Source of the DNA: Rhodothermales bacterium
GTDB lineage: Bacteria > Bacteroidota > Rhodothermia > Rhodothermales > Bin80
Length of the DNA stretch: 64,000 nucleotides
Reading direction: 5' to 3'
Assembly: GCA_022820435.1 (NCBI GenBank)
Contig: JAJEFL010000126.1
Location: 4,419-68,418, forward strand
Shown: positions 1 through 64,000 of the stretch, in pieces
Position numbering within the stretch: position 1 is the first letter of the stretch
Layout: each line of letters starts with the position of its first letter
Position numbers and translations under genes: made by a program
The notes under the pieces: model-generated
What the model was told of the DNA's origin: nothing
Seen by the model: the letters and a program-made list of their open reading frames with translations, nothing else
Database searches by the model: none

Positions 1-1312
1 CCAGAGTGCGCGCCGTTACGACCTCTGCAATCAGTTCCGTCGCGTCGTGGCCGATCACATGGCATCCCAGAAGTTCGCCATACTTCGCATCATAGATCAC
101 CTTCACGAACCCGTCCGTGTGGCCCGCCGCAGACGCTTTCCCGGATGCAGAGAAGGGGAATTTTCCAACCTTGATCTCGTACCCCTCTTCCCGGGCAGCA
201 CTTTCCGTGTACCCCACGGAAGCAATCTGGGGCTGACAATAGGTGCAGCCGGGAATATTCTTTTTGTCGAGTGCATGGACCTGTTTGCCGGCAATGTTTT
301 CAACGCAGAGGATGCCTTCATGACTCGCCTTGTGCGCAAGCCAGGGCGGGCCTGCGACATCGCCGATCGCATAGATGCCCCGTACCCTGGTGCGTGATAA
401 ATTGTCCGTTTTGATAAATCCACGTTCGGTCTCAATGCCAACTTCCTCCAGCCCCAGATCTTCAATGTTCCCCGTAATGCCAACCGAACTAAGGACCTGG
501 TCCACCTCAATCACCTCGTTTTTTCGGGAACTCTTCAGGTGCACCTTAAGGGTTTCGCCATCTTCCTCTACGCGTTCCACGGTAGCACCGGTGCTGACCT
601 TGATGCCTGCTTTCTTAAATGATCTGGCTAACTGCTTGGAGACATCTGCGTCTTCAATGGGCACAATGCGGTCCTGCAGTTCAACCAGATGCACCTGTGT
701 GCCCATGTGATGATAAAAGTACGCGAACTCCACCCCGATAGCACCTGCACCTGCAATCAGTAAACGGGCCGGTTGCGTCTTTTGGAGCATCGCCCCCTTA
801 TAGTCAATGATTTTCTCTCCATCAATCGGAAGCGGGGGAATTTCCCGGGCCCGTGCTCCGGTTGCAAGAATAATGTGCTTTGCCTGGAGCTTACGTTCGC
901 TTCCGATCTGTTTACCATCCATATCTACCGATGGCGTGACGCTTAGAAAACCACTTCCAGTCAGTTTTGCATGGCCGAGCACGACCTCAATGTTATTCTT
1001 TTTCATGAGGAACTGCACGCCGCCATTCATTTTCTGAGCAACCTTGCGACTGCGATCAATCACCTTTGGAAAATCTGCCCGAACCGTTCCATCCAGTTCC
1101 AGTCCATAGGAACTCAGGTTGTTGGTATAAGACACAAGTTCTGCACTTTTCAGGAGTGCCTTGGTGGGAATACAGCCGACATTCAGGCAGACCCCGCCCA
1201 GTTTGTTTTTTTCAACTACTGCAGTTTTAAAGCCAAGCTGTGTGGCCCGGATTGCAGTCTCATAGCCGCCGGGACCTGTCCCGACTACAATGACATCAAA
1301 GGTGTCCGACAT
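1..1312 (-). CDS. lpdA: dihydrolipoyl dehydrogenase (E3), C-terminal ~30 aa outside window
   Basis: Absent from the ORF track because it runs off the window edge. Reverse translation from ATG at 1312 gives MSDTFDVIVVGTGPGGYETAIRATQLGFKTAVVEKNKLGGVCLNVGCIPTKALL, with a GxGxxG FAD fold and the redox-active CLNVGCIPTK disulfide. The frame is still open at base 1. Confidence 0.9.
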   Translation of the reverse strand, partial: MSDTFDVIVVGTGPGGYETAIRATQLGFKTAVVEKNKLGGVCLNVGCIPTKALLKSAELVSYTNNLSSYGLELDGTVRADFPKVIDRSRKVAQKMNGGVQFLMKKNNIEVVLGHAKLTGSGFLSVTPSVDMDGKQIGSERKLQAKHIILATGARAREIPPLPIDGEKIIDYKGAMLQKTQPARLLIAGAGAIGVEFAYFYHHMGTQVHLVELQDRIVPIEDADVSKQLARSFKKAGIKVSTGATVERVEEDGETLKVHLKSSRKNEVIEVDQVLSSVGITGNIEDLGLEEVGIETERGFIKTDNLSRTRVRGIYAIGDVAGPPWLAHKASHEGILCVENIAGKQVHALDKKNIPGCTYCQPQIASVGYTESAAREEGYEIKVGKFPFSASGKASAAGHTDGFVKVIYDAKYGELLGCHVIGHDATELIAEVVTARTL

Positions 1313-2088
1313 AAGAGGATAAGATTAAGTGATGGATAAAAGATAAGGACATGCGCACGGGATTCGCAAAGAACACCTGCCCGCTGAAGACGGTCACACG
1401 TAAAGTTCAATGGGCGATTGGCAGCAATCGCTGTGTGGACTCCATCTGAAATAAGATGATCGCACTTCATATGGCATTAAAGGATGATTGTCTACATTCA
1501 TCTTGCACCTTCTATATCGGCGTTCTCCAGCAGGTTAGCAGGGAAGATCTCTATGCATGTTCCGGCATAGCTTTGAACTCTGTCCATGGACTTGACGGAT
1601 GCGCTGATCCAGTTACTGAAATTTACGGAACGAGCGATTTCTGACTGACTTCTCCACAGGTGTAACTCAAAACCGGCAGTGAAGGGGTTAAACGCATTTG
1701 CAGCCGTATGTTGCAGAAAAGTAATGTCTGGTGGAGGATCCCCGTAATCCGTCAGGAGCAAAGAGGCCGCAGTGCTTCCCCAAGTCCTCTCAGATGTCGG
1801 GGGTGGTATGTCTGCCGGAAGAAAAAACGGTCACTCCCTGAAGTGTCTAGCGTCTCCGGTTTCTAGTAGACGGGAAGGATGGCGGGAAAGGGGCACCAAT
1901 GGCGTGTACGATGATCTATCGGAGCAGCCACTACAAGCGGTTTGAAGAGATTTTCCTTCCGCAGGATGCGGTTGTCCCGCTCAGTCATCTTTCTGGCCGA
2001 AAGATGGGAATCATGCGACCACCTGCCAAGTCCGCCATAAAACCCGTCCATCCCAGTCAACCTGAACTGTTCAAGAGAGACTGTGCAA

Positions 2089-2844
2089 TCACTCCTCTGA
2101 CAACGGAACACGGTCTACATTATCAGGCAGGCCAAGGGACATAGAGGCAATGGGTTCATTGACCGAAAGAGATCGGTAATGCAGGATGGCATTCATGTCT
2201 CTTGCCGGGTTCCGGTAAATGATCTGGCGCGGGAAGAATGCCTCGCCAACGGCAAAAAAGTCGTGAAAGTGAAGGGCTTCCAAAAGGGTTCCTGACGTAT
2301 CGTATTGCGTCATCTGGATGGTGCGCCAGTGCACTGGATCAATTGTGTATGTCCGATGCAAAAGCGAGTCCGTGAGAACAAATCCATCCTGAGTTGACTC
2401 CAATTGAAGGGGAGTTCCAGGAATGGGGCGAACGTAGCCAAGCATCTGCTCAATCGCATGTTGAACAGAAAATAAAGCGGGCAGGGCCGGGTGATCACTG
2501 CCTGCGATGCGCAATGTCTGTGCAAACCGGTCATAAAAAAACAGGCTGTCCGGTGTGACCAGTAAACGCCCGCCCTCTATGCCAAATCCCCGGACACGGA
2601 AAATCATCAGCAGCGAGTCGGCCCGGCGGTGGGAGATCTCTGCGGTCAGGGTTCCCGAATAGAGCGGGGTCTTCATGGACAGATCCCCCCTCGCCCGCAA
2701 AGTGGCGGGAAGTGTATGCACCCAGATGCGGTCCATCACCTCTTCAAGTTCATAGGCCTCCACCGGAGCAGCCGGATCAAGGGCAGGGCGGGAACCTGCA
2801 CATCCCGCAAGGATCAGTAGAATCACAAGGGCGGCAACTCTCAT
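2089..2844 (-). CDS. lipoprotein, DUF4292/LolB-like (hypothetical)
   Basis: The 307-aa ORF overlaps nadK. An internal Met gives MRVAALVILLILAGC, a signal peptide with a lipobox. That ATG forms an ATGA overlap with the nadK stop at 2841-2844. The family call is from memory only. Confidence 0.55.
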   Translation of the reverse strand: MRVAALVILLILAGCAGSRPALDPAAPVEAYELEEVMDRIWVHTLPATLRARGDLSMKTPLYSGTLTAEISHRRADSLLMIFRVRGFGIEGGRLLVTPDSLFFYDRFAQTLRIAGSDHPALPALFSVQHAIEQMLGYVRPIPGTPLQLESTQDGFVLTDSLLHRTYTIDPVHWRTIQMTQYDTSGTLLEALHFHDFFAVGEAFFPRQIIYRNPARDMNAILHYRSLSVNEPIASMSLGLPDNVDRVPLSEE

Positions 2845-3722
2845 GTGCTCATCTGATGGCCCATCCCCCAGGACAGTTTTGAGCGGAGCGTACCGAAATA
2901 GTGTGTATCTGCAAACCGGATCAGCTTGATGGAATGATCGGCCCGGCGGATCGTGTAGGGGTCCTGCTTTTGAGAAATGAGCTGTGTGCGGCCATCCAGT
3001 GCAATCGTGCAATCCGATGAACTTGCGGCTAGCTGCAGGGCCAGGGTTGATTGTGCGGGCAGGATGATCGGACGGACAGTCAGGCTGTGCGGCGCAACCG
3101 GGCTCACGAGGATTACATTGCTCCCCGGCATGACAATAGGCCCGCCCACGGCCAGCGAATAGGCAGTTGAGCCCGTCGGAGTCGCAATAATCAGCCCGTC
3201 TCCCCAGTAGCGGTTCAGCTTGGTTCCGTCAACCAGTACATCTATTACTGCAAGTCCGCCTGCAGGCCGTCGGGTAACGACAATGTCATTGAGGGCCCAG
3301 CCGGTGTGTGGGCCGGTCAGACTGAGTGCGCTTCGGTGCTCAATCTGGTATTGGCCCGTACGGAGTAAGTGGAGTGCATGCTGAATCCGGCCGGCCTCAA
3401 CATAGGCCAAAAATCCAAGATGTCCAATGTTGACCCCCAGAATGGGTACGCCCGCCCCGCCAACCTCAAAAGCGGTGTGCAAAAGGGTCCCATCCCCTCC
3501 GATAGAAAGGATCACGCTACTTGTGCGGGCAAGTGTATCTGTGGACACCCTTTCTGCACGCTCAGCCGAGATGAGCGAACGCTTCAGCAGGCCGTCAGTA
3601 ACGGGACGATGCAGTTGATACTCAACCCCTTTTGCCTCCATCCAGGCGATCAATTGCCGGATGAGCGGCCATAACCCGTCCTTTGTTGTGTTTCCCGTAA
3701 TCCCGTAGATTATCTTTGCCAT
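2841..3722 (-). CDS. nadK: NAD kinase
   Basis: 293 aa with the GGDGTLL motif and the NDIVV...TPTGSTAYSLAVGGPIV region typical of NadK/PpnK. Confidence 0.9.
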   Translation of the reverse strand: MAKIIYGITGNTTKDGLWPLIRQLIAWMEAKGVEYQLHRPVTDGLLKRSLISAERAERVSTDTLARTSSVILSIGGDGTLLHTAFEVGGAGVPILGVNIGHLGFLAYVEAGRIQHALHLLRTGQYQIEHRSALSLTGPHTGWALNDIVVTRRPAGGLAVIDVLVDGTKLNRYWGDGLIIATPTGSTAYSLAVGGPIVMPGSNVILVSPVAPHSLTVRPIILPAQSTLALQLAASSSDCTIALDGRTQLISQKQDPYTIRRADHSIKLIRFADTHYFGTLRSKLSWGMGHQMST

Positions 3723-3793
3723 GAGCAGTTCAAGCGTGAAGGGGTTGATAAATTAAGCTAGACAGCGTAATTTGCATAAGAGCATTCAGTGTC

Positions 3794-5050
3794 ATGGCCC
3801 GACATATTGTCATTATTGGAAATGGGATCACCGGTATTACCGCTGCGCGGTTTATACGAAAGTTAAGCGATGACCGTGTCACGGTGGTATCCAGTGAAAC
3901 GGATCACTTCTACGCACGAACGGCGCTGATGTACATTTACATGGGGCATATGCGCTATCAGGAGACCAAACCCTACGAAGACCATTTCTGGTCCAGGAAC
4001 CGGATCAACCTTGTCCGGGGGTATGCAGTTCAGATTGACCCTGAGCAGAAAGTGGTCCGAATTGCAGATGGGAATGATATCGCCTACGATGCACTTCTTC
4101 TGGCCACGGGATCCCAGTCAAATAAATTCGGATGGCCGGGGCAGGATTTATTGGGGGTGCAGGGGTTGTACGGGATGCAGGATTTAGCATTGATGGAGCG
4201 GAATACCCAAAATATCACACATGCCGTGGTGGTGGGAGGAGGACTGATTGGAATTGAGATGGCCGAGATGCTTCATGCCAGACAGATTCCCGTCACCTTT
4301 CTGGTTCGGGAAAACAGTTATATGGACTACCTGCTGCCCAAAGAAGAGTCTGCCTTCATCAACCGTGAGATTGCTGAGCACGGGATTGATCTAAGACTGA
4401 ATACGGAACTGAAGTCCATCCGCGGACGCAAAACCGCGGAAGCCGTTGAGACTAGCCAAAATGAGCGTATTGAGTGTCAGTTTGTCGGCCTCACTGCAGG
4501 GGTTCATCCGAATATTGACCTTGCGAAAGCTTCCGGAATTGACACGAACCGGGGCATTGTGGTGAATGAATTCTTTGAAACCAGTCTCCCGGATATCTAT
4601 GCCGCAGGAGACTGTGCAGAATTCAATGCAGACGGCATTGGGAGCCGGCGGATTGAACAGTTATGGTACACGGGTCGGGCGCATGGGAAAGTCGTTGCGA
4701 AGACCCTGTGTGGACACCGGACCCCGTACCGGAAAGGAGTGTTTTTTAATTCGGCGAAATTTTTTACGATGGAATATCAAACCTACGGTGATATATCTGC
4801 TCAGTCGGAACCACATATACGATCCCGGTTATTTCAGAGCGGGAGGAAGCTTTTGCGGATCAACAGTGACCGGGAATCGGGCAGAGTTCTGGGATTCAAT
4901 GCAATGGGAGTGCGACTGCGGCAGGATCAGTGTGAGGCATGGATTCGCAGCGGCACCTCCATAAAAAAGGTGCTCGCTTCTCTGGGGAAGGCGCGGTTTG
5001 ATGCCGAATTTTATTCAAATGCGGTGTATCGTCAGGCCGCAGCGGTATAG
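3794..5050 (+). CDS. FAD-dependent pyridine nucleotide-disulfide family oxidoreductase
   Basis: N-terminal IVIIGNGITGITAA Rossmann motif, a second VVVGGGLIGIEMA motif and a YAAGDCAE FAD-binding motif. Confidence 0.8.
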   Translation: MARHIVIIGNGITGITAARFIRKLSDDRVTVVSSETDHFYARTALMYIYMGHMRYQETKPYEDHFWSRNRINLVRGYAVQIDPEQKVVRIADGNDIAYDALLLATGSQSNKFGWPGQDLLGVQGLYGMQDLALMERNTQNITHAVVVGGGLIGIEMAEMLHARQIPVTFLVRENSYMDYLLPKEESAFINREIAEHGIDLRLNTELKSIRGRKTAEAVETSQNERIECQFVGLTAGVHPNIDLAKASGIDTNRGIVVNEFFETSLPDIYAAGDCAEFNADGIGSRRIEQLWYTGRAHGKVVAKTLCGHRTPYRKGVFFNSAKFFTMEYQTYGDISAQSEPHIRSRLFQSGRKLLRINSDRESGRVLGFNAMGVRLRQDQCEAWIRSGTSIKKVLASLGKARFDAEFYSNAVYRQAAAV

Positions 5051-5057
5051 AGGTTAA

Positions 5058-6479
5058 ATGGAACATCAGGCAAGCTTGCAACTCACCTCTTCAGGGGCAG
5101 ACTACTCTGCACATCAAAAAATTGGCTTAACCTTTATTGGTGTTGGCCTGTTGGCACTCCTGATTACCTTTCTGGGGGAGGGGGCACTGAATCCCGCGGT
5201 TACGCTTGCGCTTTCACTGGCGGGGCTGTTGGCGGGCAGCGGGATCCTTTTTGCCCGCATGCTTCATCAGCCGGCAGGGGTTAATAATAATGGTGTATGG
5301 TTTTCCGGAGCCACTGCCCGGGGAATGGCAGGATGGATCCTGGGGATTGTATTTACCGGGTTTTACATCCTCCTCTACTGGACTCCATCTAACCTGGAGC
5401 AGCTGATACGCGGCACGGATGCACTCAGTTATGCAATTCGGGGGAGCGCCGCCGATCAATGGTTTTTGTATGGACTCTTCTATACGCTTGCGGTTCTCGT
5501 GATGGGAACCCGGATGCTTATTAAGTACCGGGATAATCGCTATCAGATTTTGCGGACGATTTCAGTCATGTTTTTTCAATTGGGACTGGCCTTTCTGATC
5601 CCGAACCTGATGGTGCTTTTGAATCAGCCCGAGTTTTATTTCAGTTATTTCTGGCCGCTCAAGTACGATTATCTGTGGCCGAGTACGTTCAGTTCCCTGA
5701 CACAGGGCCCGGGCCTGGGGATTTTTCTGCTGTTCTGGACTGCGGTGATGACCGTTATTGCCACGCCGGTCCTGACCTATTTCTTTGGTAAGCGCTGGTA
5801 TTGTTCGTGGGTCTGCGGCTGCGGCGGACTTGCGGAGACGGCCGGAGATCCATTCCGGCATCTTTCGGACAAGTCTGCCAGAGCCTGGAAAATAGAGCGC
5901 TGGATGGTGCACAGTGTACTCGTGTTTGTGATCGTAACAACGCTGATGCTGTGGGGGAATCAGTGGATGGGGGGCGGTCTGCTGGGAGGGGTGTCGCAGG
6001 AGTTCTCCAGATGGTATGGATTTTTCATCGGGCTGATTTTTGCAGGTGTGATTGGAGTTGGATTTTATCCCGTCATGGGATCCCGTGTATGGTGCCGGTT
6101 TGGCTGCCCGATGGCCGCCGTCCTTGGCCTGTTACAGAAATATTTTTCCAGATTCAGGATCACCACCAACGGGGGGCAGTGCATTTCATGCGGGAACTGT
6201 TCCACCTATTGTGAAATGGGGATTGATGTGCGGTGGTATGCACAGAGGGGGCAGAATATTGTACGCGCCTCCTGTGTTGGATGCGGGATGTGTGCGACCG
6301 TGTGTCCCCGGGGGGTCCTGCGTTTGGAGAATGGGCCGCTGGAAGCCAGATATAATGGTCCGGTGCTGATTCACCATGATGACATGTCGGTGCAGCTGGA
6401 CGAGACATGGAAACAGTCCCGCCCGCTCATGCCGCCCGTTCAGGAGGATCTGCCCATTCTGACGGATGATGATCTTTGA
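5058..6479 (+). CDS. polytopic membrane 4Fe-4S ferredoxin-domain protein (NapH/MauN-like)
   Basis: Multiple hydrophobic segments. Cys clusters CSWVCGCG, WCRFGCP, CISCGNCSTYCEMG and CVGCGMCATVCPRG. It starts 7 nt after the upstream oxidoreductase. Confidence 0.75.
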   Translation: MEHQASLQLTSSGADYSAHQKIGLTFIGVGLLALLITFLGEGALNPAVTLALSLAGLLAGSGILFARMLHQPAGVNNNGVWFSGATARGMAGWILGIVFTGFYILLYWTPSNLEQLIRGTDALSYAIRGSAADQWFLYGLFYTLAVLVMGTRMLIKYRDNRYQILRTISVMFFQLGLAFLIPNLMVLLNQPEFYFSYFWPLKYDYLWPSTFSSLTQGPGLGIFLLFWTAVMTVIATPVLTYFFGKRWYCSWVCGCGGLAETAGDPFRHLSDKSARAWKIERWMVHSVLVFVIVTTLMLWGNQWMGGGLLGGVSQEFSRWYGFFIGLIFAGVIGVGFYPVMGSRVWCRFGCPMAAVLGLLQKYFSRFRITTNGGQCISCGNCSTYCEMGIDVRWYAQRGQNIVRASCVGCGMCATVCPRGVLRLENGPLEARYNGPVLIHHDDMSVQLDETWKQSRPLMPPVQEDLPILTDDDL

Positions 6480-7468
6480 GGTCATGTTCAGAATATTCAT
6501 TTTCCAATCAGTCAGGTTCCAAGGTGCAGCGTCTCCCGGCTGATTTCCCTACGTGGATGGTGGATGTGCAGTTTCGCGGACAATCCCGTCTGATTGCCTG
6601 TGCGGTGCTGGAAACCAGCCGGGGGGTCACACTCATTGATCCGGGGCCTTCAAGTACATTGCATACGCTGGAACAGGCGCTGAACGCTCACGGCGGGCTG
6701 GCGGCAGTGCAGAATGTGGTTCTGACGCATATTCATTTAGATCATGCAGGATGCACAGGTCGATTGGCGGCAAGTTTGCCGGACCTTAACATTTATGTGC
6801 ATCCTGTCGGAGTATGTCATCTGGTGCGTCCTGAGCGACTGATCCGCAGTGCACGACGAATCTACGGGGAGCGGATGGACTCGTTATGGGGCGAGATTCT
6901 GTCAATCCCGGAACATCAGGTCCACGCGGTAGAAGATGGAGCCGTTCTGGAGATAGGCGGGCGAAAATTACGGTCATGCTATACGCCCGGGCATGCCTCT
7001 CATCATATTGCCTGGCTGGAGGATGAAACCGAAATCGCCTATACCGGGGATGCCGCAGGGATGAGGATTGAAGGTTCGGATTATATTATTCCCGTTGCAC
7101 CGCCGCCGGATATTGATTTGGTGTTATGGGAACAGTCGCTGACGAGGCTGGAAGAAGAGGCCCCCCGAATGTTGTTCCTGACCCATTTTGGCATGGTACC
7201 CGACAGCAGAGGGCATCTGTCAGAAATGCGTGGGCGATTGCACACATGGGCGGATGCGGTCCGGTGCTCACTCAGGGATTCTTCTGAATCCGATGCAGTG
7301 CGGGCAGATGCCTTTCACGCTGCGGAAATGAATCAGATGCACACCCTGGTGGAGGAATGCTTTCAGGATCCTTATCGCTATATGGGGCAGCCGCGTGAGA
7401 GCTGGTATGGCCTTGCACGCTATTGGCGCAAAAAAGACAAGGCAGACGGGCAGTTGAGGGAAGCGTAA
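6476..7468 (+). CDS. MBL-fold metallo-hydrolase
   Basis: HIHLDHAG (HxHxDH) motif, followed by TPGHASHH. The TTG start at 6476 overlaps the upstream stop. An alternative ATG lies at 6557 (MVDVQF). Confidence 0.8.
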   Translation: MRSCSEYSFSNQSGSKVQRLPADFPTWMVDVQFRGQSRLIACAVLETSRGVTLIDPGPSSTLHTLEQALNAHGGLAAVQNVVLTHIHLDHAGCTGRLAASLPDLNIYVHPVGVCHLVRPERLIRSARRIYGERMDSLWGEILSIPEHQVHAVEDGAVLEIGGRKLRSCYTPGHASHHIAWLEDETEIAYTGDAAGMRIEGSDYIIPVAPPPDIDLVLWEQSLTRLEEEAPRMLFLTHFGMVPDSRGHLSEMRGRLHTWADAVRCSLRDSSESDAVRADAFHAAEMNQMHTLVEECFQDPYRYMGQPRESWYGLARYWRKKDKADGQLREA

Positions 7469-7897
7469 TACCATATGGATTGGCAACATCACAGGGGCAG
7501 TTGTTATCTGGAATCCTTCCAGCGTTCAGGAGCGGATGCTTCCTTCGCATTCTTGTCATGATCGGCGGCCCGGCCGGTCATCAATGTGATCGGCACGATT
7601 CTCAATCGGGCAGGCACCACATGCGGCGGCCCCTGTACCAGAATCTGTCCTGCGCAGCAGTCCATTGTTGTACATCCCGGCGATCCTGGTGTGCGGTTAC
7701 CGTGTATTTGCATTGCCGGGTTTCCCGCCGCTGCTTCCCCGTATCCGGGGGGTGTCTGTGTCTCCCGGCCTGCGGTGCTCTGGCAGGTAATTCTCCGGAA
7801 ACCAGCCACACATGGACGGGACTGGCAGGGCAGGGCGGCCGCTCCTTACATGCACGGCGGCAGATTTGCCGGCAGGTGCGTATAAGCCCGGATAATC

Positions 7898-8389
7898 ATG
7901 GAATTCCCAAACCAAATGGCCAGAATCTGGAAAAGCGAAGTGACCGTGGAGCAGTTGAATCAGCGGGGCAGAGGGACGATGGTGGATCATCTGGATATCA
8001 GGTTCACCGAAATCGGGCCGGATTACCTGTGTGCATCCATGCCGGTGGATCACCGGACGAATCAACCGCTAGGGTTATTGCATGGAGGCGCTTCAGTCGT
8101 GCTAGCAGAAACCCTGGGCAGCGTTGCAGGTGTCCTGTGTGTAGACGTTCAGAAACAGTACGTCGTTGGACTAGAGATCAATGCAAATCATTTACGAGGG
8201 GTGCGCAGCGGGCGTGTAGCGGGCACGGCAAAACCGGAGCATCTGGGGCGAAAGACGCAGGTCTGGCAGATCGGTATCGTCGATGAACGGGAACGGAAGG
8301 TTACCAGCAGTCGCTTAACGCTTGTGGTTCTGGACTGGGGAGAGAATGCACCTGGACATTTGCAGCGGCTTGCATGGCTTACGCAGTAA
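7898..8389 (+). CDS. hotdog-fold thioesterase, PaaI/YbdB family
   Basis: LGLLHGGASVVLAETLGS and the surrounding pattern are typical of PaaI-type thioesterases. Confidence 0.8.
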   Translation: MEFPNQMARIWKSEVTVEQLNQRGRGTMVDHLDIRFTEIGPDYLCASMPVDHRTNQPLGLLHGGASVVLAETLGSVAGVLCVDVQKQYVVGLEINANHLRGVRSGRVAGTAKPEHLGRKTQVWQIGIVDERERKVTSSRLTLVVLDWGENAPGHLQRLAWLTQ

Positions 8390-9015
8390 AAGAAATCTAC
8401 TATACCCTTCAGGGGGAAGGGCATATGACGGGGCGCCCTGCAGTTTTTCTGCGGTTTGCAGGGTGTAATCTTTGGAGCGGCCATGAAAAAGATCGTTCCA
8501 GCGCAATCTGCCAGTTCTGTGACACCGATTTTGTGGGGATGGATGGGCAGGGAGGGGGGCGCTTTCAGACCCCGACGGAACTGACCGATGCGGTCTGTGC
8601 AGTTTGGCCTGAGTCCGCAGGTCCGCATGCAAAACCCTATGTCGTCTGTACCGGAGGAGAGCCGCTGTTGCAGATGGATCACGCGTTAATTGAGGCGTTT
8701 CATGCGCACGGGTTTAAGGTCGCTGTAGAGACCAATGGTACCCTGCGCCCTCCCGAGGGGCTGGACTGGATCTGTGTAAGTCCCAAAGCAGGTGCGCCCC
8801 TGGAACTGAAGTGCGGCAGTGAGCTCAAACTTGTGTTCCCGCAGCCGGAGGCAATGCCAGCGGAGTTTGAGTCGCTGGAGTTTGAGTATTTTTTTCTGCA
8901 GCCGATGGATGGTCCGGAACTTGCCGCAAACATCAGGGCCGCCCTCAACTATTGTCTGGCACATCCGCAGTGGAGACTCAGCATTCAGACCCATAAATTC
9001 CTGAATATCCCCTGA
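8374..9015 (+). CDS. queE: 7-carboxy-7-deazaguanine synthase (radical SAM)
   Basis: N-terminal EIYYTLQGEGHMTGRPAVFLRFAGCNLWSG...CQFCDT cluster motif. The length of 213 aa fits QueE. Confidence 0.9.
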   Translation: MAYAVKEIYYTLQGEGHMTGRPAVFLRFAGCNLWSGHEKDRSSAICQFCDTDFVGMDGQGGGRFQTPTELTDAVCAVWPESAGPHAKPYVVCTGGEPLLQMDHALIEAFHAHGFKVAVETNGTLRPPEGLDWICVSPKAGAPLELKCGSELKLVFPQPEAMPAEFESLEFEYFFLQPMDGPELAANIRAALNYCLAHPQWRLSIQTHKFLNIP

Positions 9016-9921
9016 TCAGAAGGGAAGGGGAGTTCCTTCTGATTTTGTCTTCTCCCAATAGGCGCTGCGTATTTTTTCGGTGAGGGAGCCGGGCCTGCCT
9101 GTACCGATAATGCGCCCGTCCACTTCCAGAACGGGAGTTAATTCCCCCATGGTGCCGCTGGTAAACATCTCGTCTGCCGTATACATTTCGGTGATGGAGA
9201 GATTGAATTCACGGCAGGGAATACTCAGTTCCCGGGCGAGTCGGATGACGTTTGCACGCGTAATTCCGGGCAGGCAGCTGTCGGGCCGGGGGGTAAAAAG
9301 CTCGCCGCTGCGAATGAGAAAGATGTTCGTTGCATTGGTTTCGGAGAGATATCCGTGGATATCCAGCATGACGGCATCATCCACGCCAGCCACGTTTGCT
9401 TCAATTTTCGCAAGGATATTGTTGATAAGGTTGTTGTGGTGAATCTTGGAATCCAGACACTGTGGTGTATTGCGGCGGATAGAGGAAGTGATCAGCCGGA
9501 TCCCGCTTTCAGCATAGACCGGTTTTTTCCACTCCGCCAGTATAATGAGGGTCGGGCCGTGCACATTGAGTCGAGGGTCCATCCCTGAAGTGGTTTTCTC
9601 TCCCCGGGTTAAGGTCAGCCGCACATGCGTGTCATCACGCATCCCGTTGGATTTGAGGGTGGCAAAAAGTGCATCTACAATAAACTCCCGGCCAGGGAGA
9701 TCTGAAAATCTCATGGCATGTGCGGAGTTCATCAGCCGGTCCATGTGCGCATCCAGTTCAAAGACGCGTCCGTCATAAATTCGGATTCCCTCCCAGACGG
9801 CATCGCCGCCCTGAACGACACTGTCAAAGACAGAAACCTTCGCCTCAGATCGGGGCAGCAGGCGATCCTTGACCCATACCATGATGGTGTCGTTACGCTT
9901 GTCAGGTAAAGAAATATGCAT
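9016..9921 (-). CDS. class IV PLP aminotransferase (branched-chain/D-amino-acid aminotransferase-like)
   Basis: AKVSVFDSVVQGGDAVWEGIRIY, LTRGEKTTSG, DSKIHHNNLINNILAK and ETNATNIF are fold-type IV signatures. Confidence 0.8.
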   Translation of the reverse strand: MHISLPDKRNDTIMVWVKDRLLPRSEAKVSVFDSVVQGGDAVWEGIRIYDGRVFELDAHMDRLMNSAHAMRFSDLPGREFIVDALFATLKSNGMRDDTHVRLTLTRGEKTTSGMDPRLNVHGPTLIILAEWKKPVYAESGIRLITSSIRRNTPQCLDSKIHHNNLINNILAKIEANVAGVDDAVMLDIHGYLSETNATNIFLIRSGELFTPRPDSCLPGITRANVIRLARELSIPCREFNLSITEMYTADEMFTSGTMGELTPVLEVDGRIIGTGRPGSLTEKIRSAYWEKTKSEGTPLPF

Positions 9922-9926
9922 GGGAA

Positions 9927-10646
9927 TCAGGCTTTGATTGCGTGTTGATACAAGTAGTCATAGTGGGGGATACACTCACTGAGTAAGGGGCGCAAAAAAT
10001 CTGGAAATGGCCCCGGCTTATGCCGGTAGGGGGCAAAGCCGGTAGTCGTGTGAATGACGTGATACCAGTGCGGTGCCCAGATTCCATCCTCAGGGATTGG
10101 CTTTGCTTCCCAGTGGAGCATGACGGGATCAAAGCGGAGTCCAAGTTTTTGGCACAGGCTGCGGAGAATTTTTTCCGGGTTGGTCAAGACTTCGCGTGCA
10201 TCAAGAACACAGGGAGACTGCCCGCGGCGTGTGAGATCGTCAAAAACTTTCCGCTGCATGGCTAAGGCGGTATCTGCAAGTTCGGGTTCTGGAACCTGAT
10301 GAATGAGCGAGGGAAGCATCTGTTCGGGATCACGAATCAGAAACACCGTCGTCATCTGATCCAGAAATGCCCAATCCAGTTCAATCAGATGATGTCCCAT
10401 GTTTTTGACGAAAAGCACAGAACGCTCACATGCCCCCAGGAAGGTTTCCTGAATCACTTTTTTGCCGGAATGCTCCATCGTGGACAGGATCTCATCCCTG
10501 CCAGGATGCGGTGCCCCCGTGTTCCGGAGGTAGTGGGCATAAAGCGGCTCGTCCACGACACGGGTATCCGGGCGCTGGGCAAACGCATACATGAGCGCAG
10601 TGGACACATTACGGGGACCACTGCAAAGGTGAATTCGCAAGGGCAT
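9927..10646 (-). CDS. sulfotransferase-like P-loop protein (uncharacterised family)
   Basis: 239 aa. The N-terminal CSGPRNVSTALMYAF resembles a PAPS/P-loop motif. It ends 5 nt upstream of the aminotransferase on the same strand. Confidence 0.5.
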   Translation of the reverse strand: MPLRIHLCSGPRNVSTALMYAFAQRPDTRVVDEPLYAHYLRNTGAPHPGRDEILSTMEHSGKKVIQETFLGACERSVLFVKNMGHHLIELDWAFLDQMTTVFLIRDPEQMLPSLIHQVPEPELADTALAMQRKVFDDLTRRGQSPCVLDAREVLTNPEKILRSLCQKLGLRFDPVMLHWEAKPIPEDGIWAPHWYHVIHTTTGFAPYRHKPGPFPDFLRPLLSECIPHYDYLYQHAIKA

Positions 10647-10705
10647 AGCAAATTTTGTTCAGACCTGGGAGAAAGTGATGCACATCAAACAACCTGCAGT
10701 GATAG

Positions 10706-11545
10706 ATGTTGACTGCGGTTCCAGCATTTAGATCCATGGAGTCATTGGAATCGTTTTTCCGTGCGGCATTAGAAGAAGCCGGGCATCTCGCAATGCGTCA
10801 TTTTCTGCGCACATCTCACGAGATCAAGCGGGATGGTTCCCCGGTGACCGAGGCAGACAAAGCAGTTCAGGAATTTTTGATCACTGCAATTGCGCGTGAA
10901 TTCCCGCAGGATGGCATCATTGCGGAGGAAGACGATGTATTACGGAGTCCGCAAAAGGGTTCACGCTACTGGACGATTGATCCGATTGACGGCACTATTC
11001 CATTTATGGCGGGAATGGCAAGTTGGGGGATTGCCGTTGGATTCATTGAAGACGGCAGGCCGGGAGCCGGCTTTATTTATCTTCCCGCCACCAGAGATAT
11101 CTTCTACACAGCTGGGTCAAAGGTGTGGAGAAATACTGAAGCAAGAACAATGACCGGGGATCGCTCCTTGCATCGAAATACCCTGTTATTGACACATGGA
11201 CGACCGCATCAGCGCTATACGCTTCAAGAATCTTTTCCAGGCCGTGTTTTGAGTCTGGGGACCGCATCGGCGCATTTGAGCCTAGTCGCAACGGGGGGTG
11301 CGCATGTAGTCCTGATCGGCCATGATAAGATATGGGATCTGACTCCCGGCTATGCAATGCTGTTGACCAATCATGGAGTTCTGCGCTATCTGGATGGATC
11401 GGACTGCGACCTGTCTGCTCTTCTGGACGGGCGCCCTGCTCCGCTGCCGATGCTCGGAGGCCCGGCCTGTTTGGTGGAAGAAACGCTGTCACATTTGGAT
11501 TATTGGGCGATCCCCGGTTTGGCTTCTGGGCGGAGAGCGGAGTAG
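10706..11545 (+). CDS. inositol monophosphatase family protein
   Basis: WTIDPIDGT metal-binding motif and IWDLTPG. The start could instead be the downstream MESLESFF. Confidence 0.85.
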   Translation: MLTAVPAFRSMESLESFFRAALEEAGHLAMRHFLRTSHEIKRDGSPVTEADKAVQEFLITAIAREFPQDGIIAEEDDVLRSPQKGSRYWTIDPIDGTIPFMAGMASWGIAVGFIEDGRPGAGFIYLPATRDIFYTAGSKVWRNTEARTMTGDRSLHRNTLLLTHGRPHQRYTLQESFPGRVLSLGTASAHLSLVATGGAHVVLIGHDKIWDLTPGYAMLLTNHGVLRYLDGSDCDLSALLDGRPAPLPMLGGPACLVEETLSHLDYWAIPGLASGRRAE

Positions 11546-11783
11546 TCTATGAGAAGAAGGCAGATACAACGCAGCCGTGCGGCTTTTTCACAAACCGGGT
11601 GTGCGTGATAGGAATCAGTTTTGGAATTCACAGGATCCACAACGGGATCGCGGGGGTTAAGCGGCGACTGAACAGATCCTGTGGCGGGGGAGACGGGTGC
11701 CTGTATGGGATTGGTGTCAGGTGCAGGCTTTTCTGTAACATGTTCCGAACCGTTTCCCGCCAAAGATGCGGTCCCCCAATCCG

Positions 11784-13298
11784 CTACATGAATTCGTCCA
11801 CTCGAACCCGGCGTGCATTCTGCCCCGCATGGGCAAGTACGCCGTCCGCAATACTGCGCTGGTTACTCATGCGGGGAACTTTGGTCTGGCTGCGGATCTG
11901 CCCCCTGCTGGTTTTTAGCCATGCGTTGAAGGTGCCGTCAGGAACCAGTACAATTTCGGGCGGGCCGAACGCTTTTCCTTCGCGCCGGATCTGATAATGC
12001 CGGTTAATATCACAAAGTACGGAATCCAGGGACCGGACAAAGGTCTCGCAGTCGCGAGGAATCCGGCTAAACTCCAATAACCATTCATGCGTTGGCATCT
12101 GCGTGCCATTGGGAGGGATGGCCGAAACATGGTATTCCCGGACAAGACTGTCCGTCAGGTCACAGGTCCGGTTGATGGCCTCACGCGCGTCTTCGCCAAA
12201 AACCGCCTCTCCGTATTTGTCAATCATCTCCGAGGTTCTGCCGGCAACCACAATCTTGTGCGGGGAGGTACTGGTAAATCGGATTACATCACCCAATAAA
12301 TAGGACCAAAGTCCGCTGCAAGTGGTCAGGACCGGCGCATATCTCACACCGGTTTCTACATCTTCAATGGTCAATCTCCTTGGATTCGCTGAATTCAATT
12401 CTTCCATGGGGATAAACTCGTAGAAGATACCGTTCTTCAGGTGCAGATGCATGGCGGGATCATTCAGGTCGGTTTGATAGGAGAAAAAACCCTCTGAAGC
12501 CCCGTAGACCTCCAGGAAATCCAGATTCGGCAATCCAATCTGTTCTTCAAGAATGGACCGGTAGGAACTCAGGGCCACCCCGCCGGAAATATATAACTGC
12601 AGGTTGGGCCACACTTCGCCAACGGTTCTCACACCGGTTCCGTTCACTTCATTGTACCGATCAATTAATAATCCAAAAACGACCAGTGCCCAGGTGGGAG
12701 CCATTGCGGCCAGACGAATATCCTGATTCATCGTTTGGTCGACAACCGAACGCAGCTTTGCATCCCAGTCAGGCGCAAAAGCGATGGAGGAGGGAACGGC
12801 CTGCAGGAAAAACCGGAAAATTCCAGGCGAAAAAAGGGTCTGTAACCCACTGATCTCCCCCACAAGCGTATTGGGAAATTTCGAGTCTTTTTCAATCGTT
12901 CCAGGAAGGGTCAGGTGCTTGCCCAAAAGCGTTTTGAGAGATCTGGAGCGCTTCCAGTACTGCAAGGTAAGTGTGACGGCAAAACTCCGGTTCAGCTGAA
13001 GCATATCCTCACTGACCGGAATGATCTTTCCCTTGGAGACGGTCCCGCTGGAAACGGCAAAATGTTTGATTCCTCCCGGCCAAATCAGATTTTCTGCCCC
13101 CGCCCGTATTTGTTCGATATACGGCTGCAGGTCATCGTAGGTGTGAATCGGGACACGGTTCTGATAGGCTTTCACGACATCTGACTCCTGAGCAATTCGC
13201 GAAAAGCCAAACCTATATCCCCATTCCGTGTTTGAAGCCCGGCGCAGTAAGCGCCGGAGTAACTTAGTTTGTATTTTGACAGGTGCGCGTTGATTCAT
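11784..13298 (-). CDS. GH3 (auxin-responsive promoter) family acyl-adenylate-forming protein
   Basis: 504 aa. The N-terminus (LLRRLLRRASNTEWGYRFGF) and overall layout match bacterial GH3-family proteins. Confidence 0.8.
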   Translation of the reverse strand: MNQRAPVKIQTKLLRRLLRRASNTEWGYRFGFSRIAQESDVVKAYQNRVPIHTYDDLQPYIEQIRAGAENLIWPGGIKHFAVSSGTVSKGKIIPVSEDMLQLNRSFAVTLTLQYWKRSRSLKTLLGKHLTLPGTIEKDSKFPNTLVGEISGLQTLFSPGIFRFFLQAVPSSIAFAPDWDAKLRSVVDQTMNQDIRLAAMAPTWALVVFGLLIDRYNEVNGTGVRTVGEVWPNLQLYISGGVALSSYRSILEEQIGLPNLDFLEVYGASEGFFSYQTDLNDPAMHLHLKNGIFYEFIPMEELNSANPRRLTIEDVETGVRYAPVLTTCSGLWSYLLGDVIRFTSTSPHKIVVAGRTSEMIDKYGEAVFGEDAREAINRTCDLTDSLVREYHVSAIPPNGTQMPTHEWLLEFSRIPRDCETFVRSLDSVLCDINRHYQIRREGKAFGPPEIVLVPDGTFNAWLKTSRGQIRSQTKVPRMSNQRSIADGVLAHAGQNARRVRVDEFM

Positions 13299-13411
13299 AG
13301 TTTAGGCGGAGACCGCAACAAACAGTAAGCAGGATTGATCTGAGTAGTTGTGTTGGCCTCCGGCCACGCGCTATAGATGATTGATTCCGCCGCGTTGAAC
13401 CACATAGAAAG

Positions 13412-14332
13412 ATGCAGGATCCACTTCACGTCACAGATCAATCCGCCAGCGGCATATCCTCCGGTCTGGTCTGCCGGGATCAGTGGCTTAACTTGAGCAG
13501 TGGTGCAGTAGTGATGGGGATCCTGAATGTGACCCCGGATTCTTTTTATGACGGGGGCAAATATGCCAATACCGATGCGGCACTGCGTCGTGCAGAGGTT
13601 ATGTTAGAGGAAGGGGCGGCCATTATTGATGTTGGCGGCGCATCCTCGCGCCCGCGCGGAAGCGTCTATGGCGCAGGTGCAGCGCCGGTCTCGGATGAAT
13701 GTGAGATGGAACGCGCGGTCCCTGTGATCCAGGCCATCCGGCAGTCATTTCCTGAGGCGATCATTTCGGCAGATACATTCAGCCCTGCCGTCGCATTGGC
13801 AGCGCTGGATGCCGGAGCACACATGATCAATGATATTTCCGGTTTGCAGAATGGATCTGCTTCCGCAATGTATGCAGGTGCGGTGGGGGCCGCATATGTG
13901 GTCATGCATTCGGTTTATGATCAAGGCAGCCTCCTTCATACGGCAGACTACAGTGATGTCGCGGCTGCCGTGTGTAACATGCTGGCGGAGTCGGCAGAGC
14001 GGGCTCAGTCGGCCGGCGTCCAGAGTGTGATTATAGATCCAGGGTTCGGTTTCGGGAAACGGCATCAGGATAATCTGTGTTTGATTCATCGCCTTGATTT
14101 ACTCACGGAATTGCGGTATCCTGTACTGGTGGGAATTTCCCGCAAGAGTACGGTGGGTCAGATTTTAAGTCAGAATGCTGCACCGGTGCCTGTCCGTGAC
14201 CGCTTGTTCGGATCTCTGGGGATGGCCGCCGCCGCGGTGCTCCGGGGGGCGAAGATTATCCGAACGCATGATGTCCGTGAAACCCGCGAAATGATTCAGG
14301 GCCTGGAAGCAGTTTTACACGTCTCATCATGA
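13412..14332 (+). CDS. folP: dihydropteroate synthase
   Basis: MGILNVTPDSFYDGG, IIDVGGASSRP, INDISG and DPGFGFGK motifs. Confidence 0.9.
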   Translation: MQDPLHVTDQSASGISSGLVCRDQWLNLSSGAVVMGILNVTPDSFYDGGKYANTDAALRRAEVMLEEGAAIIDVGGASSRPRGSVYGAGAAPVSDECEMERAVPVIQAIRQSFPEAIISADTFSPAVALAALDAGAHMINDISGLQNGSASAMYAGAVGAAYVVMHSVYDQGSLLHTADYSDVAAAVCNMLAESAERAQSAGVQSVIIDPGFGFGKRHQDNLCLIHRLDLLTELRYPVLVGISRKSTVGQILSQNAAPVPVRDRLFGSLGMAAAAVLRGAKIIRTHDVRETREMIQGLEAVLHVSS

Positions 14333-15111
14333 ATCTTTTTGGCATCATTCCGGTGCGGTTGATTGACCTGTTTGAGATCCTGCTGGTTGCGCTGGTCTTC
14401 TACCGGCTCTATATCACGATGCGGGGTACGCTGGCAGTGTCGCTGTTTGGGGGACTGCTGGGCCTTCTGTTTATTCAGTTTCTGGTTCAGGTGACCGACA
14501 TGAAGGTGTTGCAGTTCATGTTTTCGGCGCTCAGCGACATCTACGTGCTGGCCGTGATCATTGTCTTTCAGCCGGAGATTCGGCGGGTCCTCATTTTTCT
14601 AGGACAAACTCCGCTTTTGCGCCGGCTCCTTGCACCGGTGGGAAACAGGCAGGTGATCCATGAAATCGTTGCCGCAATCGACACGATGAGTCAGCAGCGG
14701 ATGGGGGCTTTGATTGCATTCAAGCGGACGAATGGACTGCGGAGTTATGTGGAAACGGGCGAGTCCTTACAGGCGGTAATCAGCCGAAACCTTTTGGTGT
14801 CTATTTTTCATACGAGCAGTCCGCTGCATGATGGTGCTGTGATTATTTCAGATAACCGTATTGAGGCCGTACGCTGCATCCTGCCTGTTTCCCGCAGTAA
14901 GCGTCTGGGAATGCAGTTCGGAACCAGACACCGGGCGGCGGTTGGACTCACCGAAGAGACCGATGCATTTGTCGTCGTGGTGTCCGAGGAAACGGGAAAA
15001 ATTTCCGTTGCAGAGCAGGGAGTGATGGTTTCCGGACTCACCGTAGAGGAACTGAAAAGTCAATTGTCCGAGGCGATGAGTACAAGGTCATCTCCAGGTG
15101 GACTGGGTTAA
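14329..15111 (+). CDS. cdaA: diadenylate cyclase (c-di-AMP synthase), membrane-anchored
   Basis: Three N-terminal TM segments, then a DAC domain with DGAVII and GTRHRAAVGLTEETDAFVVVVSEETGKISV. ATGA overlap with folP. Confidence 0.9.
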   Translation: MNLFGIIPVRLIDLFEILLVALVFYRLYITMRGTLAVSLFGGLLGLLFIQFLVQVTDMKVLQFMFSALSDIYVLAVIIVFQPEIRRVLIFLGQTPLLRRLLAPVGNRQVIHEIVAAIDTMSQQRMGALIAFKRTNGLRSYVETGESLQAVISRNLLVSIFHTSSPLHDGAVIISDNRIEAVRCILPVSRSKRLGMQFGTRHRAAVGLTEETDAFVVVVSEETGKISVAEQGVMVSGLTVEELKSQLSEAMSTRSSPGGLG

Positions 15112-15128
15112 TCAGCAAAAAAATCAAT

Positions 15129-15785
15129 ATGGCGAATTCAGGCGGAGTTTATACCCGAAGGAGGGCACAGCTGGTCGAGATCGTTCGTGCCAGGGGGATC
15201 ACCGACGAGCGTGTCCTGGAGGCCATTGGGCGCGTCAAACGGGAATGTTTTATTGAGCAGGGGCTGCAGCACCGTGCCTATGAGGATCGTCCATTGCCCA
15301 TCGGTTTGCGACAGACGATTTCTCAACCCTCAACGGTTGCATTTCAGACAATGCTGCTGGATACAAAGCCGGGAGATTCGATTTTGGAGATTGGCACCGG
15401 CAGTGGCTATCAGGCGGCGATACTTTGTGCAATGGGGGTTAAGGTCTATTCTATTGAGCGGCATCGAGAATTGCATGAACGGGCAAAATCAGTATTGGAA
15501 GAACTGAATTACCGGGCCTTACTGCGTGTAGGAGATGGAACGAAAGGATGGCCGAGCCTTGCCCCATTTGACGGAATTATTGTGACGGCCGGCACAATGA
15601 AAATTCCACAGATGCTCCTAGATCAACTCCAGCAGCCCGATGGGACCAGGCAGGGCGGGCGGCTGGTTGTGCCGGTGGGGGACCGGTATGCGCAGCAGAT
15701 GACCAGGGTGGTCCGGACTGGCCCGGATTCGTATGAATCCAGTAAGAGCGGAGCATTTTCGTTTGTTCCGCTGGTAAGCGGCTAA
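15129..15785 (+). CDS. pcm: protein-L-isoaspartate O-methyltransferase
   Basis: QTISQPSTVA and ILEIGTGSGYQAA motifs; 218 aa. Confidence 0.9.
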   Translation: MANSGGVYTRRRAQLVEIVRARGITDERVLEAIGRVKRECFIEQGLQHRAYEDRPLPIGLRQTISQPSTVAFQTMLLDTKPGDSILEIGTGSGYQAAILCAMGVKVYSIERHRELHERAKSVLEELNYRALLRVGDGTKGWPSLAPFDGIIVTAGTMKIPQMLLDQLQQPDGTRQGGRLVVPVGDRYAQQMTRVVRTGPDSYESSKSGAFSFVPLVSG

Positions 15786-17047
15786 GTGACCACCATATCC
15801 GCCGGTCCCTGATATGCCTTGACCAGTGCGCGTTTGGCATCGTCCCGGAGATGATCTGCGGTCTGATGCTTGTCGGCCATCACAACCGCCCCAATGAAGG
15901 CTCCTCCAGTGAGTAAGCCTCCCTGCCGGGCAATCTCATTTTGAACCGTCTGCTGCCAGACTTCCAGTCCATCCTGACTGCAATCCTTAAACACACCAAA
16001 GAGAAGTTCGCCGAATTTGACCACGCGGCTGTCTGGATCCGCACGCATTAAGCATTCGGAGAATGTTTTTTCGATGTCATCCAGTAAATCTGCGTACATT
16101 CGGGTAAGGGGCTCCGATCTTTGAGGAATCACAAGGGCGAGTGCAAGATCTTTTTTCTCGGATCGTGCCGTCATCATTTCTTCGTAAATGATCTCATAGC
16201 GGGGACGATTTGGATCGTCCCTGTAGAACAGCAGACTCAGTGTTTGGCCAAAATTTTCGAGTAATTCTTTTGCACGGGGATGGAAGAGTCCATTCTTGTG
16301 GATGGTATCAACAAGCAGCAATTTACCCGTCAGCCCGATACGGGTCACCCCGATGGCGGTAATACTTGCCGGCTTTCGGCTGTAGGTGAGGTGATTGGAT
16401 TGCAGGCCTTTGGAACCGACCGGGTGAATTGCCGTGGTTTCAGATTCAGCCAGAAGATCATACTTCAGAACAAAGGATTCCCCGCGTGACCGAATCCAGT
16501 CAAAGCCTGCAGTCCCGCAAACTTCATACTTAGAGTCCTTCGAAACAGCATGAATAATTCCGACTGCATGTGCGTCAAGTGCGGCACGAAAGCCCTGCAA
16601 TACTGGAATCAGCGTGTGCTTGTCAAGTGGATCACTGCTCTCAGGAAAGATGTGTGTGTCTCCAGTGTCTGGAGGGGAAGTTTCTGCAATCAGGCTCAAT
16701 TGAACGGGTTCAGATGGATCTGCAGTCGCTCCCGGAGTTCTTTGGGCCGGAAGCGATTCTTTGGTGTCAGCGGGTGGATTGTCCGAACTTACCGGTCGAA
16801 TATCCAGGATTCCCAAATCGGCTAGGGATTCTTCTTTGTTCAGATCCTGAAGCTCTGAATCTGAAGTTTTTGGCTTCGGACGACGTCCGGAAGAAGGGAC
16901 CGAAATCCACAGGATCAGCGAGATAAGGATGAGCCCGGCCATAGGGATGTATTTCCACCACTCATTCATCCCAACGGAGTTGGTCATGAGTGTGACAGCC
17001 GACGCTACGATGGCTAAAATGGTAAAGGTGATTCGCAACATACGCAA
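15782..17047 (-). CDS. membrane-anchored protein with degenerate GGDEF-like C-terminal domain
   Basis: Two N-terminal TM helices and a Pro/Ser/Asp-rich linker. The C-terminus reads VVKFGELLFGVF where a cyclase has R.GGDEF, and ends ...DDAKRALVKAYQGPADMVV. The domain call is tentative. Confidence 0.5.
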   Translation of the reverse strand: MRMLRITFTILAIVASAVTLMTNSVGMNEWWKYIPMAGLILISLILWISVPSSGRRPKPKTSDSELQDLNKEESLADLGILDIRPVSSDNPPADTKESLPAQRTPGATADPSEPVQLSLIAETSPPDTGDTHIFPESSDPLDKHTLIPVLQGFRAALDAHAVGIIHAVSKDSKYEVCGTAGFDWIRSRGESFVLKYDLLAESETTAIHPVGSKGLQSNHLTYSRKPASITAIGVTRIGLTGKLLLVDTIHKNGLFHPRAKELLENFGQTLSLLFYRDDPNRPRYEIIYEEMMTARSEKKDLALALVIPQRSEPLTRMYADLLDDIEKTFSECLMRADPDSRVVKFGELLFGVFKDCSQDGLEVWQQTVQNEIARQGGLLTGGAFIGAVVMADKHQTADHLRDDAKRALVKAYQGPADMVVT

Positions 17048-17210
17048 TCGTTAGAATAACATGTTACAGGATGATGAATGCCAAAGACAGCATCAAAAAT
17101 ACAAAGCGCTGAGCAGATTGCTTCATTTCAGACAGGATAACTTCCGTAAGATACAATGCAGAATATTTTTTCATCCATACTGGAACGGATATGGATGCTG
17201 TTGGATGCGG

Positions 17211-17600
17211 TTATTGGATGGCCAGCGAATCAGGCAGATCATTTCGTTGTGGATTGGGGTTCAGCAGCGGGCCGGTCAGCGGGAGGTCAAAGCTGGTCAG
17301 AAAATGTGCAAGCGTTGAGAACCAGAATTCCTGCTGAAATTCAATCCATTCTTCCTCATAAGACAGGTCTGCCATTTTATGTCCCTCAATATCAAGGTAG
17401 AAACACCTCGGCCAGTCGGGGAATCTGGCCTGAGCATTTTTGACCATCCGGAATGCTTCCTGTGCCGCTTCAGCAAAGCTCATCTCCTGCGCCACAATCA
17501 TGTAGACCGAGACCGTGTTGTCAAAGTTCATTTGGATCCCGGGAGATTTCGGCTTGTCGTGTTCCGGAATGAATGGAGGTTGAGTCAGGTTATGCTCCAT
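17211..17600 (-). CDS. hypothetical protein (129 aa)
   Basis: Only a clean ORF with non-repetitive composition, next to the tRNA pair. No recognisable motif. Confidence 0.4.
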   Translation of the reverse strand: MEHNLTQPPFIPEHDKPKSPGIQMNFDNTVSVYMIVAQEMSFAEAAQEAFRMVKNAQARFPDWPRCFYLDIEGHKMADLSYEEEWIEFQQEFWFSTLAHFLTSFDLPLTGPLLNPNPQRNDLPDSLAIQ

Positions 17601-17752
17601 GATTACAGAGAATCGTTACGGGGCGGGATGTACAGGATGGTTTGTACATCAGTCCATGGACGGAGAATTCAAGTGAGGGAAGGTTGATATCTGATGCTAA
17701 CGGTCTGGATGAATCGGTTCTTTCACACTTACATCGAAAAAACTGATCCAGT

Positions 17753-17839
17753 TGGTGCCCGGGACTGGAATCGAACCAGCACGCCCGTAAGGGCACTGCC
17801 CCCTCAAGACAGCGCGTCTACCTATTCCGCCACCCGGGC
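17753..17839 (-). tRNA. tRNA-Leu(GAG), type II, CCA encoded
   Basis: Hand fold: GCCCGGG/CCCGGGC acceptor, GCG/CGC D stem, CTGTC/GGCAG anticodon stem with loop TTGAGGG, GCCC-TTAC-GGGC long variable arm, GCTGG/CCAGT T stem with TTCGATT loop, then ACCA. Confidence 0.9.
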
Positions 17840-17842
17840 TGA

Positions 17843-18245
17843 TGGTGATCCCGCCAGGGCTCGAACCTGGGACCCTCTGATTAACCTACCACACCGGCTT
17901 TCACCGGCCATCAATACGCATGTTGTGGTCTGGACCATCTCTTCACCCTTCCATATAAGGGGTGGGGTGGGCTGCGTATGGCCTCTGAGGGCTCTCTTGA
18001 ATCCGCACGATGCGGAACAGGGCGCAGGATGATTCCCTGTGACCCGGCACGGTCAAAGGAAAATGACTGGATTGCCCAATTCAAGGTTGCCTGCTGATTA
18101 CCCATCTATCCGCCGCATTTTTACGTGTGACGACGTATCGACGGCTTTAGGGCGTTCCAGCATACAGCAGCCTCCACTCACACAGTTTCCTGTATAAGGC
18201 TCCATGACTTAAAGTCAGATGCTCTTCCAACTGAGCTACGGGATC
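17843..18245 (-). tRNA. tRNA-Lys(UUU), split gene (5' exon 18245..18212, 3' exon 17884..17843), CCA encoded
   Basis: The joined exons give a perfect 76-nt cloverleaf: GATCCCG/CGGGATC acceptor, GCTC/GAGC D stem, TCTGA/TCAGA anticodon stem with loop CTTTTAA, GGGTC variable loop, and CCAGG/CCTGG T stem with TTCGAGC loop. Confidence 0.85.
17885..18211 (-). ncRNA. group I intron (IC3-like, ORF-less) in the anticodon loop of tRNA-Lys
   Basis: The insert follows U34 and ends in G. A hand fold gives P1-P9 in canonical order, with a bulged-A P7 and an S-like AAGAGAUGGUCC element (details in findings). Blocks GAGCCUU..GGAAAC and UGGGCAAUCC match the trnL(UAA) intron. Confidence 0.7.
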
Positions 18246-18303
18246 AGAATGTAGAGAACTGGCGGCCTGCCAATCTACGGCAAATCTTCCGAACAGGTGT
18301 CCT

Positions 18304-18705
18304 TCAACCCTGTATCTCCCAGAGTGTTTGCATGGGGAAGCGAAGGATCAGTTGTCCCTTCAACTTTGAAGGATCGAAATTGATGAATCCATGCGCCAGA
18401 TAGATCTCGGAAGGGAGGCAGCGCCAGAGGAATTTGAGTTCCCGGTCTCCCTGACGGTAATCATGTGTAAGGATCAATCCGACCAGCTGCTCTCGGCCAG
18501 AGCCCACAAATACATCCACTTCGGCCCCGTCGGAACTTGTCGTATTGCGGATGAATCCGTAATCCATCGGGTAAATAATTTCGGGATACCGCGGATGGGG
18601 GGTTTTTGCGGGGCGGTCCAGCAGGACTCCCTGGGAGAGAATTAATCTCTCCCAGCGATCCCACGGGAACCGGTCTTGCAATAACGCCGCATAGGCATCG
18701 GTCAT
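18304..18705 (-). CDS. inorganic pyrophosphatase-like small protein
   Basis: YPMDYGFIRNTTSSDGAEVDVFV resembles the family I PPase metal-binding segment (YGFIP.T...DGDP.DV). ATGA overlap with the aspS stop. Confidence 0.55.
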   Translation of the reverse strand: MTDAYAALLQDRFPWDRWERLILSQGVLLDRPAKTPHPRYPEIIYPMDYGFIRNTTSSDGAEVDVFVGSGREQLVGLILTHDYRQGDRELKFLWRCLPSEIYLAHGFINFDPSKLKGQLILRFPMQTLWEIQG

Positions 18706-20531
18706 TCGGACTTCGGGATGGACTGAATGTTTAACTCCTGAAGTCGATCCGGCTCCACCGTTGAGGGGGTGCCGGACATGGGTTCCTGTGCACTCTGTGT
18801 CTTTGGAAATGCAATCACATCCCGAAGCGAGGTGGATCTGGAGAGCAGCATGACAATCCGGTCCAGTCCCATTGCGATGCCCCCGTGCGGCGGCGCACCG
18901 TAACGCAGTGCGTTCAATAAGAATCCAAACCGTTCTTCACTCTCCTTTTCGGGAATTCCCAGCGCATCAAACATTTGCTTTTGAACGTTTTTGTCATGGA
19001 TACGAATGGAGCCTCCACCGATCTCCATGCCATTGAGCACGATATCATAGGCGCGGGCCCGAACATGTGCGGGATCATGTTGGAGTAACTCCAGATCCTC
19101 TGTTCTTGGGGAGGTAAACGGATGATGCATGGCGGAATAGCGTTTTTCGCGTTCATCCCATTGCAGGAGCGGGAATTCAGTGATCCATGCAAACGTCCAC
19201 GCGCGTTCATCAATGCTGCCAAGTTCACGGGCCATATGCAGGCGCAGGGTTCCCATCTGCTCCTGCACAGTGGGCCATTTACCGCACAGAACGAGCAGGA
19301 GATCACCGGTGTCAGCCCCGGATGACTGGATTGCCCCGGCGACAAATTCATCGGGAAGTACATGCGCTTTTACCGAGCAGTTAGGCGGGGTGCCGTCGGA
19401 GGGGATCCGCACATGAATCAGCCCGCCGGCTCCGATTTGTTTACGCACCACGGTTTTGTCCAGACGATCCATGTAGCCTCGTCCTTTATTGCCAAATCCA
19501 GGAATGACCAGTCCCAATACCGATCCCCCTGCCGAGAGTGCCTGATCAAATACACGGAATCCCGAATTCTCAAAGGTAGAACTGAGATTACATATCGGAA
19601 GATCAAACCGGAGGTCTGGCTTATCCGAGCCGTATTTCCAGAGTGCATCCTGATAGGTCAGGCGTGGGAAGGGGGTCGGGATCGTAACTCCGAGCACTTC
19701 CTCCCAGAGCATGGCCATCAGTCCTTCGGTCAGGGAATAGATCGCCTCTTCGGTTGCGAAGGCCATCTCTACATCAATCTGAGTGAATTCTGGCTGCCGG
19801 TCCGCACGGAGGTCTTCATCCCGGAAGCATTTTACGATCTGAACATATTTATCCAGTCCTCCAATCATCAATAACTGCTTATAGGTCTGTGGACTCTGCG
19901 GAAGGGCATAGAAAGATCCCGGGTGCACTCGACTTGGAACCAGATAGTCACGAGCCCCTTCGGGGGTTGATTTCATGAGGGTTGGGGTTTCCACTTCAAG
20001 GAAGCCCTCTGCATCAAAATAGCGGTGAATCACCTGATATACCTGATGCCGCAGGATCATTTTGTTGCGTAAATCGGGTCTCCTGAGATCAAGATAGCGG
20101 TACTTCAGGCGCAGATCTTCAGAGGCCAGCTTCGCTTTTTGCGTATGGCTGGAAATTGAAAATGGCGGAGGTTCGGATTCGGCAAGAATGAGGAGACTCG
20201 TCACCCGCACCTCAATCTTTCCTGTTGCCAATTTGGGGTTTACGGTTTCTTCTGAGCGCAAGGAGACCGTCCCCGTAATGGAGATCACATATTCGCTGCG
20301 CAGGCGGTCTGCAAATTCGTGTGCAGCGGGATTATCCTGTGGTGAGAATACAATTTGTGTCAGACCATAGCGATCCCGGAGGTCAATGAAAATAACCCCT
20401 CCCAAATCACGTCGTGTATCCACCCATCCTTTCAGGACAACTTGCTCACCCAGGTGGAACTCCGAGAGTTCGCCGCAGGTATGGGTTCGATCTGGATGCT
20501 GATTTGTCGTATTCTCAGAAAAGCTAGACAT
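18702..20531 (-). CDS. aspS: aspartate--tRNA ligase
   Basis: 609 aa with an OB-fold N-terminus, the class II motifs FRDEDLRADRQPEFTQID and GGGSIRIH, and GLDRIVMLL. Confidence 0.95.
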   Translation of the reverse strand: MSSFSENTTNQHPDRTHTCGELSEFHLGEQVVLKGWVDTRRDLGGVIFIDLRDRYGLTQIVFSPQDNPAAHEFADRLRSEYVISITGTVSLRSEETVNPKLATGKIEVRVTSLLILAESEPPPFSISSHTQKAKLASEDLRLKYRYLDLRRPDLRNKMILRHQVYQVIHRYFDAEGFLEVETPTLMKSTPEGARDYLVPSRVHPGSFYALPQSPQTYKQLLMIGGLDKYVQIVKCFRDEDLRADRQPEFTQIDVEMAFATEEAIYSLTEGLMAMLWEEVLGVTIPTPFPRLTYQDALWKYGSDKPDLRFDLPICNLSSTFENSGFRVFDQALSAGGSVLGLVIPGFGNKGRGYMDRLDKTVVRKQIGAGGLIHVRIPSDGTPPNCSVKAHVLPDEFVAGAIQSSGADTGDLLLVLCGKWPTVQEQMGTLRLHMARELGSIDERAWTFAWITEFPLLQWDEREKRYSAMHHPFTSPRTEDLELLQHDPAHVRARAYDIVLNGMEIGGGSIRIHDKNVQKQMFDALGIPEKESEERFGFLLNALRYGAPPHGGIAMGLDRIVMLLSRSTSLRDVIAFPKTQSAQEPMSGTPSTVEPDRLQELNIQSIPKSE

Positions 20532-20675
20532 CGTTATTCAGTATATTTTCGGTCACTGCCACAAGCACAACCGGCAAATATACCGAATGGGAAGGTGGCA
20601 GTCGCCATTATTACCAGAAGATTTCGTAAAATCAGTCAAACTCCGTATTTTACGCCGCTACGTCCAAAAAGAAAT

Positions 20676-22178
20676 ATGGCAACCAACATTAAACCCGCAC
20701 ACGCCGCACAATGGTTCGGCCATCCCCGTGGGCTTTCTACGTTATTCTTTACCGAACTCTGGGAGCGGTTCAGTTATTACGGTATGCGAGCACTTCTGGT
20801 GCTTTTCATGACGACTGCGGCTGCAGAGGGGAATCCAGGATTGGATTTCGGGGAAGGGAAGGCAGGCGCAATCTATGGTCTATACACATTCTTCGTGTAC
20901 GTTCTGGCACTGCCTGGCGGTTGGATTGCAGATAATCTCTGGGGGCAGCGGAAGGCGGTTTTTGTAGGGGGATGCATTATTGCGCTGGGGCACTTCACGA
21001 TGGCAGGTCCTCTGGTCGGCCTTCCGGATAACGGCAGTTTTTTTCTGGGATTGATGTTCATTGTCATCGGGACGGGCCTGCTGAAGCCGAATGTAAGCAC
21101 CATGGTGGGGGATTTATACCCCGAGGGGGGCGCAAGACGGGATGCAGGTTTCTCAATTTTTTATACGGGAATCAACCTTGGGGCATTTGCCGGCCCCATT
21201 CTGACGGGATGGCTGGGCGAATCCTACAATTGGCATTATGGATTTTCTCTGGCGGGCATCGGCATGATTCTCGGACTGATCCAGTACCGACTGGGCACAA
21301 AATATCTGGGGGAGGCGGGTCTCTTGAAGTCAGATGCCTCTGAAGATGCACTGAAGCAAAAAACGCGTATCACGTACATCGTGTTGGCGGGTTCATTCAT
21401 CGTCGCTGCGGTAGCGGGCACATTGCTTTTGCGGACCCTTTCTCTGGAGGTACTCGCTACAGCACTTGGATATGCAGTGATTGTAATTGCGGTGGCATTC
21501 TTTGCCTACCTGCTCATGTTCACCAATCACACCAGATTAGAGAAGAAGCGCCTGGTGGTCATTTTCTGGTTATTTATTCTGGCTGCGATTTTCTGGTCGG
21601 GATTTGAGCAGGCAGGGTCATCGCTCAACCTGTTTGCCCGGGATTCAACGGATCGGATGCTGGGGGGGTGGGAGTTGCCGGCCAGTTGGCTTCAATCGGT
21701 CAACTCTACCTTCATCATCATTCTTGCCCCGGTGTTTGGATCTCTCTGGGTTACGCTGGCCAGGCTGAAACGGAATCCATCGATTCCCGCCAAATTTGCC
21801 ATTGGGCTGTTAGGGTTGGCGGCAGGCTTTTTTGTCATTGCCTGGGGCGCGGCGAATGCGGAGGATGGTTCTCTGGTTTCGCCGGTCTGGCTGGTGGTCA
21901 TGTACTTTCTGCACACAGTGGGAGAATTAAGTCTGAGTCCGGTTGGACTCTCTTCCATTACCAAGTTGGCACCTGCAGGAAGGGTCGGGCAGATGATGGG
22001 GATCTGGTTTATTGGAACCGCATTGGGCAACCTGTTTGCCGGGCTTGTTGCCGGGCAGCTGGAGACGTTAAATGCGGCGGCTCTCTTTGGGAATGTTGCG
22101 ATGATTATTGGTGTTTCCGGGGTCGTAGCGCTTGCCGCATTTCCATGGATCAAGCGGCTGATGGGCGAGGTGGATTAG
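20676..22178 (+). CDS. proton-dependent oligopeptide transporter (POT/PTR2 family MFS)
   Basis: The track ORF starts inside aspS. The realistic start is ATG 20676, giving MATNIKPAHAAQWFGHPRGLSTLFFTELWERFSYYGMRALLVLFM (ExxERFxYYG PTR2 signature). Confidence 0.85.
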   Translation: MATNIKPAHAAQWFGHPRGLSTLFFTELWERFSYYGMRALLVLFMTTAAAEGNPGLDFGEGKAGAIYGLYTFFVYVLALPGGWIADNLWGQRKAVFVGGCIIALGHFTMAGPLVGLPDNGSFFLGLMFIVIGTGLLKPNVSTMVGDLYPEGGARRDAGFSIFYTGINLGAFAGPILTGWLGESYNWHYGFSLAGIGMILGLIQYRLGTKYLGEAGLLKSDASEDALKQKTRITYIVLAGSFIVAAVAGTLLLRTLSLEVLATALGYAVIVIAVAFFAYLLMFTNHTRLEKKRLVVIFWLFILAAIFWSGFEQAGSSLNLFARDSTDRMLGGWELPASWLQSVNSTFIIILAPVFGSLWVTLARLKRNPSIPAKFAIGLLGLAAGFFVIAWGAANAEDGSLVSPVWLVVMYFLHTVGELSLSPVGLSSITKLAPAGRVGQMMGIWFIGTALGNLFAGLVAGQLETLNAAALFGNVAMIIGVSGVVALAAFPWIKRLMGEVD

Positions 22179-22446
22179 ACTGCATCTGCCAGATCGGGTA
22201 GTTTCAATGATGAAATTCCACATGGATTCTTGGTCGTGATGGAATCCTGTCAGATGAAGTTGACCGCCCGACAGAAATATGGAATGCAGAAAAAACGATC
22301 ACTGTCATACGCAATTCGGCTCCACGGTTCGCTACTCTCCCTGTTATGCGTGCTGCCATGAAATGAAACTTTTTGGTGGTTCCAGAGAAACACACAGCTG
22401 ATACTGGATATTTGTATCCTCCGCAATATTTTCATCTTCAATTTTT

Positions 22447-23592
22447 ATGCAACTGTCTCCGTCCAGGTCATCGGAATTAGGCACGATCCATGTTGTTGGG
22501 CGATACCCTCCTCCGATAGACGGTCAGAGTTTAGCGACTCAATGTCTTGCGGATATGCTTCAGTCAGATTACAGGGTTAGGCGATTTAATATGACACTCG
22601 CGGATCAAGCTTTACTATCGTCAGGGTTTTCTGGAGCGCTAAGTACAATCGGACATTATCTGGGATTGAAGCCAAAATTAAAGGAAATTCTATCCGATGG
22701 CAATCTGGTGCTATGGGCAAGTATTTCCAGTCAACCATTCGGGCACTGGCGTGATCTTCTGGTTGTAATGTCATGCCTAAGTCCAGTTCAATCCCTGATT
22801 CCAGTAGTTCATTGGGGGAATTTTTCTCAACTATTCACTCATTGGAGCACTAAAATTACAGCAAGACACCTCATTCGCAGGGTAAATCAGGTTGTGGTAC
22901 TGAGTAACGAATTGGCAAACCAAATTGCGCGCTGGATTCCGGCAGACAAACTTTATGTGATTCCGAATTATGTGCAACCACTTGCCACAGAAGATGAACT
23001 TCAAATCAAACGCGAAAAATATTCCCTTTCAAAGACGCTCAGGGTTCTATTTCTGAGTCATATGATCAAAGAAAAAGGATGTTACGATCTTTTGCATGGA
23101 ATCTCAATTGCAGCCAGGGAAGGACTTTCAGTCGAGGCACATTTTGCCGGACGATGGAATAACAGTCAGGATGAAGAGCATTTCCATCGTGCAGTCAACC
23201 AGTTGGGGTTGACGAAATACGTTATCGTTCATGGGCCAATCACAGATCGGACATTCGTTGCCAGGCTTCATCGAGAAGCAGATGTGTTTGTGCTTCCGAG
23301 CTTCCTTCATCATGAAGCTCAACCTTTAGCAATAGTGGAGGCACTTAGCGCAGCAACTCCGGTAATTATTACCAATCGTCCTGTTTTTGAGGCAGTTGTT
23401 GGTTCTAAACAGGGGGCTTTACTGGTTCCTCCCCATAATCCACCGGCGATTGCAAAAGCTTTACAGTCGCTCGGTGACCAAGAGATGTGGCTGAATTGCT
23501 CGTTAGCTGTACGGAAGCACTATGAAACCGTCTATAGTCCAGAGGCCGTTCGGAAGCGATGGATTGGCCTTATAGAAAAGGTCTCCGGGTAA
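22447..23592 (+). CDS. glycosyltransferase, GT4 family
   Basis: C-terminal GT-B pattern: ADVFVLPSFLHHEAQPLAIVEALSAATPVIITN (E-x7-E region). Confidence 0.8.
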   Translation: MQLSPSRSSELGTIHVVGRYPPPIDGQSLATQCLADMLQSDYRVRRFNMTLADQALLSSGFSGALSTIGHYLGLKPKLKEILSDGNLVLWASISSQPFGHWRDLLVVMSCLSPVQSLIPVVHWGNFSQLFTHWSTKITARHLIRRVNQVVVLSNELANQIARWIPADKLYVIPNYVQPLATEDELQIKREKYSLSKTLRVLFLSHMIKEKGCYDLLHGISIAAREGLSVEAHFAGRWNNSQDEEHFHRAVNQLGLTKYVIVHGPITDRTFVARLHREADVFVLPSFLHHEAQPLAIVEALSAATPVIITNRPVFEAVVGSKQGALLVPPHNPPAIAKALQSLGDQEMWLNCSLAVRKHYETVYSPEAVRKRWIGLIEKVSG

Positions 23593-23903
23593 TGGCGAAC
23601 CTATCCCATAATTGGCTCTGCTGTACTATCTGTTCAGATAGATTGATTTTGTCCGTAAGGTGGTTTGATCAGTCCTTCAAACTTTGGATTAATCCTGTAT
23701 TTTGAGTCTCAAGTCGCCGGTAGACTTAGATATGCTGGATAATGAATTTCTTCTACAAATTGATCTTGTAGCATGACTCCTCCTTTTCTGGATTCTGGTC
23801 TTACGGGAAGAGATCATTATCATTCAAAGTATGTGAATTCACTTGAACGCCAAGCAGAATGGCTCCGTAGAGGGCAAAGCAGAAGGCAGACGCAATCTGT
23901 GCA

Positions 23904-24542
23904 TTGCTCAACCGAAATGGATTGGAGCCAGCGTCCGTTATGGATATTGGCTGCGGAACGGGTGCAGTAATTGCAGAACTCCAGCACCGAGAGATAGCTG
24001 GATCTTACTACGCGGTAGATTATTCAGTTGAGGCCATAGCATTCATAAAGGAAAATCTGCCAGGTGTGCACACGGTGGCAGGAGATATAACGGAAGTGAA
24101 TTTTGCCGAATTGTTCGGAAAGCAGGAATTTGACTTGGTTATCTGCAGCCATGTTTTGGAACATCTTGAGCATCCTTTACAATTCCTGGATGCCTTAGTA
24201 GATCTTACTTGGGGCAGTTTTATCGCTGAAGTGCCCTTGGAGAATTTAGTTTTCGGAAGAATCAAAGGAGCATTCCAGGATCGGAGCAGACACCCCGCTG
24301 GACATGTTCAATTCTTCAATAAGTCAGATTTCTCTGGGTTAATTTCCCGTGCAGGGCTGGACATCGTTGATGCATATGTCTACGCGCCGTTCTTCAACAG
24401 GCAGACCATCAAAGCTGTTTACAGCAATTGCAGTCAAGTTCAATATTTCCTTAAAATGTGTACGGAGCATTATTTCCCCAGATATGGTAGCATGCTGTGG
24501 TCCAGGCTTTATCATGCTCATATGGCGGTTCTCTGCCATTAA
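23904..24542 (+). CDS. class I SAM-dependent methyltransferase (probably frameshifted; N-terminal piece in ORF 23773..)
   Basis: The VMDIGCGTGAV motif I lies only ~13 aa after the TTG start. A plausible N-terminus sits in another frame starting at ATG 23773 (see finding). Confidence 0.7.
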   Translation: MLNRNGLEPASVMDIGCGTGAVIAELQHREIAGSYYAVDYSVEAIAFIKENLPGVHTVAGDITEVNFAELFGKQEFDLVICSHVLEHLEHPLQFLDALVDLTWGSFIAEVPLENLVFGRIKGAFQDRSRHPAGHVQFFNKSDFSGLISRAGLDIVDAYVYAPFFNRQTIKAVYSNCSQVQYFLKMCTEHYFPRYGSMLWSRLYHAHMAVLCH

Positions 24543-24768
24543 TCCCATCTGGTCTGTTCCTGTGTTGGTGGAGCAGGTATATGCTCAATGGATGAATACT
24601 CTAAGACTTCGTGGGTGGACGCAGGATCTCTGAAATATGGTCTAGATCGCTCCTTCTGCTACCCGAAAAGCCAACTGTCAGGCAGGCATAGGAGTTACGG
24701 GATCAATAAGCACATCCCTAAACGAAGACAATCTCGGTAATTGTATATTATTCTCCAGTGCCTGAATT

Positions 24769-25512
24769 TCAATCTGTTCTTAAGTAGGTTACCTTCGTCG
24801 CAGAGGTATGTATGGGAACATAGGATGCGTTCGTAAAATCATTTACGAGGCATCTGAGGCGTTTGGCGGCACCCGAATCCCCTGGAGAGTGGAGTTCATC
24901 GAAATTAATGCAAATTACTTTGGGTCTTTGACCGGCTTCAAACCAAGATCGAATCACCTCGTACTCAGCTCCCTCAATATTCAATTTTAAGAATTGGATT
25001 GAATCTCCTTGAATTTGCGCAATGACATCGTTTGGCGAAAGAACTTTTGCCTCAAAATATTCAGATGTATTCTGAAGATTCACGACTGAATGACTTACAT
25101 GATCAAGGTTCGAGGGCGCATAGAAGCGTATCATTTTAGACTCTGACCACGCGCCGTAAGGATGGAAGGTGATCAATTCTCGTTGCATAACATCTGAAGG
25201 TTCGGAGAGGATCCGTTCGCAATAGTTAATTGACCGGGGGGTGGGGTCAAAAATATGTACTTGCGCTCCCAGTTCTTCTGCTATGGCAATCTCAAAACTG
25301 ACATCTTCTCCCGCACCGAAGGATACGCCGGTTGCGTTACGAACGATATCCGGGGGAACGGCGTATCCTCCATAGGCTGATCCGTAGTAGACCATCTTTA
25401 GATCGGTCCTCGTCCGTGGTAATCCGATACGATAGAACCGGATCCGGTCTCTCAGAGTCTTCAGAGTGGCTGCTAGAGGAGTGGGAATAATTTTCTTTAT
25501 GGATTGGTTCAT
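24769..25512 (-). CDS. FkbM-family methyltransferase
   Basis: GVSFGAGEDVSFEIA, HIFDPTP and FLKLNIEGAEYEVI are typical of FkbM. The start was taken at MNQSIKK. Confidence 0.8.
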   Translation of the reverse strand: MNQSIKKIIPTPLAATLKTLRDRIRFYRIGLPRTRTDLKMVYYGSAYGGYAVPPDIVRNATGVSFGAGEDVSFEIAIAEELGAQVHIFDPTPRSINYCERILSEPSDVMQRELITFHPYGAWSESKMIRFYAPSNLDHVSHSVVNLQNTSEYFEAKVLSPNDVIAQIQGDSIQFLKLNIEGAEYEVIRSWFEAGQRPKVICINFDELHSPGDSGAAKRLRCLVNDFTNASYVPIHTSATKVTYLRTD

Positions 25513-25872
25513 ATCAAGCCTGAATACTTTTACATAGCGGTTCTTACAGAACGAATAATTCAGACACAAAAGCACTTTGAGACACCCTCAGGTCAATAAA
25601 TATATTCAAGGCTGGAAGTTTTGCAAGAGTTCGCATATTTACCCGGGTACTATTGGTTTCAGACAGGGTATTCATGGATGGCGATAGCCTGATTGACCGG
25701 GTCCATCCATATAGAATCAATCTTGAATCGCATCTTAAAAGATCGGCTGTCGTGAACAAAGATGCGATGAACTTACAGGCCATCCCTCTTTCTGCTTAAA
25801 CATGAATATCCTGATACAGGTTCCAAATATATTTTCTGTAAATCAGGTGGACTTCCATTTGGCGTTCTTCGT

Positions 25873-27021
25873 TCAGATGTGTGATTCTGCATATTCAATG
25901 GCTTGGATCAAGCCGTCAATCATTCCCTGTACCTGAAGATGCGATTGTGCATAGTCATATGCATGAGATGAAAAGGTTGCGTGATTTTCGAAGATCGTCA
26001 TTGTTGCGTTCACAAGTGCGTTGAGATCATCGTAAGATGCCAGCATCCCGTTAACACCGGGCTTCAGATATGTGATCTCGGGGCTGTGGTAGCGGATTTT
26101 CGGGTCAGGGCTGGTGCAGGTGACCACCGGAAGTCCCAGACAAAATGCGTGGTTCACATTTAATCCAACATATCCCGGACATACCATAACATCCGCTGCA
26201 TATATCCAGGGGGCAGAGTCTTCCAGGTTTGGAATTGTTCCAGGGAAGAAGACATTGCTCAGATTTTCACTCTGAGTGCGGGCCATCAATCGGTTTCGCT
26301 CTGGACCATCTCCAATCAAAACGAGAGAGGCTTCGCCTTCTCTACTCAATGCTTTGTGCAGGTTGAGTAGTACTTCGGGTCGCTTACCCGCAATAAGACG
26401 CCCGATAAATACCACAGTTCTGCCCTTTACAGGTATACCGAGGCGGGCACGGATAAAATCTTTTCCCTTCGCATCCAGAATCTGGTAGATCCCAAACAAT
26501 CTGTCTGTGTCTAATGTATTGCGGGCGACAAAACGGCGTTCAGGGGGAACATAGGGTTTGAGCAGGTCTGCAATTTCGTCGGTGTAGCAGACACAGCCAT
26601 CCGTGCGTTTGGCTAGTGCAATTCGATAGCGGTCAAGCAGGTTTCGTCCTGAAAATGTCCGTCGATTCGACGAAAAATGCCCCCAGAGCAATGTGCGAAT
26701 ATGTTTTGCCCGCGCAACTGACAGTAACCACGGGAGTGAGATGGTGCGAGGTGATTCCTCTGCAAGAATTACAGCGGGATCGCATTCAAAAATGGGCTGT
26801 GAATTTTGGATCAGTGCCCTCTGGTTGCCAATCCATCTGTTTTTCAGATCCACGCACTGGTAGGTTGGAGAGGAGCCACGAGACAGATTTTCAAAAGAAG
26901 TGTCACCGGCGATGCCTGCACACACGATAAGCCGTCCATCTAACTGTTCATTGAGTTTTTCTAGAATGGGGCGCCGATATTCCGGTACGAAACGTGCTAC
27001 ATAGACAATTGGGCGGTTCAT
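25873..27021 (-). CDS. glycosyltransferase, GT4 family
   Basis: GT-B C-terminal half: VVFIGRLIAGKRPEVLL...ADVMVCPGYVGLNVNHAFCLGLPVV. Confidence 0.8.
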   Translation of the reverse strand: MNRPIVYVARFVPEYRRPILEKLNEQLDGRLIVCAGIAGDTSFENLSRGSSPTYQCVDLKNRWIGNQRALIQNSQPIFECDPAVILAEESPRTISLPWLLSVARAKHIRTLLWGHFSSNRRTFSGRNLLDRYRIALAKRTDGCVCYTDEIADLLKPYVPPERRFVARNTLDTDRLFGIYQILDAKGKDFIRARLGIPVKGRTVVFIGRLIAGKRPEVLLNLHKALSREGEASLVLIGDGPERNRLMARTQSENLSNVFFPGTIPNLEDSAPWIYAADVMVCPGYVGLNVNHAFCLGLPVVTCTSPDPKIRYHSPEITYLKPGVNGMLASYDDLNALVNATMTIFENHATFSSHAYDYAQSHLQVQGMIDGLIQAIEYAESHI

Positions 27022-28193
27022 GCGGATGTCTGTTTAAGGATATGCTCAAATTGATTCGTTATTTTATTGATATCAAATTGTTCATCTGCCCATTTTCGAG
27101 CATTTTCACCTATGGTCCGACGCAATTCTGGTTCGTTAAGAAGCAGTTGGGTTTTCTGGACAAGCCCAGTGTAATCGTCTGGTTCGATAACAAACCCCGC
27201 CCCCGCGTTCTGAATAATCCGCGCCGCAAGATTTTCTTTGGGGATAGCCGCAAGAATTGGCCGGCCTGCACAGAGACAGGTCAGTACCTTTGATGGCACG
27301 GAAAACTGTCCAGCATCTTCGTTAAGTAAAACCAGGAGAAATTGTGCACTAGCATACATCGCAGATAGTTGGTCCACTTTCTGATAGGGTAGAACCGTTA
27401 GGTTATTGAGATTATGCTCAGCGATTGCTTTCGTAAGCCAATCCGCACCTGCCCCTTGGGAAACAACCACAATCTGGGCACGGATATCAATTTTTCGTGC
27501 AAGATGTAGCAGAATAGCGGGGTTATGCTTCATACTCAATGTGCCCGCATAAAGTAGAATGGGATGTTGATCAAGTTTATTTTTTCTCGCCCACATTGAG
27601 GGATCGCCTTGAACACTATCCAATGTGCCCCAGTTTTCAATCACATAGCAGCGATCAGGTAAAACCCCAAACTTCTGAAGGGCAGGAGTAAAATCCTCTG
27701 TGATTGAAATTACAGCATCACTCCTGCGAAGTAATCGTCCCTCAAGTGACTGAAAGTAGCGACCAATGACAGAGGAAAAAAGAGGAAGCTTTGATTTTAG
27801 AACTCTCGAAGTTGCCAATCCAATCAGGTCCTGCAGCCAAAACACAAACGGAATCCCGCTTTGTTTACATGATCGCAGGATGCGTTCCTGTGCATTTAGT
27901 GGTGCATTTGCAGAAATCACAATATCCGGTTTGAAACTTAGGACGGTCCGAGCCGCTAAGCGTCCATATTCCTGTTCCTGAATCCATCGCTGTACGAGAT
28001 TGTATTTATTCAGTGGGCGAGATGTCTGGATGGGCAGAGACTCAAAGGATGTAGCACGCTTACATACGTTATGTGGGGTCGTGATCAGATTGTCGCAATA
28101 GGCGTGTCCAACATCGTATCCACGATCATGAAGAGTTTGACTCAACGTAACGGGGAAGGCGTATGCTCCGAAATCGTGGATCAGTACTCGCAT
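27018..28193 (-). CDS. glycosyltransferase, GT4 family (WcaI/WbuB-like)
   Basis: The N-terminus MRVLIHDFGAYAFPVTLSQTL and the C-terminal GT-B pattern match. ATGA overlap with the downstream GT. Confidence 0.8.
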   Translation of the reverse strand: MRVLIHDFGAYAFPVTLSQTLHDRGYDVGHAYCDNLITTPHNVCKRATSFESLPIQTSRPLNKYNLVQRWIQEQEYGRLAARTVLSFKPDIVISANAPLNAQERILRSCKQSGIPFVFWLQDLIGLATSRVLKSKLPLFSSVIGRYFQSLEGRLLRRSDAVISITEDFTPALQKFGVLPDRCYVIENWGTLDSVQGDPSMWARKNKLDQHPILLYAGTLSMKHNPAILLHLARKIDIRAQIVVVSQGAGADWLTKAIAEHNLNNLTVLPYQKVDQLSAMYASAQFLLVLLNEDAGQFSVPSKVLTCLCAGRPILAAIPKENLAARIIQNAGAGFVIEPDDYTGLVQKTQLLLNEPELRRTIGENARKWADEQFDINKITNQFEHILKQTSA

Positions 28194-28268
28194 GATTCGA
28201 CAGATGAACCAGCAAGTTCGGCCTCATTTTCTGCACGGATCAAGGGATGCCATATGTATTTGAGAGGG

Positions 28269-29720
28269 TCACACACGGTTCTGTGTCTCAACAGATGAGG
28301 GATTAAGCTGATTTGATGATCGCTCACCTGAACCGGCAGCCAATCCGGCAGCAATTGCAATCACGAACAAGTAATTTTTCAGAAAAAACGGATTCTGTGT
28401 TAACGTAGAAATTGTTAATGCGATCAGTGGAACGGCGCCCGCCAAGCCAGCTAAGCGGGTCCAGCGTTCAGCAGTATTACTCCGGTACGCACGCAGTCCA
28501 AGTTTTATGGTTGAGTACCAGAAGTACAGGACAAGCCCCAATCCCCAAATGCCATATTTGTACCAGAGCCCGATATACCCATTATGCACAAATGAATCCG
28601 TATCTGTAGATTGATGAACGATATCATAAAACAGATAGGAAACGCCAGGCCCATATCCGATCAGAGGATTTACTACAGTTTTTTCAAAAACTGCCTGGGT
28701 CTCACGGAACCGGTTTACGAGAGACAGGTCTTGCGTAAATGACGTAGCAATTGTACTAAAACGTTCCGTAATTCCTTCAATAATCACATTCAGGAATGGA
28801 CCTAGCAGGATATATCCAACCCCAAGAATCAAAACACTAAGAATTGCACCTGTCGTAAGTATTTTGATTCGCTCAGATGTCTGGACCAGTAGGATAAGGG
28901 CTAGTACACCAAGCAAGAAAGCTAGCCAGAATCCACGCGCCTGCGTCATGATCAATCCAGCGAATGTAAATGCCAGTGCACTTGCGGAAAGTAGCAATGA
29001 AACAGGACCTCGGGCATAGATCAAAAGGGTCAGATTCATCAAAGAACCAATCATGAGCAGACAATCATTCACGACAACTCTGGATCCCGATACATGCCAC
29101 AGCGCCGTGGCATTTGATAAGTCCGACGCATACTCGATTGTATTTATAATAGCAACCACAACACTCATGATGACCACCATAATGAGGATAATCTTTGGGC
29201 CTGCTTGATGATGAACGACCGTATATTTGACTGGAAAGTAGATCAGCAACATAGAGAGTGAGATCAACTCGCTGAATGCGACCAGAAAATCCCCTTGGAA
29301 GAGTGTTGTAAGAATCAAGGTTGCAGGAAGCATACCCAAGAATAGGGCTATCGCATAATCTGACTTCTTGGTGAGGATCTTTGTCGGTTCTAAAATTTTG
29401 TGCTGTAGAAACCACATCAAAAGAACTGCATAAAGGTAGACTGCGTAGGCGATTTCGATCATCTGGAATCCTTCTTCATTTGAAGATATCAGTACAAATC
29501 CCAGAATGACTAACATCAGATTCAGGAGGGGGTTTATGAAGAAAAATCCAACTGCGATAATTCCTAGGGTGGTTGCAGGTAGTGCGATTAAATACAGGAC
29601 AGATCCGGTACTGGCGAGGGCGAAGGTCATCCCCAGGCTTAAAACGAGCCCGGCAATGATCAAGGCATTTCCAGTCTGGTAAATCCTCGGCGGAGAGGAG
29701 AGAATTCCAACTTGTTCCAT
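28269..29720 (-). CDS. O-antigen polymerase/ligase family membrane protein (Wzy-like)
   Basis: 483 aa with at least 10 hydrophobic helices and a larger loop (QARGFWLAFLLG) typical of the Wzy_C/O-antigen ligase family. Confidence 0.7.
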   Translation of the reverse strand: MEQVGILSSPPRIYQTGNALIIAGLVLSLGMTFALASTGSVLYLIALPATTLGIIAVGFFFINPLLNLMLVILGFVLISSNEEGFQMIEIAYAVYLYAVLLMWFLQHKILEPTKILTKKSDYAIALFLGMLPATLILTTLFQGDFLVAFSELISLSMLLIYFPVKYTVVHHQAGPKIILIMVVIMSVVVAIINTIEYASDLSNATALWHVSGSRVVVNDCLLMIGSLMNLTLLIYARGPVSLLLSASALAFTFAGLIMTQARGFWLAFLLGVLALILLVQTSERIKILTTGAILSVLILGVGYILLGPFLNVIIEGITERFSTIATSFTQDLSLVNRFRETQAVFEKTVVNPLIGYGPGVSYLFYDIVHQSTDTDSFVHNGYIGLWYKYGIWGLGLVLYFWYSTIKLGLRAYRSNTAERWTRLAGLAGAVPLIALTISTLTQNPFFLKNYLFVIAIAAGLAAGSGERSSNQLNPSSVETQNRV

Positions 29721-29755
29721 GACCTGCTCCAGTTCAAGTTTCGAGCTGAAACTCC

Positions 29756-30922
29756 TTATACTGCTGCTCCATCTGGAGACAACTTTGATGCAATCAGAGC
29801 ATAATTACGTTTCCACCAGGCACTGATAAGCACGTAAAGCACTGATAGAAGAAAGCCTGAGAATGTACTGACGACACAAATCGCAGCACGCCAGGGGCGG
29901 GCTTTCTCGGTAGGCGGAATGGCAGGATCAAGCACCTGCACAGATTTTGCTGCACGCTCCTCAGTCAGTTGTGCTTCTTCCAGTACCGGACGTGCAAACT
30001 CCATGAGGGTGGTCAGGATAACCGCTTCCTTTTCCAACTCGGCAAATTTTAATGCCACTCCCGGAAGACTGTCCTGAGATACGGGCATGAGTCGCTCCTG
30101 GCCTTCCAAAGCCTGATCATAGGATTCTCTTGCCTGCGCGACTGCCTGTTGAGCGGCACGCGTCTGGGAATGGTCGGGGCCATAAAGAAACAGCAGTTTG
30201 TCGAATTCGAGTTCAGCAAGAAAGATCTGGGATCGCCAATCTGTCAATCCGTCCATAAATGCAGCACCCTGTGCAGGCAGATCCAATACGCCTGTCTTCT
30301 CCTGGAGTGTACGGATTGCGGATAGTACCGTACTGAGGCTGTCTTCCATATCCTGATAGCGTTTCTCGACCGTTTGGCGATAGGATCTGGCCGTTTCTGT
30401 TGAGAGATCTATTCCCGTCTGGTTCAATTTTGAAACAAAAAAGTTCGCTATATCGGCAGCTCGCTGTGGCTCTTTATCATAAACTTGGATAGCAAGGTAG
30501 TTGTATTCATTGTCTACGACAAATTCAGTGTTTGCCGTCAACTCCTGAATCGCATTGTTCATTGGGGATTCACTGTCCGCAAGATCATACACATGAATAA
30601 GATCAAATTCTTCAACGACACCCTGTCTTACGGTGCGGCTGTTCAGGATGGCCAGTTCCTGCTGGTAGTCACTGACCAGTCCTCCCAGAAGTGAGGATGC
30701 ACTACTTCCGATACGTCCGCCGATCATGCTGGAAAGCAGACCGGAAGAGGTTTGTCCAGGAATCAGCAGACGTGTTTCTGCTAAATACCAGTTGGGCAGG
30801 AGAAGGCTGATGACTATCGCAGCGGCAGCGGTAAATCCCGTGACCCCAATCACCACCCATCGCCGGTGCAGGATCACTCGGATGACCGACCACACGATTT
30901 CAGTTGTGTTTGGATTGGTCAT
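29756..30922 (-). CDS. polysaccharide chain-length determinant (Wzz/GumC-like), no kinase domain
   Basis: The start was taken at MTNPNTTEIVW, an ATGA overlap with the upstream gene. It has an N-terminal TM, a long coiled periplasmic region and a C-terminal TM. No Walker-type BY-kinase domain is present. Confidence 0.7.
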   Translation of the reverse strand: MTNPNTTEIVWSVIRVILHRRWVVIGVTGFTAAAAIVISLLLPNWYLAETRLLIPGQTSSGLLSSMIGGRIGSSASSLLGGLVSDYQQELAILNSRTVRQGVVEEFDLIHVYDLADSESPMNNAIQELTANTEFVVDNEYNYLAIQVYDKEPQRAADIANFFVSKLNQTGIDLSTETARSYRQTVEKRYQDMEDSLSTVLSAIRTLQEKTGVLDLPAQGAAFMDGLTDWRSQIFLAELEFDKLLFLYGPDHSQTRAAQQAVAQARESYDQALEGQERLMPVSQDSLPGVALKFAELEKEAVILTTLMEFARPVLEEAQLTEERAAKSVQVLDPAIPPTEKARPWRAAICVVSTFSGFLLSVLYVLISAWWKRNYALIASKLSPDGAAV

Positions 30923-32646
30923 CGCAGTACTAAAATCAGGATGGCAGTTACAATCGTTGATAGACCGGAAAAGAGGATTTGAAACTTGCTTTGTACTTGC
31001 TGTGTACGTGCTTGACGTTTCATCACCGTCAGTTCCTCCATCCAATCTACGAAAATTGTGTCCCCAGGATGGATGGGCTCATCAAGGCCTGTACGAATGC
31101 CATCACTGCTTCCGTTGAAAATATAGACCTTTTCTGCATCAGGGCCCAAGCCTCCGGCACGTTCCACATAATGACGTGCAGGCATCCCGGCTAAGAAGGT
31201 CACATATCCCGGCTTCGGGACATGCCCGGAAATCAGGATGGTTCCCTCGTCACGCGGGAAGATGAGCCGGTCTCCGTCGTAGAGTGTAATATCCCTGCTC
31301 CTTCCGGCTAGTATACCGGTGATATCGACTGCCATATAATTACCGACTTCTCCAGAATAGGATTTTTGGAATCCTTCGCTAAATGACTGAATCGCCTGCT
31401 TGCCGCGAAGGGGCATGGGAGATTGATTGGATAAAGGTATTTCGGGGCCATCAATGAGTCTGTCGCTACTGGTGCGCTCCAGGATTGCTGCATTTAGGTT
31501 GGCACCTTCCTTGAGCCCGCCCGCAACGTTAACCAGTTGATTTAAGGTGGTTACTCCACCTTCTATACGATATTCTCCTGGATAGGTAACCCATCCCTCA
31601 ATACTGGCTGTGGCGGTTTCGCGTTCATATATGGTGATATGGTCGCCGGGCATCAGTTGCTCTGCGGCAATGGTTCCCTCCACCAAACTACCGATGTTGT
31701 GATCAAGTAATGTGCGGTAATGGCCATCATTCCACCGCATTATTCGAAACTGGACGGTTGAATCAGGTGGTTGCCCGCCTGTTGCAAGATCCAGAACACT
31801 CAGCACAGTATCATCGGGGCGCCAGTCATACAATCCAGGCCAGGCTACATCGCCAGATACACGGATCCCTTCACGGACAATGTGGTAGGCGGGGACATTA
31901 ATACGATCCCCATCTTGCAAGACAGGATTATGATCTATCCTGCCGGTTGTTTGGTAGCGGGTAAGATCCACCAGATCTTCGGTTCCATCCGTGTGTTGTA
32001 CTTGAATATTCCGGAGTGATGGCCGGTATGTATCGTTGATCTCTGGCGGGAAGCCATGTTCCGGTGTTGCAAAGTCAACCTTAATATCATCTGTTGTTTG
32101 TCTTGCAGTAAGGATTCCGGATGACAGGGCCTGTTCAATAACATCGCTAACACGTGAACGGGGGAGCATGAGGTAGCGTCCAGTTCGGGTCACGGTGCCG
32201 GTAACATGAACATAAAAACTTCGCGCCTGGGCTAATGAGATACTTACAGGTGCATTAACATAGCGGGACTCAAGCAGTGCAATGGCTTCCTGTTCCACCT
32301 CTGCAAGAGATTTTCCGCCGGCCTGAACTACTGCGCCCTCGGGCAGTGGGAGAACACCGGCGACGGATACGGTTAAAGGAAGTTCAACAGGAATTGCCCC
32401 CCCGATCATTACATTAAAGATGTCGCCCGGTCCAACAATATAGTCGTTTGGATTGATGGAACCCTCTAATGCAAGAAAGCCGGACTGCACAATCCGTGCA
32501 GTCATAGCATTGCGCAATTCTGTTTGGGGATCATCCGGAACTGTACCGAGGACCTCATTATTAGAGATCTGGGCACTGGCCGCGGGCATCCGCAAGGGGA
32601 GCAGTAAAGCCGCAGCTATACAAGCAACTAACCTAAACATCGGCAA
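30919..32646 (-). CDS. polysaccharide export protein with repeated SLBB domains (Wza-like)
   Basis: Signal peptide MPMFRLVACIAAALLLPLRMPAASAQ, a Y.VGPGD export motif (DYIVGPGDIF) and several GD.I.VP-type SLBB repeats. Confidence 0.75.
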   Translation of the reverse strand: MPMFRLVACIAAALLLPLRMPAASAQISNNEVLGTVPDDPQTELRNAMTARIVQSGFLALEGSINPNDYIVGPGDIFNVMIGGAIPVELPLTVSVAGVLPLPEGAVVQAGGKSLAEVEQEAIALLESRYVNAPVSISLAQARSFYVHVTGTVTRTGRYLMLPRSRVSDVIEQALSSGILTARQTTDDIKVDFATPEHGFPPEINDTYRPSLRNIQVQHTDGTEDLVDLTRYQTTGRIDHNPVLQDGDRINVPAYHIVREGIRVSGDVAWPGLYDWRPDDTVLSVLDLATGGQPPDSTVQFRIMRWNDGHYRTLLDHNIGSLVEGTIAAEQLMPGDHITIYERETATASIEGWVTYPGEYRIEGGVTTLNQLVNVAGGLKEGANLNAAILERTSSDRLIDGPEIPLSNQSPMPLRGKQAIQSFSEGFQKSYSGEVGNYMAVDITGILAGRSRDITLYDGDRLIFPRDEGTILISGHVPKPGYVTFLAGMPARHYVERAGGLGPDAEKVYIFNGSSDGIRTGLDEPIHPGDTIFVDWMEELTVMKRQARTQQVQSKFQILFSGLSTIVTAILILVLR

Positions 32647-32919
32647 AAGAAGTTATACAATAAATGGAAATGGATACGGAGTAGCCGATGCAGCGATATT
32701 TTCGTCGAAATTTGAGCGTCAAACGGTCTGTAGTCCTCTATGTTCCCAAACAAATTCTGAGTCTCCCGTGTTTATGTTTTTGAGGGTTCAAAGAATGACA
32801 TACGAATACAGATTAAGGTCGTAAACCCGGATTCTTCCGGTAGATTCGAGAGTATACGGATCTAGTCTGTGAAACGGACATGGAAGCTTCTCTGCTTCTG
32901 AATTGGGGTTCAATTGAGA

Positions 32920-33786
32920 ATGTTAGACGCAAAATTAATGTTAGGACAGGTGCTATCTGAACGGGCTTCAGCCAAAATCAATCTTGGGCTTCACATTATA
33001 CGCAGACGGCAGGACGGATACCACGATCTGGCAACAGTGTTTCATTCAATTGGATGGGCGGATAAGATCACGATATGTTCCGCGGAAGAAATCAGCATGA
33101 CCTGCACAGACGGAACGCTTTCATGTGGAGAGGATAATTTGGTGATTCGTGCTGCGAGACTTTTGCGGAAGATTGCAGATATAGATTATGGCGCGTCCTT
33201 CCATCTAGAGAAACTACTTCCGCACGGCGCGGGACTCGGGGGCGGATCCAGTGATGCTGCGACGGTGCTTCGAATGCTGTATAAACTCTGGGAGTTGGAG
33301 CAGAACGCCCGCCCACTGGATGCACTCGCACTGCAACTTGGTTCAGATGTACCGTTCTTTTTGCATGGAGGCACCGCCTATGCGGAGGGGAGAGGGGAAC
33401 GGCTGACTCCCATGAACGGGTATGTATTTCCATTTCATTTAGCGGTCATTGTGCCGAATATTCAGATTTCTACGGCATGGGCATTCCGGCAGTTAGATGT
33501 ATCCGGAGCGAATCGAATAAACCTCATAGAGGTGGTGCAATCCAATGATCTGGATCGCTGGATGCATGAGTTGGAGAATGATTTTGAGGGGCCGATATTT
33601 TCAAAATGGCCCGAAATAGAGGAAATCAAGTCCTCGCTGCTGCGCAGTGGAGCAGGGTTTGCATCTCTTACCGGGTCAGGTTCAGGAGTCTATGGTATAT
33701 TTGAGCATGAGGAAGATGCGAAGCAGGCGGCAGCAGAAGCTGCGGCAAAGGGATATGTGGTCTGGCCTGCCCAAGACGGGAGATGA
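32920..33786 (+). CDS. ispE: 4-(cytidine 5'-diphospho)-2-C-methyl-D-erythritol kinase
   Basis: AKINLGLHI and the GHMP kinase motif PHGAGLGGGSSDAA. The track ORF begins at TTG 32914; the ATG is at 32920. Confidence 0.9.
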   Translation: MLDAKLMLGQVLSERASAKINLGLHIIRRRQDGYHDLATVFHSIGWADKITICSAEEISMTCTDGTLSCGEDNLVIRAARLLRKIADIDYGASFHLEKLLPHGAGLGGGSSDAATVLRMLYKLWELEQNARPLDALALQLGSDVPFFLHGGTAYAEGRGERLTPMNGYVFPFHLAVIVPNIQISTAWAFRQLDVSGANRINLIEVVQSNDLDRWMHELENDFEGPIFSKWPEIEEIKSSLLRSGAGFASLTGSGSGVYGIFEHEEDAKQAAAEAAAKGYVVWPAQDGR

Positions 33787-34457
33787 TCAGTATCTCAAAC
33801 CATGCATGCAAACCACGGAAGCCATGGCCGCGAAACCGGGAGCATAGATGTGACTTCGGGAATCAGGGTAACGCGGGTTGGTAAGGTGGTCGCATGTACT
33901 GAAATCCGTCTTACCAGCAGGATTCAGGGATAGGTGGATGCAGGTATCCCTGGAGGTAGTGGCTTAATCCTGTTCAAGTCGACAACTAGAGGCAAAAATA
34001 GTCCGCCGGTATAGCAGATTCATGTCGGATGAGAAAAGAATCAACCGGCAGCTGCAGACAACATGGTTTCCCCAAGACAAAATCGGCACAGTCACATGCC
34101 AACCAGTGTACCGTTCCCAGGCAATCCTGTCCTGACTCTGACGGTTTGACAGCCGTCTATCGATGAAAACCTCCATTTCCAGTCTCTATAGACGGATGTT
34201 TTGTTTTTGTCCGTTTGAAGTATTCACTTTCATCGGGAATCCTGTTCTGCACATCTCCATTTGGTGGGTGACCGTTGAAATCAGGATCCTGTCTGCATCA
34301 TCCGCGGTGGGGACCAAAGGGTAGGAATTTCGAAATAGAGGTTTGACTTTTGGAATTCGTGCAATCGCCCTGAGCACGCACGAATAAAATTCCTATCTTT
34401 ACGGTATGAGAAATTTCAAGCAGGAAGCGAGTTGGAATCTGAAACAGAAACGGAGCG

Positions 34458-35609
34458 ATGATGAGCGCCGTCCCGGTTAAGCCAAAACTACTGATCTGGG
34501 CATGTGAACGTGCAGGAATCACGCAGGATGCCCTTGCAGTAAGATTTAAAAAGCTGCCCAAATGGGAACAGGGCAGTGCACGCCCCACCTTTAAGCAACT
34601 TGAGGCATTCGCCCGGGCTGTTCGTGTGCCATTTGGGCACCTGTTCCTTGATTCGCCTCCAGAGGAACGGCTTCCAATTCCAGATTTCCGAACTGTGCCG
34701 GAGAAGGAAAAAAGGGGGGATATGAGTCCAGATCTGATGGATACCATTCATGCGATGCTGCGGAGGCAGAGGTGGCTGCATGAATATCTTATTGGCCAGA
34801 AGGTTGAGCCGCTCTTCTTTGCAGGGAGTGCCCATCTGACCGATCCCCCTGATATGGTGGGGCGTGAAATGCGAAAAATCGTCGGCATGGGTGATGGGTG
34901 GGCGGCAACGGTGGCGAATCAGGATGTTGCAGTGAATCAGTTACGACGAATGATTGAGAAGATCGGTGTAATGGCAGTGATTAATGGTGTCGTAGGAAAT
35001 AATACGCACCGCCAACTAAAGGTAGAGGAATTTCGCGGCTTTGCACTTGCAGATCCCTATGCACCCTTGATATTCGTAAACGGTAGAGATGCAAAATCTG
35101 CTCAAATGTTTACACTTGCTCACGAACTGGCGCATATCTGGTTAGGGGAAGAGGGAATTTCCGGTTTTGAACATCTACTTCCAGATAGTAAGGGCATAGA
35201 AGCTTGGTGTAATCAGGCAGCTGCGGAGTTTCTTATGCCATCGTACGAGTTTTACAGGAAATGGAGGCAATTCAGACAGGAAAGAGTGCCTTATGAACCG
35301 TTAAAACAATTTTTCAAAGTGAGTCCAGTGGCGATAGCCCGCAGAGCGATGGACCTGGATCTTATTGATCGTGATCAATTTTTGGTTTTCTACCATTCCC
35401 AAACCAAACAACAGGGTCAGAGGAAAAGGATGTCAGGCGGCGATTTTTACAATAACCAGAATGTGCGCGTTGGCAAGCATTTTGTCACTCATATAATAAA
35501 TGCTGCAAAGGGAGGAGAGATTGGATTTAAAGAGGCTTACGACTTGACTGGACTCTACGGAGGAACATTTCAAACCTATGCCGAACGATTGGGGATACGT
35601 ATCCGCTGA
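34458..35609 (+). CDS. XRE-type HTH plus ImmA/IrrE (COG2856) zinc metallopeptidase
   Basis: N-terminal HTH-like segment (ITQDALAVRFKKLPKWEQGSARPTFKQLEAFA) and the HELAHIWL HExxH motif. Confidence 0.85.
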   Translation: MMSAVPVKPKLLIWACERAGITQDALAVRFKKLPKWEQGSARPTFKQLEAFARAVRVPFGHLFLDSPPEERLPIPDFRTVPEKEKRGDMSPDLMDTIHAMLRRQRWLHEYLIGQKVEPLFFAGSAHLTDPPDMVGREMRKIVGMGDGWAATVANQDVAVNQLRRMIEKIGVMAVINGVVGNNTHRQLKVEEFRGFALADPYAPLIFVNGRDAKSAQMFTLAHELAHIWLGEEGISGFEHLLPDSKGIEAWCNQAAAEFLMPSYEFYRKWRQFRQERVPYEPLKQFFKVSPVAIARRAMDLDLIDRDQFLVFYHSQTKQQGQRKRMSGGDFYNNQNVRVGKHFVTHIINAAKGGEIGFKEAYDLTGLYGGTFQTYAERLGIRIR

Positions 35610-36133
35610 TGAAAGATCAATTCTACATTGTGGATGCTGATGTTCTTATAACAGCCAAAAACAGGTACGATGCTTTTGATCTATGCCCAGGATTCTGGGA
35701 AAGCCTGATCTATCACCATCAAGCAGGTCGGATATACAGTATTACCCCGGTTCGTACAGAAGTGCTTGCCGGTCGACAAACCGAAGATCTTGTCCAATGG
35801 ATCAAAGGGGAAGTCCCCCAGGAATTCTTTTGGATTGTAGATGCGGAGAATATAATGGGGGCCTATAATGAGATTATGGAATGGGTGACAGGGCACGAAC
35901 GATATCACGACGAGGCAAAGACTGCTTTTTCTTCCACTGCAGATGTCTGACTTGCGGCATTTGCAAGAGTACACAATGCTATAGTTGTGACGAACGAGCA
36001 GTCTTCCCCAAAATCCAGGCGAGCAGTTAAGTTGCCGGATGTCTGTAATAAGTTCAATGTTGAGTGGATAGATACGTTCATGATGCTTCGATCACTCGGA
36101 GTAGAGTTTGGCATGAAGAGGGATGATTCATGA
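35609..36133 (+). pseudogene. DUF4411 (PIN-like) protein gene interrupted by in-frame TGA at 35948-35950
   Basis: The 113-aa ORF ends TADV*. The same frame continues stop-free for 60 codons (LAAFARVHNAIVVTNEQSSPKSRRAVKLPDVCNKFNVEWIDTFMMLRSLGVEF), which looks like the conserved DUF4411 C-terminus. The start overlaps the ImmA stop (TGATG). Confidence 0.7.
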
Positions 36134-36235
36134 CGACCATATCGGGGGGAATTCAAAATCATACTGAAAAGTATCGTTTGCAGTATCTGCCGAGATGCTG
36201 TCAGTACGAAAAGTAATCCCATAATTATCATTTTC

Positions 36236-37981
36236 ATGACCCGCACAATTTTCCTGCTGTCTGCTGTGATGCTGTTCGCATCCTGCAATTCCGAGCATCC
36301 CCCGAATGTAATCATTATCCTGACAGATGATCAGGGCTGGGGGGATTTATCCATCAACGGCAATACTAGTATCCAGACACCGAATATCGACCAGATTGCT
36401 CATTCGGGGGCCAGGTTTGAGAATTTTTATGTGAGCCCGGTCTGCTCTCCAACTCGTGCAGAACTTTTAACAGGGCGATATCATCCCCGCTCCGGCGTGC
36501 ATGGAACCAGTGCGGGGGCTGAGCGCCTGGATACGGATGAGATCCTGCTCTCACAGGTCTTTCAGGATGCAGGCTATACGACAGGGATCTTTGGGAAATG
36601 GCACAACGGCCAGCAGGGGCCATATCATCCCAATCACCGTGGATTTGATCATTTTTACGGATTCCCCTCGGGGCATTGGGGGCATTATTATTCACCGCCT
36701 CTTGAGGAAAATGGCGAGTTGGTGCAGGGAAGCGGATATTTACCGGATGATTTGACGGAGTCCGCCATGGAGTTTATGCGTACGCATGCCGAATCGCCAT
36801 TCCTCGTTTTTTTGCCCTACAACACACCGCATTCCCCCATGCAGGTGCCCGATGAGTGGTGGGATCAGGTGTCCGAACTCCAGCAATCGCATCATTCTCC
36901 AGAACAGGAAGATCTCCTCCATACACGGGCGGCCCTCGCCATGATGCTCAATATTGACTGGAACGTAGGCCGGGTCATAACACTTCTAGATGAGTTGTCG
37001 ATCACCGAGGAGACGATTGTGCTCTATTTTTCGGACAACGGCCCGAACGGGGCACGGTGGAACGCCGGCATGAAAGGCAGGAAAGGATCTACGGACGAAG
37101 GAGGGGTTCGATCTCCACTTCTAATGCAGTGGCCAGGTGTGATTGCCGGGGGAATGGTCATTCTGGATATCACGGCTGCGATTGATCTGATGCCGACGTT
37201 GGCGGAACTCAGCAGTATTGAACTCAAGATCAGTGATCCACTGGACGGGATCAGTTTTGCTCCGCTCCTCCAAGGTGACCGTAATTCTATGCCGGATCGA
37301 ATTCTTTTTTCCCATTGGAGGGGACGCACGAGTGTCAGGACACAAACCCATCGTCTGGGCCACTTGGGAGGGCTGTTTAATATTGTCAATGATCGGGAGC
37401 AGCGCGTAGATTTAGCGTCTGAGTATCCTGAGATTGTGGATTCTCTGGAGGAAGCAAAGGCACGTTGGATTCGTGAAGTAGTCCCGGAATTCTATGAAAA
37501 GCGTCCCTTTACGGTTGGCTTTGAAGATGAAAAAATTACCTGGCTTCCTGTACGGGATGCGACGGCATCGGAAGGGATTCAGCGATCCAACCGGTACCCC
37601 AATGACAGCTTCCTGAGCAACTGGACGAGTCTCCAGGATTCTATTTTATGGGATGCAGAGGTTTTGACATCTGGAGAATACAAAGCGACCCTGTATTGTA
37701 CGACAGCAGAAGGGGATGAGGGGGCGCAGATTGATCTGAGCTTTGGTGACAGTTCACTGCAGGCCGCAATAGCGGATGCACATGATCCCCCCGAATACGG
37801 AATGAACGAGGATCGTGTGTCGCGGATTGAATCGTATGTGAAGGATTTTCGGTTACTCGTACTGGGGACAATCTCGCTTGAAGCGGGGCATCATCCTCTT
37901 GTTCTGCAGGCAGTCAGCATCCCGGGAAAGGCGGTTGCCGATGTCCGGCTTCTGCAACTGGAACGGATCGAAGAACTGTAG
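36236..37981 (+). CDS. arylsulfatase-family sulfatase (Cys-type)
   Basis: Signal peptide/lipobox (LLSAVMLFASC), the sulfatase signature CSPTRAELLTGR and GKWH. Confidence 0.9.
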   Translation: MTRTIFLLSAVMLFASCNSEHPPNVIIILTDDQGWGDLSINGNTSIQTPNIDQIAHSGARFENFYVSPVCSPTRAELLTGRYHPRSGVHGTSAGAERLDTDEILLSQVFQDAGYTTGIFGKWHNGQQGPYHPNHRGFDHFYGFPSGHWGHYYSPPLEENGELVQGSGYLPDDLTESAMEFMRTHAESPFLVFLPYNTPHSPMQVPDEWWDQVSELQQSHHSPEQEDLLHTRAALAMMLNIDWNVGRVITLLDELSITEETIVLYFSDNGPNGARWNAGMKGRKGSTDEGGVRSPLLMQWPGVIAGGMVILDITAAIDLMPTLAELSSIELKISDPLDGISFAPLLQGDRNSMPDRILFSHWRGRTSVRTQTHRLGHLGGLFNIVNDREQRVDLASEYPEIVDSLEEAKARWIREVVPEFYEKRPFTVGFEDEKITWLPVRDATASEGIQRSNRYPNDSFLSNWTSLQDSILWDAEVLTSGEYKATLYCTTAEGDEGAQIDLSFGDSSLQAAIADAHDPPEYGMNEDRVSRIESYVKDFRLLVLGTISLEAGHHPLVLQAVSIPGKAVADVRLLQLERIEEL

Positions 37982-37985
37982 GGTG

Positions 37986-38024
37986 CATGGAAACGATTCA
38001 GGGAATCTCCATGGTACCTTTTTT
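37986..38024 (+). terminator. putative intrinsic terminator after sulfatase gene
   Basis: Two-tier hairpin: CATGGA (37986-37991)/TCCATG (38008-38013) and GATTC (37995-37999)/GAATC (38003-38007). It is followed by a T6 run at 38019-38024. Confidence 0.5.
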
Positions 38025-38145
38025 CTGTTGTGGCCCGGGCAGTTACCGCCAGATCGTAAAGGCTTTCTGATCAGAATATGTGATTTCATCTCACAGACGG
38101 ATCCTGAGGAATCCTGCATAATGTCCAACAGGGAGATATAACCGG

Positions 38146-40497
38146 TTACCAGTTGACGCGGGCCTCTGGAGATTGCTGATCCTGAGGTGAGATTTCACTG
38201 CGTAAAGACGGAGAAGGAAAGGTGTCGTTGATGCTGAGCATGAGCTCTTCATTTTCCGACAGGTTCTGCAGGAATTCGCCGACCACAAACAGGGCATTGT
38301 GTGCACCCTGCCCCCAGTAGGAGGAACGAAAATTCATGCGCCGGTCATTAAAGCCGACCCACGCACCCGTAACCAGTTCTGGGTGCATGAGGACAAACCA
38401 GCCATCCGCCCCTTTCTGGGTCGTTCCCGTCTTTCCTGCGAAGTCATATCCATACAATCCGTAGCCACTTCGGATACGAATACCGGTGCCATAGGGTTTG
38501 TTGATCACATCCCGCAGCATATCAATCACAACGGCGGTCTTTTCTTCGGAGAGGACCTCACGCGGGTGCTCGCGTGAGGGGTCATGCTGGTAGTCATAGA
38601 CAATCTTCCCCGTTTCTTCATTGATGATTCGGGTAACCATGACCGGGTCAGTCTGGATTCCCCGATTAGCTAGGGTGCTGTAGGCATTAACCGATTCGAG
38701 GAGCGTGACTTCGCTTGTCCCCAGCGCTAGCGACAGGACGGGGTCCAGATCACTTTTGATCCCCATATTTTTTGCAAGATTCGCTACATTCAACGGATTA
38801 ATGTCATGGATGACCTGTGCAGTGATGGTATTCAGAGAACGGGCTAGGCCCTCCCGCATCGGCATCCATTCTCCGGTGGTTTCATCGCTGAAGTTCTGTG
38901 GACTCCATACTTCTCCTGTAACTTCATTTGGGTACTGAAAGACAGAATCCATATAAAGTTTTTCCGGTGAGTAGTTGGCATCAATTGCGAATGCATAGGT
39001 GAAGGGTTTGAATACCGAGCCCGGCTGTCTTCTGGCAACGCTCACATGGTCATACCAGTCCGTAGAAAGATCTCGTCCACCGACCCACGCTTTGACATAT
39101 CCGTTGGTCGGATCCATGGCAACAAAGCCATTTTCCAGGCGGCTTTTCGTGCTTTTAAGCGAGTCAATAAATGCGGGATCGTTTTTCAATTCCTGCAAGG
39201 CATCTGCCCCGTTTTTGCCTTTACTGCGAAGGCTCCGATATTGTGCAGATTCCCGGATATATGCATTCAGAAGGGCGGAATTACGTTCCCAAAACCATGT
39301 CCAGTGATTCTCGGGATCTGTATGACAGGAATCTGTCAGATATTTGGAAATTTCTCCACCATATCGCATTCGGGGGCTGGCGGCAGCACTCCACTCACAG
39401 TTTGCGACTGCCTGCAAACCATCCAGTGTACCGGTTACGGCGGAGCGGGCGGTGGATTGCATTCTGGAGTCCAGTGTGGTCTCAATGCGCAGTCTGCTGT
39501 TATAGATGTCAATACCTTCCTCTTTTCCCCATTCTGATGCCCACTGACGAACCTGCTCGGCAAAATAAGGTGCAATGCTTTGTGTTACATCGGCAGTTCG
39601 GAGCCGGGTAGTGGTTAAAGAGTCTTTCACAACCTCATAGGTGTCTTTGTCAAGCCATTTCTGCGTGATCATTCGTCGCAATACGGTATTTCGACGGATT
39701 CTGGATCGTTCAGGATTGCGCAGGGGATCGTAGCGATAGGTTCCCTTGAGGAGTCCGATCAGTGTCGCACTTTCAAGTATATCCAGATCAGAGGCAGCTT
39801 TGCCAAAGTAGGTCCGTGCAGCAGCTTCAATTCCATAGGCATTATAAAGGAACGGGACCGTATTCAAATACATTTCGGCGATCTCGTCTTTTGAATAGAG
39901 TCGTTCCAGGCGCACTGCGGTTACCATCTCTTTTAATTTTCGCTTCACACTGACCTCAAATCCAATCTGCTCATTGTAAATGTTGCGTGCCAGCTGCTGG
40001 GTGATGGTGGATCCCCCCTGACGATCAAAAGGAAGCCCAAGTTTGCCAAGTAAAGATTGGGTCGCTGCCGAGGCGGTACGAAAGAGATTGACCCCCCAAT
40101 GGTTATAGAAGCGGTGATCTTCGGTGGCAATCAGTGCCTGCCGTGCGTGAATAGAAATAGAGTCAAACGGAACCCAGCTGCGGTTCTGCCGACCAAACCG
40201 GGCCAGTTCAACACCATCTGCGGTATACGCGACGCTGGCATAGGACAATTCAGGGTTTTCGATCTCCCGCAGAGAGGGAGTATCCCAGGATAGGATCCAC
40301 ATATACGTCAGCAAAAAGAGGGCACCGGCAATGACTGCTAAGGCCGGAATGCTCAGGATAAATGCGGCATGCGCGGCATCGCCCTTCCGAAAAATACGAA
40401 GCAAAAAATTCTTGTATTTCGCAATCATCAAGAGTTGATTTCGGTTTTCTGTATGTACTGGTACTGGATTCGGCAGGCCTCGGTTACCGAAAAACAA
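38146..40497 (-). CDS. mrcA: penicillin-binding protein 1A (bifunctional transglycosylase/transpeptidase)
   Basis: GT51 motifs (ATEDHRFYNHWG, GGSTITQQLARN) and transpeptidase motifs SVFKP and KTGTT. The start may be the downstream MIAKYK (40428). Confidence 0.9.
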   Translation of the reverse strand: MFFGNRGLPNPVPVHTENRNQLLMIAKYKNFLLRIFRKGDAAHAAFILSIPALAVIAGALFLLTYMWILSWDTPSLREIENPELSYASVAYTADGVELARFGRQNRSWVPFDSISIHARQALIATEDHRFYNHWGVNLFRTASAATQSLLGKLGLPFDRQGGSTITQQLARNIYNEQIGFEVSVKRKLKEMVTAVRLERLYSKDEIAEMYLNTVPFLYNAYGIEAAARTYFGKAASDLDILESATLIGLLKGTYRYDPLRNPERSRIRRNTVLRRMITQKWLDKDTYEVVKDSLTTTRLRTADVTQSIAPYFAEQVRQWASEWGKEEGIDIYNSRLRIETTLDSRMQSTARSAVTGTLDGLQAVANCEWSAAASPRMRYGGEISKYLTDSCHTDPENHWTWFWERNSALLNAYIRESAQYRSLRSKGKNGADALQELKNDPAFIDSLKSTKSRLENGFVAMDPTNGYVKAWVGGRDLSTDWYDHVSVARRQPGSVFKPFTYAFAIDANYSPEKLYMDSVFQYPNEVTGEVWSPQNFSDETTGEWMPMREGLARSLNTITAQVIHDINPLNVANLAKNMGIKSDLDPVLSLALGTSEVTLLESVNAYSTLANRGIQTDPVMVTRIINEETGKIVYDYQHDPSREHPREVLSEEKTAVVIDMLRDVINKPYGTGIRIRSGYGLYGYDFAGKTGTTQKGADGWFVLMHPELVTGAWVGFNDRRMNFRSSYWGQGAHNALFVVGEFLQNLSENEELMLSINDTFPSPSLRSEISPQDQQSPEARVNW

Positions 40498-41193
40498 TTA
40501 TACAGGCTTTAATGCGGTCGGGATCAATTTTCAGCAACAGGAGCCTCTGCGCGGAATTCATCATGGTGATCTGTTCTGTCAGAGGTTTTATTTTCTGTTC
40601 TACGAACGATGTACCGGGATATTTCGTATATGGCCTTTCTTGATGTCATGTCAGAGATAAGGTAAGCGGTCGGAGTGCAGGGATGCTTTTCATCCAGAAA
40701 CGCTCTTTGTCGGACGCAATTGGAGTTCGCAGTTCACTGATCCGCCTCGTTGTGTGTGCTCTCTTTCTGAAATGAAGTTTTCAGGTGACTTCAGCGAAAA
40801 ATGTCAACGACATCAGCCCGTAGTGTTTCTCCGTAATGCCCCCATCTCAGAGAGTTGACTTTGCCCTGATGGCTTCTAAAAGCAACCCGTTCACTGAACA
40901 TGACAAACATCAAAAACATGGAAATCTGTTTTTAGAGATCTCCGGGTGCTCTTGATACGGTGCCGCGGGGGTATTTGCGGGAAAATCAGTAACTTTGCAG
41001 AAATACTGGCGTAACGGGCACCGACTGCGCCCCTTTTGAGATGTACGATGTCTATGGATTAAGTTCGGGAAAACGCTTTCTGCTTGAAGTATGCATGTGA
41101 AAATGGAAGATCCCTGTTCATGTTCCGATTAATGGGTATCATTGCGGTCAATTAAAATCATCCTACCCGCAGGAGTAGACAGGGCCCGCAAGT

Positions 41194-41796
41194 TTGACCA
41201 TAATGACTGCGCCAAATATCATTTTACAGATAACAACGGTAATGAGCAGCGGCATGGATGTTGATTTTCAAAAATTGGTGGATTCCAATCCCGGGAACTG
41301 CTCTCTCGGGGAATATCAATATATCGGCAATCTGATTGACCTGCACGCTCCCGGGAATATTCTCGTCTTCGGTATCGGCTATGACTCCCCCTACTGGATG
41401 GATATTAATTCTGGCGGACAGACGCTATTTCTGGAAGACAGCACGTATTGGATTCAAAAGGTAAAATCCCAAAATCCGACCATTGTGGTGGAAGAAATAA
41501 CTTATACGACCAAGCGAAGGCAGTGGAGGCGGATTATTGACCAACCCGAAAAACTCCAGTTATCCTTACCCCGGGCTGTTCTTGAAACTTTCTGGGATGT
41601 AGTGTTTATTGACGCTCCAAGAGGTAATAAAGGACGGTTTCCCGGCCGCATGCAAAGCATCTTCTCTGCATCAAATTTGAACTGTAAACATATCCTGGCT
41701 CACGACTGCAACCGCAGAGTGGAACGTATATATTTTCAGAGATATATCGGCGAGCCGACCCACATCGTGGATAAACTGTTCCACAAGGTAAATTGA
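41194..41796 (+). CDS. DUF579-type putative polysaccharide methyltransferase (plant GXM/IRX15-like)
   Basis: ILVFGIGYDSPYW...GGQTLFLED...YTTK...WDVVFIDAPRG...FPGRMQSIFSA...HDCNRRVERIY mirrors the block order I recall for plant DUF579 proteins. The start is either TTG 41194 or ATG 41203. Confidence 0.6.
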   Translation: MTIMTAPNIILQITTVMSSGMDVDFQKLVDSNPGNCSLGEYQYIGNLIDLHAPGNILVFGIGYDSPYWMDINSGGQTLFLEDSTYWIQKVKSQNPTIVVEEITYTTKRRQWRRIIDQPEKLQLSLPRAVLETFWDVVFIDAPRGNKGRFPGRMQSIFSASNLNCKHILAHDCNRRVERIYFQRYIGEPTHIVDKLFHKVN

Positions 41797-41922
41797 GGAC
41801 TATCCGATTCGCCGGGCACAGAACCCTTGTTCAGTCTGACCGCCGATGGATCTACACTGACCGCCTGACCTTCCCCATATCATTGGAATTACCCCCCAAT
41901 GATGTGGCCCGGCATGGAGAAA

Positions 41923-43359
41923 TTATTTTCGATAGTCCAAGGGAGGGGCTCGATCACCCAGAAGCGGCTGATATTCAAAATCTTCGCCTCTGCGTTCTTC
42001 AAACTCCCGCCTTGCAGCAAGCAATAATTCATCATCCATTACAAGATCTATCACGGTCATCGCTAAGACCTTAGAGGCCAGTACAAGCCCTTTCTTACCG
42101 ATACTCATTCCCCCTGCGGCGACTGCCTGCCAGCTATGGGCGGATGTTCCTGGAACCCAGGTGGCTGCATTGAAGCCCGCTGTCGGTGCCATGTAGCTTA
42201 CATCGCCGACATCGGTAGATCCTTTGGTCGTCCTCGGCATAAACGGCTGGATCGTAGATTGTGAGCCTAAAGGGATTAATGCAGCATCCAGAGTTTTCCG
42301 AATTTTTTCGGCAAACTGCTGTTCACCTGCATCATATTCCACCCCGCCGATGGTCTCCAGATTGGATAGAATAGCACGGGATAGAACGTCATTCGGGAGT
42401 ATGCTGTGTAAGCCATGGATAATTTCATAATCCATCGTGGTTCCCGTCCCTAATGCAGCACCCTCCGCGGCCTGTACCACGCGCGGAAAGATCTCTTCAA
42501 GCGTCTGTGCAAAAGGATGGCGAACATAGTAATAGACCTCTGCATAGTCAGGTACAACATTGGGGGCAAGTCCTCCGCGTGTAATGACATAATGGATGCG
42601 GGTTTCCTGGGGGACATGTTCGCGGAGCAGGTTGGTCATCATATTCATGGCTTCCACCCCGTCAAGGGCGCTTCGCCCCCGCTCAGGGGCACCTGCCGCA
42701 TGTGTGGAGTGTCCATAAAACCGGAATTTTGCGGATCGATTCGCCAGCGTTGTGGCTGGACTTGCATCATTACGGTCACTTGGATGCCAGTGGAGCACCG
42801 CATCTACATCATCAAACAGCCCCTCCCGCACCAGATACACTTTCCCTGCCCCTCCCTCTTCGGCGGGCGTGCCATAAAGGCGGACCGTACCACTGCGTCC
42901 GCTGGATGCCAGCCACTCCTTGACCGCCACTGCGGCACCTGCGGAGGCCGCGCCAAACAAATGATGCCCGCAGGCATGTCCTGATCCGTCTTTGAGCAGT
43001 GGTTCTCTGACCGGTGTTGATTTCTGTGATAATCCGGGCAAGGCATCAAATTCAGCCAGAATACTAATAACCGGGGCACCAATGCCATACTCGGCTACAA
43101 AGGCGGTGGGAATTCCGACAATCCCGGACTCCACTGAAAACCCCTCATTCGTAAGTACTTCCTGCAACAGAGCACTGCTTTTTTCTTCCTGGTATCCAAG
43201 TTCCGCCCACCCCCATATCTGGTGAGCAATATTGAAGAATTCATCCCCTCTGGCATCCAGGATCCGGGCGACCTCTGTTTTCTGGGCCATCAATGTACCT
43301 GGAAAGAGTGTAAGAAGCGAGATGAAGAGTACTAGTCTGCGGTTCATGTCCGTCGTCAT
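41923..43359 (-). CDS. M20-family amidohydrolase (AbgB/hippurate hydrolase-like), secreted
   Basis: The start was taken at MTTDMNRRLVLFISLLTL, an ATGA overlap with the upstream gene. Motifs: GHACGHHLFGAAS and an M20 dimerisation-type middle region. Confidence 0.8.
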   Translation of the reverse strand: MTTDMNRRLVLFISLLTLFPGTLMAQKTEVARILDARGDEFFNIAHQIWGWAELGYQEEKSSALLQEVLTNEGFSVESGIVGIPTAFVAEYGIGAPVISILAEFDALPGLSQKSTPVREPLLKDGSGHACGHHLFGAASAGAAVAVKEWLASSGRSGTVRLYGTPAEEGGAGKVYLVREGLFDDVDAVLHWHPSDRNDASPATTLANRSAKFRFYGHSTHAAGAPERGRSALDGVEAMNMMTNLLREHVPQETRIHYVITRGGLAPNVVPDYAEVYYYVRHPFAQTLEEIFPRVVQAAEGAALGTGTTMDYEIIHGLHSILPNDVLSRAILSNLETIGGVEYDAGEQQFAEKIRKTLDAALIPLGSQSTIQPFMPRTTKGSTDVGDVSYMAPTAGFNAATWVPGTSAHSWQAVAAGGMSIGKKGLVLASKVLAMTVIDLVMDDELLLAARREFEERRGEDFEYQPLLGDRAPPLDYRK

Positions 43360-44216
43360 TTTTGTTGGTTGTTGAGAATTTCCTGCCAGCCCGCCACATA
43401 TGCCTTGGCCGGCCATGCAAGGTAGCCGGGATACGATTGTCGGGCATCTTTGACCGCACGCCAATCAATCTCCACAGTCGAAATGCGCTCCATGGTTTCC
43501 AAAACCACCTCCCCCATTGGATCCACAACCAGAGATGGACCTCCCATCTCAACGCCGAACTCCGGTCGGGGGCGGCCCACGGACATCACCCAGGCGGAGG
43601 CGGTAAGTGCCATTGCCCGGTAAGCCAGACACCATCGGTTCCATGAAGATGGACTGGTTGCACGCGGGGCCAGAATCACCTGCACCCCCTGCGCTGCAAG
43701 CAGCTGTGCCGCGGTAGGCCGATTGGCATCCGAGCAGATCTGGACCCCGAACTTTGTACTCATACATTCAATGACGCGCGGAGGATTATCCGTGGGTTCA
43801 TAGTGGTCACATTCCCGGAATCCATCTTCGTCAGGCAGAACGTGTTTTTCTGATGTGCCTGCGATATACCCGTGTGCATCAATGAGCATTGCAAGGTTTA
43901 TGCGGTGACCATCATGCATAACACGGATCACACCTCCCAGTACAGCAATCCCTATCCTCCGGGCGGCATTACGCTGCATAGTTTCCCGCCAGCCACCTGG
44001 AGTTTCGGCATCTTCAGTTCTTGCCTGTCTGGTAGCTGGAGACCATTCATTGAGTGGCAATTCGGGCAGGACGGCCAAGTCTGCTCCTTGCTTATGTGCT
44101 TCCTGCAGACATGCAGTCAGCGCCTCTTCTGCGCTGAAAACCTCACTGATCAGCGCAATCTTCAATGAATCCGATCCTGTCTCCATATGAGATTTCCCAA
44201 ACCTATTTGATCTCAA
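43356..44216 (-). CDS. carbon-nitrogen hydrolase (nitrilase superfamily)
   Basis: A catalytic E-K-C pattern is plausible (LPELPL..., KHVLP, VQICSDA). Confidence 0.75.
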   Translation of the reverse strand: MRSNRFGKSHMETGSDSLKIALISEVFSAEEALTACLQEAHKQGADLAVLPELPLNEWSPATRQARTEDAETPGGWRETMQRNAARRIGIAVLGGVIRVMHDGHRINLAMLIDAHGYIAGTSEKHVLPDEDGFRECDHYEPTDNPPRVIECMSTKFGVQICSDANRPTAAQLLAAQGVQVILAPRATSPSSWNRWCLAYRAMALTASAWVMSVGRPRPEFGVEMGGPSLVVDPMGEVVLETMERISTVEIDWRAVKDARQSYPGYLAWPAKAYVAGWQEILNNQQK

Positions 44217-44278
44217 AAATTCATGTAATCAGGCTCCAAAGCAAAGACGATCCCGAATCTGTAAGATGCAGCACAATA

Positions 44279-45064
44279 CTATGCGACTTCCTTCACCGGG
44301 TATCGCCCGATAACTGGATACTGTTCCATATCAATTACCGTCCCACTGATGGGACGGGAACGATCACTCAGCCAATAAACCGCGGCGGCGGCAATTGTCT
44401 CAGGTGTAATCAGTGCGCCTGACGGGGCCACATCATGTGGTATACGATTTGGCCAATCCTCGGGCAGTCCATCGTTAATCTTGATCTGGTATTCATTTTC
44501 GGTCAGCACCCATCCAGGATTAATCTGGTTTACTCGAACACCGTATTGCATATGAAGACTGTTGCCAAGATTGCGGGTCATGGTCATTAATGCCCCCTTG
44601 GACATGCTGTAAGCCAGAAGTGGTTCTTCTCCGCAGTGTGCATTGATGGATCCGATATTTACGATACTTCCCTTGCTTTGAGCTAAGTACTCTAATCCGG
44701 CCTGAATCAACAGGAGTGGGGCCTTTGCATTGACGTTCACAACACGGTCAAAAAGATCGGGGGTCGTTGATTCAATGGTTGACCTTGTCAGGAGTGCAGC
44801 ATTATTCACGACCCCATCCAATGCTCCGTACTGACTGAGTGCGGAATTAACAATGCGGGGTGCGGATTCCGGATCCAGTAAGTCGTCAACGTGGACCTTA
44901 CTGTGCCCACCTAAAATTCTCTGCGACTCATGCAGCCCAGTTTCATTCCGGTCTACCAGAAGAACCTGTGCGCCCTCTTGAATACACGCATGGGCAATGG
45001 CGCGTCCAATGCCTCCTGCAGATCCTGTAATGATCAATGTTTTTTCCTGTAACTGCATGATCAA
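44279..45064 (-). CDS. SDR-family oxidoreductase
   Basis: TGSAGGIGRAIA cofactor motif, NNAA, and YSMSK (YxxxK) catalytic motif. Confidence 0.9.
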   Translation of the reverse strand: MIMQLQEKTLIITGSAGGIGRAIAHACIQEGAQVLLVDRNETGLHESQRILGGHSKVHVDDLLDPESAPRIVNSALSQYGALDGVVNNAALLTRSTIESTTPDLFDRVVNVNAKAPLLLIQAGLEYLAQSKGSIVNIGSINAHCGEEPLLAYSMSKGALMTMTRNLGNSLHMQYGVRVNQINPGWVLTENEYQIKINDGLPEDWPNRIPHDVAPSGALITPETIAAAAVYWLSDRSRPISGTVIDMEQYPVIGRYPVKEVA

Positions 45065-45206
45065 TCTAATTCCCGCATTTTACTTTGATGGGATTGCCGT
45101 TGAATTTAGGTGCAATCGTGGATCAGCGGAGGCATCTTGTCACAGCGGCAGAGCGGTTGGCGAATCCTGTATTCCCCCGAAGCATCCTATGAAGGGGATT
45201 CACCTC

Positions 45207-46127
45207 CTATTCTGACGGTTCATCAAAAAACGGGAACAGTGCTCTCAGTTCCTCTGGTGTTGGCTGGCTCCCGTATTCCGAGATCTCAAAGGCTTCTGCA
45301 AATTCAATTGCGTTTCCGCGTTCCTCTCCATAATACTGTATGAGCAAATCTCTGTAGGTGTCTGCCACATGTGCATCCCGGGCCTGAAAGCGTTCCCGAA
45401 TCCAGGTCTTGCGGGCCTCCTCTTCTTGAGGAACCTGATCGTGGTACCCGGCAAGCCAGGCATTCCAGTCGGAAAACTGACTCCTGAGTGCAGCCATACA
45501 ACCATACTTCTGGTCTCCGACCGGACCAATATCCACAGCAATATCCGGTTCAAAGGGATAGGGCCGTTGAAAATGATCGTAGTAGTACAGGAATACCGGA
45601 TTTTTTTCTACACGCGGGACCGCAGGCGTAAAAAAGGGAACGGTGACCATGAATGCAGCATCCTGAACCAGAATTGCCGTATACCGGTGATCAGGGTGAT
45701 AATCATTTGAGCGCGGCCCCAGAACGATATCGGCTTGCCAATCCCGAATCAGTCGGGCAATAATCTTGCGGTTCTCCAGCGTAGGCATGAGTTCTCCGTC
45801 ATGGTTATCAAGCATGACGGTCTCTTCTATCCCCAGGATATCCCGGCAGTCTTCAATCTCGGCCTTTCGTGTAAGGGCAAGTGGGCCGCCTGCCATTGCG
45901 TAATGTCCGATATCTCCATTCGTGACGGAGACGAATTTCACTTTGTGCCCCATTGCGGCCCACATGGAAGCAACGCCGGCTGCACGCACTTCGCAGTCAT
46001 CCGGATGCCCTCCGAAGGCAATAATCCGGAGGGGCTTCGGTTCTTGTGCCTCTACACAGGTAGGAAGGATAATTCCAAGCAGGAATAGACAGATAAACAC
46101 CCAACGGGCTGAATCCTGAGTTTTCAT
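45207..46127 (-). CDS. PIG-L/LmbE-family deacetylase, secreted
   Basis: A signal peptide, then IIAFGGHPDDCEVRAAG (AHPDD-type zinc motif) and a later HPDH. Confidence 0.8.
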   Translation of the reverse strand: MKTQDSARWVFICLFLLGIILPTCVEAQEPKPLRIIAFGGHPDDCEVRAAGVASMWAAMGHKVKFVSVTNGDIGHYAMAGGPLALTRKAEIEDCRDILGIEETVMLDNHDGELMPTLENRKIIARLIRDWQADIVLGPRSNDYHPDHRYTAILVQDAAFMVTVPFFTPAVPRVEKNPVFLYYYDHFQRPYPFEPDIAVDIGPVGDQKYGCMAALRSQFSDWNAWLAGYHDQVPQEEEARKTWIRERFQARDAHVADTYRDLLIQYYGEERGNAIEFAEAFEISEYGSQPTPEELRALFPFFDEPSE

Positions 46128-46600
46128 GATATTGAACTAAGTGATCGTTTGTATGTCCACCTGAATAATAGCACTTTCTCGCGTAACTGCAAGAATTCAG
46201 GGTTTTCGACTGAAGATCGAAAAATGATTTCCAGGAACCCGGCATTTCTGTTGGTTTCCGCCCTCATAATATAAATCCGGCACGACTTAGAATTTAGCAG
46301 ACAACCCGGCAGGCCCAATCCGAATGGGAAAATTCAAAATTCGTAACCAGTGCACACCATCATTTCCCGATGAATTTTCCTGCTGCCAGTCCACGCATTT
46401 TATTTGGGCTTATATTCGTACAGACACCAAACAGGGGAGGGGAATACCGCCCCCATTACAGCTGCAGTGAAATACTGATCCAACATTTTATACTGTGCAG
46501 TTATAGCACCTGTATTTGTGTTTGATGATCCCGGTTTTGCGTTGCGTATCAATTCGGGAGCAGGGGTTCATGGATTGCAATCCCCGGATCAGGCAGAAAC

Positions 46601-48601
46601 TCATTCTCCAATGATTGTGTTTCTCACGTACTGCTTAAAGGTGCCAACATCAATGTAACAGTCATAGCCGGTCTGGTTGACGATCTGATAGGTTTCAGCA
46701 GGCTCATTCAGAAGCAGTGCCGCAGGCCGTCCCTGCCCCTCTTGAATCCCATTCGGCCAGGCCAAGTCAATGATTACACGATTACCGATTTCAGACTCGC
46801 CCGCCAAGTCGTAGCCGAATTCCCCGGCCGGCAGTCCGTTGGATGCCATCCATGTTTGAAGATTTTTCAATTCCTCCTCTTCGTCGACACTGGAAATATG
46901 GGAATCAGGTCTGGACGGTGCAATTCCACGGCGTTGCCCACAGGCAGTATCTTCATTTTGGGAATGTTCAGGACTGAGTTCCGTTAAATACCTGTTTGCA
47001 GCGTCTGCCAGCAGTTGACGTCGCGCCTCCAGAAAATCAGGGTAATTCTCAATCTTCCACAATTCCGCATCCATCGGAATCCACTGAGATTCCAGTACTT
47101 CCGGGTGATGCTCCTGAACCCAGGGGAAGTATCCTTCTGTACCCATGCGGCGAAGGTCATCATCATGACTCCCTTTCACAAACCTGGAGGGGTCGGCCGG
47201 TGCGGCAGCGCTGATCCATTGATTGCAATTCGCGGTAAGGAAGCAGAAGTTTCCAACTGCATTCACTTGGGGCCGCAGGTATCCTTCTTTATAAAGTACC
47301 GCTTTGGGGAAGATATGATGAGCCTGCAGTTTTGCCCCCTTCCCCAGCAGCCCGGTCTTAAGTTGAATTCCGGTGCAAAAATCTCTGGCCCCGCCCATTC
47401 TCGTCATCCAGTAGAGAATCGGATAGGAGTAGGCCCCGATTGACCAGGAGTCAAAGTCAGCGGGAATAATTTGAGGACGCCCCCAGGTCGTCCCAATCTC
47501 TGCAAGCAGCCGCTTGATCCCTTCTGGCGTGCCGTCAATCTTTTCCAAAGTTCGCTTGATTTTTGTTTCGGTACTCCCGGAAAAGCGTCCATGCATTCCC
47601 GCCCTCAAGTACCAGTAGAGCAGTAAATTCCACTCTTTCTGGTCCAGGAATTTAGCTTCGTGCAACTCCAGATGCCGAACGACAACGGGAATCGCATATT
47701 TGGCAAACAGCACTCGATCATGATCCAGTCCCAGCGTACCTGAAATCTGGTTCAGTGTCTCATCCACATGCCCAACAGTCTTTTTAAGTCCATTTTCGAA
47801 TGTATCTCGTGGGGTGGTGTGCAAGTGTCGGAAAGCTGCCTCGCCATGTACGGCCGCATTGACACATCTCAAAAGCCAATCCAGTGTGAAGTAGAAGCCC
47901 TGTTTTTTCCATTTCCTGACATTTTTGCGCATTACCTCTCTTGCGTTCGGCCATTTTGCAGAAATTTTTGCCAGTGCCAAATCGCCTGTTGACAATCGGG
48001 TGCCTGCACTATTTAAGCGGTTGAAAATGTCAACGACTTCATCAGATTCACCTTCCTTGGCTATAACTTCGTCAATATGGAAGTCCTTTTCTCGTAAATC
48101 AAGCAAACGGTTTAGGCGGTGTCCAATTTTAATCTGCAATTTCAATTGTGAAGTAGTTTCGGGCGAGTCAAAATTGGTTGCGCATTGTTCAAGTATGATG
48201 TTTTCTATCCCACCAGGTCCTGCTTTCATGACCTTTGTCACGTCAAACCAGAATGGATCACCTTTCATTTTGATTGGTTGATAAAATTCAAACCTTTCTT
48301 CTATAGCGTGGAAATAGAGGCCTTTGAATGCCTTTTCGTCTCCGGAGAAGAAATTAGGGGGACTGCCTTTAATCACACCGTAGAGCGAAGTTACCCTCTG
48401 CTGCCCATCCAATAATAGATCTACATGAACATCATCTCGTTTAGTGGTCCATGTGAGAAGACTTCCTACTGGATGTTTCCGGTACAGTGAGTCAAAGAAA
48501 TCTCGTACTTGCCTCCGCTTCCAGACATATCCGCGTTGAAATTCTGGAAGAATGAGCTTCTCGGCGGCTATGTTAACGAGAATGCTGTCAACTGTTGGCA
48601 T
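46601..48601 (-). CDS. DUF262/DUF1524 (GmrSD-like) nuclease with extra C-terminal domain
   Basis: LPEFQRGYVW and LLLDGQQRVTSL (DUF262 hallmarks). HHIFPKA...VGNFCFLTANCNQ is a His-Me finger/DUF1524-like segment. About 130 further residues end in IDLAWPNG...ALLLNE. The start was taken at MPTVDS (48601); the track ORF extends to 48694. Confidence 0.8.
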   Translation of the reverse strand: MPTVDSILVNIAAEKLILPEFQRGYVWKRRQVRDFFDSLYRKHPVGSLLTWTTKRDDVHVDLLLDGQQRVTSLYGVIKGSPPNFFSGDEKAFKGLYFHAIEERFEFYQPIKMKGDPFWFDVTKVMKAGPGGIENIILEQCATNFDSPETTSQLKLQIKIGHRLNRLLDLREKDFHIDEVIAKEGESDEVVDIFNRLNSAGTRLSTGDLALAKISAKWPNAREVMRKNVRKWKKQGFYFTLDWLLRCVNAAVHGEAAFRHLHTTPRDTFENGLKKTVGHVDETLNQISGTLGLDHDRVLFAKYAIPVVVRHLELHEAKFLDQKEWNLLLYWYLRAGMHGRFSGSTETKIKRTLEKIDGTPEGIKRLLAEIGTTWGRPQIIPADFDSWSIGAYSYPILYWMTRMGGARDFCTGIQLKTGLLGKGAKLQAHHIFPKAVLYKEGYLRPQVNAVGNFCFLTANCNQWISAAAPADPSRFVKGSHDDDLRRMGTEGYFPWVQEHHPEVLESQWIPMDAELWKIENYPDFLEARRQLLADAANRYLTELSPEHSQNEDTACGQRRGIAPSRPDSHISSVDEEEELKNLQTWMASNGLPAGEFGYDLAGESEIGNRVIIDLAWPNGIQEGQGRPAALLLNEPAETYQIVNQTGYDCYIDVGTFKQYVRNTIIGE

Positions 48602-48791
48602 GATAAGCGATTGATTTGTCCGTGTTAAGAAAAGAGTTGCACGACCCGAAAATACATATTTTTGGCATGTATACCAAACGTCCCTCTGCAGCATCGTTCT
48701 TGCTCACTGTGCGCATTGCTTGAGGGCCGTCTCCAGATACTGAACTTTGAAACTTCGCTATCAATGGTTAAATTGTGATTTTTGCATTCCC

Positions 48792-50111
48792 ATGTTACGC
48801 AAGTTTTTCGCATTATGCCTGCTTATGTCCGCCTGGCCCGCATTCGGTCAGTCACTGGAGGCGCACATGGATTCCCTGTTCGCATTGATGGATCATACAG
48901 ATACGCCCGGTGCCGCCGTTGCCATTGTGCGCGGCGATAGCGTCCAATTTGCCAAGGGATATGGGATCGCTGATCTGGAGCATGATATCCCGGTGACCCC
49001 CAATACCGTCTTCATGGCCGCAAGCGTGTCAAAGCAGTTCACCGCTTACGGGATTGCACTCCTTGCGAATCAGGGAAAGATCTCACTGGATGACCCGGTC
49101 ACCGACTACATACCGGAACTTCCAAACTTTCAGTATCCGATGACCATTCGGCATTTAGTGCATCACACCAGCGGACTGCGCGACGAGTTCAGCCTTCTGG
49201 CTTTGGCGGGATACCGAATGGACGATGTAATCACCAAAGATGACATCCTGCGACTCATTTATCAGCAAAAGGATCTGAATTTTGATCCCGGAGAACGATA
49301 CATGTATAGTAACTCCGGCTATACGCTGATGGCAGAAATCATCACACGCGTAAGCGGACAGTCCTTTCGTGACTGGATGCACGAGAATCTGTTCCGTCCA
49401 CTTGGAATGGCGAGTTCACAGTTCCGCTCAGAACGGGGGCAGACGATTGAAAATGTCGCCTCCGGCTATATCACTGCCTCCGATGGATATAAAGCGCAGC
49501 GTGTGAACTATTCCAGTGTCGGTGCCAGCGGGCTCTATACGACAGCGCTGGATCTGGGGCGATGGCTCATTGCACTGAAGCGGGGCGATGTCGGCGGCAT
49601 TGAGACGCGTGATCTGGCCCATTCCCGCGGAATTCTCTCCGATGGGGACACGCTCACCTATGCATTCGGGATCCGTTATGGATGGTTTCGGGGGACACGG
49701 TCCATTGGTCATAGCGGCTCACACCGGGGATACCGCACCTGGGCAGGACGATTTCCTGAATATGACCTAGGTATTGCCGTGCTTGGCAATCTGGAGGAAT
49801 TTAATCCGTCAAATATGGCACAGAAGATCGCCGCTTTTTTCATTGAAGAAAAAAATCTGGACGCGTACAAGGGGACCTATCACAGCAGGGAACTCGGAAG
49901 CACCATTTATATCTCCGTCAGATCGGATACCCTTCGGGTGCGTTCCCGACGAGGTGAATTGGCGACACTATCCCGAACAGGACGGGACTCTTTTTCCAGT
50001 GATACATGGTACATGAATTCCTTTGAGTTCAAACGGGAAGGGGACAGCCTGACCGGAGTTCATATCAGTTCCGGACGTTCGCAGGATGTCTGGTTTGAGA
50101 AGATAAAGTAA
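48792..50111 (+). CDS. serine hydrolase, class C beta-lactamase/PBP4* family
   Basis: Signal peptide MLRKFFALCLLMSAWPAFGQ, the ASVSKQF (SxxK) motif and YSNSGY (YxN). Confidence 0.85.
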   Translation: MLRKFFALCLLMSAWPAFGQSLEAHMDSLFALMDHTDTPGAAVAIVRGDSVQFAKGYGIADLEHDIPVTPNTVFMAASVSKQFTAYGIALLANQGKISLDDPVTDYIPELPNFQYPMTIRHLVHHTSGLRDEFSLLALAGYRMDDVITKDDILRLIYQQKDLNFDPGERYMYSNSGYTLMAEIITRVSGQSFRDWMHENLFRPLGMASSQFRSERGQTIENVASGYITASDGYKAQRVNYSSVGASGLYTTALDLGRWLIALKRGDVGGIETRDLAHSRGILSDGDTLTYAFGIRYGWFRGTRSIGHSGSHRGYRTWAGRFPEYDLGIAVLGNLEEFNPSNMAQKIAAFFIEEKNLDAYKGTYHSRELGSTIYISVRSDTLRVRSRRGELATLSRTGRDSFSSDTWYMNSFEFKREGDSLTGVHISSGRSQDVWFEKIK

Positions 50112-51787
50112 TGATGTACCGGCTCCTCCTTCTATGGTTGATCACAGTAATGACGGCCCCGGTCTATGGACAGGTAGACAGAATCTTCCGTCCCTGGGAT
50201 TCCGATAAAAGCCCCGGTGCCATGGTTGCCGTGCTGTACCGGGGGGAAGTCCTTCATCATAAGGGGTATGGGATGGCGAATCTGGAGCACAATGTCCCTG
50301 TTACTTCCGCCAGTGTCTTTGATGTTGCCTCGGTATCCAAACAATTCTGTGCATTCGCAATTGCAATGCTGATGGACGAAGGGAAGATTGCAGTGGATGA
50401 AGATGTGCGGACCTATCTGCCGGAACTGCCGGATTTTGGCCACACAATTACGGTCCAAAACCTGATCTATCATACCAGCGGACTTAGAGACTGGCCGGGG
50501 ATGCTTGGACTATCCGGACGTGAGATGGAGGATGTGATCTCCATGGAGGAAATCCGCTCCTTTGTGATGCACCAGCAAACCCTGAATTTCGCCCCGGGGA
50601 CAAAATTCAGTTATTCAAATACAGGATATACGCTTCTAGCCCTGATTATTGAGCGTGTCAGCGGGCAGCCTTTCCGATCATTCATAGAGGACAGAATCTT
50701 TTCCCCGCTTGGCATGACTCATACATTTTTTCAGGATGATCACGAAGAGATTGTATCAGGGCGCGTAACCAGCTATCGCCTGCAGGAAGGGAGTTTTTAC
50801 CGTGTCGGGAACGGTCTGATGGCGACTGGATCCAGTTCGCTGCATGCAACAACCGACGACCTGCTCAAATGGGTCCGAAACTTTGAGGAACCGGGTCTGG
50901 GGACTCCTGCGGTGCATGCGATGATGAATTTACAGGGACATCTCCGCGACAGTACGGTCATTCCCTATGGCTTTGGACTGGTCAGAGGGGTATACCGAGG
51001 ATTGCAGACACATTCCCATTCAGGTGGATGGGCTGGTTTTCGGACGGTCATTCTGCGGATTCCCGATCATGAGTTCACGGTCATTATACTCGGCAACCAT
51101 GCATCTCTGAACGCCACCATGATGGCCGAACGTGTCGCAGAACATTATCTGGGAGCGTTCATGGGGCCACCGGAAATGCCTCCAATTCCCTTGAATTTTG
51201 ATCAGATGCCAAGCGATTATGAGGGAATCTATGACTTTGGTGAAGCGCACATTTTACGACTTGCCGTGGATGGTCCATCACTTTTCGCTTATTTACCTCC
51301 GACTCCGGGCGTGCCGGTCCAGTCAGTCGGGACAGATTCTCTGTACGTTCCGGCACTCAATTTGACGGTCACTTTCTCACGTGACGCACTGGATCAGGTT
51401 GTGCAGGCCTTCACAGGTGAGCTTGCGGCCAGACGTGTTCCATTACCCAAAGAACCGAACCTTACCTCAATTGAAGGATGCTATCACAGCAGGGAACTCG
51501 GCGTGTCCTACCGGATGCATATTCAGGATGATCAACTGATTGCAACCGGTCCTCGGGGCAGGAGTTTTGAGTTTTCAAGTACACTTGAGCATGTCTTCAC
51601 CAGTGATTCATGGTTCATGCCGGTAATCCGATTTTTTGTCAGTCCTGACCATCAAACCATCACACATTTTGAGGCGAACAGCACACGCAATCGAAAGGTG
51701 ATATTTGAAAAAATCTCATACCAGAGCGGCGTAGTATCTGGATCACAACACGGTCACGATTCACAGTCTTGCCCCTTGATGCCGTAG
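50111..51787 (+). CDS. serine hydrolase, class C beta-lactamase family (paralog)
   Basis: ASVSKQF and YSNTGY motifs. It shares a C-terminal module with the upstream paralog (YHSRELG...). Confidence 0.85.
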   Translation: MMYRLLLLWLITVMTAPVYGQVDRIFRPWDSDKSPGAMVAVLYRGEVLHHKGYGMANLEHNVPVTSASVFDVASVSKQFCAFAIAMLMDEGKIAVDEDVRTYLPELPDFGHTITVQNLIYHTSGLRDWPGMLGLSGREMEDVISMEEIRSFVMHQQTLNFAPGTKFSYSNTGYTLLALIIERVSGQPFRSFIEDRIFSPLGMTHTFFQDDHEEIVSGRVTSYRLQEGSFYRVGNGLMATGSSSLHATTDDLLKWVRNFEEPGLGTPAVHAMMNLQGHLRDSTVIPYGFGLVRGVYRGLQTHSHSGGWAGFRTVILRIPDHEFTVIILGNHASLNATMMAERVAEHYLGAFMGPPEMPPIPLNFDQMPSDYEGIYDFGEAHILRLAVDGPSLFAYLPPTPGVPVQSVGTDSLYVPALNLTVTFSRDALDQVVQAFTGELAARRVPLPKEPNLTSIEGCYHSRELGVSYRMHIQDDQLIATGPRGRSFEFSSTLEHVFTSDSWFMPVIRFFVSPDHQTITHFEANSTRNRKVIFEKISYQSGVVSGSQHGHDSQSCPLMP

Positions 51788-52025
51788 TCAATTGTCAATC
51801 CTCGCAGCAAAGTCCATGAACGTACAAAGACATTGCTAAAGTCGGCCTTGCTGCTCAGCGTCACTTACCTTTGGACAATCGAATACGAAGTAATCATAGA
51901 TTATTGAATAGATCCGGTATAGCCATCAGGATCCTCACCTGCAAGTCGTAGACAAACACTATTTCCTCCACCAGATTCCCTCCCGATTGGGCATCCCCCC
52001 TCTACACGCAGTCTCCATCCATGAA

Positions 52026-55000
52026 TTACTTCTGAAGGGTCATTCTGCGCGTGTGGACAATCCTGCCATCCAATTCCATCCGGTAGATGTATATGCCACT
52101 GGAATAAGCATTCGCATTCCACTGTAATCTGTGCACCCCAGGCGCATAAACCCGGTCCGTTAAATCCGACACCTTCCGTCCGGTCACATCAAAAACAGCA
52201 AGGCGGACATGTGAATCGTGAGATATGGAAAATTCTATATTCGTTGACGCATTAAATGGATTCGGGTAGTTCTGGCTCAGGCTAAATTCAGACGGCAATT
52301 CGGAAACTGATTCTTCCGTAGATGTGTGAATGTCAATTTCCGATAGAGGCAGCGTCCATACACCGCGCCCATGCGTGCCGACAATGAGCTCATCATCCCG
52401 GATCTTCATTCTCCACACAGATGCAGCAGGTAAACCGTTATCCGCATAATTCCACTGAGCACCATGATCATCCGACACAAAGAGGCCAATCTCCGTGCCC
52501 GCCCAGAATACATGCGGTGCATGCGGCATAATGATCAAATCATACACAGCGACGTTCGGGAATCCGTTCGTACTGGTTTCTGATGGCGAAAAACCGGACA
52601 GATCCGTCCAGGTCTGCCCGTAATCCTTCGTCTCCAGAATCTTGGGTTTATATGGCAGGGAAAAGAGTGCATATGCCGTCCCGTCTTCAAGTGGATGCGT
52701 TGCGAGTCCGGAAATGTCACCCCGGGGCGCATTGTCCATTGTGGGCAAGGCGGCTTGATTGAAGGACCGGCCCCTGTCTCTGGAAACATGCAGCATCCGA
52801 TAAGGATACAGTCCGCAGCCTGCCCATACTACATTTGATCTGGAAAGCGAAACTCTAACCTTACATCCATCCCAGGAATTCCACGAATCTTCAATTGATG
52901 TCAGATTCCAGGTCAATCCGAAGTCTCTCGAAACCATCACTCCCTCCGCCTTTACCAGATATACGTCGTCTGGAGCACGATCACTGTTATCAATAGATGT
53001 GAGAAAGATGCCATTTATGGCATCAAAGGGGGACGTTCGCTCCCATCGTCCACCGCCATCAGTTGTTCGGGCTACGAGGTCTCTCTGTGCAGTGACCAGA
53101 ATTTTACGCCGATCTCCAGGATGCCAGATTGTCTCAATACCATCACCGCTATAAACAGATCTCCATCCACTCCCGCTGGTCGGTGCGGTGCCTGACCTCC
53201 AACTCCCATTATCTTGCAGGCCTGTGACATAATCGGATGTTCCCGGCGCCTTTGCTACACCATAAACCTGCGAAGTATTATAACCGGAGTGGGCTCTGTC
53301 CGTCTCACGAAAGGTTTTGCCGTTGTCTTTGGATATGGCAACTCCCCCGTCATTTACATTCAGGATCCAGAATTTGTTTTCAGCTTCATTAATTGGTAAT
53401 GGATAGATACCGTGATGGTCCACATGCACCGTCCTCCCTGGGTCAATTTCCTCATCTAAGGATCGAACATAGGAATAACTGTTATAGATGAATTCCAGGG
53501 TGACCGTCTGATTTGGCAGGTTATCCGGAGTCCATGCAGCGCCGGATGCCAGAACCGGTAACAGACCATAAACCATCCCTTTGTCAACGCCCCCATTTTG
53601 GGCGATACGGGAATCGGGAGCAGCATCACTGTAATCGTATTTATGAACAAAAATGAATTCATAACTCTGCAAATCACGGGTCTCCAGATTTTCGCTGCGA
53701 TAGTATTCAATCAGATTAAATTTGCCATCCTCCGCCTGATCACGAAAAGAAACCATAAGCTGACGGTTATTGTCCACATCCCACACCTGAAACGGAACAT
53801 CAACATAATCGGCAAACATGTAGCGAAAGAAGGGAACCTCGGGGCCTCCATTGCCATATCTGCCCGCGGTTTTGGAAACCCAGAAACGGTGGGCTTTTTG
53901 CGAACCTTGGCCGAACCTTATTTCGATGTTGGTAAAATCCTCCTCTTCGGTGTCGAGTGACCGGAATCTTCCGGAATAGGCTCTGCCGTCAAACGCCTCC
54001 CCATCAATATTCCGAAATTCGAGCCACGAATCCGTGCCTCCATGATTCAGCCTGCCCGGCAATGGGTCGCCAGTTATTTTTTCACCAGACAGTACAAGAC
54101 GATACAGCACAATTCCGCCAACGAACACAATGTTCGGATCGTAAGGATGTACTGCAATCGAATTATTAAACCATCCCTGGCCACCCATCCACCCACTCCA
54201 GTCCGTTGTTTCTGATGTTGGCCACCAATTCAAACCACCATCATCACTCCGATAGAGTTGTGCTTCAACGGCTCCGTCTACAGAGGCATATGCTATGTTT
54301 GGATGCGAGGGCGAATACGCCAATTCGGTTCTGCGCATTTCGTCGACATGGTTGATCCAGGCAAACTCCCAGGTTTGCCCCGCATCATCTGAAACCAGGA
54401 TTTCCCCGCTTTGTCTGGCAGATGCAATCTGCCGGTTAAAATTGCCCGGCTGTGCTCGTAAATCCTGTACGACCCCTTCCTGTGAGGTCTGTTCCCAACT
54501 CGATCCACCGTCGGTGGACCGGAAAATCCCGTAATTGGTGGCTGCCAGCACCACATCTGGATTTGAAGGATCTACAGCTAGCCGGTTCACATATCTGAAC
54601 TGATCACGATCTGCGGTTGAAGCCAGCTGTGTCCAGATCTCACCTTTGTCAGATGACTTGAAAATACCATATCCTGCGACCGAACCGGCTCCTGCCATAC
54701 TTTCGCCAGTCCCCATGTAGATAATATTGGGATTGCTTTCTGCCATGGTCAGGGCTGAGACTGACAGATTTGGTAAATGGTCCGTCAGAGACACCCAGTT
54801 TTCTCCCCCGTCTGTCGTCTTCCACAGTCCGCCGGACACAGATCCTGCATACCATGTATGCATATTTGGATCCTCTGGATCTACAAGAAGCGCCCGCGTC
54901 CGTCCACCGACATTTCCTGGTCCCCGTTCACTCCAGTCCAGTTTGATCCCGGGGGTTTTCGCCATTGCAAGCGCTTTCTGGAATTCCCTGATCTGATATC

Positions 55001-55217
55001 CTGCTGAATACTCCTCTGTGCCATCTATGGGGGTTCTAATATCACGGTGGTATTTAAAAAAGCGATCAGGATCCCCTTTTGAGGGAGAGTAGGTATCTTC
55101 GTGGTGCAAAGTCTCTGAAGAATCAGACTCTGAAATCTCTCCTTTCTGTAGCAGGGCAGCCGTAAGTGTCAATAACAGAACAACGAATCCAGCAATAGCT
55201 GCGAACTTGAATTTCAT
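52026..55217 (-). CDS. BNR/Asp-box repeat (sortilin-VPS10/GH74-like) protein with T9SS C-terminal sorting domain
   Basis: About 11 SxDxGxTW-type Asp boxes (STDGGSSWEQ, SDDAGQTWEF, TKDYGQTWTD and others). The C-terminus LSQNYPNPFNASTNIEF...GIYIYRMELDGRIVHTRRMTLQK is a typical T9SS tail. Confidence 0.8.
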   Translation of the reverse strand: MKFKFAAIAGFVVLLLTLTAALLQKGEISESDSSETLHHEDTYSPSKGDPDRFFKYHRDIRTPIDGTEEYSAGYQIREFQKALAMAKTPGIKLDWSERGPGNVGGRTRALLVDPEDPNMHTWYAGSVSGGLWKTTDGGENWVSLTDHLPNLSVSALTMAESNPNIIYMGTGESMAGAGSVAGYGIFKSSDKGEIWTQLASTADRDQFRYVNRLAVDPSNPDVVLAATNYGIFRSTDGGSSWEQTSQEGVVQDLRAQPGNFNRQIASARQSGEILVSDDAGQTWEFAWINHVDEMRRTELAYSPSHPNIAYASVDGAVEAQLYRSDDGGLNWWPTSETTDWSGWMGGQGWFNNSIAVHPYDPNIVFVGGIVLYRLVLSGEKITGDPLPGRLNHGGTDSWLEFRNIDGEAFDGRAYSGRFRSLDTEEEDFTNIEIRFGQGSQKAHRFWVSKTAGRYGNGGPEVPFFRYMFADYVDVPFQVWDVDNNRQLMVSFRDQAEDGKFNLIEYYRSENLETRDLQSYEFIFVHKYDYSDAAPDSRIAQNGGVDKGMVYGLLPVLASGAAWTPDNLPNQTVTLEFIYNSYSYVRSLDEEIDPGRTVHVDHHGIYPLPINEAENKFWILNVNDGGVAISKDNGKTFRETDRAHSGYNTSQVYGVAKAPGTSDYVTGLQDNGSWRSGTAPTSGSGWRSVYSGDGIETIWHPGDRRKILVTAQRDLVARTTDGGGRWERTSPFDAINGIFLTSIDNSDRAPDDVYLVKAEGVMVSRDFGLTWNLTSIEDSWNSWDGCKVRVSLSRSNVVWAGCGLYPYRMLHVSRDRGRSFNQAALPTMDNAPRGDISGLATHPLEDGTAYALFSLPYKPKILETKDYGQTWTDLSGFSPSETSTNGFPNVAVYDLIIMPHAPHVFWAGTEIGLFVSDDHGAQWNYADNGLPAASVWRMKIRDDELIVGTHGRGVWTLPLSEIDIHTSTEESVSELPSEFSLSQNYPNPFNASTNIEFSISHDSHVRLAVFDVTGRKVSDLTDRVYAPGVHRLQWNANAYSSGIYIYRMELDGRIVHTRRMTLQK

Positions 55218-55293
55218 GATTGTGGGTACAACAACGACATAGATTTGTGGTATGGTGTCAAAATAAGGAAATTATATTCATGAGTCACAACTC

Positions 55294-55569
55294 TCATGGA
55301 TATAATTCCCTGTTGCAGATCAGGATATTGTTGCGCAATTCATCTCCGATCATGATCAGCCGCCCAGAACGATCCTGTACCATCTCGTGGCAGTTATTAA
55401 CGGGTACCGTCTTTGGATCCAGATTTCCCCATGTTCGGTGCACACGATAGCGGTAGTCTCCGTGACCGCTCAATTCATCGGGCACAGGTCGTTTACTGAG
55501 AATACTCACAGGAAAAAATGTTAACGCCGCTGCCTGGGCAGTACGCTGCGCAAACTTACGTCGATTCAT
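55294..55569 (-). pseudogene. 5' remnant of a Tat-signal beta-propeller (NHL-like) protein gene
   Basis: MNRRKFAQRTAQAAALTF is a twin-arginine-like signal. HGDYRYRVHRTWGNL...DRSGRLIMIGDELRNNILI resembles the first blade of ~350-aa proteins. The ORF stops after 91 aa, 76 nt from the next gene start. Confidence 0.4.
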
Positions 55570-55692
55570 CGTCGCTGGAAATTTTGAAGATTACGTTCAT
55601 TGATTGGAGGTATTCGAGATAACACGCTGGGTCGGCATACCAATTCCCCGATACGTACGCAGGATTGATCCATCTGGAGGGAAGTCCCAAGA

Positions 55693-56451
55693 CTAGAAGG
55701 TGTAATCAGCATCCAGAGTCAGCACTTGAATCCGCATCGGCTGAATTTCCACAATGCGCCCGGTGAATCCAATCACATCCTTTACAGAGAGAATGGGGGC
55801 CTCTGTGGGAATCATCAGTTGGATTTCTTTTCCATCGGAGTCCGCAAGCAAAACCCAATCCTCTTCAAAACCCGTAATGACACCTTCGGTGGAAAGAATC
55901 TGATCCATATTGCGGAGCGAGTCACGTTCGGCATCAAAAATACTTGTATATGCGATCCTCCACGGCACCGCGCTGGCACGGCGCATGAGCCACTCAAAAC
56001 CCAGTTCAAAGCCACCATAGTAGTCGCCCAGACCGAACCGTTGCGCCATGGCCACCTGAATTGAATCGCGTACATGAACGGGGAACTGCTGCGCCATGCC
56101 ACTGCCCACTGTAATATGTATCAGGCGCTCATCTTCCAGAAGGATGACCAGGATTCCATTATGCGTTTCGGCGGACCCTAATTCCCAGAATGCGTACACC
56201 GATGCCGCATACGATTCTATAGATTCCCCCCGCAGAGATGCCAGTGTAAGACCGGCGAGTGTAACGGATGTACTGTCGTAGAAATCCGAAAGGAGATTCA
56301 TCAGGGCATGCTCATCTTCGGCATCTAACACATCTGCCTGATCCACCATCCAGTCCGGTTCGGGCATCTGGTTTTTAATCAGGCATCCTGCCATCAAAAT
56401 TGCACACGCAAGCCAAAATGTGTGATTCCAGAAACCCATTGAACCATTCAA
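55693..56451 (-). CDS. TPM-domain (DUF477) protein, lipoprotein-like
   Basis: A lipobox (ILMAGC), then the TPM pattern DQADVLDAEDEHALMNLL...NGILVILLEDERLIHITVGSG, plus an extra C-terminal ~90 aa. Confidence 0.65.
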   Translation of the reverse strand: MNGSMGFWNHTFWLACAILMAGCLIKNQMPEPDWMVDQADVLDAEDEHALMNLLSDFYDSTSVTLAGLTLASLRGESIESYAASVYAFWELGSAETHNGILVILLEDERLIHITVGSGMAQQFPVHVRDSIQVAMAQRFGLGDYYGGFELGFEWLMRRASAVPWRIAYTSIFDAERDSLRNMDQILSTEGVITGFEEDWVLLADSDGKEIQLMIPTEAPILSVKDVIGFTGRIVEIQPMRIQVLTLDADYTF

Positions 56452-56563
56452 CGATCAGATGGACGGTGCGAAACTGTGCAGCACAGAACCATCGTAGTAT
56501 CCAATGTAGGATCGCACCTGTGCATTCAAGAATTTTGAGTCTGTATCTTCACTTGAATCCCCA

Positions 56564-56902
56564 TCACATTAAATCTTGATAGAAGCAGGTTCGGGCCCCC
56601 GTATGGCATGCGCCGCTGCCCTGCTGATCCACCATAAAGAGTAACGCATCGCCATCACAATCCAATTTTGCAGACCTGACGATTTGGAAGTGTCCACTGG
56701 TTTCTCCCTTCACCCATACACATTGTCGTGAGCGGCTCCAATAGGTCATGGTTCCCGTCCTCAGTGTCTGCTCCAGAGTTGACTTGTTCATGTGCGCTAT
56801 CATTAGAACTTCTAGTGTGGTGGCTTCCTGTGCAATTACAGGCACAAGTCCATCCTGATTGAATGCGACATCCGTTATCTTTGCGATGGTAAGTTCACTC
56901 AT
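56564..56902 (-). CDS. hisI: phosphoribosyl-AMP cyclohydrolase
   Basis: GLVPVIAQ, YWSRSRQCVWVKGETSG and DCDGDALLFMVDQQGSGACHTGARTCF. Confidence 0.9.
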   Translation of the reverse strand: MSELTIAKITDVAFNQDGLVPVIAQEATTLEVLMIAHMNKSTLEQTLRTGTMTYWSRSRQCVWVKGETSGHFQIVRSAKLDCDGDALLFMVDQQGSGACHTGARTCFYQDLM

Positions 56903-56976
56903 GATGATACTGTGTCGTTGTGAGGGACCTTTATACGATAGAAATGTAAGATCTGCGGATAAGGTACGAACAAAAC

Positions 56977-57219
56977 ATGGTACGGCGACTTTTTACGTTA
57001 CCCATACGCGCATATCAACTGCTATTGTCTCCGCATCTCCATAATGCATGTCGGTATACGCCTTCGTGTTCAAATTATGCAATTCAGGCCATAAACAAGT
57101 ATGGAGTGGTGAAAGGGATTATACTGGCGATATGGCGCGTTCTGCGTTGTCATCCGTGGGCAAAGCATGGATATGACCCTCCCCGCTGGTTTGGTGAGTC
57201 ACCGGAGGAGCAGAGATGA
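56977..57219 (+). CDS. yidD: membrane protein insertion efficiency factor
   Basis: YQLLLSPHLHNACRYTPSCSNYAIQAINKYG is the YidD signature; 80 aa. Confidence 0.9.
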   Translation: MVRRLFTLPIRAYQLLLSPHLHNACRYTPSCSNYAIQAINKYGVVKGIILAIWRVLRCHPWAKHGYDPPRWFGESPEEQR

Positions 57220-57716
57220 GCACACATAAATCAGGTGCACCTGCGAAACTGCGATTTGCACTCATAACGGTAAGTGATACACGGACAAAAGCCACCGATA
57301 AGAGCGGAGCATGTATGGCCAGATTTATTCAGGAGAGTGGACACATAATTGCCTCGCAGTGTATTATTGCTGATGAACCGGACATCATACAGGAGACCAT
57401 CCATGCCCAGTCTGGATATACCGATGTGATCTGTTTGAGCGGAGGAACCGGGATCAGTCATCGAGATCAGACATTTGAAGCCGTCAATCCTCTTTTGGAC
57501 AGGAGATTGCCTGGGTTCGGAGAACTTTTTCGCTTACTCTCCTGGGAACAGGTCGGCAGCCGAGCGATGCTCTCCCGGGCGATTGCGGGTACATGTGCGG
57601 GTATGGTTATTTTTGCAGTCCCCGGATCTCCCAAGGCGGTTGAGTTGGCCATGGAAAAACTGATCCTTCCCGAAGCCCGGCATCTGGTTGCCGAATTACA
57701 CAGGGATGTAGTATGA
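57216..57716 (+). CDS. moaB: MoaB/Mog-family molybdenum cofactor biosynthesis protein
   Basis: ITVSDT and LSGGTGISHRD motifs; 166 aa. ATGA overlap with yidD. Confidence 0.8.
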   Translation: MSTHKSGAPAKLRFALITVSDTRTKATDKSGACMARFIQESGHIIASQCIIADEPDIIQETIHAQSGYTDVICLSGGTGISHRDQTFEAVNPLLDRRLPGFGELFRLLSWEQVGSRAMLSRAIAGTCAGMVIFAVPGSPKAVELAMEKLILPEARHLVAELHRDVV

Positions 57717-58312
57717 AGTATACTCTGGCGCTCCTGTTTGCAGGCTGGGGGGGACTCGGCTTGTCCGCATCCTCTTCGGCGCAGGAACTGCTGACGAATA
57801 TGCAAATCTTCGAGAACCTTGGTATTGCATGTCTGGAATCCGTCCCTGCGGAGGCAGATTCTCTGGTTCTGTCTCCATCAGCCAATCTCCCCTATATGAC
57901 CGGTGCACTGATTCGTCGCTGGCAAAAGCAGGATAAAATCCTCTTCTTTGCCGATTCGCTGAATACCCAAGATCCGTCTTTTCTACTTTCCTGGGAAGTG
58001 TTCAATGCGACCATCTCCTATATGCGTGACGGGCGCAAAACGCTATCCCGCTCAGCAGAATTGAACTTGCGTTACACATATTTAGGGCTGAATGGCGAGA
58101 TTTTATCCCGGAATACCTGTCAGCAGGTGTTTTCAGACCAGATTCGAAAGAGTCTGATTCCTGAACTGGAATCACAAGCCTACCCTGAAACTCAGGCCGA
58201 ACTCCCTCCACAGCATTGGATTCGTCGTCATTTTGAGCCGGTGATCATTGCGGCTGCGACGGGGCTCGCTGCATTCCTCTTCTTTAATTTGCGGAATGAT
58301 CGTGCTGACTAA
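57713..58312 (+). CDS. hypothetical secreted/membrane protein
   Basis: N-terminal signal (MKYTLALLFAGWGGLGLSASSSAQ) and a C-terminal TM (VIIAAATGLAAFLFF). No motif recognised. Confidence 0.5.
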   Translation: MKYTLALLFAGWGGLGLSASSSAQELLTNMQIFENLGIACLESVPAEADSLVLSPSANLPYMTGALIRRWQKQDKILFFADSLNTQDPSFLLSWEVFNATISYMRDGRKTLSRSAELNLRYTYLGLNGEILSRNTCQQVFSDQIRKSLIPELESQAYPETQAELPPQHWIRRHFEPVIIAAATGLAAFLFFNLRNDRAD

Positions 58313-59957
58313 TCGGATTGCTATACTGAGTGTTCTGCTGGTCTGCAGCTGTGCAGATCCCCGGCCCCCAACCGGTGGTCCGCGTGACGAAATTCCACCT
58401 GCCCTGCTCTCGACCGAACCTCCCCATGAATCGGTAGAGGTCTCTCCCACTGAACTTAAGTTGGTTTTTTCGGAATATGTGAATGAGGGATCCTTTGCGA
58501 GTGCTTTATCTATCGTTCCGACCCCGCAGGGGAGACTGGAGTATAGATGGCGGCGACGGTCCGTGACGGTGCGACTGCCCGAACCGCTGCGAGACTCCAC
58601 TACGTATGTGGTCACGCTTGATGATGAATTCAGGGACTGGCGCGGAGTTCGGCTGACACGTCCAATCTCCTTCGCATTCGCTACCGGGCCGGTGATTGAC
58701 CAAGGCCGGTTACGTGGACGCGTTGTTGATCATGCCCGGGGGATGCCCGTTGCGGGCCTGTCGGTCCTCGCCTATTCGTCACAGGCGACCATTGATCAAG
58801 GTCCGGCCTATCAAACCCAAACCGATACGGAAGGGCGATTTGCATTCGACTACGTTCGGGAATCCGATTTTTTCGTTCTTGGATTGCGGGATCTGAACCG
58901 GAATCTGAAACCGGATCCAGGAGAGTGGTTTGCAGTTCCGCCGATGCCAGCGATCAGGGCAATGCCAGATACAAGTCGCCAGTATGCAGACTGGGTGTAT
59001 ACAAAAGTGGACACACTTGGACCGTTCATTGAACGAGTGCGCACAACGGCCAATCAACTTATAGAAATTCGTTTCAGCGAAAGCGTATCCCTGCAAAGTC
59101 CGGCAGGCGGGCCCTGGAGCATTCGGGACTCGGTGAGTCATGCCCCGATCATGGTTCATTCCAGTTACCAGTCAGAGTCAAATGCACGTCTGCTCTATCT
59201 GGTAACAGACCCGATTCAGGAAAAAACCTATGCACTCTTTCCAGATCCCGCCATACAGGACTCCAGCGGAAATACGGTGCATCTGGATACGATTTATTTT
59301 GGGGGATCCGCAAGAATTCGCACAGAGGAACCAATGTTCGCAGGATTTTTTCCAGAGGGTAACGGGAATCCATACAGACTGGCCCCCTGGGAGACCCCTC
59401 AAATTGTGTTTGATCAACCCGTTGACGAAGATCGCCTGGATAGCTTGGTCAGCGTCCAGGACTCCACCGGTACAATAGTAAATCATGAAATCCAGACTTC
59501 AAACGGAATCCGTTATTCCTTAATGTCCCTGAATGACCCGGCTCAGATTTACCGGGTTGCGGTACAGCAGCCCGACAGCATGCATGTGCGGTTTTTTGAG
59601 CGGCTTGGACCTCGGTCACTAGGGAGCTTAAGTGGGGTAACGGTTCCCGCCGGAGATAGTGTATTGGTGACACTCACGGACTCGGACGGCCATGTTCTGG
59701 CCGTAGATATACCCGATTCAGAGGGTGCCTTCGTCTTCAATAACCTCCCGGAAAACACCTATCAGTTACATGCATTTGTTGACCGGAACCGTGATGGCCG
59801 CTGGAATGGGGGTTGGATTGATCCGTATCAGGCTGTTGAGCCGATTACCTGGTCATCTGAAGCCCTGACCATTCGTCCCCGATGGGATACTGCTCTGCCT
59901 GACACCCTTAAAATCGGTCAATCTATCCTGAAATTCCCCGTTCCATCTGATCAGTAA
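58296..59957 (+). CDS. Ig-like (SbsA/Big_5-type) domain lipoprotein
   Basis: The start was taken at MIVLTNRIAILSVLLVCSC (lipobox). DEIPPALLSTEP...VFSEYV is typical of SbsA-Ig N-terminal domains. The track ORF begins at 58248. Confidence 0.6.
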   Translation: MIVLTNRIAILSVLLVCSCADPRPPTGGPRDEIPPALLSTEPPHESVEVSPTELKLVFSEYVNEGSFASALSIVPTPQGRLEYRWRRRSVTVRLPEPLRDSTTYVVTLDDEFRDWRGVRLTRPISFAFATGPVIDQGRLRGRVVDHARGMPVAGLSVLAYSSQATIDQGPAYQTQTDTEGRFAFDYVRESDFFVLGLRDLNRNLKPDPGEWFAVPPMPAIRAMPDTSRQYADWVYTKVDTLGPFIERVRTTANQLIEIRFSESVSLQSPAGGPWSIRDSVSHAPIMVHSSYQSESNARLLYLVTDPIQEKTYALFPDPAIQDSSGNTVHLDTIYFGGSARIRTEEPMFAGFFPEGNGNPYRLAPWETPQIVFDQPVDEDRLDSLVSVQDSTGTIVNHEIQTSNGIRYSLMSLNDPAQIYRVAVQQPDSMHVRFFERLGPRSLGSLSGVTVPAGDSVLVTLTDSDGHVLAVDIPDSEGAFVFNNLPENTYQLHAFVDRNRDGRWNGGWIDPYQAVEPITWSSEALTIRPRWDTALPDTLKIGQSILKFPVPSDQ

Positions 59958-59963
59958 GTTCTT

Positions 59964-61562
59964 ATGCAAGTCCAGATCACGAAAAACCCATCTCTTGATT
60001 CAGATCCTTTTGTTACAGGTTTTCTTCCACTCCTGCGTGGCAGGGTGCAGCAAAAATTTGATCAGTTGGCGATTGAGTCCTTCGGGTTTTCTGCATTCAC
60101 ACTCATGGAAAATGCGGGGAGAGGCGCAGTATTGGTCATTGAGAACATCTATGGCGCTATGTGTGGACGCAAGGTTGTCATCTGCTGCGGCAGCGGGAAT
60201 AATGGTGGAGATGGATATGTGGCTGCACGGACACTCTATAACCACGGGGCATCGGTTTGTGTGATGGTTCTCAAACCGCCCTCTACGCCCGAAGCAAAAC
60301 AGAATTGGCATTTCCTCCAAAAACTGAATGAACTTGATCAATCACACCGACTGAAGATTGAAGGTTATACGGGGCAATCACTTCCACCGGCGGACCTGTA
60401 TGTTGATGCTCTGTTTGGCGTGGGGCTGAATCGGCCCCTGCAGGGAGATGTCCTGGATTTGGCGGGTGCATTGAATACAATGAATGCACCTGTGGTTGCG
60501 CTGGATCTGCCCTCGGGGCTGCATGCCGATACAGGGACCCCGCTTGGAAGCGCCGTGCAGGCTGACCTGACGGTCACGTTCAGTGCATACAAGCCGGGAT
60601 TGCTGTTCGGGCAAGGGCCGAAGTATTCGGGCCGTATCGAACTGGTCCATATTGGAATACCCCTGTCTGCAAGCCTCCGGGAACCATCTCTCCCAATTCA
60701 CTGGCTTACAACCGATTCGGCCATCTCGTCTTATATGCCAGATCGGGATTTGCAGGCACATAAGTATACTGCAGGGATGGTTCTGGTGATTGGAGGATCC
60801 CCGGGGTTTTCCGGGGCTCCCATGCTGACGGCACGCGCGGCGGCACGTGTCGGTGCGGGCTATGTTGCCTGTGCTGTCCCAGAAAGTATACAGAGTATTC
60901 TGGCAGCGGCCATGACTGAAGTCCCGGCAATCGGCCTGCCCGAAAGCCCGGAGGGGGGCATCGCCACGGATGCGGCTGTGAATGTGCTCCAGCCATGGCT
61001 TGCAAAAGCGAATGCATTGGTCATTGGGCCTGGTTTAGGCAGGCATCCGAACACGCAGGATTTCGTGCAATCCATCCTTCAATCTTCGGAGCTGCCGGTT
61101 GTGGTGGATGCGGATGCGCTCCCCGCTGCCGCACGGTTGTTGACCTCTGCGCGGAAAAGAAACTGGATATTTACTCCTCACTCGGGTGAATTCAATCGTA
61201 TGGCCCCGGAGTTCGGGAAATTTGATCCTCTTGACGCAGCGTGTCAGTGGTCATCCAGATGGAACTGCACACTTGTGCTTAAAGGGCATCCAACGGTAAT
61301 CGGCCGCTCGCAGAATTCGGCCTTCGTGTGCGGAACAGGAAATCCTGCTCTTGCCACTGCCGGGACAGGGGATGTGTTGGCGGGCCTGTGTGGTGGACTC
61401 CTTGCACAAGGCTGCGCAAGATCAACAGCGGCCGTCTGCGCGTCTCATATCGGGGGACTGGCCGCAGACCAGTATTCACTTAAAAATCATTCTGGCACGA
61501 TGATTGCTGGAGATATGATTGACGGTATCGTCACTGCATTGACCTCGTTGAGGAAAAAATAA
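59964..61562 (+). CDS. nnr: bifunctional NAD(P)H-hydrate epimerase / ADP-dependent dehydratase
   Basis: YjeF-N domain (CGSGNNGGDGYVAAR) plus a carbohydrate-kinase-like C domain (GGSPGFSGAPMLTA...GTGDVLAG). Confidence 0.9.
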   Translation: MQVQITKNPSLDSDPFVTGFLPLLRGRVQQKFDQLAIESFGFSAFTLMENAGRGAVLVIENIYGAMCGRKVVICCGSGNNGGDGYVAARTLYNHGASVCVMVLKPPSTPEAKQNWHFLQKLNELDQSHRLKIEGYTGQSLPPADLYVDALFGVGLNRPLQGDVLDLAGALNTMNAPVVALDLPSGLHADTGTPLGSAVQADLTVTFSAYKPGLLFGQGPKYSGRIELVHIGIPLSASLREPSLPIHWLTTDSAISSYMPDRDLQAHKYTAGMVLVIGGSPGFSGAPMLTARAAARVGAGYVACAVPESIQSILAAAMTEVPAIGLPESPEGGIATDAAVNVLQPWLAKANALVIGPGLGRHPNTQDFVQSILQSSELPVVVDADALPAAARLLTSARKRNWIFTPHSGEFNRMAPEFGKFDPLDAACQWSSRWNCTLVLKGHPTVIGRSQNSAFVCGTGNPALATAGTGDVLAGLCGGLLAQGCARSTAAVCASHIGGLAADQYSLKNHSGTMIAGDMIDGIVTALTSLRKK

Positions 61563-61664
61563 TTTCTGGGGAACCAGACGTTTTTTGTCAACGTAGGAGC
61601 GTGTGATATTCGTTGTGTATATTTATCAACGTGTTTTTAATTTAGTCACAAACCCCGCTGAATC

Positions 61665-62330
61665 ATGGCATTACGTAAAGCTCCAGCAGCCGATCTAAAA
61701 CGAACTTACGGATTCTTTGTCCAGGTTGGAATGATTGCTTCACTCCTCTTGCTCATTCTTGCGTTCAACGCAAACCTAGAACGTGGGGAAGCGATGGAAA
61801 TTGAGCAAGTTCAGCAGGAAGTTGTCCAAATGGAGGAAATCCTGCAGACGGAGCAAATTCAAAAGCCGCCGCCACCTCCGCGTCCTCCCGTTCCGGTGGA
61901 AGTCCCAAATGACGAGATCCTGGAAGATGACGAGTTGGATCTTGATGCTTCGCTTGACTTGGATGCGCCGATCAATGTTCCGCCACCGCCACCTCCACCG
62001 GACGAAGAAGAGGTGATTGAGGAGCCTGAAATTTTCGAGATTGTTGAGCAGATGCCTGAACTGATTGGAGGAATTCCAGGCTTACAGTCTAAAGCAAAAT
62101 ATCCTGAAATCGCACGTAAGGCGAATGTGGAAGGTCGCGTGATTGTGCAGTTTATCGTTGATGAAAACGGTGATGTGAGCGAACCTACGATCGTGCGCGG
62201 TATTGGGGGTGGTTGCGATCAGGAAGCGATCCGGGTCATTACCGAGCATGCCAAGTTCATTCCTGGACGGCAGCGTGGTCGCCCGGTGAAAGTAAAATTC
62301 TCGCTTCCGATTCAGTTCAAGTTGCGTTAA
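61665..62330 (+). CDS. tonB: energy transducer TonB (full length)
   Basis: N-terminal TM, a Pro-rich spacer (KPPPPPRPPVPVEVP...PPPPPPPDEEE) and a TonB-C domain (YPEIARKANVEGRVIVQFIVDENG...PVKVKFSLPIQFKL). Confidence 0.85.
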   Translation: MALRKAPAADLKRTYGFFVQVGMIASLLLLILAFNANLERGEAMEIEQVQQEVVQMEEILQTEQIQKPPPPPRPPVPVEVPNDEILEDDELDLDASLDLDAPINVPPPPPPPDEEEVIEEPEIFEIVEQMPELIGGIPGLQSKAKYPEIARKANVEGRVIVQFIVDENGDVSEPTIVRGIGGGCDQEAIRVITEHAKFIPGRQRGRPVKVKFSLPIQFKLR

Positions 62331-62350
62331 TCCGTTACTTTTCAAGAAAA

Positions 62351-62387
62351 ATGCCCTGCACCTTCCTAAGATTCAGGGCATTTTTTT
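62351..62387 (+). terminator. intrinsic terminator after tonB
   Basis: ATGCCCTG (62351-62358) pairs with CAGGGCAT (62374-62381), followed by a T7 run. Confidence 0.65.
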
Positions 62388-62576
62388 GGCCCATGACAGA
62401 AACCCTTTTCTGCCGGAAGGACAGTTCTCGTGTGCGCACAGGTTCGGTGATGGTACTGTTGAGATATCGCTCAGGGAATTGAGCAACCCGTCATGGTAGG
62501 GAAGGACATTTATTCGTAACGACATTGAACTTCGTTTTGACGGTCATTTAAACCCAGACTATAGAAATCTATTTCC

Positions 62577-62957
62577 ATGATTCGCATTTTGTTAGTTTTC
62601 TTCATCCTCATTGGTGTCAGTGCCTGCAGTATGTCAGAGTCGGTTGATGATTCTGAAGCCTTTGAAATGGTTGAGCAGATGCCTGCATTGATTGGAGGCT
62701 TTGCAGGGCTGCAGGCCAGGGTAAAATATCCTGAGATTGCTCGCAGGATGAAGGTGGAAGGCCGAGTGATTGTACAGTTTATTGTGGATGAAAATGGCAC
62801 TGTGTACGATCCTTCCGTCGTGCGCGGTATTGGTTCAGGCTGTGATGAAGAGGCAGCCAGAGTCCTGAAGGAGCACGCAAAATTCGTTCCCGGTCGACAA
62901 GATGGGCACCCGGTAAAAGTGAAATTCTCACTTCCGGTCATATTCAAGTTGAGTTGA
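62577..62957 (+). CDS. lipoprotein consisting only of a TonB C-terminal domain (paralog 1)
   Basis: Lipobox FFILIGVSAC, then directly EQMPALIGGFAGLQARVKYPEIARRMKVEGRVIVQFIVDENG... It is very similar to the C-terminus of the upstream TonB and has no Pro-rich spacer. Confidence 0.8.
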   Translation: MIRILLVFFILIGVSACSMSESVDDSEAFEMVEQMPALIGGFAGLQARVKYPEIARRMKVEGRVIVQFIVDENGTVYDPSVVRGIGSGCDEEAARVLKEHAKFVPGRQDGHPVKVKFSLPVIFKLS

Positions 62958-63191
62958 GTGACCATCATTGCCACAGATCTGCCCTGTTCCTGTCGAAGAT
63001 GCAGAGAATATTTTTCACCCCTTTCCTGCCGGAAAGCCCCCTATGTGATGCGCACAGGTCGGTGCTTGTATCGTTGAGATCTCTCGTCCGGAGGATTGAG
63101 CGATCCGTCACGGCAGGCAAGAGATTTAGTCATGATGACCTTGAACTTCGTTTTTGTGGTCATTGAAATCCAACTATAGAAATCTACTTCC

Positions 63192-63572
63192 ATGATCCGT
63201 ACCCTGTTATTTTTCTTCATTCTCATTAGTGTCAGTGCCTGCAGTACGTCTGAATCGGTTGATGACTCTGAAGTCTTTGAAACGGTTGAGCAGATGCCTG
63301 AACTCATTGGAGGCATAAATAGTCTGCTGACAAATGCGACGTACCCTGAGATGGCCCGTATGGCGGGTATTGAGGGAAAAGTTATTGTAGAGTTTGTTGT
63401 AGACGCAAAGGGAAATGTGCGTGATGCTTCCATTGTACAGGGCCTCGGCGGGGGGTGTGATGAAGAGGCAATCAGAGTCCTGAATGAGCATGCAAAATTC
63501 ACACCCGGTCGCCAGGATGGCCGTGCCGTAAATGTGAAGATGACACTTCCAATCACGTTCAAATTGACTTGA
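63192..63572 (+). CDS. lipoprotein consisting only of a TonB C-terminal domain (paralog 2)
   Basis: Lipobox FFILISVSAC, then EQMPELIGGINSLLTNATYPEMARMAGIEGKVIVEFVVDAKG...; 126 aa, the same length as paralog 1. Confidence 0.8.
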   Translation: MIRTLLFFFILISVSACSTSESVDDSEVFETVEQMPELIGGINSLLTNATYPEMARMAGIEGKVIVEFVVDAKGNVRDASIVQGLGGGCDEEAIRVLNEHAKFTPGRQDGRAVNVKMTLPITFKLT

Positions 63573-63594
63573 ATCCTCTCCCCGTCCAATGGAT

Positions 63595-63631
63595 ATGCCC
63601 TGTTCCTGTTGAGGTGCAGGGCATATTTTTT
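63595..63631 (+). terminator. intrinsic terminator after paralog 2
   Basis: ATGCCCTG (63595-63602) pairs with CAGGGCAT (63617-63624), followed by ATTTTTT. Confidence 0.65.
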
Positions 63632-63801
63632 GATCCTTAACCGGAGTATATCCCGGTCAAGAGAATTTTGGTCAGCGCAGATGGGGCCGTTCGTGAATCA
63701 CGGTGTCCCTGGGCAGGAGAGATTGGCACGGAGTTGTTTTTTTTTTGAGATCGGGCATTATATTTGTTTAGCGACAGTGACCATAGAATGTATCGTAGAT
63801 C

Positions 63802-64000
63802 ATGCCCCGTACTCTCCTGCGAATCCTGTTCCTCGTTGGCGTGAGTGCCTGCGGCACACCTCAACCCCTGACAGAGTTTCTACCTGCCGAGACGGTTTCC
63901 ACTCCCGGCGGCCAAATGCCAAAGCTGATTGGAGGGATTGCCCGATTACAACAGTATGTCAATCATCGTGCGTGTCGTGAGAACTCCCCGAAGATGTGGA
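63802..64000 (+). CDS. third lipoprotein, TonB-C-like N-terminal part (runs off window)
   Basis: Absent from the ORF track because it is open-ended. ATG 63802 gives MPRTLLRILFLVGVSACGTPQ...GGQMPKLIGGIARLQQYV, with no stop before base 64000. Past QQYV the sequence diverges from the expected YPE.A motif. Confidence 0.45.
   Translation, partial: MPRTLLRILFLVGVSACGTPQPLTEFLPAETVSTPGGQMPKLIGGIARLQQYVNHRACRENSPKMW

Follow-up and report, generated by a model that had tools for sequence, protein, structure and literature searches.

On the minus strand of the window (the whole 64,000-nt stretch of DNA that was analysed), a tRNA gene is interrupted within its anticodon by 327 nt, and the questions raised by this locus are what the insert is and which tRNA the gene encodes. 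The 5' exon (18212..18245, minus strand) carries tRNA positions 1-34 and ends in C32-U33-U34, and the 3' exon (17843..17884, minus strand) carries positions 35-76, with A73 and a CCA that is encoded at 17843-17845. When the exons are joined, ARAGORN reports a 76-nt tRNA-Lys(ttt) with a perfect cloverleaf, and the predicted spliced junction reads TCTGACTT|TTAATCAGA. The insert (17885..18211, minus strand; intron position n equals 18212 minus the window coordinate) lies between U34 and U35, is preceded by a U and has G as its last base. An earlier sequence-only reading of this DNA had given these exon and intron coordinates and sequences, the 76-nt cloverleaf and the 327-nt insert between a U and a terminal G, all of which were reproduced exactly. 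Its central claim, that a group I intron splits tRNA-Lys(UUU) after U34, is upheld by a covariance-model match, by covariation, by strict conservation of the exons and the core across numerous independent assemblies, and by intronless syntenic loci. We consider it very probable that the split gene is a tRNA-Lys(UUU) on the chromosome of a Rhodothermales-type Bacteroidota, with a group I intron at 34/35 that carries no homing endonuclease gene.

A tRNA-Leu(GAG) gene (17753..17839, minus strand; called by ARAGORN and matched by the Rfam tRNA model at 48.6 bits) starts 3 nt past the tRNA-Lys CCA. The pair is kept in all syntenic relatives, and the two tRNAs are presumably co-transcribed. A scan for sigma-70 type promoters and terminators returned no terminator and one promoter-like site, which lies inside the intron and is at chance level.

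The insert matches Rfam family RF00028 (Intron_gpI) with 43.9 bits and an E-value of 9.8e-10 in a 900-nt search, and the match spans all 253 model positions (1-253). The sequence-only reading had named this search as a check on its claim; the match is strong statistically and runs along the entire model, but its score is under the gathering score of 50. For that reason the default Rfam scan of the whole window returned no intron match, and the RF00028 match was recovered with an E-value threshold instead of the gathering score. According to Williams 2020 (10.1101/2020.01.27.920355), there is no bacterial Rfam seed, and cut-offs of 18-20 bits were used in that work.

Related introns allowed each helix of the fold to be assessed by its pairing and by changes on both sides of a pair. 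In P1 (18200..18214, minus strand), C32-U33-U34 and intron U1 (A2) pair with the guide G12-A11-G10-G9 (U8), and the Rfam alignment places the model's conserved U.G on U34:G10, the wobble at the splice site, as the sequence-only reading had proposed with G10-A11-G12 as the guide. The C:G, U:A and U.G pairs of P1 are invariant in 91 sequences, in which pair 1:9 is C-G in 69, U.G in 20 and U-A in 2. P2 (18177..18198; intron 14-22 / 27-35, minus strand) is a hairpin with a GAAA loop; within Rhodothermales it is 96.9% paired, with both-side changes in 6 of its 9 pairs. The two strands of P3, GGCUGC (18167..18172; intron 40-45) and GCAGCC (17970..17975; intron 237-242), both on the minus strand, are 100% paired, with compensatory changes across phyla in 4 pairs, one of which (43:239) takes all four Watson-Crick types. 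The P4-P5 domain (18092..18162, minus strand) comprises P4 (50-55 UGCUGG / 115-120 UCAGCA), J4/5 AAC, P5 (59-62 / 109-112), P5a (68-73 / 97-102) and P5b (75-79 / 86-90), and holds a CCUAAAG...AUGG motif similar to a GAAA-tetraloop receptor. The invariant P4 is 99.5-100% paired, and P5a has double changes in 5 of 6 pairs.

P6 (121-123 / 220-222) and a lineage-specific extension of about 96 nt together occupy 17990..18091 on the minus strand; the extension includes P6a (127-133 / 210-216) and further hairpins. P6 is 100% paired in the clade and P6a 87%, with 4 pairs changed on both sides. The distal helices are 38-70% paired in the alignment. The extension varies in sequence and length while keeping an invariant GUG.C loop at intron 162-166, and it is absent from relatives, actinobacterial ones among them, whose introns measure about 240-260 nt. 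The 5' strand of P7 (17979..17985, minus strand) reads G227-(A228 bulge)-G229-G230-C231-C232-A233, and its 3' strand, UGGUCC (275-280), follows J8/7 AAGAGA (269-274) at 17932..17943 on the minus strand. P7 is 100% paired in both the 34 and the 91 sequences and has one compensatory pair across phyla (34 sequences); in the 91 sequences, pair 232:276 is C-G in 68 and U-A in 23, with zero mismatches though the search pattern permitted them. G229:C279 with the bulged A228 is invariant in relatives; a G-C pair beside a bulged base in P7 is the guanosine-binding site in group I structure, and by analogy G229:C279 is predicted to bind guanosine. P8 (17944..17969, minus strand; 243-247 CACCC / 264-268 GGGUG) varies in its distal part; its pairing is 100% in the clade and, across phyla (34 sequences), 95%, with 2 compensatory pairs; in the 91 sequences across phyla, pair 244:267 is A-U in 67, G-C in 14 and G.U in 10. 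The P9 domain (17885..17929, minus strand) consists of P9 (283-287 / 320-324), a hairpin (290-292 / 301-303) and a GAAA-capped hairpin (305-309 / 314-318), followed by A325-G326 and G327 (window 17885), and shows covariation in the clade and cross-phylum sets. G327 is invariant in the 34 and the 91 sequences, and relatives have any of the four bases at position 326.

Taken over all helices, 89% of cells are paired in the clade alignment, with double changes in 38 pairs, compared with 33-41% in slid controls. The cross-phylum alignment of 34 sequences is 93.7% paired, against 32-45% when slid, with double changes in 27 of 51 pairs; its pairing values were reached by none of 500 shuffles, and the set of 91 sequences repeats the result. 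Covariation backs P1, P2, P3, P7, P8 and P9, while P4 and most of P7 are invariant, so that their support is conservation and not covariation. An unconstrained minimum-free-energy fold recovers P2, P3, P4, P5, P5a, P5b, P6a, P8 and P9 (z = -1.96), and inspection turned up no convincing P10 pairing. The hand-drawn core of the sequence-only reading had P2, P3, P7 with its bulged A228, J8/7 as AAGAGA and P9, which hold in relatives. Its other helices had to be redrawn: in 18 related introns the earlier P4 (49-55 / 142-149) is 47.5% paired, P5 (59-62 / 135-138) 56% and P8 (248-252 / 264-268) 77%, each with zero both-side changes, and P6 (151-159 / 212-220) is 61% paired with three pairs changed on both sides. 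The pairings that replace these four, on which Rfam, the minimum-free-energy fold and homology agree, are 97-100% paired.

The same interruption recurs at the same place in related genomes. The window's AspRS (matched by homology search as P0001) was used as a syntenic reference, and the intron is present in 9 of 9 distinct syntenic loci checked, at lengths of 323-345 nt, with AspRS 72-100% identical and complete long-read chromosomes included. The exons of the nine loci are identical save for one D-loop base in the 5' exon of L010. A scan with the core pattern found tRNA-Lys(UUU) introns at 34/35 in 82 of the 120 species genomes returned, from several phyla; every one of the 82 joined sequences is called tRNA-Lys(ttt), and the window intron aligns with 73 further introns of this kind. 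The U-1.G wobble and the terminal G are invariant in relatives. In L151 and L166, two syntenic loci without the intron, the sequence is CTGACTTTTAATCAG; CTT|TTAA is uninterrupted there and matches the predicted junction exactly, and these genes too are called tRNA-Lys(ttt); in the intronless form the uninterrupted site is GAGCATCTGACTT|TTAATCAGAGGGTC. In the metagenome scan for the intronless junction, only 2 of 120 matches were close syntenic loci, the anticodon arm being common to many bacteria. The aspS neighbourhood of Rhodocaloribacter litoris and of a Rhodothermus-like genome holds no tRNA, so these two cultured relatives are uninformative on the split locus. The conservation seen among the intron-bearing loci suggests that splicing is under selection.

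The identity of the gene turns on a single base. If the intron lay one base upstream, between positions 33 and 34, the gene would be a tRNA-Asn(GUU), and this is the label that ARAGORN in intron mode (-i) gives to most relatives as well as to the locus here ('tRNA-Asn (gtt) i(34,327)'). In that shifted register the intron of the window would likewise follow a U and end in G. However, the penultimate base is A, U or C in many relatives, among them L009, L023, L025, L043, L053, L063 and L085, which leaves the shifted register without its terminal G, and the shifted 5' splice site is a U-A pair as opposed to the U.G wobble that Rfam places on U34:G10. The discriminator is A73, which fits Lys by tRNA identity rules, bacterial tRNA-Asn having G73, and the intronless syntenic genes, like the 82 joined sequences, are tRNA-Lys. 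Because U-1.G and the terminal G are fixed while the penultimate base varies, the intron of L009 ending ...AAG|UUAA, only the Lys register works; the tRNA-Asn(GTT) call is thus refuted for practical purposes, and we regard it as extremely improbable. There is next to no chance that the locus is an assembly chimera or mis-join, which the sequence-only reading had listed among the findings that would overturn its claim. The assembly is of metagenome type and is 97% and not 100% identical over the region to the nearest public MAG (GCA_022825975.1), but the same arrangement is seen in 18 distinct Rhodothermales-type assemblies, including the closed chromosomes OZ253559.1, OZ244626.1 and OY762508.1, and in more than 60 genomes from other phyla, and these independent assemblies rule a chimera out.

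Whether the intron still functions is a separate matter. A decayed, non-splicing relic within a dead tRNA pseudogene would be in keeping with the absence of a homing endonuclease gene and with the Rfam score under the gathering score. Yet the exons are identical or nearly so even where AspRS is just 72% identical, each element of the catalytic core is either invariant or compensatory, and U-1.G, the terminal G and the predicted guanosine-binding pair beside the bulged A do not vary. Across 27-38 double changes a pseudogene would have lost its pairing, and we consider decay highly unlikely. Another possibility, which refines rather than denies the main explanation, is that the intron is genuine and that its splicing needs or is tuned by an extra factor (a protein or a condition) acting through the P6 domain of about 96 nt, which would make the supply of tRNA-Lys(UUU) regulatable. 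Rhodothermales introns exceed the actinobacterial members by 80-130 nt, nearly all of it in P6, and the extension keeps its invariant loop and a paired P6a despite its variability; Nakagawa et al. (PMC13011429) speculate in general terms on regulatory roles of tRNA introns. Against this, support for the distal P6 helices is poor, no candidate for a partner emerged, and peripheral extensions are frequent in group I introns, where they usually do no more than stabilise the fold. We judge such tuning to be rather unlikely.

The sequence-only reading had called the intron ORF-less. A 64-aa ORF does lie inside it, at 17911..18105 on the minus strand and across the catalytic core, but Pfam has no match for it and relatives do not conserve its frame, their stop-free runs differing in frame and length; the intron thus holds no credible or conserved ORF. 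As judged by a homing endonuclease gene, the window intron does not count as a mobile group I intron. The same intron lineage occurs at tRNA-Lys 34/35 in two viral (phage-like) contigs, L276 and L263, whose P6 holds a PF11645 ORF (E-values of 2e-18 and 5e-17). In the window intron this is the position of the P6 extension. A phmmer search of the L276 endonuclease against the PDB gave nothing significant, so that the family assignment is that of the Pfam match alone. The P6 extension of the window intron was searched by tblastn for a relic of a homing endonuclease, with the PF11645 proteins from both contigs as queries. Only ribozyme-core nucleotides matched, within the part of the ORFs that overlaps the core, and no endonuclease remnant was found.

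The group I splicing pathway is well established. The analysis establishes the intron's sequence, its fold as backed by covariation, its exact junction as seen against intronless loci, and its conservation; the catalysis is inferred from that pathway, and splicing would proceed as follows. The split tRNA-Lys would be transcribed together with the tRNA-Leu(GAG) 3 nt downstream, and the intron would fold into its P1-P9 core, including the P3/P7 pseudoknot. The guide G10-A11-G12 would then hold C32-U33-U34 of the anticodon loop, with U34 in the U.G wobble at the 5' splice site. Free guanosine, bound at G229:C279 of P7 beside the bulged A228, would attack after U34; G327 would subsequently occupy the guanosine site, and the 3'-OH of U34 would attack the bond before U35. 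The exons would thereby be ligated into a normal 76-nt tRNA-Lys(UUU) and the intron released. The guide pairs with C32-U33-U34 only. These three bases are common to every tRNA with a wobble U. This agrees with the presence of related cores at 34/35 in genes for Lys(UUU), Arg(UCU), Ser(UGA) and Leu(UAA). In other group I introns of bacterial tRNA genes, splicing in vitro has been demonstrated (PMC13011429).

If the split gene is the sole tRNA-Lys(UUU) of its genome, decoding of AAA would hang on ribozyme activity, and modification of the wobble base U34 would have to come after splicing. There is also a consequence for annotation. The split gene is overlooked both by default ARAGORN and at the Rfam gathering threshold, and is mislabelled as tRNA-Asn by ARAGORN in intron mode; genomes of the clade will therefore seem to be without tRNA-Lys(UUU). 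As a data set, the intron-bearing and intronless syntenic loci, the members from multiple phyla and the phage-like copies that carry an endonuclease bear on how an endonuclease-free intron persists and spreads. We offer one account of that history tentatively, as possible but more doubtful than probable. The ancestor of the window intron may have been a tRNA-Lys intron of phages with a PD-(D/E)XK endonuclease in P6, and its lineage may have reached at least five phyla, whether by homing or through reverse splicing, by entering the near-universal C32-U33-U34/anticodon arm. The vacated P6 of the Rhodothermales members would then have become a conserved GUG.C-loop domain for folding or for control of tRNA-Lys supply.

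The sequence-only reading knew of no group I intron in tRNA-Lys or in genomes of this kind, and here the literature corrects it. Williams 2020 (10.1101/2020.01.27.920355) lists the classes Lys.3Ug, Lys.4Ug and Lys.2Ug, and Nakagawa et al. 2026 (mSystems, PMC13011429, Table S5) record 'Lys (TTT) 34/35' for four Actinomycetota genomes and, in the same table, a 327-nt intron at Lys(TTT) 34/35 of the Bacteroidota genome GCA_951812585.1. The core blocks of the last are 83-84% identical to those of the window intron and the exons nearly identical; the two introns are homologous and probably orthologous. With Lys(UUU) 34/35 introns catalogued in 2020 and 2026, the value of the window intron as a discovery is small: it is a sound but ordinary find, the class and a near relative's copy being already on record.

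The Lys.3Ug or Lys(TTT) 34/35 class agrees with the window intron in tRNA, in site (CUU/...g/UUAA), in U-1 and in the terminal G, and its published members are known from sequence. Mle24.Lys.3Ug, a Williams seed, belongs to the same lineage. Together with two Actinomycetota entries it shares with the window intron the diagnostic strings UAUGCUGG(G/A)AC.CCC ... GGG(U/C)AAUCAGCAGG and CUCAGAG(A/G)C(U/C)A, and it additionally shares AAGA(U/G)AU(A/G)GUCCAGA. The published actinobacterial Lys introns differ in lacking the P6 extension of about 96 nt found in the Rhodothermales members. Two of the four published Actinomycetota Lys introns are of a different core lineage (GUAGAGACUG ... AAGGGACAGUCC), and the tRNA-Lys 34/35 site has therefore been colonised at least twice. 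Introns of the I-Ssp6803I type, with a PD-(D/E)XK (PF11645) endonuclease, such as those in Synechocystis tRNA-fMet and in tRNA-Arg(UCU) of Bacteroidota and Campylobacterota, have an endonuclease gene, unlike the window intron.

The classical tRNA introns offer a structural comparison. The cyanobacterial and plastid tRNA-Leu(UAA) intron (Anabaena/Nostoc, IC3) has the same 34/35 position and the same C32-U33-U34 exon end, which pairs with a GAG-type guide through a U.G wobble as in the window intron. It is also ORF-less, at about 250 nt, and has GAAA loops in L2 and the P9 domain as the window intron does. It differs in its tRNA, in having no P6 extension and in core lineage, with AAAUUCGGGGAA...CAAUCCCGAGCC and GUAGAGACUA where the window has UAUGCUGGAAC...UAAUCAGCAGGC and UCAGAGGCCA. 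The Azoarcus tRNA-Ile(CAU) intron (IC3; crystal and cryo-EM structures) shares the compact P2-P9 and the GAAA tetraloops, and its P5 receptor CCUAAG...UAUGG has its equivalent in CCUAAAG...GAUGG of the window; it is inserted at 36/37 and is 205 nt long, whereas the window intron is at 34/35 and 327 nt. The automated classifier of Nakagawa et al. (PMC13011429) assigns the GCA_951812585.1 homologue to IB4 and the actinobacterial relatives to IB2, not to IC3. The architecture of the window intron is IC3-like, with a GAAA loop on P2, no P2.1 and a receptor-like motif in P5, while the published automated class of its relatives is IB4 or IB2; because of these assignments, the structure of the window lineage may set it apart from the classical IC3 tRNA introns.

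On the minus strand, the 5' exon of tRNA-Lys(UUU) (18245..18212) reads GATCCCGTAGCTCAGTTGGAAGAGCATCTGACTT and the 3' exon (17884..17843) reads TTAATCAGAGGGTCCCAGGTTCGAGCCCTGGCGGGATCACCA, with 327 nt between them. These exon and intron boundaries are those of the sequence-only reading, as is the 76-nt cloverleaf: ARAGORN names the joined exons tRNA-Lys(ttt), and the 76-mer folds as a perfect cloverleaf, has A73 as its discriminator and encodes its CCA. Run on the window with default settings, ARAGORN missed the split gene and reported here tRNA-Leu(GAG) alone (17753..17839), which starts 3 nt past the tRNA-Lys CCA; a default Rfam scan likewise gave the same tRNA-Leu and no intron match. With an E-value threshold, RF00028 (Intron_gpI) aligned along its whole length (model 1-253; E = 9.8e-10) to 17915..18221 on the minus strand. 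At 43.9 bits this match, which the sequence-only reading had named as a check, falls under the gathering score of 50, which is why the feature escapes routine annotation. In the Rfam alignment the conserved P1 U.G pair falls on exon U34 (18212) and intron G10, in agreement with the 5' splice site after U34 given in the sequence-only reading. Judged from sequence, the observation is genuine, standing well above chance, and its main interpretation, a predicted group I intron splitting tRNA-Lys(UUU), is right.

In intron mode, ARAGORN called the window locus tRNA-Asn(gtt) i(34,327), a register one base upstream that also satisfies the U before the intron and the G at its end. The penultimate intron base, however, is A, U or C in many relatives, which leaves the Lys register as the only one with a terminal G there, as at the homologous locus L009, whose intron ends ...GGTAAG before exon TTAATC. 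With the shift, a U-A pair would also take the place of the U.G wobble at the 5' site, discriminator A73 fits Lys rather than bacterial Asn under established tRNA identity rules, and intronless syntenic loci carry plain tRNA-Lys(ttt). The tRNA-Asn register was therefore rejected in favor of tRNA-Lys(UUU). The same pitfall affects annotation more widely: the window gene (17843-18245) and most of the loci L011-L130 are missed by default ARAGORN and by the Rfam gathering threshold, and in intron mode the class comes out as tRNA-Asn(gtt) i(34,...), since its members mostly end in GG.

The window is bacterial chromosome. Near the split gene lies aspS (18702..20531, minus strand), and the other neighbors are a small pyrophosphatase-like ORF, a POT-family transporter, folP, cdaA and pcm. 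The small ORF (133 aa; 18304-18705, minus strand) shares 4 nt with the end of aspS, and its matches to the pyrophosphatase family are only weak; every relative, the intronless locus L166 among them, has it directly upstream of tRNA-Lys, and it is also kept in a Rhodothermus-like genome where the tRNA is absent. MAG GCA_022825975.1 has a protein 100% identical to the window's AspRS, and the next relatives are annotated Bacteroidota or Rhodothermales. The tRNA/intron region (17700-18400) is 97% identical to that MAG's locus (L001:5132-5831), with the intron 1 nt longer; the window therefore represents a distinct close strain.

Syntenic loci were gathered via AspRS homologues of 72-100% identity, and each of the nine distinct loci extending to the tRNA region has aspS, the small ORF, split tRNA-Lys and tRNA-Leu(GAG). 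Their introns measure 323-345 nt, and the tRNA-Lys exons are identical except for one D-loop base in L010. An assembly artefact is excluded by this recurrence, several of the nine lying on closed or megabase contigs. Exon conservation, together with the compensatory changes in the intron, argues against a decaying pseudogene.

To evaluate the fold, 18 distinct Rhodothermales introns were aligned and pairs counted for two structures, the hand fold and one implied by the Rfam alignment and homology to published seeds. The hand fold held for P1, P2, P3, P7 and P9 (96-100% paired) and failed elsewhere: P4 (intron 49-55/142-149) was 47.5% paired, P5 (59-62/135-138) 56% and P8 (248-252/264-268) 77%, each with no change on both sides, and P6 (151-159/212-220) was 61% paired with three pairs changed on both sides. 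The corrected structure places P4 at 50-55/115-120, P5 at 59-62/109-112, P5a at 68-73/97-102, P5b at 75-79/86-90, P6 at 121-123/220-222, P6a at 127-133/210-216, P8 at 243-247/264-268, P9 at 283-287/320-324 and a GAAA hairpin at 305-309/314-318. In this alignment 89% of its cells are paired compared with 33-41% in slid controls, 38 pairs changed on both sides, and none of 500 shuffles matched the observed pairing, double changes or covariation score. P8 was misplaced because CACCC stands twice in tandem (243-247 and 248-252), and conservation is confined to the first copy. Independently, unconstrained MFE folding gives P2, P3, P4, P5, P5a/b, P6a, P8 and P9 (z = -1.96).

Since P3, P4, P7 and P8 never vary within the clade, cross-phylum alignments were used. 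Across 34 sequences, 93.7% of cells were paired compared with 32-45% when slid, with double changes in 27 of 51 pairs; P3 (four compensatory pairs) and P7 were both 100% paired, P7 pair 232:276 being C-G in 20 and U-A in 14, and P4 was invariant. Across 91 sequences, P3 pair 43:239 was A-U in 27, C-G in 21, G-C in 21 and U-A in 20, and 232:276 was C-G in 68 and U-A in 23 with no mismatches, although the search pattern permitted mismatched combinations. Of the three helices (P3, P4 and P7) for which the sequence-only reading named covariation in related genomes as a check, P3 and P7 show it, and P4 shows strict conservation. Separately, an invariant GUG.C (window 18046-18050; intron 162-166; alignment columns 204-208) lies in a hairpin loop within the Rhodothermales-specific P6 extension, whose remaining sequence varies, and could be a tertiary-contact or binding site.

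A 64-aa ORF (17911..18105, minus strand) lies inside the intron, spanning P4'-P9. It has no Pfam match, and stop-free runs in relatives' introns differ in frame and length, so with no conserved ORF the intron may be regarded as ORF-less, as originally described.

A scan of one genome per species with the pattern TCAGAGRCYA-N(20-50)-GAAGAKATRGTCCAG, covering the P7 5' strand through J8/7 and P7', gave at least 120 matches. Among the 120 listed, 82 resolve to exon CTT, an intron ending in G and exon TTAA, and the joined sequences are tRNA-Lys(ttt) in 82 of 82. Hosts among the matches listed are mainly Actinomycetota (Microbacterium, Agromyces, Solirubrobacterales, Thermoleophilaceae, Svornostia abyssi), with at least ten further Rhodothermales or Bacteroidota MAGs (nine within the 82, and L076 via its exon motif), Planctomycetota (Isosphaeraceae, Singulisphaera, Paludisphaera), Chloroflexota and Patescibacteria. 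Also among them, the same core pattern occurs at 34/35 of tRNA-Arg(UCU) in L031, L038, L091 and L107, and the P7/J8-7 pattern at 34/35 of tRNA-Ser(UGA) in L120 (657-nt intron). Four archaea-binned contigs (L081, L096, L119 and L129: Bathyarchaeota, Hecatella, Nitrososphaerota and an unclassified archaeon) carry the core pattern, and ARAGORN found no split tRNA in them; the matches may be rRNA or other group I introns, or the contigs may be mis-binned.

Searching metagenomes for the junction without an intron gave at least 120 matches, mostly unrelated bacteria with a common anticodon arm, and two of the 120 listed were syntenic. L151 has an uninterrupted tRNA-Lys(UUU) at 846-920, two differences from the spliced product, with aspS (67% identity) and the small ORF upstream. 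L166 (3841-4091) likewise has an uninterrupted tRNA-Lys(UUU), at four differences, with the small ORF upstream and tRNA-Leu(GAG) downstream; aspS was not detected upstream of its tRNA-Lys. Both read CTGACTTTTAATCAG, the exact predicted ligated junction, so gain or loss of the intron has taken place among these bacteria.

In IMG/VR, 30 contigs matched the core pattern. L276 (IMGVR_UViG_3300025584_000449), a 180-kb phage-like contig with a tRNA array (Val, Gln, Ile, Met) close by, carries a 708-nt intron of the same lineage (3536-4243, minus strand) at 34/35 of a tRNA-Lys(UUU) with exactly the D-arm and anticodon arm of the window's tRNA-Lys; L263 (IMGVR_UViG_3300006563_000045) has a 648-nt version at the same site. 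In both, P6 holds an ORF of ~165 aa, preceded by AAGGAG in L276, that matches Pfam PF11645 (PD-(D/E)XK endonuclease; E = 2.3e-18 and 4.8e-17, respectively). Where the viral copies hold this ORF, the window intron has a lineage-specific P6 extension of ~96 nt; tblastn found no endonuclease remnant in it, matches being limited to the ORF part overlapping the ribozyme core. Several other viral contigs (L252, L257, L262, L270, L260, L272 and L274) read CTT, an intron ending in G and AAAA, which is tRNA-Leu(UAA) 34/35. Those introns (~720-760 nt) share the P7/J8-7 pattern, some are labelled tRNA-Phe by ARAGORN, and they presumably carry an endonuclease gene.

Sequence comparison establishes the fold, the U34:G10 wobble, an invariant G229:C279 pair adjoining bulged A228, an invariant terminal G327 and the exact junction. 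By the established group I pathway, guanosine would attack after U34, and the 3'-OH of U34 would then attack before U35, releasing normal tRNA-Lys(UUU). The guide pairs with C32-U33-U34 only, three bases found in every tRNA with U34, and this may be the simple reason for related cores at 34/35 in genes for Lys, Arg(UCU), Ser(UGA) and Leu(UAA) tRNAs. Inspection shows GAAA loops at L2 and in the P9 hairpin, and P5 CCUAAAG...GAUGG (window 18145-18152, 18100-18107) resembles in sequence the 11-nt GAAA-tetraloop receptor that the Azoarcus intron has in its P5 (CCUAAG...UAUGG).

The sequence-only reading knew of no such intron in tRNA-Lys or in this kind of genome, but the tRNA-Lys(UUU) 34/35 class is already known, having been catalogued in 2020 and 2026. 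Known bacterial tRNA/intron settings were expanded from 4 to 21 with a seed alignment that includes Mle24.Lys.3Ug, Mpe6.Lys.4Ug and Dba165.Lys.2Ug (Williams, bioRxiv 2020, doi 10.1101/2020.01.27.920355); Mle24.Lys.3Ug has the setting and core motifs of the window intron. A survey of 4,934 complete genomes, with experimental splicing confirmation limited to 35/36 introns of Patescibacteria, leaves tRNA-Lys undiscussed in its main text and lists 'Lys (TTT) 34/35' in Table S5 for four Actinomycetota genomes and Bacteroidota GCA_951812585.1 (Nakagawa et al., mSystems 2026, PMC13011429). Its automated classifier assigns the GCA_951812585.1 intron to IB4, two actinobacterial relatives to IB2 and two other actinobacterial Lys introns to IC3, and the core lineage of the latter two differs from the window's. 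The GCA_951812585.1 intron is also 327 nt, with exons matching the window's and core blocks 83-84% identical, and is a close homologue of the window intron, probably its ortholog.

Follow-up and report, generated by a model that had tools for sequence, protein, structure and literature searches.

Williams 2020 (bioRxiv 10.1101/2020.01.27.920355) extended the list of bacterial tRNA types known to be interrupted from 4 to 21, and the seed alignment of that study includes the tRNA-Lys intron classes Lys.3Ug, Lys.4Ug and Lys.2Ug. A 2026 survey (PMC13011429, supplement) gives introns between positions 34 and 35 of tRNA-Lys(TTT) in Actinomycetota, two of them typed IB2 and two IC3, lists introns at the same position of tRNA-Arg(TCT), and reports PD-(D/E)XK endonucleases in the tRNA-Arg(UCU) introns of other phyla. 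Here we describe an intron from Rhodothermales, located within a 64-kb stretch of DNA that was analysed as a whole (the window), which is a Rhodothermales addition to the already catalogued Lys.3Ug-type family of tRNA-Lys and tRNA-Arg(UCU) introns. It agrees with the catalogued seed Mle24.Lys.3Ug in its host tRNA, its insertion site (CUU/...g/UUAA), the U at position −1 and the terminal G, and the two introns have the core signatures UAUGCUGG(R)ACGCCC, GGGUAAUCAGCAGG, UCAGAGRCYAYACGC and GGUGAAGAKAURGUCCAGAC in common. The two differ in P7 (GGCC/GGUC here, GACU/AGUC in Mle24), in the P6 arm, which is about 90 nt longer here, and in host phylum, and their core identity is just 0.69.

A split tRNA-Lys(UUU) gene

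The intervening sequence is 327 nt long (18211–17885, minus strand) and lies in the anticodon loop of a tRNA-Lys(UUU) gene. The 5′ exon (18212–18245, minus strand) supplies tRNA positions 1–34 and ends in CUGACUU, with U34 as the −1 base, as judged by ARAGORN on the ligated exons. The 3′ exon (17843–17884, minus strand) starts UUAAUCAGA and carries the discriminator A73 at 17846 and an encoded CCA at 17845–17843. Ligation of 18245–18212 to 17884–17846 gives what ARAGORN recognises as a canonical 74-nt tRNA-Lys(UUU) with its CCA encoded, the sequence of which is near that of the intact tRNA-Lys of E. faecalis and has the same A73 discriminator. The Rfam group I intron model RF00028 gives a full-model match at 17915–18221 (minus strand; 43.9 bits, E value 9.8e-10), accepted by an E-value threshold. 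The host of the split gene is thus tRNA-Lys(UUU), with a group I intron between U34 and U35. The original prediction had put such an intron at exactly 17885–18211 and at the same insertion site as in tRNA-Leu(UAA), and on both counts it was right.

Default searches pass over this gene. ARAGORN in its default mode did not find the split tRNA-Lys, the sole tRNA it reported at this place being tRNA-Leu(GAG) (17753–17839), and Rfam at gathering thresholds detected just that tRNA-Leu(GAG) and not the intron, because 43.9 bits falls under the RF00028 gathering score of 50. The 5′ splice site of the intron carries a U·G wobble (U34·G13 in CUUUA/UGGAG), and the last intron base, at 17885, is a G. The longest same-strand open reading frame (ORF) overlapping the intron is 64 aa, and we therefore conclude that it contains no homing-endonuclease ORF. 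On the other strand, a 112-aa ORF that begins with ATG (17694–18032, plus strand) runs antisense to tRNA-Leu(GAG), the 3′ exon of tRNA-Lys and part of the intron; this ORF is almost certainly spurious. A scan for promoters and terminators near the tRNA gave nothing above chance.

Secondary structure and covariation

We drew up a P1–P9 structure for the intron in which P7 forms a pseudoknot, and we counted its pairs in a MAFFT alignment of the intron and its relatives (45 sequences). P1 (18200–18214, minus strand, as are all the elements that follow), read from the sequence, joins the exon CUU and the intron UA (18214–18210) to the guide UGGAG (18204–18200). The exon pairs are C32-G, U33-A and the wobble U34·G, and A31 stands opposite a C, so that the guide pairs with CUU alone and not, as had been proposed, with ACUU. 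Guide positions G13, A14, G15 and C16 are invariant in the 45 relatives. P2 (18177–18198) is a 9-bp hairpin capped by a GAAA tetraloop, and its main helix shows compensatory changes in 8 of 8 pairs. The columns of P1 and P2 are partly scrambled in the MAFFT alignment, with scatter in the loop lowering the paired fraction of P2, so the pair counts of 74–76% for these helices understate or blur their support.

The core follows. The stretch 18157–18172 holds, by pair counting, the 5′ strand of P3 (GGCUGC), J3/4 (UGUA) and the 5′ strand of P4 (UGCUGG); P3 is paired in 99.6% of cases, with compensatory changes in 5 of 6 pairs, and P4 in 100% (45 sequences). P5 and its P5a/P5b extension (18101–18152) are formed by CCC...GGG, CCGUCG/CGGCGG and ACGU/ACGU, and within the Rhodothermales set P5b covaries from ACGU to ACGC/GCGU. 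The Rfam alignment and the curated seed alignment place the P5′/J5-4/P4′/P6 block at GGGUAAUCAGCAGGCAA (18087–18103), which is unchanged in 10 of 12 Rhodothermales-clade sequences and has a single U-to-C change in the other two (GGGCAAUC...). P6, P6a and a lineage-specific P6b/c extension of about 76 nt occupy 17990–18091 (folding energy −34.1 kcal/mol, z −2.85), the extension varying in length and sequence among relatives and missing from the Actinomycetota members. J6/7, the 5′ strand of P7 (G(A)GGCCA), J7/3 and the 3′ strand of P3 (GCAGCC) lie at 17970–17989. P7 has a bulged A and the guanosine-binding G-C pair, is paired in 100% of the 45 sequences and shows a CG-to-UA compensatory change. 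The P8 hairpin (CACCC...GGGUG), J8/7 (AAGAGA) and the 3′ strand of P7 (UGGUCC) are at 17932–17969, and P9 (CCAC/GUGG), the P9b hairpin with its GAAA tetraloop and the tail UAGG, which ends in the terminal G, are at 17885–17928. P9 and P9b are paired in 100% of cases, and P9b has compensatory changes in 5 of 5 pairs.

Across the 45 sequences, 88.8% of cells are paired, as against 75.8% in shuffled alignments and 35–44% when partners are slid, and the covariation score is 0.343 as against 0.151. Helices P3, P4, P5, P7, P8, P9 and P9b are 99–100% paired, changes on both sides occur in 43 of 69 pairs, the bulged A of P7 and its flanking G-C pairs are invariant, and the loops L2 and L9b are of the GNRA type. 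The intron therefore has a group I core from P3 to P9, including the P7 pseudoknot with its bulged A and guanosine-binding G-C pair.

The original prediction rested on three blocks said to match the core of the tRNA-Leu(UAA) intron, and all three strings are present (block 1, 18205–18174; block 2, 18080–18067; block 3, 17989–17970). Block 1 was correctly recognised as the guide sequence and the GAAA-capped P2, and block 3 as J6/7, P7, J7/3 and the 3′ strand of P3. Such introns have these elements in common: the guide is constrained by the exon CUU, P2 bears a GNRA cap, and block 3 is the universal P7/P3′ core. Block 2, AUUGGGCAAUCCAG, had been taken for the counterpart of the element to which the trnL ‘g’ primer is directed, an assignment with which the Rfam model and the curated alignment disagree, since both put that element at GGGUAAUCAGCAGGCAA, 9 nt upstream of block 2 (27 nt start to start). 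Block 2 is instead the 5′ strand of P6b (18067–18080), a peripheral helix outside the core, and is not conserved even in the closest relatives; the 9-mer GGGCAATCC occurs three times in the 64-kb window, where 1.2 occurrences are expected by chance. When aligned by eye, the P6b strand UUGGGCAAUCCAG resembles the P5′/P4′ strand AUGGGUAAUCAGC, which starts 27 nt upstream, at 11 of 13 positions with one gap. The likeness may be accidental, or the P6 arm may have been seeded by an ancient local duplication. An ungapped repeat finder gave no direct repeat between the P4′ block (18087–18103) and block 2 (18067–18080).

Kinship, hosts and subgroup

To compare the intron with catalogued classes we added it (MAFFT --add) to the curated 26-sequence seed alignment, having first trimmed 76 nt of P6 because the long P6 arm misaligned the 5′ half. 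In this alignment, core identity to Mle24.Lys.3Ug compares with 0.53 to both cyanobacterial Leu.3Ug seeds, a value equal to that for the tmRNA intron Tsu4, and Mle24.Lys.3Ug is the neighbour-joining sister of our intron with 94% bootstrap support. The intron of Microbacterium sp. Leaf288 has the same sequence as Mle24.Lys.3Ug. With tRNA-Lys(UUU) as its host, position 3 (34/35) as its site, U at −1, a terminal G and a place beside the seed, the intron has the features of the Lys.3Ug class.

A second tree, made from an E-INS-i alignment with the seeds from which P1 and the columns used for pattern fishing had been removed, unites the tRNA-Lys and tRNA-Arg(UCU) introns in one clade (88.5% bootstrap), with every other seed, including all Leu seeds, outside it; the Rhodothermales introns form a clade of their own (87%). 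Jukes–Cantor (JC) distances from the intron to the outside seeds run from 0.74 (Thr.3Ug) upward, and the two Leu.3Ug seeds, with 0.90 and 1.03, lie no nearer than Thr.3Ug, fMet.2Ug, Lys.4Ug or Arg.5Ug. The tRNA-Leu(UAA) intron shares with this one the insertion position, the CUU·GAG logic of P1, the general layout and presumably the chemistry. Insertion at 34/35 with a CUU·GAG P1 is not diagnostic of that lineage, however, since it is common to the Arg(UCU) introns and to the Thr, Ser and Arg ‘3Ug’ classes; the host here is tRNA-Lys, and neither core nor phylogeny is closer to Leu(UAA). The Leu(UAA) intron and the other classical IC3 tRNA introns (Azoarcus Ile, Agrobacterium Arg(CCU), fMet) are 0.51–0.53 identical to our intron in the core and fall in a separate clade.

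In overall architecture the intron resembles those of subgroup IC3. It lacks their core signatures (J3/4 AAA, P4 UCGGGG/CCCGA and GUAGAGACUAGACGG): where classical introns have AAA in J3/4, UCGGGG/CCCGA in P4 and GUAGAG, this one has UGUA, UGCUGG/UCAGCA and UCAGAG, and P6 differs too. The two Actinomycetota introns that carry an IB2 label in PMC13011429 (GCF_009930795.1 and GCF_022919715.1) have a core identity of 92% to Mle24 and of 0.65–0.68 to the Rhodothermales intron, and therefore belong to the family of the latter, although they have GGUGGUGA in J8/7 where the Rhodothermales intron has GGUGAAGA and are without the long P6 arm. The IC3-typed pair at the same site of tRNA-Lys(TTT) has a classical core and is just 0.51–0.52 identical to the Rhodothermales intron. 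Introns of the IB2-labelled family and introns of IC3 type thus both occur at Lys 34/35, and two unrelated lineages use the same site.

The original prediction had proposed that the intron is homologous to the cyanobacterial and plastid tRNA-Leu(UAA) intron and of subgroup IC3, and had named two outcomes that would count against it: shared blocks no better than those with unrelated group I subgroups, and a subgroup other than IC3. Core identity to the Leu introns is no better than to the tmRNA intron, and with two family members typed IB2 the IC3 premise is doubtful; taken together, identity, distance, bootstrap and signatures essentially amount to the first outcome, and the absent IC3 signatures and the IB2 labels of relatives lean towards the second. 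Specific descent from the cyanobacterial or plastid tRNA-Leu(UAA) intron is not supported.

We searched the representative genomes of GTDB once, with the R and J8/7-P7 blocks as the pattern, and obtained at least 120 loci; boundaries were set by requiring CUU at −3 to −1, G as the last base, xUAA and a paired stem, and were checked with ARAGORN. Among these loci, at least 82 are introns at 34/35 of tRNA-Lys(UUU) and at least 23 at 34/35 of tRNA-Arg(UCU), always after CUU and in many phyla. Among the matches listed, the Lys hosts include Microbacterium, Agromyces, Solirubrobacterales, Thermoleophilia, Rhodothermales with sponge ‘Bacteroidota’ metagenome-assembled genomes (MAGs), Chloroflexota, Singulisphaera and Saccharibacteria, and the Arg(UCU) hosts include Omnitrophota, Elusimicrobiota, Planctomycetia, Ignavibacteria, Anaerolineae and a ‘Deltaproteobacteria’ MAG. 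Calls of Thr, Gln and ‘Leu(taa)’ hosts at some scan loci proved on inspection to be artefacts of ARAGORN or of the heuristic.

The Arg(UCU) introns (in Omnitrophota, Elusimicrobiota, Planctomycetia and others) form a sister clade within the family and share the site after CUU, the GGAGC guide and the R and J8/7-P7 blocks; they differ in host tRNA, in P4 (UGCAAG/UUUGCA) and in a short P8 loop, and many are 600–680 nt long. In a reduced tree one Arg(UCU) intron is nested among Lys introns, and the Rhodothermales clade is sister to a Solirubrobacterales/Thermoleophilia clade, so that the intron tree conflicts with organism phylogeny. This pattern in the sequences points to old transfer between phyla and at least one host switch within the Lys/Arg(UCU) family. 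An old lateral transfer, which had been offered as one explanation for the intron, fits a tree of this kind, and the idea of movement between loops that begin with CUU agrees with the close relatives at the same site of tRNA-Arg(UCU), whose loop also begins CUU, although specific kinship with the tRNA-Leu(UAA) intron is not supported.

Several observations concern individual members of the scan set. Arg(UCU) 34/35 introns of 625–683 nt, as against about 200 nt in relatives, occur at L014, L022, L026, L075, L093–L095, L101–L102, L106, L114 and other loci, with hosts in Omnitrophota, Elusimicrobiota and Planctomycetia, and are long enough for an ORF. Two Chloroflexota tRNA-Lys introns, one of about 700 nt in an Anaerolineae MAG (L112) and one of 252 nt (L004), have near-identical ends, and the length difference suggests an insertion inside the longer one. 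When phages and plasmids were searched with the locus by BLASTN, the matches were to the tRNA exons only, apart from one unrelated group I intron resembling that of Azoarcus (about 250 nt; RF00028, 34.1 bits), which lies between positions 36 and 37 of a tRNA-Thr(UGU) on a 1.26-Mb replicon of Tritonibacter mobilis F1926 (NZ_CP015231.1, L001:375–700), where the tRNA is unannotated in the record and missed by default ARAGORN.

The Rhodothermales locus, its readings and its meaning

Downstream of the split gene, tRNA-Leu(GAG) (17753–17839, minus strand) begins 3 nt after the CCA of tRNA-Lys as a syntenic partner outside the intron. Upstream, at a distance of 58 nt, lies orf133 (133 aa; 18304–18705, minus strand), which overlaps the stop codon of the aspartyl-tRNA synthetase (AspRS) gene by 4 nt. 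Its only Pfam resemblance, weak and partial, is to inorganic pyrophosphatase (25.2 bits, residues 39–75 only), and it is conserved beside the tRNA in relatives with and without the intron. The order POT transporter, AspRS, orf133, tRNA-Lys with intron and tRNA-Leu(GAG) is kept in Rhodothermales intron-plus loci. The GTDB representative set does not contain the window itself; among the matches listed, the loci nearest to it come from two MAGs, one of Rhodothermales (L005) and one of a sponge ‘Bacteroidetes’ (L049), whose DNA is about 81% and whose AspRS is 88% identical to that of the window.

When metagenomes were scanned for the same acceptor arm with a junction lacking the intron, 14 loci came back, in which the uninterrupted tRNA-Lys(UUU) has as neighbours, as far as the contigs reach, orf133 in 12, AspRS in 9, POT in 8 and tRNA-Leu(GAG) in 6. 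In a tree of AspRS, the loci with the intron and those without it form two clades, each the sister of the other. This arrangement fits a single gain or loss at the Rhodothermales locus followed by vertical inheritance, within the limits on inference set by the fact that both sets were fished by sequence pattern and are to that extent a biased sample. Elsewhere in the window, G+C content falls from about 0.52–0.55 to 0.44–0.48 over some 8 kb (22000–30000), beginning at a glycosyltransferase-like ORF (22447–23592); this stretch may be a laterally acquired island of polysaccharide genes.

The junctions read CUU|U...GG|UUAA, so that a shift of the register by one base is possible; the intron would then lie between positions 33 and 34, and the host would be tRNA-Asn(GUU). 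ARAGORN, when run with introns allowed (-i), reports this reading, which likewise yields a 7-nt loop, an intron that ends in G and a U at −1. We give it next to no chance. In the Asn register U33 pairs with A, and the splice-site wobble U·G is found in the Lys register only; the tRNA body closely resembles bona fide tRNA-Lys and its discriminator is A73, as in E. faecalis tRNA-Lys, whereas bacterial tRNA-Asn usually has G73; and the syntenic intron-less orthologues are tRNA-Lys(UUU). Moreover, 7 of the 82 Lys introns among the matches listed end in AAG or ACG, so that only the Lys register leaves them a terminal G and tRNA-Asn(GUU) is excluded for these seven. A different doubt is whether the tRNA-Lys gene is alive, for it might be a decaying, non-splicing relic (a tRNA pseudogene) with another tRNA-Lys gene doing the work. 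The Rfam score below the gathering threshold and the large, variable P6 arm would suit a relic, and our view covers 64 kb of the genome, so that a second, uninterrupted tRNA-Lys(UUU), if present, could let the split copy decay. Decay is nonetheless most improbable given that the positions of the catalytic core are all invariant, that the helices are kept by compensatory changes across genomes whose AspRS is 66–88% identical to that of the window, that both exons are intact, and that the corresponding locus of the sister clade has just one tRNA-Lys(UUU), which is uninterrupted.

As to ancestry, the intron could be an offshoot of the cyanobacterial/plastid tRNA-Leu(UAA) IC3 intron, transposed to tRNA-Lys by way of the common CUU at the start of the loop. 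Position 34/35 and the CUU/GAG P1 are identical in the two, both have P2 with GAAA and P9 with a GAAA hairpin, and related introns do occupy different CUU-type loops. Such an origin is nevertheless hardly likely, because the core is nearer to Lys.3Ug than to either Leu.3Ug seed and no nearer to these than to the tmRNA intron, the Leu seeds lie outside the Lys/Arg(UCU) clade, the J3/4, P4, P6 and R signatures differ, block 2 was misassigned, family members have been published as IB2, and the IC3-type intron that does occur at Lys 34/35 in Actinomycetota is a separate one. We are confident that the element is a group I intron of the Lys.3Ug family (Williams 2020), in all likelihood self-splicing, between U34 and U35 of tRNA-Lys(UUU), its splicing chemistry and in vivo function being what we infer from the standard group I pathway. 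The intron is genuine and probably functional.

A self-splicing Lys.3Ug-type intron would be expected to follow the standard group I pathway. The precursor is probably made together with the adjacent tRNA-Leu(GAG). Exon bases C32, U33 and U34 would pair with GAG within the guide UGGAG to form P1, with U34·G marking the 5′ splice site. That site would then be attacked by a free guanosine docked in P7 at the G-C pair beside the bulged A. The terminal G at 17885 would next replace the guanosine in its P7 site, and the freed 3′-OH of U34 would attack the 3′ splice site, joining the exons into mature tRNA-Lys(UUU). GNRA tetraloops on P2 and P9b and the long P5 and P6 arms would stabilise the fold. 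The intron has no endonuclease gene. It is probably inherited vertically at one syntenic locus in a Rhodothermales clade, and the family as a whole has probably moved between phyla and between tRNA-Lys(UUU) and tRNA-Arg(UCU).

The intron is not a new kind of element and provides no link of plastid trnL introns to tRNA-Lys; what it adds is a phylum-level host for a catalogued intron family, a clean split between presence and absence at a syntenic locus, and a tRNA-Lys anticodon-loop site used by two unrelated intron lineages. There is also a consequence for annotation. Since default ARAGORN and the Rfam gathering threshold miss the gene, genomes of the Rhodothermales clade, a good many of which are MAGs from sponges or the sea, will seem to be without tRNA-Lys(UUU), and gene calling can place the spurious 112-aa ORF over the locus in its stead. 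We put forward, tentatively and as a possibility that is rather less than likely, that the family is a lineage apart from the classical IC3 introns that independently colonised the Lys 34/35 site used by IC3 introns in other Actinomycetota and moved between tRNA-Lys and tRNA-Arg and between phyla without a homing endonuclease, a pattern to be expected if the 3-nt CUU·GAG pairing guides reverse splicing. If this were true, the P6 arm peculiar to the lineage, about 100 nt long, may have gained a function of its own, and the intron-plus and intron-minus sister clades of Rhodothermales, together with the Lys/Arg pairs, would be a natural test set for endonuclease-free transposition.

Follow-up and report, generated by a model that had tools for sequence, protein, structure and literature searches.

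The window, by which we mean the whole 64,000-nt stretch of DNA that was analysed, carries two adjacent genes: an intact gene for a fused HTH-ImmA/IrrE protein and, directly downstream, a DUF4411 PIN-like gene whose frame is interrupted by a single stop codon. The coordinates of these genes and of the features discussed below are collected in Table 1.

Table 1. Features of the ImmA-DUF4411 locus, in positions of the window
Feature	Position	Strand	Description or basis
HTH + ImmA/IrrE (Peptidase_M78) gene	34458-35609	+	intact, 383 aa; predicted regulator/antitoxin partner, RmrA-like
HExxH motif (HELAH), ImmA residues 222-226	35121-35135	+	sequence reading
TGATG overlap of ImmA stop (TGA) and DUF4411 start (ATG)	35607-35611	+	one base in common; sequence and ORF coordinates
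DUF4411 PIN-like gene, whole frame	35609-36133	+	single in-frame TGA at 35948-35950
DUF4411 gene, 5' two-thirds	35609-35950	+	113 codons and premature TGA; Pfam DUF4411 78.2 bits, E=7.9e-22, profile 1-104 of 159
GAT codon, Tyr21 to Asp	35669-35671	+	alignments and DNA comparison
Premature TGA in place of invariant Trp114 codon	35948-35950	+	next base C
DUF4411 gene, 3' third, untranslated	35951-36133	+	60 codons and original TGA stop (36131-36133), in frame; Pfam DUF4411 55.1 bits, E=1e-14, profile 108-159

The upstream protein matches the Pfam profile Peptidase_M78 (E=1.9e-16) and, weakly, HTH_31 (E=0.0052). Its PADLOC matches are to RmrA (E=8.7e-16 for the best RmrA model) and CapP (E=4.4e-15), and its match to the NCBIfam spr1629 repressor/antitoxin model (E=1e-13) lies under the cut-off of that model. 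The gene is intact and overlaps the start of the DUF4411 gene, as had been read from the sequence, and a TGATG overlap of this kind is typical of translationally coupled toxin-antitoxin pairs. The pair is found at one chromosomal site, between ispE and a sulfatase gene, in 12 of 12 related contigs; the neighbouring genes are housekeeping genes (ispE, sulfatase, PBP1, polysaccharide export) and there is no defence island. We describe the locus as a chromosomal two-gene module in which a gene for an HTH-ImmA/IrrE zinc protease is probably coupled in translation to a gene for a DUF4411 PIN-like nuclease, with DUF4411 as the putative toxin and ImmA as its putative antitoxin.

The spacer that separates ispE from the ImmA gene (33787-34457, 671 bp) is 9-12% diverged between the two clades of related contigs described below, as against 5-6% in the flanking genes. 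Short ORFs and a single weak inverted repeat (34150-34163 / 34185-34198) are all that it holds, and a search upstream of ImmA for a sigma-70 promoter, a terminator and operator repeats gave nothing above chance.

This layout can be compared with that of known systems. The DUF4411.1 family belongs to the VapC-like part of the PIN superfamily and comprises potential toxins that are encoded downstream of fused DUF955(ImmA)-HTH genes and have four conserved acidic residues; it is a family without experimental function (Matelska et al. 2017, PMC5499597). The window gene likewise lies directly downstream of a fused HTH-DUF955 gene, as DUF4411.1 genes do in phyla other than Actinobacteria (PMC5499597). 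It further resembles the DUF4411 family in its full-length Pfam match through the stop, in the acidic positions that it encodes and in the VapC-like model of its ortholog, but departs from it in the interruption at the invariant Trp114 and in the replacement Y21D. The ImmA protease domain has been described as an antitoxin hub, a role confirmed in RosmerTA defence systems, and the ImmA/RmrA hub pairs with PIN-like domains too (Ernits et al. 2023, PMC10440598). With RosmerTA (RmrT/RmrA) the window pair shares the two-gene layout and the HTH and ImmA-type zinc-protease partner, reflected in the PADLOC RmrA match. It differs from RosmerTA in that its effector falls outside the RmrT models and its neighbours are housekeeping genes; a search with the intact ortholog P0001 gave 0 matches in PADLOC, RmrT toxin models included, and none in NCBIfam. 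On its sequence features, the module is of RosmerTA architecture ('HTH + DUF955 + PIN' type) but cannot be assigned to any of the known Rosmer systems.

Family match and predicted fold of the interrupted gene

Translation of the whole frame agrees with the sequence-only reading of this DNA, in which 113 codons, the last of them encoding ...SSTADV, are followed by a TGA and then by 60 open codons up to a second TGA. That reading had taken the downstream peptide for a DUF4411 C-terminus and had proposed an HMM alignment as a check. Aligned with Pfam DUF4411 (PF14367), each part of the gene alone is matched by its own portion of the profile (Table 1), the C-terminal part included. When the two parts are joined via a Trp, the match rises to 150.9 bits (E=3.5e-44) and extends over profile positions 1-159, against a gathering threshold of 23.5 bits, and a weak PIN match appears too. 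The joined match is, at the level of sequence, far above chance. By these profile matches the gene is a member of the DUF4411 family by descent, with a product that is truncated at profile position 104.

The stop falls on a conserved Trp position, as had been supposed: the column holds Trp in 22 of 22 homologs in a 23-sequence alignment (motif A-D-G-W-L-V-A), and W114 is invariant in an alignment of 48 sequences. The window gene keeps 39 of the 40 invariant columns of the family, W114 being the sole violation, and the invariant residues encoded after the stop are all kept (L115, A117, A119, VVTNE 126-130, K141, P143, D144, C146, V151, L160, L163 and F167). Full-length family members do not end near residue 113, since the homologs are 166-183 aa long in the 119 others among the matches listed, the 113-aa product of the window being excluded from this count. 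A second departure from the family lies at column 21, where at least 90% of the members have Tyr and the window has Asp. This Y21D replacement predates the stop because the intact sister allele, found in contigs L014 and L015, has it too. The 113-aa truncated product is present in public data as protein P0002. As an annotation, a DUF4411 pseudogene (nonsense at Trp114) would describe 35609-36133 better than a 113-aa protein does.

The structural consequences of the stop can be judged from a model of the intact ortholog P0001, which is 89% identical to the window protein. The AlphaFold model (pLDDT 88.1, pTM 0.86) finds its best PDB matches among VapC PIN toxins (3h87, 6a7v and 5ecd; Foldseek probability 1.00), with Foldseek E-values from 2e-4 and TM-scores of 0.57-0.70 when normalised by target length. 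The model has the PIN-like alpha/beta/alpha fold expected for a DUF4411 ortholog. As in VapC of the VapBC type II systems (M. tuberculosis Rv0301, 3h87; Shigella VapC, 5ecd), a PIN fold is combined with acidic active-site positions. The DUF4411 protein differs from VapC in its low identity (12-15%), in its HTH-metalloprotease partner in place of a small VapB and in its length, which is greater by about 40 residues.

In the model of P0001 the stop position corresponds to the start of the helix formed by residues 111-122. The 113-aa product would be without this helix, without strand beta4 (125-127) with its invariant T-N-E, and without the helix that bears the P-D-x-C motif (142-148). It would also be without the last strand and the C-terminal helix, so that the final third of the PIN fold would be missing. 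The family-invariant acidic positions D9, E51, D112 and E130/D144 are all encoded by the gene. D9, D11, E51 and D112 are encoded by the 113 codons of the 5' part; E130 and D144 come after the stop and the product has three of the acidic positions. We infer that E130/D144 may supply the fourth catalytic position. Judged by the model, the 113-aa fragment is probably unable to form the PIN core, would be without the fourth acidic site and should be inactive as a nuclease.

A functional split gene, in which the 113-aa N-terminal fragment reassembles with a separately initiated C-terminal fragment into an active nuclease, could draw on an in-frame 48-aa ORF that begins at GTG 35987. However, initiation at this codon would drop residues 115-126, among them the invariant L115, A117, A119 and V126, and no such split occurs among the family members listed. 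Moreover, an intact allele exists one base away, which shows that the split did not arise as an evolved arrangement. We regard a functional split as very unlikely.

Codon 114 in related contigs

The flanking genes divide the related contigs into two clades, 5.5-6% apart, of which one holds the window, L008 and L007 and the other L009, L001, L002 and others. L008 (SAMN22237334) and L007 (SAMN22237335) are ENA metagenome scaffolds, each from its own sample; both carry the gene for P0002, and both have the TGA. Over 12,342 nt, L008 has 4 mismatches to the window and L007 has 47, and L007 therefore belongs to a distinct strain. These scaffolds bear on the option, raised from the sequence, that the stop is a sequencing or assembly error and that the true codon is TGG. 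An error of one base is the simplest kind there is, and the window does derive from metagenome-type data. Nevertheless, the TGA occurs in three separately assembled contigs (window, L008 and L007) from at least two samples, one carrier is of a different strain by its 47 other differences over 12.3 kb, and the site lies outside any homopolymer. We reject an error, which is hardly credible for a TGA common to three assemblies.

The four differences between the window and L008 over the 12.3 kb all lie in 46 bp of the ImmA gene (34955-35000, codons 166-181), and one of them is non-synonymous (K168R). Such clustering may stem from recombination over a short tract or from strains mixed in the consensus of the assembly.

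The polarity of the change follows from contigs that keep the Trp codon. The 90%-identity protein cluster of P0001 includes P0121, which is the window protein with Trp114. The gene for P0121, carried by L014 (GCA_022823545.1) and L015 (SAMN22237338), is identical to the window gene except at 2 of 525 nt, a synonymous position and the G/A that distinguishes TGG from the stop. Comparison of the loci in related strains, also proposed from the sequence, finds TGG at codon 114 in nine contigs (L014, L015, L009, L016, L012, L013, L001, L010 and L011), and TGG is ancestral because Trp is conserved family-wide. A single G-to-A transition turned the invariant Trp114 codon TGG into TGA, and the sister haplotype in L014 and L015 supports the one-base change that the sequence-only reading had proposed. 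On this evidence from aligned alleles, the lesion is a young one-base nonsense allele that segregates in a natural population. It has the marks of a recent unitary pseudogene, since the disabling change hits a conserved position, close relatives still carry an intact allele and the gene has otherwise decayed little. Among the options named from the sequence, a recent toxin-inactivating nonsense mutation is the one supported by the near-identical TGG allele and by the otherwise undamaged gene.

Around the module, L014 is a mosaic relative to the window (32914-37981). The two sequences nearly agree (0-2 mismatches per 250 nt) over ispE, the intergenic region and DUF4411. ImmA and the sulfatase gene, by contrast, are 4-5% diverged, with mismatches reaching 15-19 per 250 nt in the 5' two-thirds of the former and the 3' part of the latter. 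At the sequence level, this pattern indicates homologous recombination between lineages on the kilobase scale.

An in-frame stop at a conserved position with an open frame downstream could also be a sign of programmed recoding, with TGA read as selenocysteine or, under an alternative code, as Trp or Gly. TGA is, however, an ordinary stop in the window, where 16 of 37 long open frames end on it (that of the ImmA gene directly upstream among them), and the homolog column holds Trp rather than Cys or Sec. A tRNA scan of the 64-kb window found tRNA-Leu(GAG) alone, with no suppressor or Sec tRNA. The RNA fold of the 76 nt from the stop onward (z = -0.46 against shuffled sequences) contained no stimulatory structure and no SECIS-like hairpin, and an Rfam search around the stop returned no family at gathering score. 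Close relatives carry TGG. Stop usage, the tRNA scan, the RNA fold and the Rfam search all speak against an alternative genetic code or selenocysteine, which we reject, and recoding of this stop is extremely unlikely. A scan of JGI metagenomes with a pattern allowing TGG or TGA gave 0 matches.

TGA at codon 114 is confined to the window clade and to one decayed copy in L002. The L002 codon lies on the background of the other clade (GCC TGA, as against GTC TGA in the window), diagnostic sites as near as 3 nt on its upstream side and about 40 nt on its downstream side are those of the other clade, and all segments compared place L002 with the intact-allele clade. By these diagnostic sites, the L002 TGA would be either an independent event or the product of a very short conversion tract. 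Common descent of the TGA in the window clade and in L002 is unsupported, given the grouping with the other clade; a conversion tract would need to be shorter than about 45 bp. The chance of a second W114 event is ~0.1 (20 transition nonsense targets, two nonsense events in L002), and at this probability of coincidence the repetition is not remarkable. A Dcm-type (CCWGG) deamination hotspot can be rejected by reasoning: deamination of the methylated C would give TAG and not TGA, and the window sequence GTCTGG is without the site. The window lineage has a second homoplasy with L002 alongside the TGA, since Arg16 to Cys (CGT to TGT, 34503) in the HTH region of ImmA is found in the window, in L008 and in the distant L002, and is absent from L007.

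In E. coli, Trp-tRNA(Trp) competes with RF2 at UGA codons, and this competition is the source of read-through (PMC10570021). Trp insertion at the UGA of the window gene would yield the exact wild-type protein, and the allele could then be leaky, with low-level read-through restoring full-length nuclease and the allele being kept for a lower dose of toxin. The base after the stop is C, the 60 downstream codons are undamaged and codon 114 is TGA in a second lineage, L002, all of which fit such a leaky allele. C after the stop is reportedly the weakest UGA context in E. coli, a result ascribed to Poole et al. 1995; the context rules of E. coli may not apply to Rhodothermales. However, the stop is not conserved, nine related contigs having TGG, and the TGA copy in L002 is dead through an upstream TAA and a frameshift. 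The missing stable RNA structure and Rfam match downstream of the stop count against the leaky allele as well, an intact 3' part is to be expected anyway at so young an age (2 of 525 nt from the TGG allele), and the second W114 event can be put down to chance. We consider a leaky allele unlikely.

Lesions of the module in the species group

Both genes of the module are intact in L009 and L016, and the other related contigs carry lesions of several kinds. DUF4411 has the nonsense change Q63* (CAA to TAA) in L010 and L011. L002 has Q57* (TAA), a +1 insertion in a T run (frameshift) and W114* (TGA) in DUF4411, together with Q319* and a poly-C expansion in ImmA. The DUF4411 frame of L012 and L013 is open and has an extra Val, with G28E, Y86H and L115P at invariant columns. 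In L014 and L015 the DUF4411 frame is open and ImmA has Q216* (CAA to TAA) with an ATG directly after it, and in L001 a poly-C frameshift splits ImmA. Taken together, the lesions of DUF4411 amount to four independent stop-gains, a frameshift and an allele damaged by missense changes, and those of ImmA to two stop-gains and one poly-C frameshift. C:G to T:A transitions account for all six nonsense events.

These counts can be set against neutral expectations for eight haplotypes. DUF4411 has 4 stop-gains where about 2.6 are expected and ImmA has 2 against 4.2-4.8, as compared with 0 in ispE (2.6-4.0 expected) and 0 in the sulfatase gene (5.2-5.9 expected). By these sequence counts, stop-gains in the module would now arise about as often as under neutral evolution. 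The stop in the window is thus one case among several in which one or the other gene was knocked out independently, which leads us to propose that the module is being lost in the species group, through relaxed selection or through selection against it. The repeated knock-outs of the ImmA partner and of the toxin gene in related strains mean, as far as the alleles compared can tell, that the module as a whole is decaying and that the lesion in the window does not stand alone.

Pairwise comparison of the window with L009 gives dN/dS values of 0.24 for ImmA, 0.26 for the N part of DUF4411 and 0.37 for the C part. These values are low and the module has therefore been under purifying selection for most of its history. 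Such values do not date the gene loss, and residual function may be compatible with them; the 3' part has 7 substitutions relative to L009 and zero within the window clade, which are too few for a test of constraint.

Based on the above data, we propose that the predicted PIN-like toxin of a RosmerTA-like module has very probably been inactivated by a recent, segregating TGG to TGA change amid recurrent decay of the module. The stop is ordinary gene decay and involves no new mechanism. Toxin pseudogenes in degenerate chromosomal toxin-antitoxin modules are a general phenomenon, and the window locus resembles such modules in having one disabling toxin mutation beside a retained partner, with different lesions in related strains. 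Nothing essential sets it apart from them, except that an intact allele differing by one base and coming from one sample series makes the case unusually well documented. It provides a small and clean example of the loss of a chromosomal toxin/defence module, with an intact allele and a one-base null allele in one sample series.

A different interpretation of the same alleles, which we find quite unlikely, is that the module is under recurrent selection for inactivation in a wild Rhodothermales population and that the UGA-at-Trp allele is leaky and reduced in dose rather than null. It would draw on the four independent stop-gains within 522 nt of DUF4411, with codon 114 affected in two lineages, and on the separate knock-outs of ImmA. 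If this interpretation were true, the disrupted ImmA of L014 and L015 would suggest that ImmA is an activator or sensor and not a neutralising antitoxin. In these two contigs Q216* (window 35103-35105) immediately precedes Met217, and the adjoining DUF4411 frame is open and has Y21D. Such a combination should harm the cell if ImmA is a classical neutralising antitoxin; it would be explained by a toxin that has already been weakened, by ImmA pieces that still function or by ImmA being an activator. With this set of natural alleles one could examine whether the DUF4411 nuclease is neutralised or activated by ImmA.

A C run in ImmA also varies among the contigs. The C5 run of the window (34845-34849, codons 130-131) is C8 in L001 (about 5235-5245), where the resulting frameshift leads to a TGA followed by an ATG one base later and leaves ImmA in two pieces, of 132 aa (HTH) and 251 aa (protease). 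The same run is C10 in L002 and the frame is kept. The run could be a slippage-prone (phase-variable) tract or reflect a homopolymer assembly error. In L001, similarity to the window ends at DUF4411 codon 135, and the last 132 nt of this contig (6407-6538) are unlike the window and gave no match when compared with the other sequences of this analysis. This tail may be an insertion or rearrangement breakpoint, in which case the toxin gene of L001 would also be disrupted, or a chimeric contig end.

Partial matches with 47% identity, covering residues 111-155 only, lie at 4648-4770 of L005 and 4526-4648 of L006. These two contigs are assigned to a 'Bacteroidales' MAG and an 'archaeon' MAG from one horse-faeces study, and the two matches are equal. 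They may come from pieces of DUF4411 on an element common to both, or the contigs may have been cross-binned.

Follow-up and report, generated by a model that had tools for sequence, protein, structure and literature searches.

TonB is usually seen as one protein with one job, and is thought to be limiting relative to the many transporters. The phage lipoproteins Llp (T5) and Cor (phi80, N15) are small outer-membrane proteins that inactivate FhuA from the periplasmic side. In the Anabaena protein SjdR (TonB1), a membrane helix provides the anchor in the inner membrane. The protein resembles TonB but is exceptionally short; it is dispensable for siderophore transport and needed for normal septal peptidoglycan (PMC8597729). 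In Bacteroides thetaiotaomicron, TonB9 and TonB10 have two TonB_C domains, with a function that is as yet untested (PMC10350073). Periplasmic TonB fragments in E. coli inhibit FecA- and FhuA-dependent transport, according to the account in PMC9841981 of the work of Howard et al. (2001, J Bacteriol 183:5885, PMC99666). In the literature searched, we found no functional study of TonB_C-only lipoproteins or of anchor-less TonB_C proteins.

The locus described here lies at the end of the window, i.e. the whole 64,000-nucleotide stretch of Rhodothermales DNA that was analysed, and runs over its edge onto the source contig (Table 1). The original prediction of a canonical TonB was borne out by the open reading frame, its hydrophobic N-terminal helix FFVQVGMIASLLLLILAF, two proline runs (KPPPPPRPPVPVEVP and VPPPPPPPD) and a PF03544 TonB_C domain at residues 144-220 (E=4.5e-20 in a Pfam profile search), with a TIGR01352 match as well. 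Peptide strings quoted in that prediction are exact. The tonB gene has orthologues of ~220 aa across Rhodothermales and a dN/dS of 0.06. Taking window and source contig together, the order is tonB, LP1, LP2, LP3, a decayed TonB_C relic with broken frames, and LP4. A third lipoprotein frame had been seen leaving the window with the start of the domain, MPKLIGG; on the source contig this is LP3 (N-terminus MPRTLLRILFLVGVSAC...MPKLIGG), 129 aa in full, with its end at L001 position 11000 (this would correspond to 64191 in window numbering). Extending the window, as had been proposed for finding more copies, also brought to light the relic and LP4, a 223-aa lipoprotein with two TonB_C domains.

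Table 1 Features of the tonB and lipoprotein array, in window positions.
Feature	Position	Strand	Description
tonB	61665..62330	+	221 aa; N-terminal membrane helix, Pro-rich spacer, TonB_C domain
Hairpin and T-run, terminator-like	62347..62392	+	3' of tonB; arms 62347-62364 / 62368-62385, 89% complementary, then TTTTTTT
LP1 leader/promoter region (putative)	62398..62576	+	Paralogous to LP2 leader; TTGACG-17-TATAGA ends 11 nt before ATG
LP1	62577..62957	+	126 aa; lipoprotein signal peptide (Cys17), 12-residue acidic tether, one TonB_C
LP2 leader/promoter region (putative)	63017..63191	+	Paralogous to 62398-62576
LP2	63192..63572	+	126 aa; signal peptide SVSAC, Cys17, tether, one TonB_C
Hairpin and T-run, terminator-like	63593..63632	+	3' of LP2; arms 63593-63607 / 63612-63626; second scan 63604-63621 and T-run
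LP3, 5' part	63802..64000	+	GVSAC lipobox, divergent TonB_C without YP motif; off window edge

Two genes directly after tonB had been described as consisting of a lipoprotein signal and TonB_C only, and coordinates and domain matches agree. PF03544 covers residues 48-125 in both LP1 (E=1.2e-21, 77.4 bits) and LP2 (E=1.9e-23, 83.2 bits; cut-off 24.6), while TIGR01352 gives 50.8 and 56.1 bits, respectively (cut-off 27.1). LP1 and LP2 share 65-73% of their amino acids with the domain of the neighbouring TonB. The YP motif and C-terminal strand are kept in LP1, LP2 and domain 2 of LP4. LP3 stays under the TIGR01352 cut-off of 27.1 (21.3 bits, E=2.6e-4) and is a divergent member of the TonB_C family. 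With a single TonB_C each, LP1, LP2 and LP3 fall outside a multi-repeat class defined by at least two domains, to which the two domains of LP4 would assign it.

The PROSITE PS51257 lipobox rule, applied as a regular expression, is satisfied by LP1, LP2 and LP4 (Cys17 or Cys19, Arg3) in all three related genomes that share the array. The predicted lipoprotein signal therefore stands for LP1 and LP2, except that the box of LP2 does not read GVSAC as had been stated. LP3 fails the strict rule solely through Arg7. All four signal peptides are alike, and the lipobox Cys is invariant across 19 LP4 family clusters spanning 53-100% identity. The proteins are presumably lipidated and would be located in the outer membrane. 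They have no hydrophobic stretch other than the signal peptide, which is 17-19 residues long and ends in the lipobox Cys, and the N-terminal membrane helix used for ExbB-ExbD docking is absent. From Cys17 to the first domain residue there are 12 residues, too few to span the periplasm, against a spacer of ~95 residues in TonB. Lacking both the docking helix and a spanning Pro-rich spacer, the lipoproteins cannot be coupled to ExbB-ExbD and cannot transmit proton-motive force. As had been argued earlier, they are also not fragments of longer TonB genes, because an in-frame stop sits 3-4 codons upstream of each ATG and leaves no room for extension.

In the AF2 model of LP1 (mean pLDDT 84.5), residues 30-126 score above 90 and residues 1-23 are of low confidence, and the domain begins at about residue 30; this agrees with the original view that a lipid-tethered domain of this kind is unable to span to ExbBD. 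Foldseek matched the model with probability 1.00 to the TonB C-terminal domains 6i97_D, 9dc4_T, 5lw8 and 1u07, and the top PDB matches are TonB C-terminal domains in complex with FoxA (6i97), TbpA (9dc4), BtuB (2gsk) and FhuA (2grx). By this modelling, LP1 has the predicted alpha/beta fold of a TonB C-terminal domain, whose three-stranded sheet leaves the C-terminal strand exposed. The two-domain model of LP4 is too poor (mean pLDDT 63.6) for an interpretation of domain packing. Our tentative reading, which we would place first among the functional suggestions, is that the lipoproteins, which cannot be energised, may bind TonB boxes at the outer membrane, on its periplasmic face, modulating TonB or competing with it. 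After Lol sorting they would sit on that face by their 12-residue tether, with their domains level with the points at which TonB boxes emerge from TonB-dependent transporters. In this position they could pair with TonB boxes by the same beta-strand pairing as TonB does and, as non-energising competitors or place-holders, would set the number and identity of the transporters that the real TonB engages. Both TonB-box binding and the sign of its effect on transport are presumptive.

The evolutionary record bears on whether these are working genes at all. It is scarcely credible that they are non-functional by-products of tandem duplication, i.e. decaying copies. The broken relic between LP3 and LP4 does indicate that copies can die here, but the frames of LP1-LP4 are intact in three genomes, LP4 family members as low as 53% in identity all retain the lipobox Cys and the YP motif, and the selection analysis contradicts decay. 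Values of dN/dS for the copies lie at 0.14-0.30 (LP1 0.24; LP2 0.23-0.30; LP3 0.18-0.26), similar to the 0.16-0.18 of housekeeping neighbours. As all copies are under purifying selection, the lipoproteins are working genes; intact frames, upstream stops and dN/dS together exclude a pseudogene or fragment.

High identity to TonB had been taken as the mark of a recent domain-level duplication, and here the original prediction did not hold. Synonymous sites between paralogues are saturated (dS ~1.4 for the TonB C-terminal domain and LP1, ~0.83 for LP1 and LP2, compared to 0.1-0.3 for orthologues across the three genomes), which speaks against a recent event. LP3 and LP4 fall in older groups common to other species. 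In one genome, moreover, a gene-conversion tract of ~100 nt runs from tonB into LP1 (17 of 19 informative sites inside, 3 of 53 outside; Fisher p=1e-11). For these reasons, the likeness of the lipoproteins to TonB results from selective constraint and concerted evolution, not from youth: they are long-standing tonB paralogues that selection maintains and that gene conversion has in part made uniform with tonB. Because the tonB-derived segment, which comprises the YP motif and the first two strands, replaced the LP1 stretch and was kept, the data suggest that it is exchangeable between TonB and LP1.

Many Bacteroidota lipoproteins are surface-exposed, and the TonB homologue FusB binds ferredoxin. 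We considered that the lipoproteins might be surface-exposed or otherwise localised, with the acidic stretch CSMSESVDDSE as an export signal, and bind an external ligand or substrate protein in the manner of FusB. The tether past Cys+1 is acidic in LP1 and LP2, structures of FusB, including FusB-ferredoxin, are among the LP1 fold matches (7zc8, 9hi3), and a Por_Secre_tail protein encoded in the window indicates that a type IX secretion system operates in this bacterium. Described lipoprotein export signals of Bacteroidota have acidic residues at +2 to +4, however, and here these begin at +5 and are missing from LP3 and LP4. The acidic stretch is moreover the tail of TonB's own linker (EEPEIFEIVEQMPELIGG compared to DDSEAFEMVEQMPALIGG), and we regard surface exposure as very unlikely. 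Inner-membrane retention or surface exposure would also be fatal to the competitor reading.

An envelope-structural role seems unlikely, although several observations are compatible with it. In such a case, the lipoproteins would tether or organise the outer membrane by binding peptidoglycan or some other part of the envelope, akin to TolA/Pal or SjdR, with no role at transporters. SjdR sets an example of a non-transport, septal peptidoglycan role (PMC8597729), and TolA domain III shares the fold, appearing in the LP1 search at ranks 18-19. The array's neighbours are housekeeping or envelope genes, not uptake genes, and the genes scanned, in the 64-kb window and up to 10 kb away on the contig, include no exbBD or TonB-dependent transporter gene. 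Downstream, only type II methylase and nuclease genes match PADLOC models; LP1-LP4 gave zero matches to the PADLOC anti-phage defence models. Against a structural role, TonB structures rank far above TolA, LP1 and LP2 are far closer to TonB than to any TolA, and a tonB segment was swapped in and retained. No OmpA_C, LysM or other peptidoglycan-binding domain was detected in the lipoproteins by Pfam profile search.

The array of five genes is common to three related Rhodothermales genomes, and its synteny with tonB is strict in several species. This would fit a further scenario, in which the lipoproteins are part of the working Ton machine and pair with the TonB C-terminal domain or the ExbD periplasmic domain, as docking or parking sites that assist uptake. 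Crystals show that TonB C-terminal domains on their own are able to form dimers (1u07). In sister species, the same position is taken by a protein with a TonB-like membrane helix (FSVQIGLIVALLLV compared to FFVQVGMIASLLLL) and 2-3 tandem TonB_C domains, suggesting that such domains work in groups in this clade. We nevertheless judge this scenario decidedly unlikely: the sequences indicate no hetero-dimer interface, the dimers that E. coli TonB forms in crystals are reported to be absent in vivo (PMC3005593), and the lipoprotein genes carry their own promoter-like and terminator-like elements and form no operon with tonB.

The intergenic leaders are conserved. Those of LP1 and LP2 are 70-72% identical, with the final 50 nt best kept as judged by eye, and nhmmer located the element only ahead of these two genes, in three close relatives. 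We read TTGACG-17-TATAGA as a candidate promoter; a sigma-70 consensus scan left it uncalled, since the scan rule demands T at the final position. A known RNA element was sought in the leaders and rejected, with only chance-level matches in an Rfam E-value scan and a covariation term of -0.11 from RNAalifold on six leaders. The terminators that had been reported between the genes correspond to a terminator-like hairpin and T-run after tonB and LP2, and the one after LP1 is degenerate.

The competitor reading draws together much of this evidence. It is consistent with the TonB domain and fold, and with best structural matches that are bound to TonB boxes; with the retained YP motif and C-terminal strand; with the lipobox, the lack of in-frame extension, the array shared by three genomes and the purifying selection; and with the tonB segment that LP1 took up and kept. 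It also has precedents, in periplasmic TonB fragments that inhibit transport (as the account cited above relates) and in the outer-membrane-tethered TonB_C of MxcH. Since no transporter or exbBD gene was found near the array among the genes scanned, guilt by association lends it nothing. Conservation cannot prove TonB-box binding, because beta-strand pairing rests mostly on backbone contacts, and the copies need not all share one ligand, given that LP3 has lost the YP motif and falls short of the TIGR01352 cut-off. Permanent inhibitors of a cell's own nutrient uptake would, furthermore, need a rationale, for which regulation or protection from TonB-exploiting phages and toxins is speculative.

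A bolder and rather doubtful version holds that the array could be a dedicated brake or gating layer, in which outer-membrane-anchored TonB look-alikes cap the TonB boxes of particular transporters, with paralogue-specific preferences, and are kept matched to TonB by gene conversion. Divergence among the paralogues is greatest immediately ahead of the YP motif, in a stretch that presumably corresponds to the Q160 specificity region of E. coli. Such a layer could ration limiting TonB among many transporters, or give protection from TonB-hijacking phages and toxins. The fused and anchored 2-3-domain forms of the sister species would then be a second, 'beads-on-a-string' TonB, with domains replacing the proline rod across the periplasm.

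Anchor-less TonB_C proteins are routinely annotated as "energy transducer TonB", yet they cannot transduce energy. The present locus is a compact, conserved and selected example beside the parent gene, and makes the role of free TonB C-terminal domains testable. If the lipoproteins are natural competitors, they would add a new tier of regulation to the uptake of nutrients, vitamins and glycans in the Bacteroidota-Rhodothermota lineage, and would call for caution in genome annotation and in counts of "TonB paralogues".

Relatives of the domain are widespread. At E<=1e-3, 58,135 representative clusters match LP1, many of the best carrying signal peptides, and exported proteins made of TonB_C repeats alone are abundant in metagenomes. 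The best 150 multi-repeat representatives have 2-7 TonB_C repeats, many with cleavable signal peptides; a lipobox by the regular-expression rule was found in 3 of 149 top multi-repeat representatives. We also looked for phage-borne TonB_C lipoproteins analogous to Llp and Cor. A tblastn search of phage records gave 9 records, and the two that were examined (one from a 735-kb phage, the other an unverified, bacterial-looking contig) encode full-length, membrane-anchored TonB-like proteins; the idea gained no support.

Compared to canonical TonB proteins (E. coli TonB, B. thetaiotaomicron TonB4 and TonB6, and the neighbouring gene product), the lipoproteins share PF03544/TIGR01352, the YP motif and the C-terminal strand, but have a lipobox instead of the membrane helix and Pro-rich spacer. 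Llp and Cor embody a similar blocking idea, with no relation in sequence or fold. SjdR is comparable as another short protein of TonB type; it is unable to extend to the outer membrane and serves a purpose other than transport (PMC8597729). It differs in being no lipoprotein, in having no tandem array and in not being close in sequence. The fragments of Howard et al., as far as the summary cited above describes them, likewise place an anchor-less TonB C-terminal part in the periplasm and serve as a functional model for TonB-box competition, but they are soluble, unlipidated and over-expressed laboratory constructs, whereas the lipoproteins are natural, conserved genes. A natural precedent is offered by the TonB-dependent transporter MxcH (the myxochelin receptor), whose model NF038079 is matched by the lipoproteins near its N-terminus, at positions 8-85. 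Its TonB_C is attached to the outer membrane from the periplasmic side, as those of the lipoproteins would be; there it is a covalent part of a barrel protein and here the domains are free lipoproteins. Lastly, B. thetaiotaomicron TonB9 and TonB10 and the metagenomic repeat proteins have extra or repeated TonB_C domains, as does the two-domain LP4, but these non-canonical Bacteroidota proteins hold their repeats in one chain, in contrast to the three single-domain genes described here. In short, extra and repeated TonB_C proteins were already known, and what is new is a row of single-domain TonB_C lipoprotein genes next to tonB.

At its 3' end the window carries a tonB gene followed by a tandem array of lipoprotein genes (LP1 to LP4, of which LP3 runs past the window end and LP4 lies beyond it), each with a genuine, selected TonB C-terminal domain (TonB_C) and a lipoprotein signal, and with neither a membrane helix nor a spacer. 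PF03544 was matched in each complete protein, as a single C-terminal domain in TonB (E=4.5e-20), LP1 (1.2e-21) and LP2 (1.9e-23), NCBIfam returned only the domain model TIGR01352, and in TonB itself a hydrophobic helix and two proline runs are present, as expected. The original prediction had described this architecture and suspected a third lipoprotein copy; the latter is LP3, complete on the source contig, which was identified by an exact protein match (L001; ENA ERZ23491379 scaffold_126, 155 kb, where window position = L001 position + 53191). Extension past the window end yielded LP3, a decayed TonB_C relic and the two-domain LP4, which confirms the observation and widens it to five TonB_C genes plus the relic. 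The relic, which contains ..RRIIIQFVTDEHGNVRDP.., is an open 155-codon frame in L001 that frameshifts and stops break in both close relatives, and it is a pseudogene of one more array member.

Coordinates of the array, its surroundings and the compared loci. tonB, LP1 and LP2 were read from the ORF listing and raw sequence.
Feature	Location	Strand	Description
GmrSD_N gene	window 46601-48694	-	697 aa, restriction-endonuclease domain
Sortilin/BNR-repeat gene	window 52026-55217	-	1063 aa, Por_Secre_tail
tonB	window 61665-62330	+	221 aa
LP1 leader	window 62398-62576		terminator to ATG, ~175 nt
Antisense ORF over LP1	window 62510-62974	-	154 aa
LP1	window 62577-62957	+	126 aa
LP2 leader	window 63017-63191		terminator to ATG, ~175 nt
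Antisense ORF over LP2	window 63041-63589	-	182 aa
LP2	window 63192-63572	+	126 aa
LP3	from window 63802, past window end	+	129 aa, complete on L001
TonB_C relic	L001 11105-11572		~300 nt past window end, between LP3 and LP4
LP4	beyond window, after 835-nt spacer 3' of LP3		223 aa, lipoprotein (..GLGFSAC), two TonB_C domains
Duplicated pair	L001 13094-17189		EcoRI-methylase-like type II methyltransferase + GmrSD/HNH nuclease, directly 3' of array
Fused TonB_C gene	L005 7785-9020; L006 7785-9020		at LP1-LP3 position, LP4 orthologue next
Fused TonB_C gene	L008 7530-8438; L013 7866-8672		at LP1-LP3 position, LP4 orthologue next
Fused TonB_C gene	L009 7875-8666		at LP1-LP3 position
Gene-conversion tract, tonB to LP1	L055 LP1 6001-6381 vs L055 tonB 5092-5757		~100 nt, GCA_022824385 lineage
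TonB_C gene	L057 3499-5007		502 aa, C-terminal TonB_C
Small TonB_C gene	L057 6001-6375		124 aa
Phage TonB-like gene	L058 2521-3321		266 aa, full-length

LP1 and LP2 begin with MIRILLVFFILIGVSAC and MIRTLLFFFILISVSAC, respectively, followed by a 12-residue acidic tether, homologous to the end of the TonB linker (DDSEAFEMVEQMPALIGG vs EEPEIFEIVEQMPELIGG), and then by the TonB_C domain. The signal peptides of all four lipoproteins are alike (M-x-R-[IT]-..-[GS]-x-S-A-C). Under a scripted PROSITE PS51257 rule the predicted lipobox was accepted for LP1, LP2 and LP4 in three of three genomes and rejected for LP3, solely through an Arg at position 7. Stop-to-stop segments exceed the LP genes by just 3-4 codons, so none is a fragment of a longer TonB gene, as had been anticipated; of the terminators reported between the genes, a hairpin with a T-run was found 3' of tonB and of LP2. 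We are highly confident in this identification of the genes. The two antisense ORFs overlapping LP1 and LP2 are probably mirror-frame artefacts, since the Pfam matches and low dN/dS belong to the plus-strand frames.

In an AlphaFold2 model of LP1, built from a 30-sequence alignment, residues 30-126 take up the TonB_C fold with confidence (pLDDT above 90), whereas confidence is low for residues 1-23; the model of LP4 was too poor for interpretation. [quoted passage not shown] By sequence, the solved relatives number only three, all C-terminal domains of TonB or its homologue FusB.

Codon-aligned comparison of L001 with L055, from GCA_022824385, gave dN/dS values of 0.06 (TonB), 0.24 (LP1), 0.23 (LP2), 0.18 (LP3) and 0.14 (LP4), with 0.16 and 0.18 for the neighbours YjeF and Big_5. 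All array copies are therefore under purifying selection, and this analysis rules out that the LPs are dead duplicates. The duplications had been thought recent, but paralogue dS is saturated or large (~1.4 for TonB-LP1, 0.83 for LP1-LP2, uncomputable for the remaining pairs) against 0.1-0.3 for orthologues, so they are far older than the split of these genomes. In a neighbour-joining tree covering every domain, the LP4 domains and LP3-like proteins sit on old branches common to other species, and LP1 and LP2 adjoin the canonical TonB clade. What the array displays in place of recent duplication is concerted evolution. In L055, LP1 alignment columns 70-178 are 87-91% identical to tonB, compared with 71-80% in L001 and L002, and sites discriminating TonB from LP1 show the TonB state at 17/19 positions in the tract and 3/53 outside (Fisher p=1.3e-11, with tract limits set post hoc). 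This conversion tract accounts for an LP1 identity of just 87% between genomes whose other genes are 94-99% identical. The most parsimonious history has an old family of lipoproteins next to tonB, their domains repeatedly overwritten from that gene.

The LP1 and LP2 leaders are also paralogous, with an identity (70-72%) above that expected from the coding-part dS, and the element is restricted to three close genomes. Pairing would be possible between a GTCATGG box ~90 nt upstream and CCATGAT at the start codon; for these leaders the covariation term (-0.11) gave no support and Rfam no match. Upstream of tonB lie genes for MoCF, a Big_5 lipoprotein and the NAD(P)HX repair enzyme YjeF/Nnr. In the pair directly 3' of the array the first nuclease copy is truncated (110 aa), and unrelated genes are also found downstream; a second GmrSD-type gene lies ~15 kb upstream of the array. 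No exbB, exbD or TonB-dependent transporter genes turned up in the large window ORFs that were scanned or at a distance of up to 10 kb from the array. The Por_Secre_tail of the Sortilin/BNR-repeat protein indicates that the organism has a type IX secretion system.

The source organism is an uncultured Rhodothermales member, and the five-gene array recurs in JAJECE01 (L002; LP1 97% identical) and GCA_022824385 (L054-L056; LP1 87% identical). More distant relatives keep tonB with other accessory TonB_C genes downstream: one single-domain lipoprotein and an LP4 orthologue in L003, one lipoprotein in L004 and in L015, and a fused gene in L005, L006, L008, L009 and L013. The fused protein has a TonB-like N-terminal helix (FSVQIGLIVALLLV vs FFVQVGMIASLLLL) and two to three tandem TonB_C domains without a proline spacer, and is possibly a form of TonB in which domains, rather than a proline rod, bridge the periplasm. 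No LP4 orthologue was detected within the stretch of L009 covered; at the contig end L010, a fused gene cut at its start is followed by just a 79-aa piece like LP4 domain 2. The LP4 family falls into about two dozen clusters at 90% identity, of which the 19 aligned are 53-100% identical. All members measure 215-229 aa, and neither the lipobox Cys nor the YP motif of domain 2 varies. That these TonB-helix-anchored fusions occupy the LP1-LP3 position speaks for a reading in which the LPs may be helpers, pairing with TonB or ExbD.

Lacking helix and spacer, the LPs cannot take energy from ExbB-ExbD, given established knowledge of the Ton system, and on this point the original prediction holds; its interpretation is thus partly supported, failing on recency. 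Tentatively, and at somewhat less than even confidence, we propose that outer-membrane, lipid-tethered TonB_C domains bind TonB boxes without energising transport. The LPs would be lipidated and then carried by the default Lol route (position +2 is Ser, Gly or Val) to the outer membrane, in its inner leaflet; there the tether would position the domain at the site of TonB-box emergence, and binding would proceed by strand pairing as in TonB, without pulling. As experimental precedent, transport through FecA and FhuA is inhibited by periplasmic TonB fragments produced in E. coli (Howard et al. 2001, PMC99666, cited in PMC9841981). Nature offers a precedent for a TonB_C domain tethered to the outer membrane at the N-terminal end of the MxcH transporter model. 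Retention of the conversion tract argues that at least part of the TonB surface must stay TonB-like in LP1. The LP paralogues diverge most directly before the YP motif, a stretch corresponding to the Q160 region of E. coli, which has been implicated in recognising TonB boxes; different TonB-box preferences among paralogues would fit, which is only a lead. The LPs may instead serve an envelope or peptidoglycan role, with Anabaena SjdR (PMC8597729) as precedent and TolA-Pal as a further likeness, or may be surface-exposed and bind an external ligand.

An exhaustive HMMER search of 1.84 billion representatives gave 58,135 matches at E<=1e-3. Nearly all of the best 150 have 2-7 tandem TonB_C domains; most of the N-termini read among these are either a cleavable signal peptide or a single helix, and a simple rule found a lipobox in 3/149 of the best matches. 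Single-domain examples nearer to the LPs are P0014 (124 aa, ordinary signal peptide) and P0022 (147 aa, helix joined straight to the domain). L057, another Rhodothermales contig, encodes a further anchor-less variant of 124 aa that joins one TonB_C domain to an ordinary signal peptide, not of the lipoprotein type; ~1 kb away on the opposite strand lies the gene for a 502-aa protein with TonB_C at its end. L058 (LR756501.1), a 735-kb huge uncultured phage, encodes a TonB-like protein that combines a membrane helix and a proline-rich spacer with a TonB_C domain sharing 41.5% identity with LP1. Sources label the TonB_C-only proteins "energy transducer TonB" or "TonB family protein", and literature phrase searches for TonB lipoproteins returned nothing relevant; exported TonB_C-only proteins are a large, essentially unstudied class. 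The array makes the neglected question of what such domains do directly testable and overturns nothing. In Bacteroides thetaiotaomicron, 11 TonB_C proteins were surveyed, several with extra or doubled domains whose functional characterisation is stated to be absent (PMC10350073). The TonB_C domain is well known and anchor-less exported architectures are frequent in databases; what is new here is their occurrence as a tandem row of lipoprotein genes that is conserved and trades sequence with the parental tonB.
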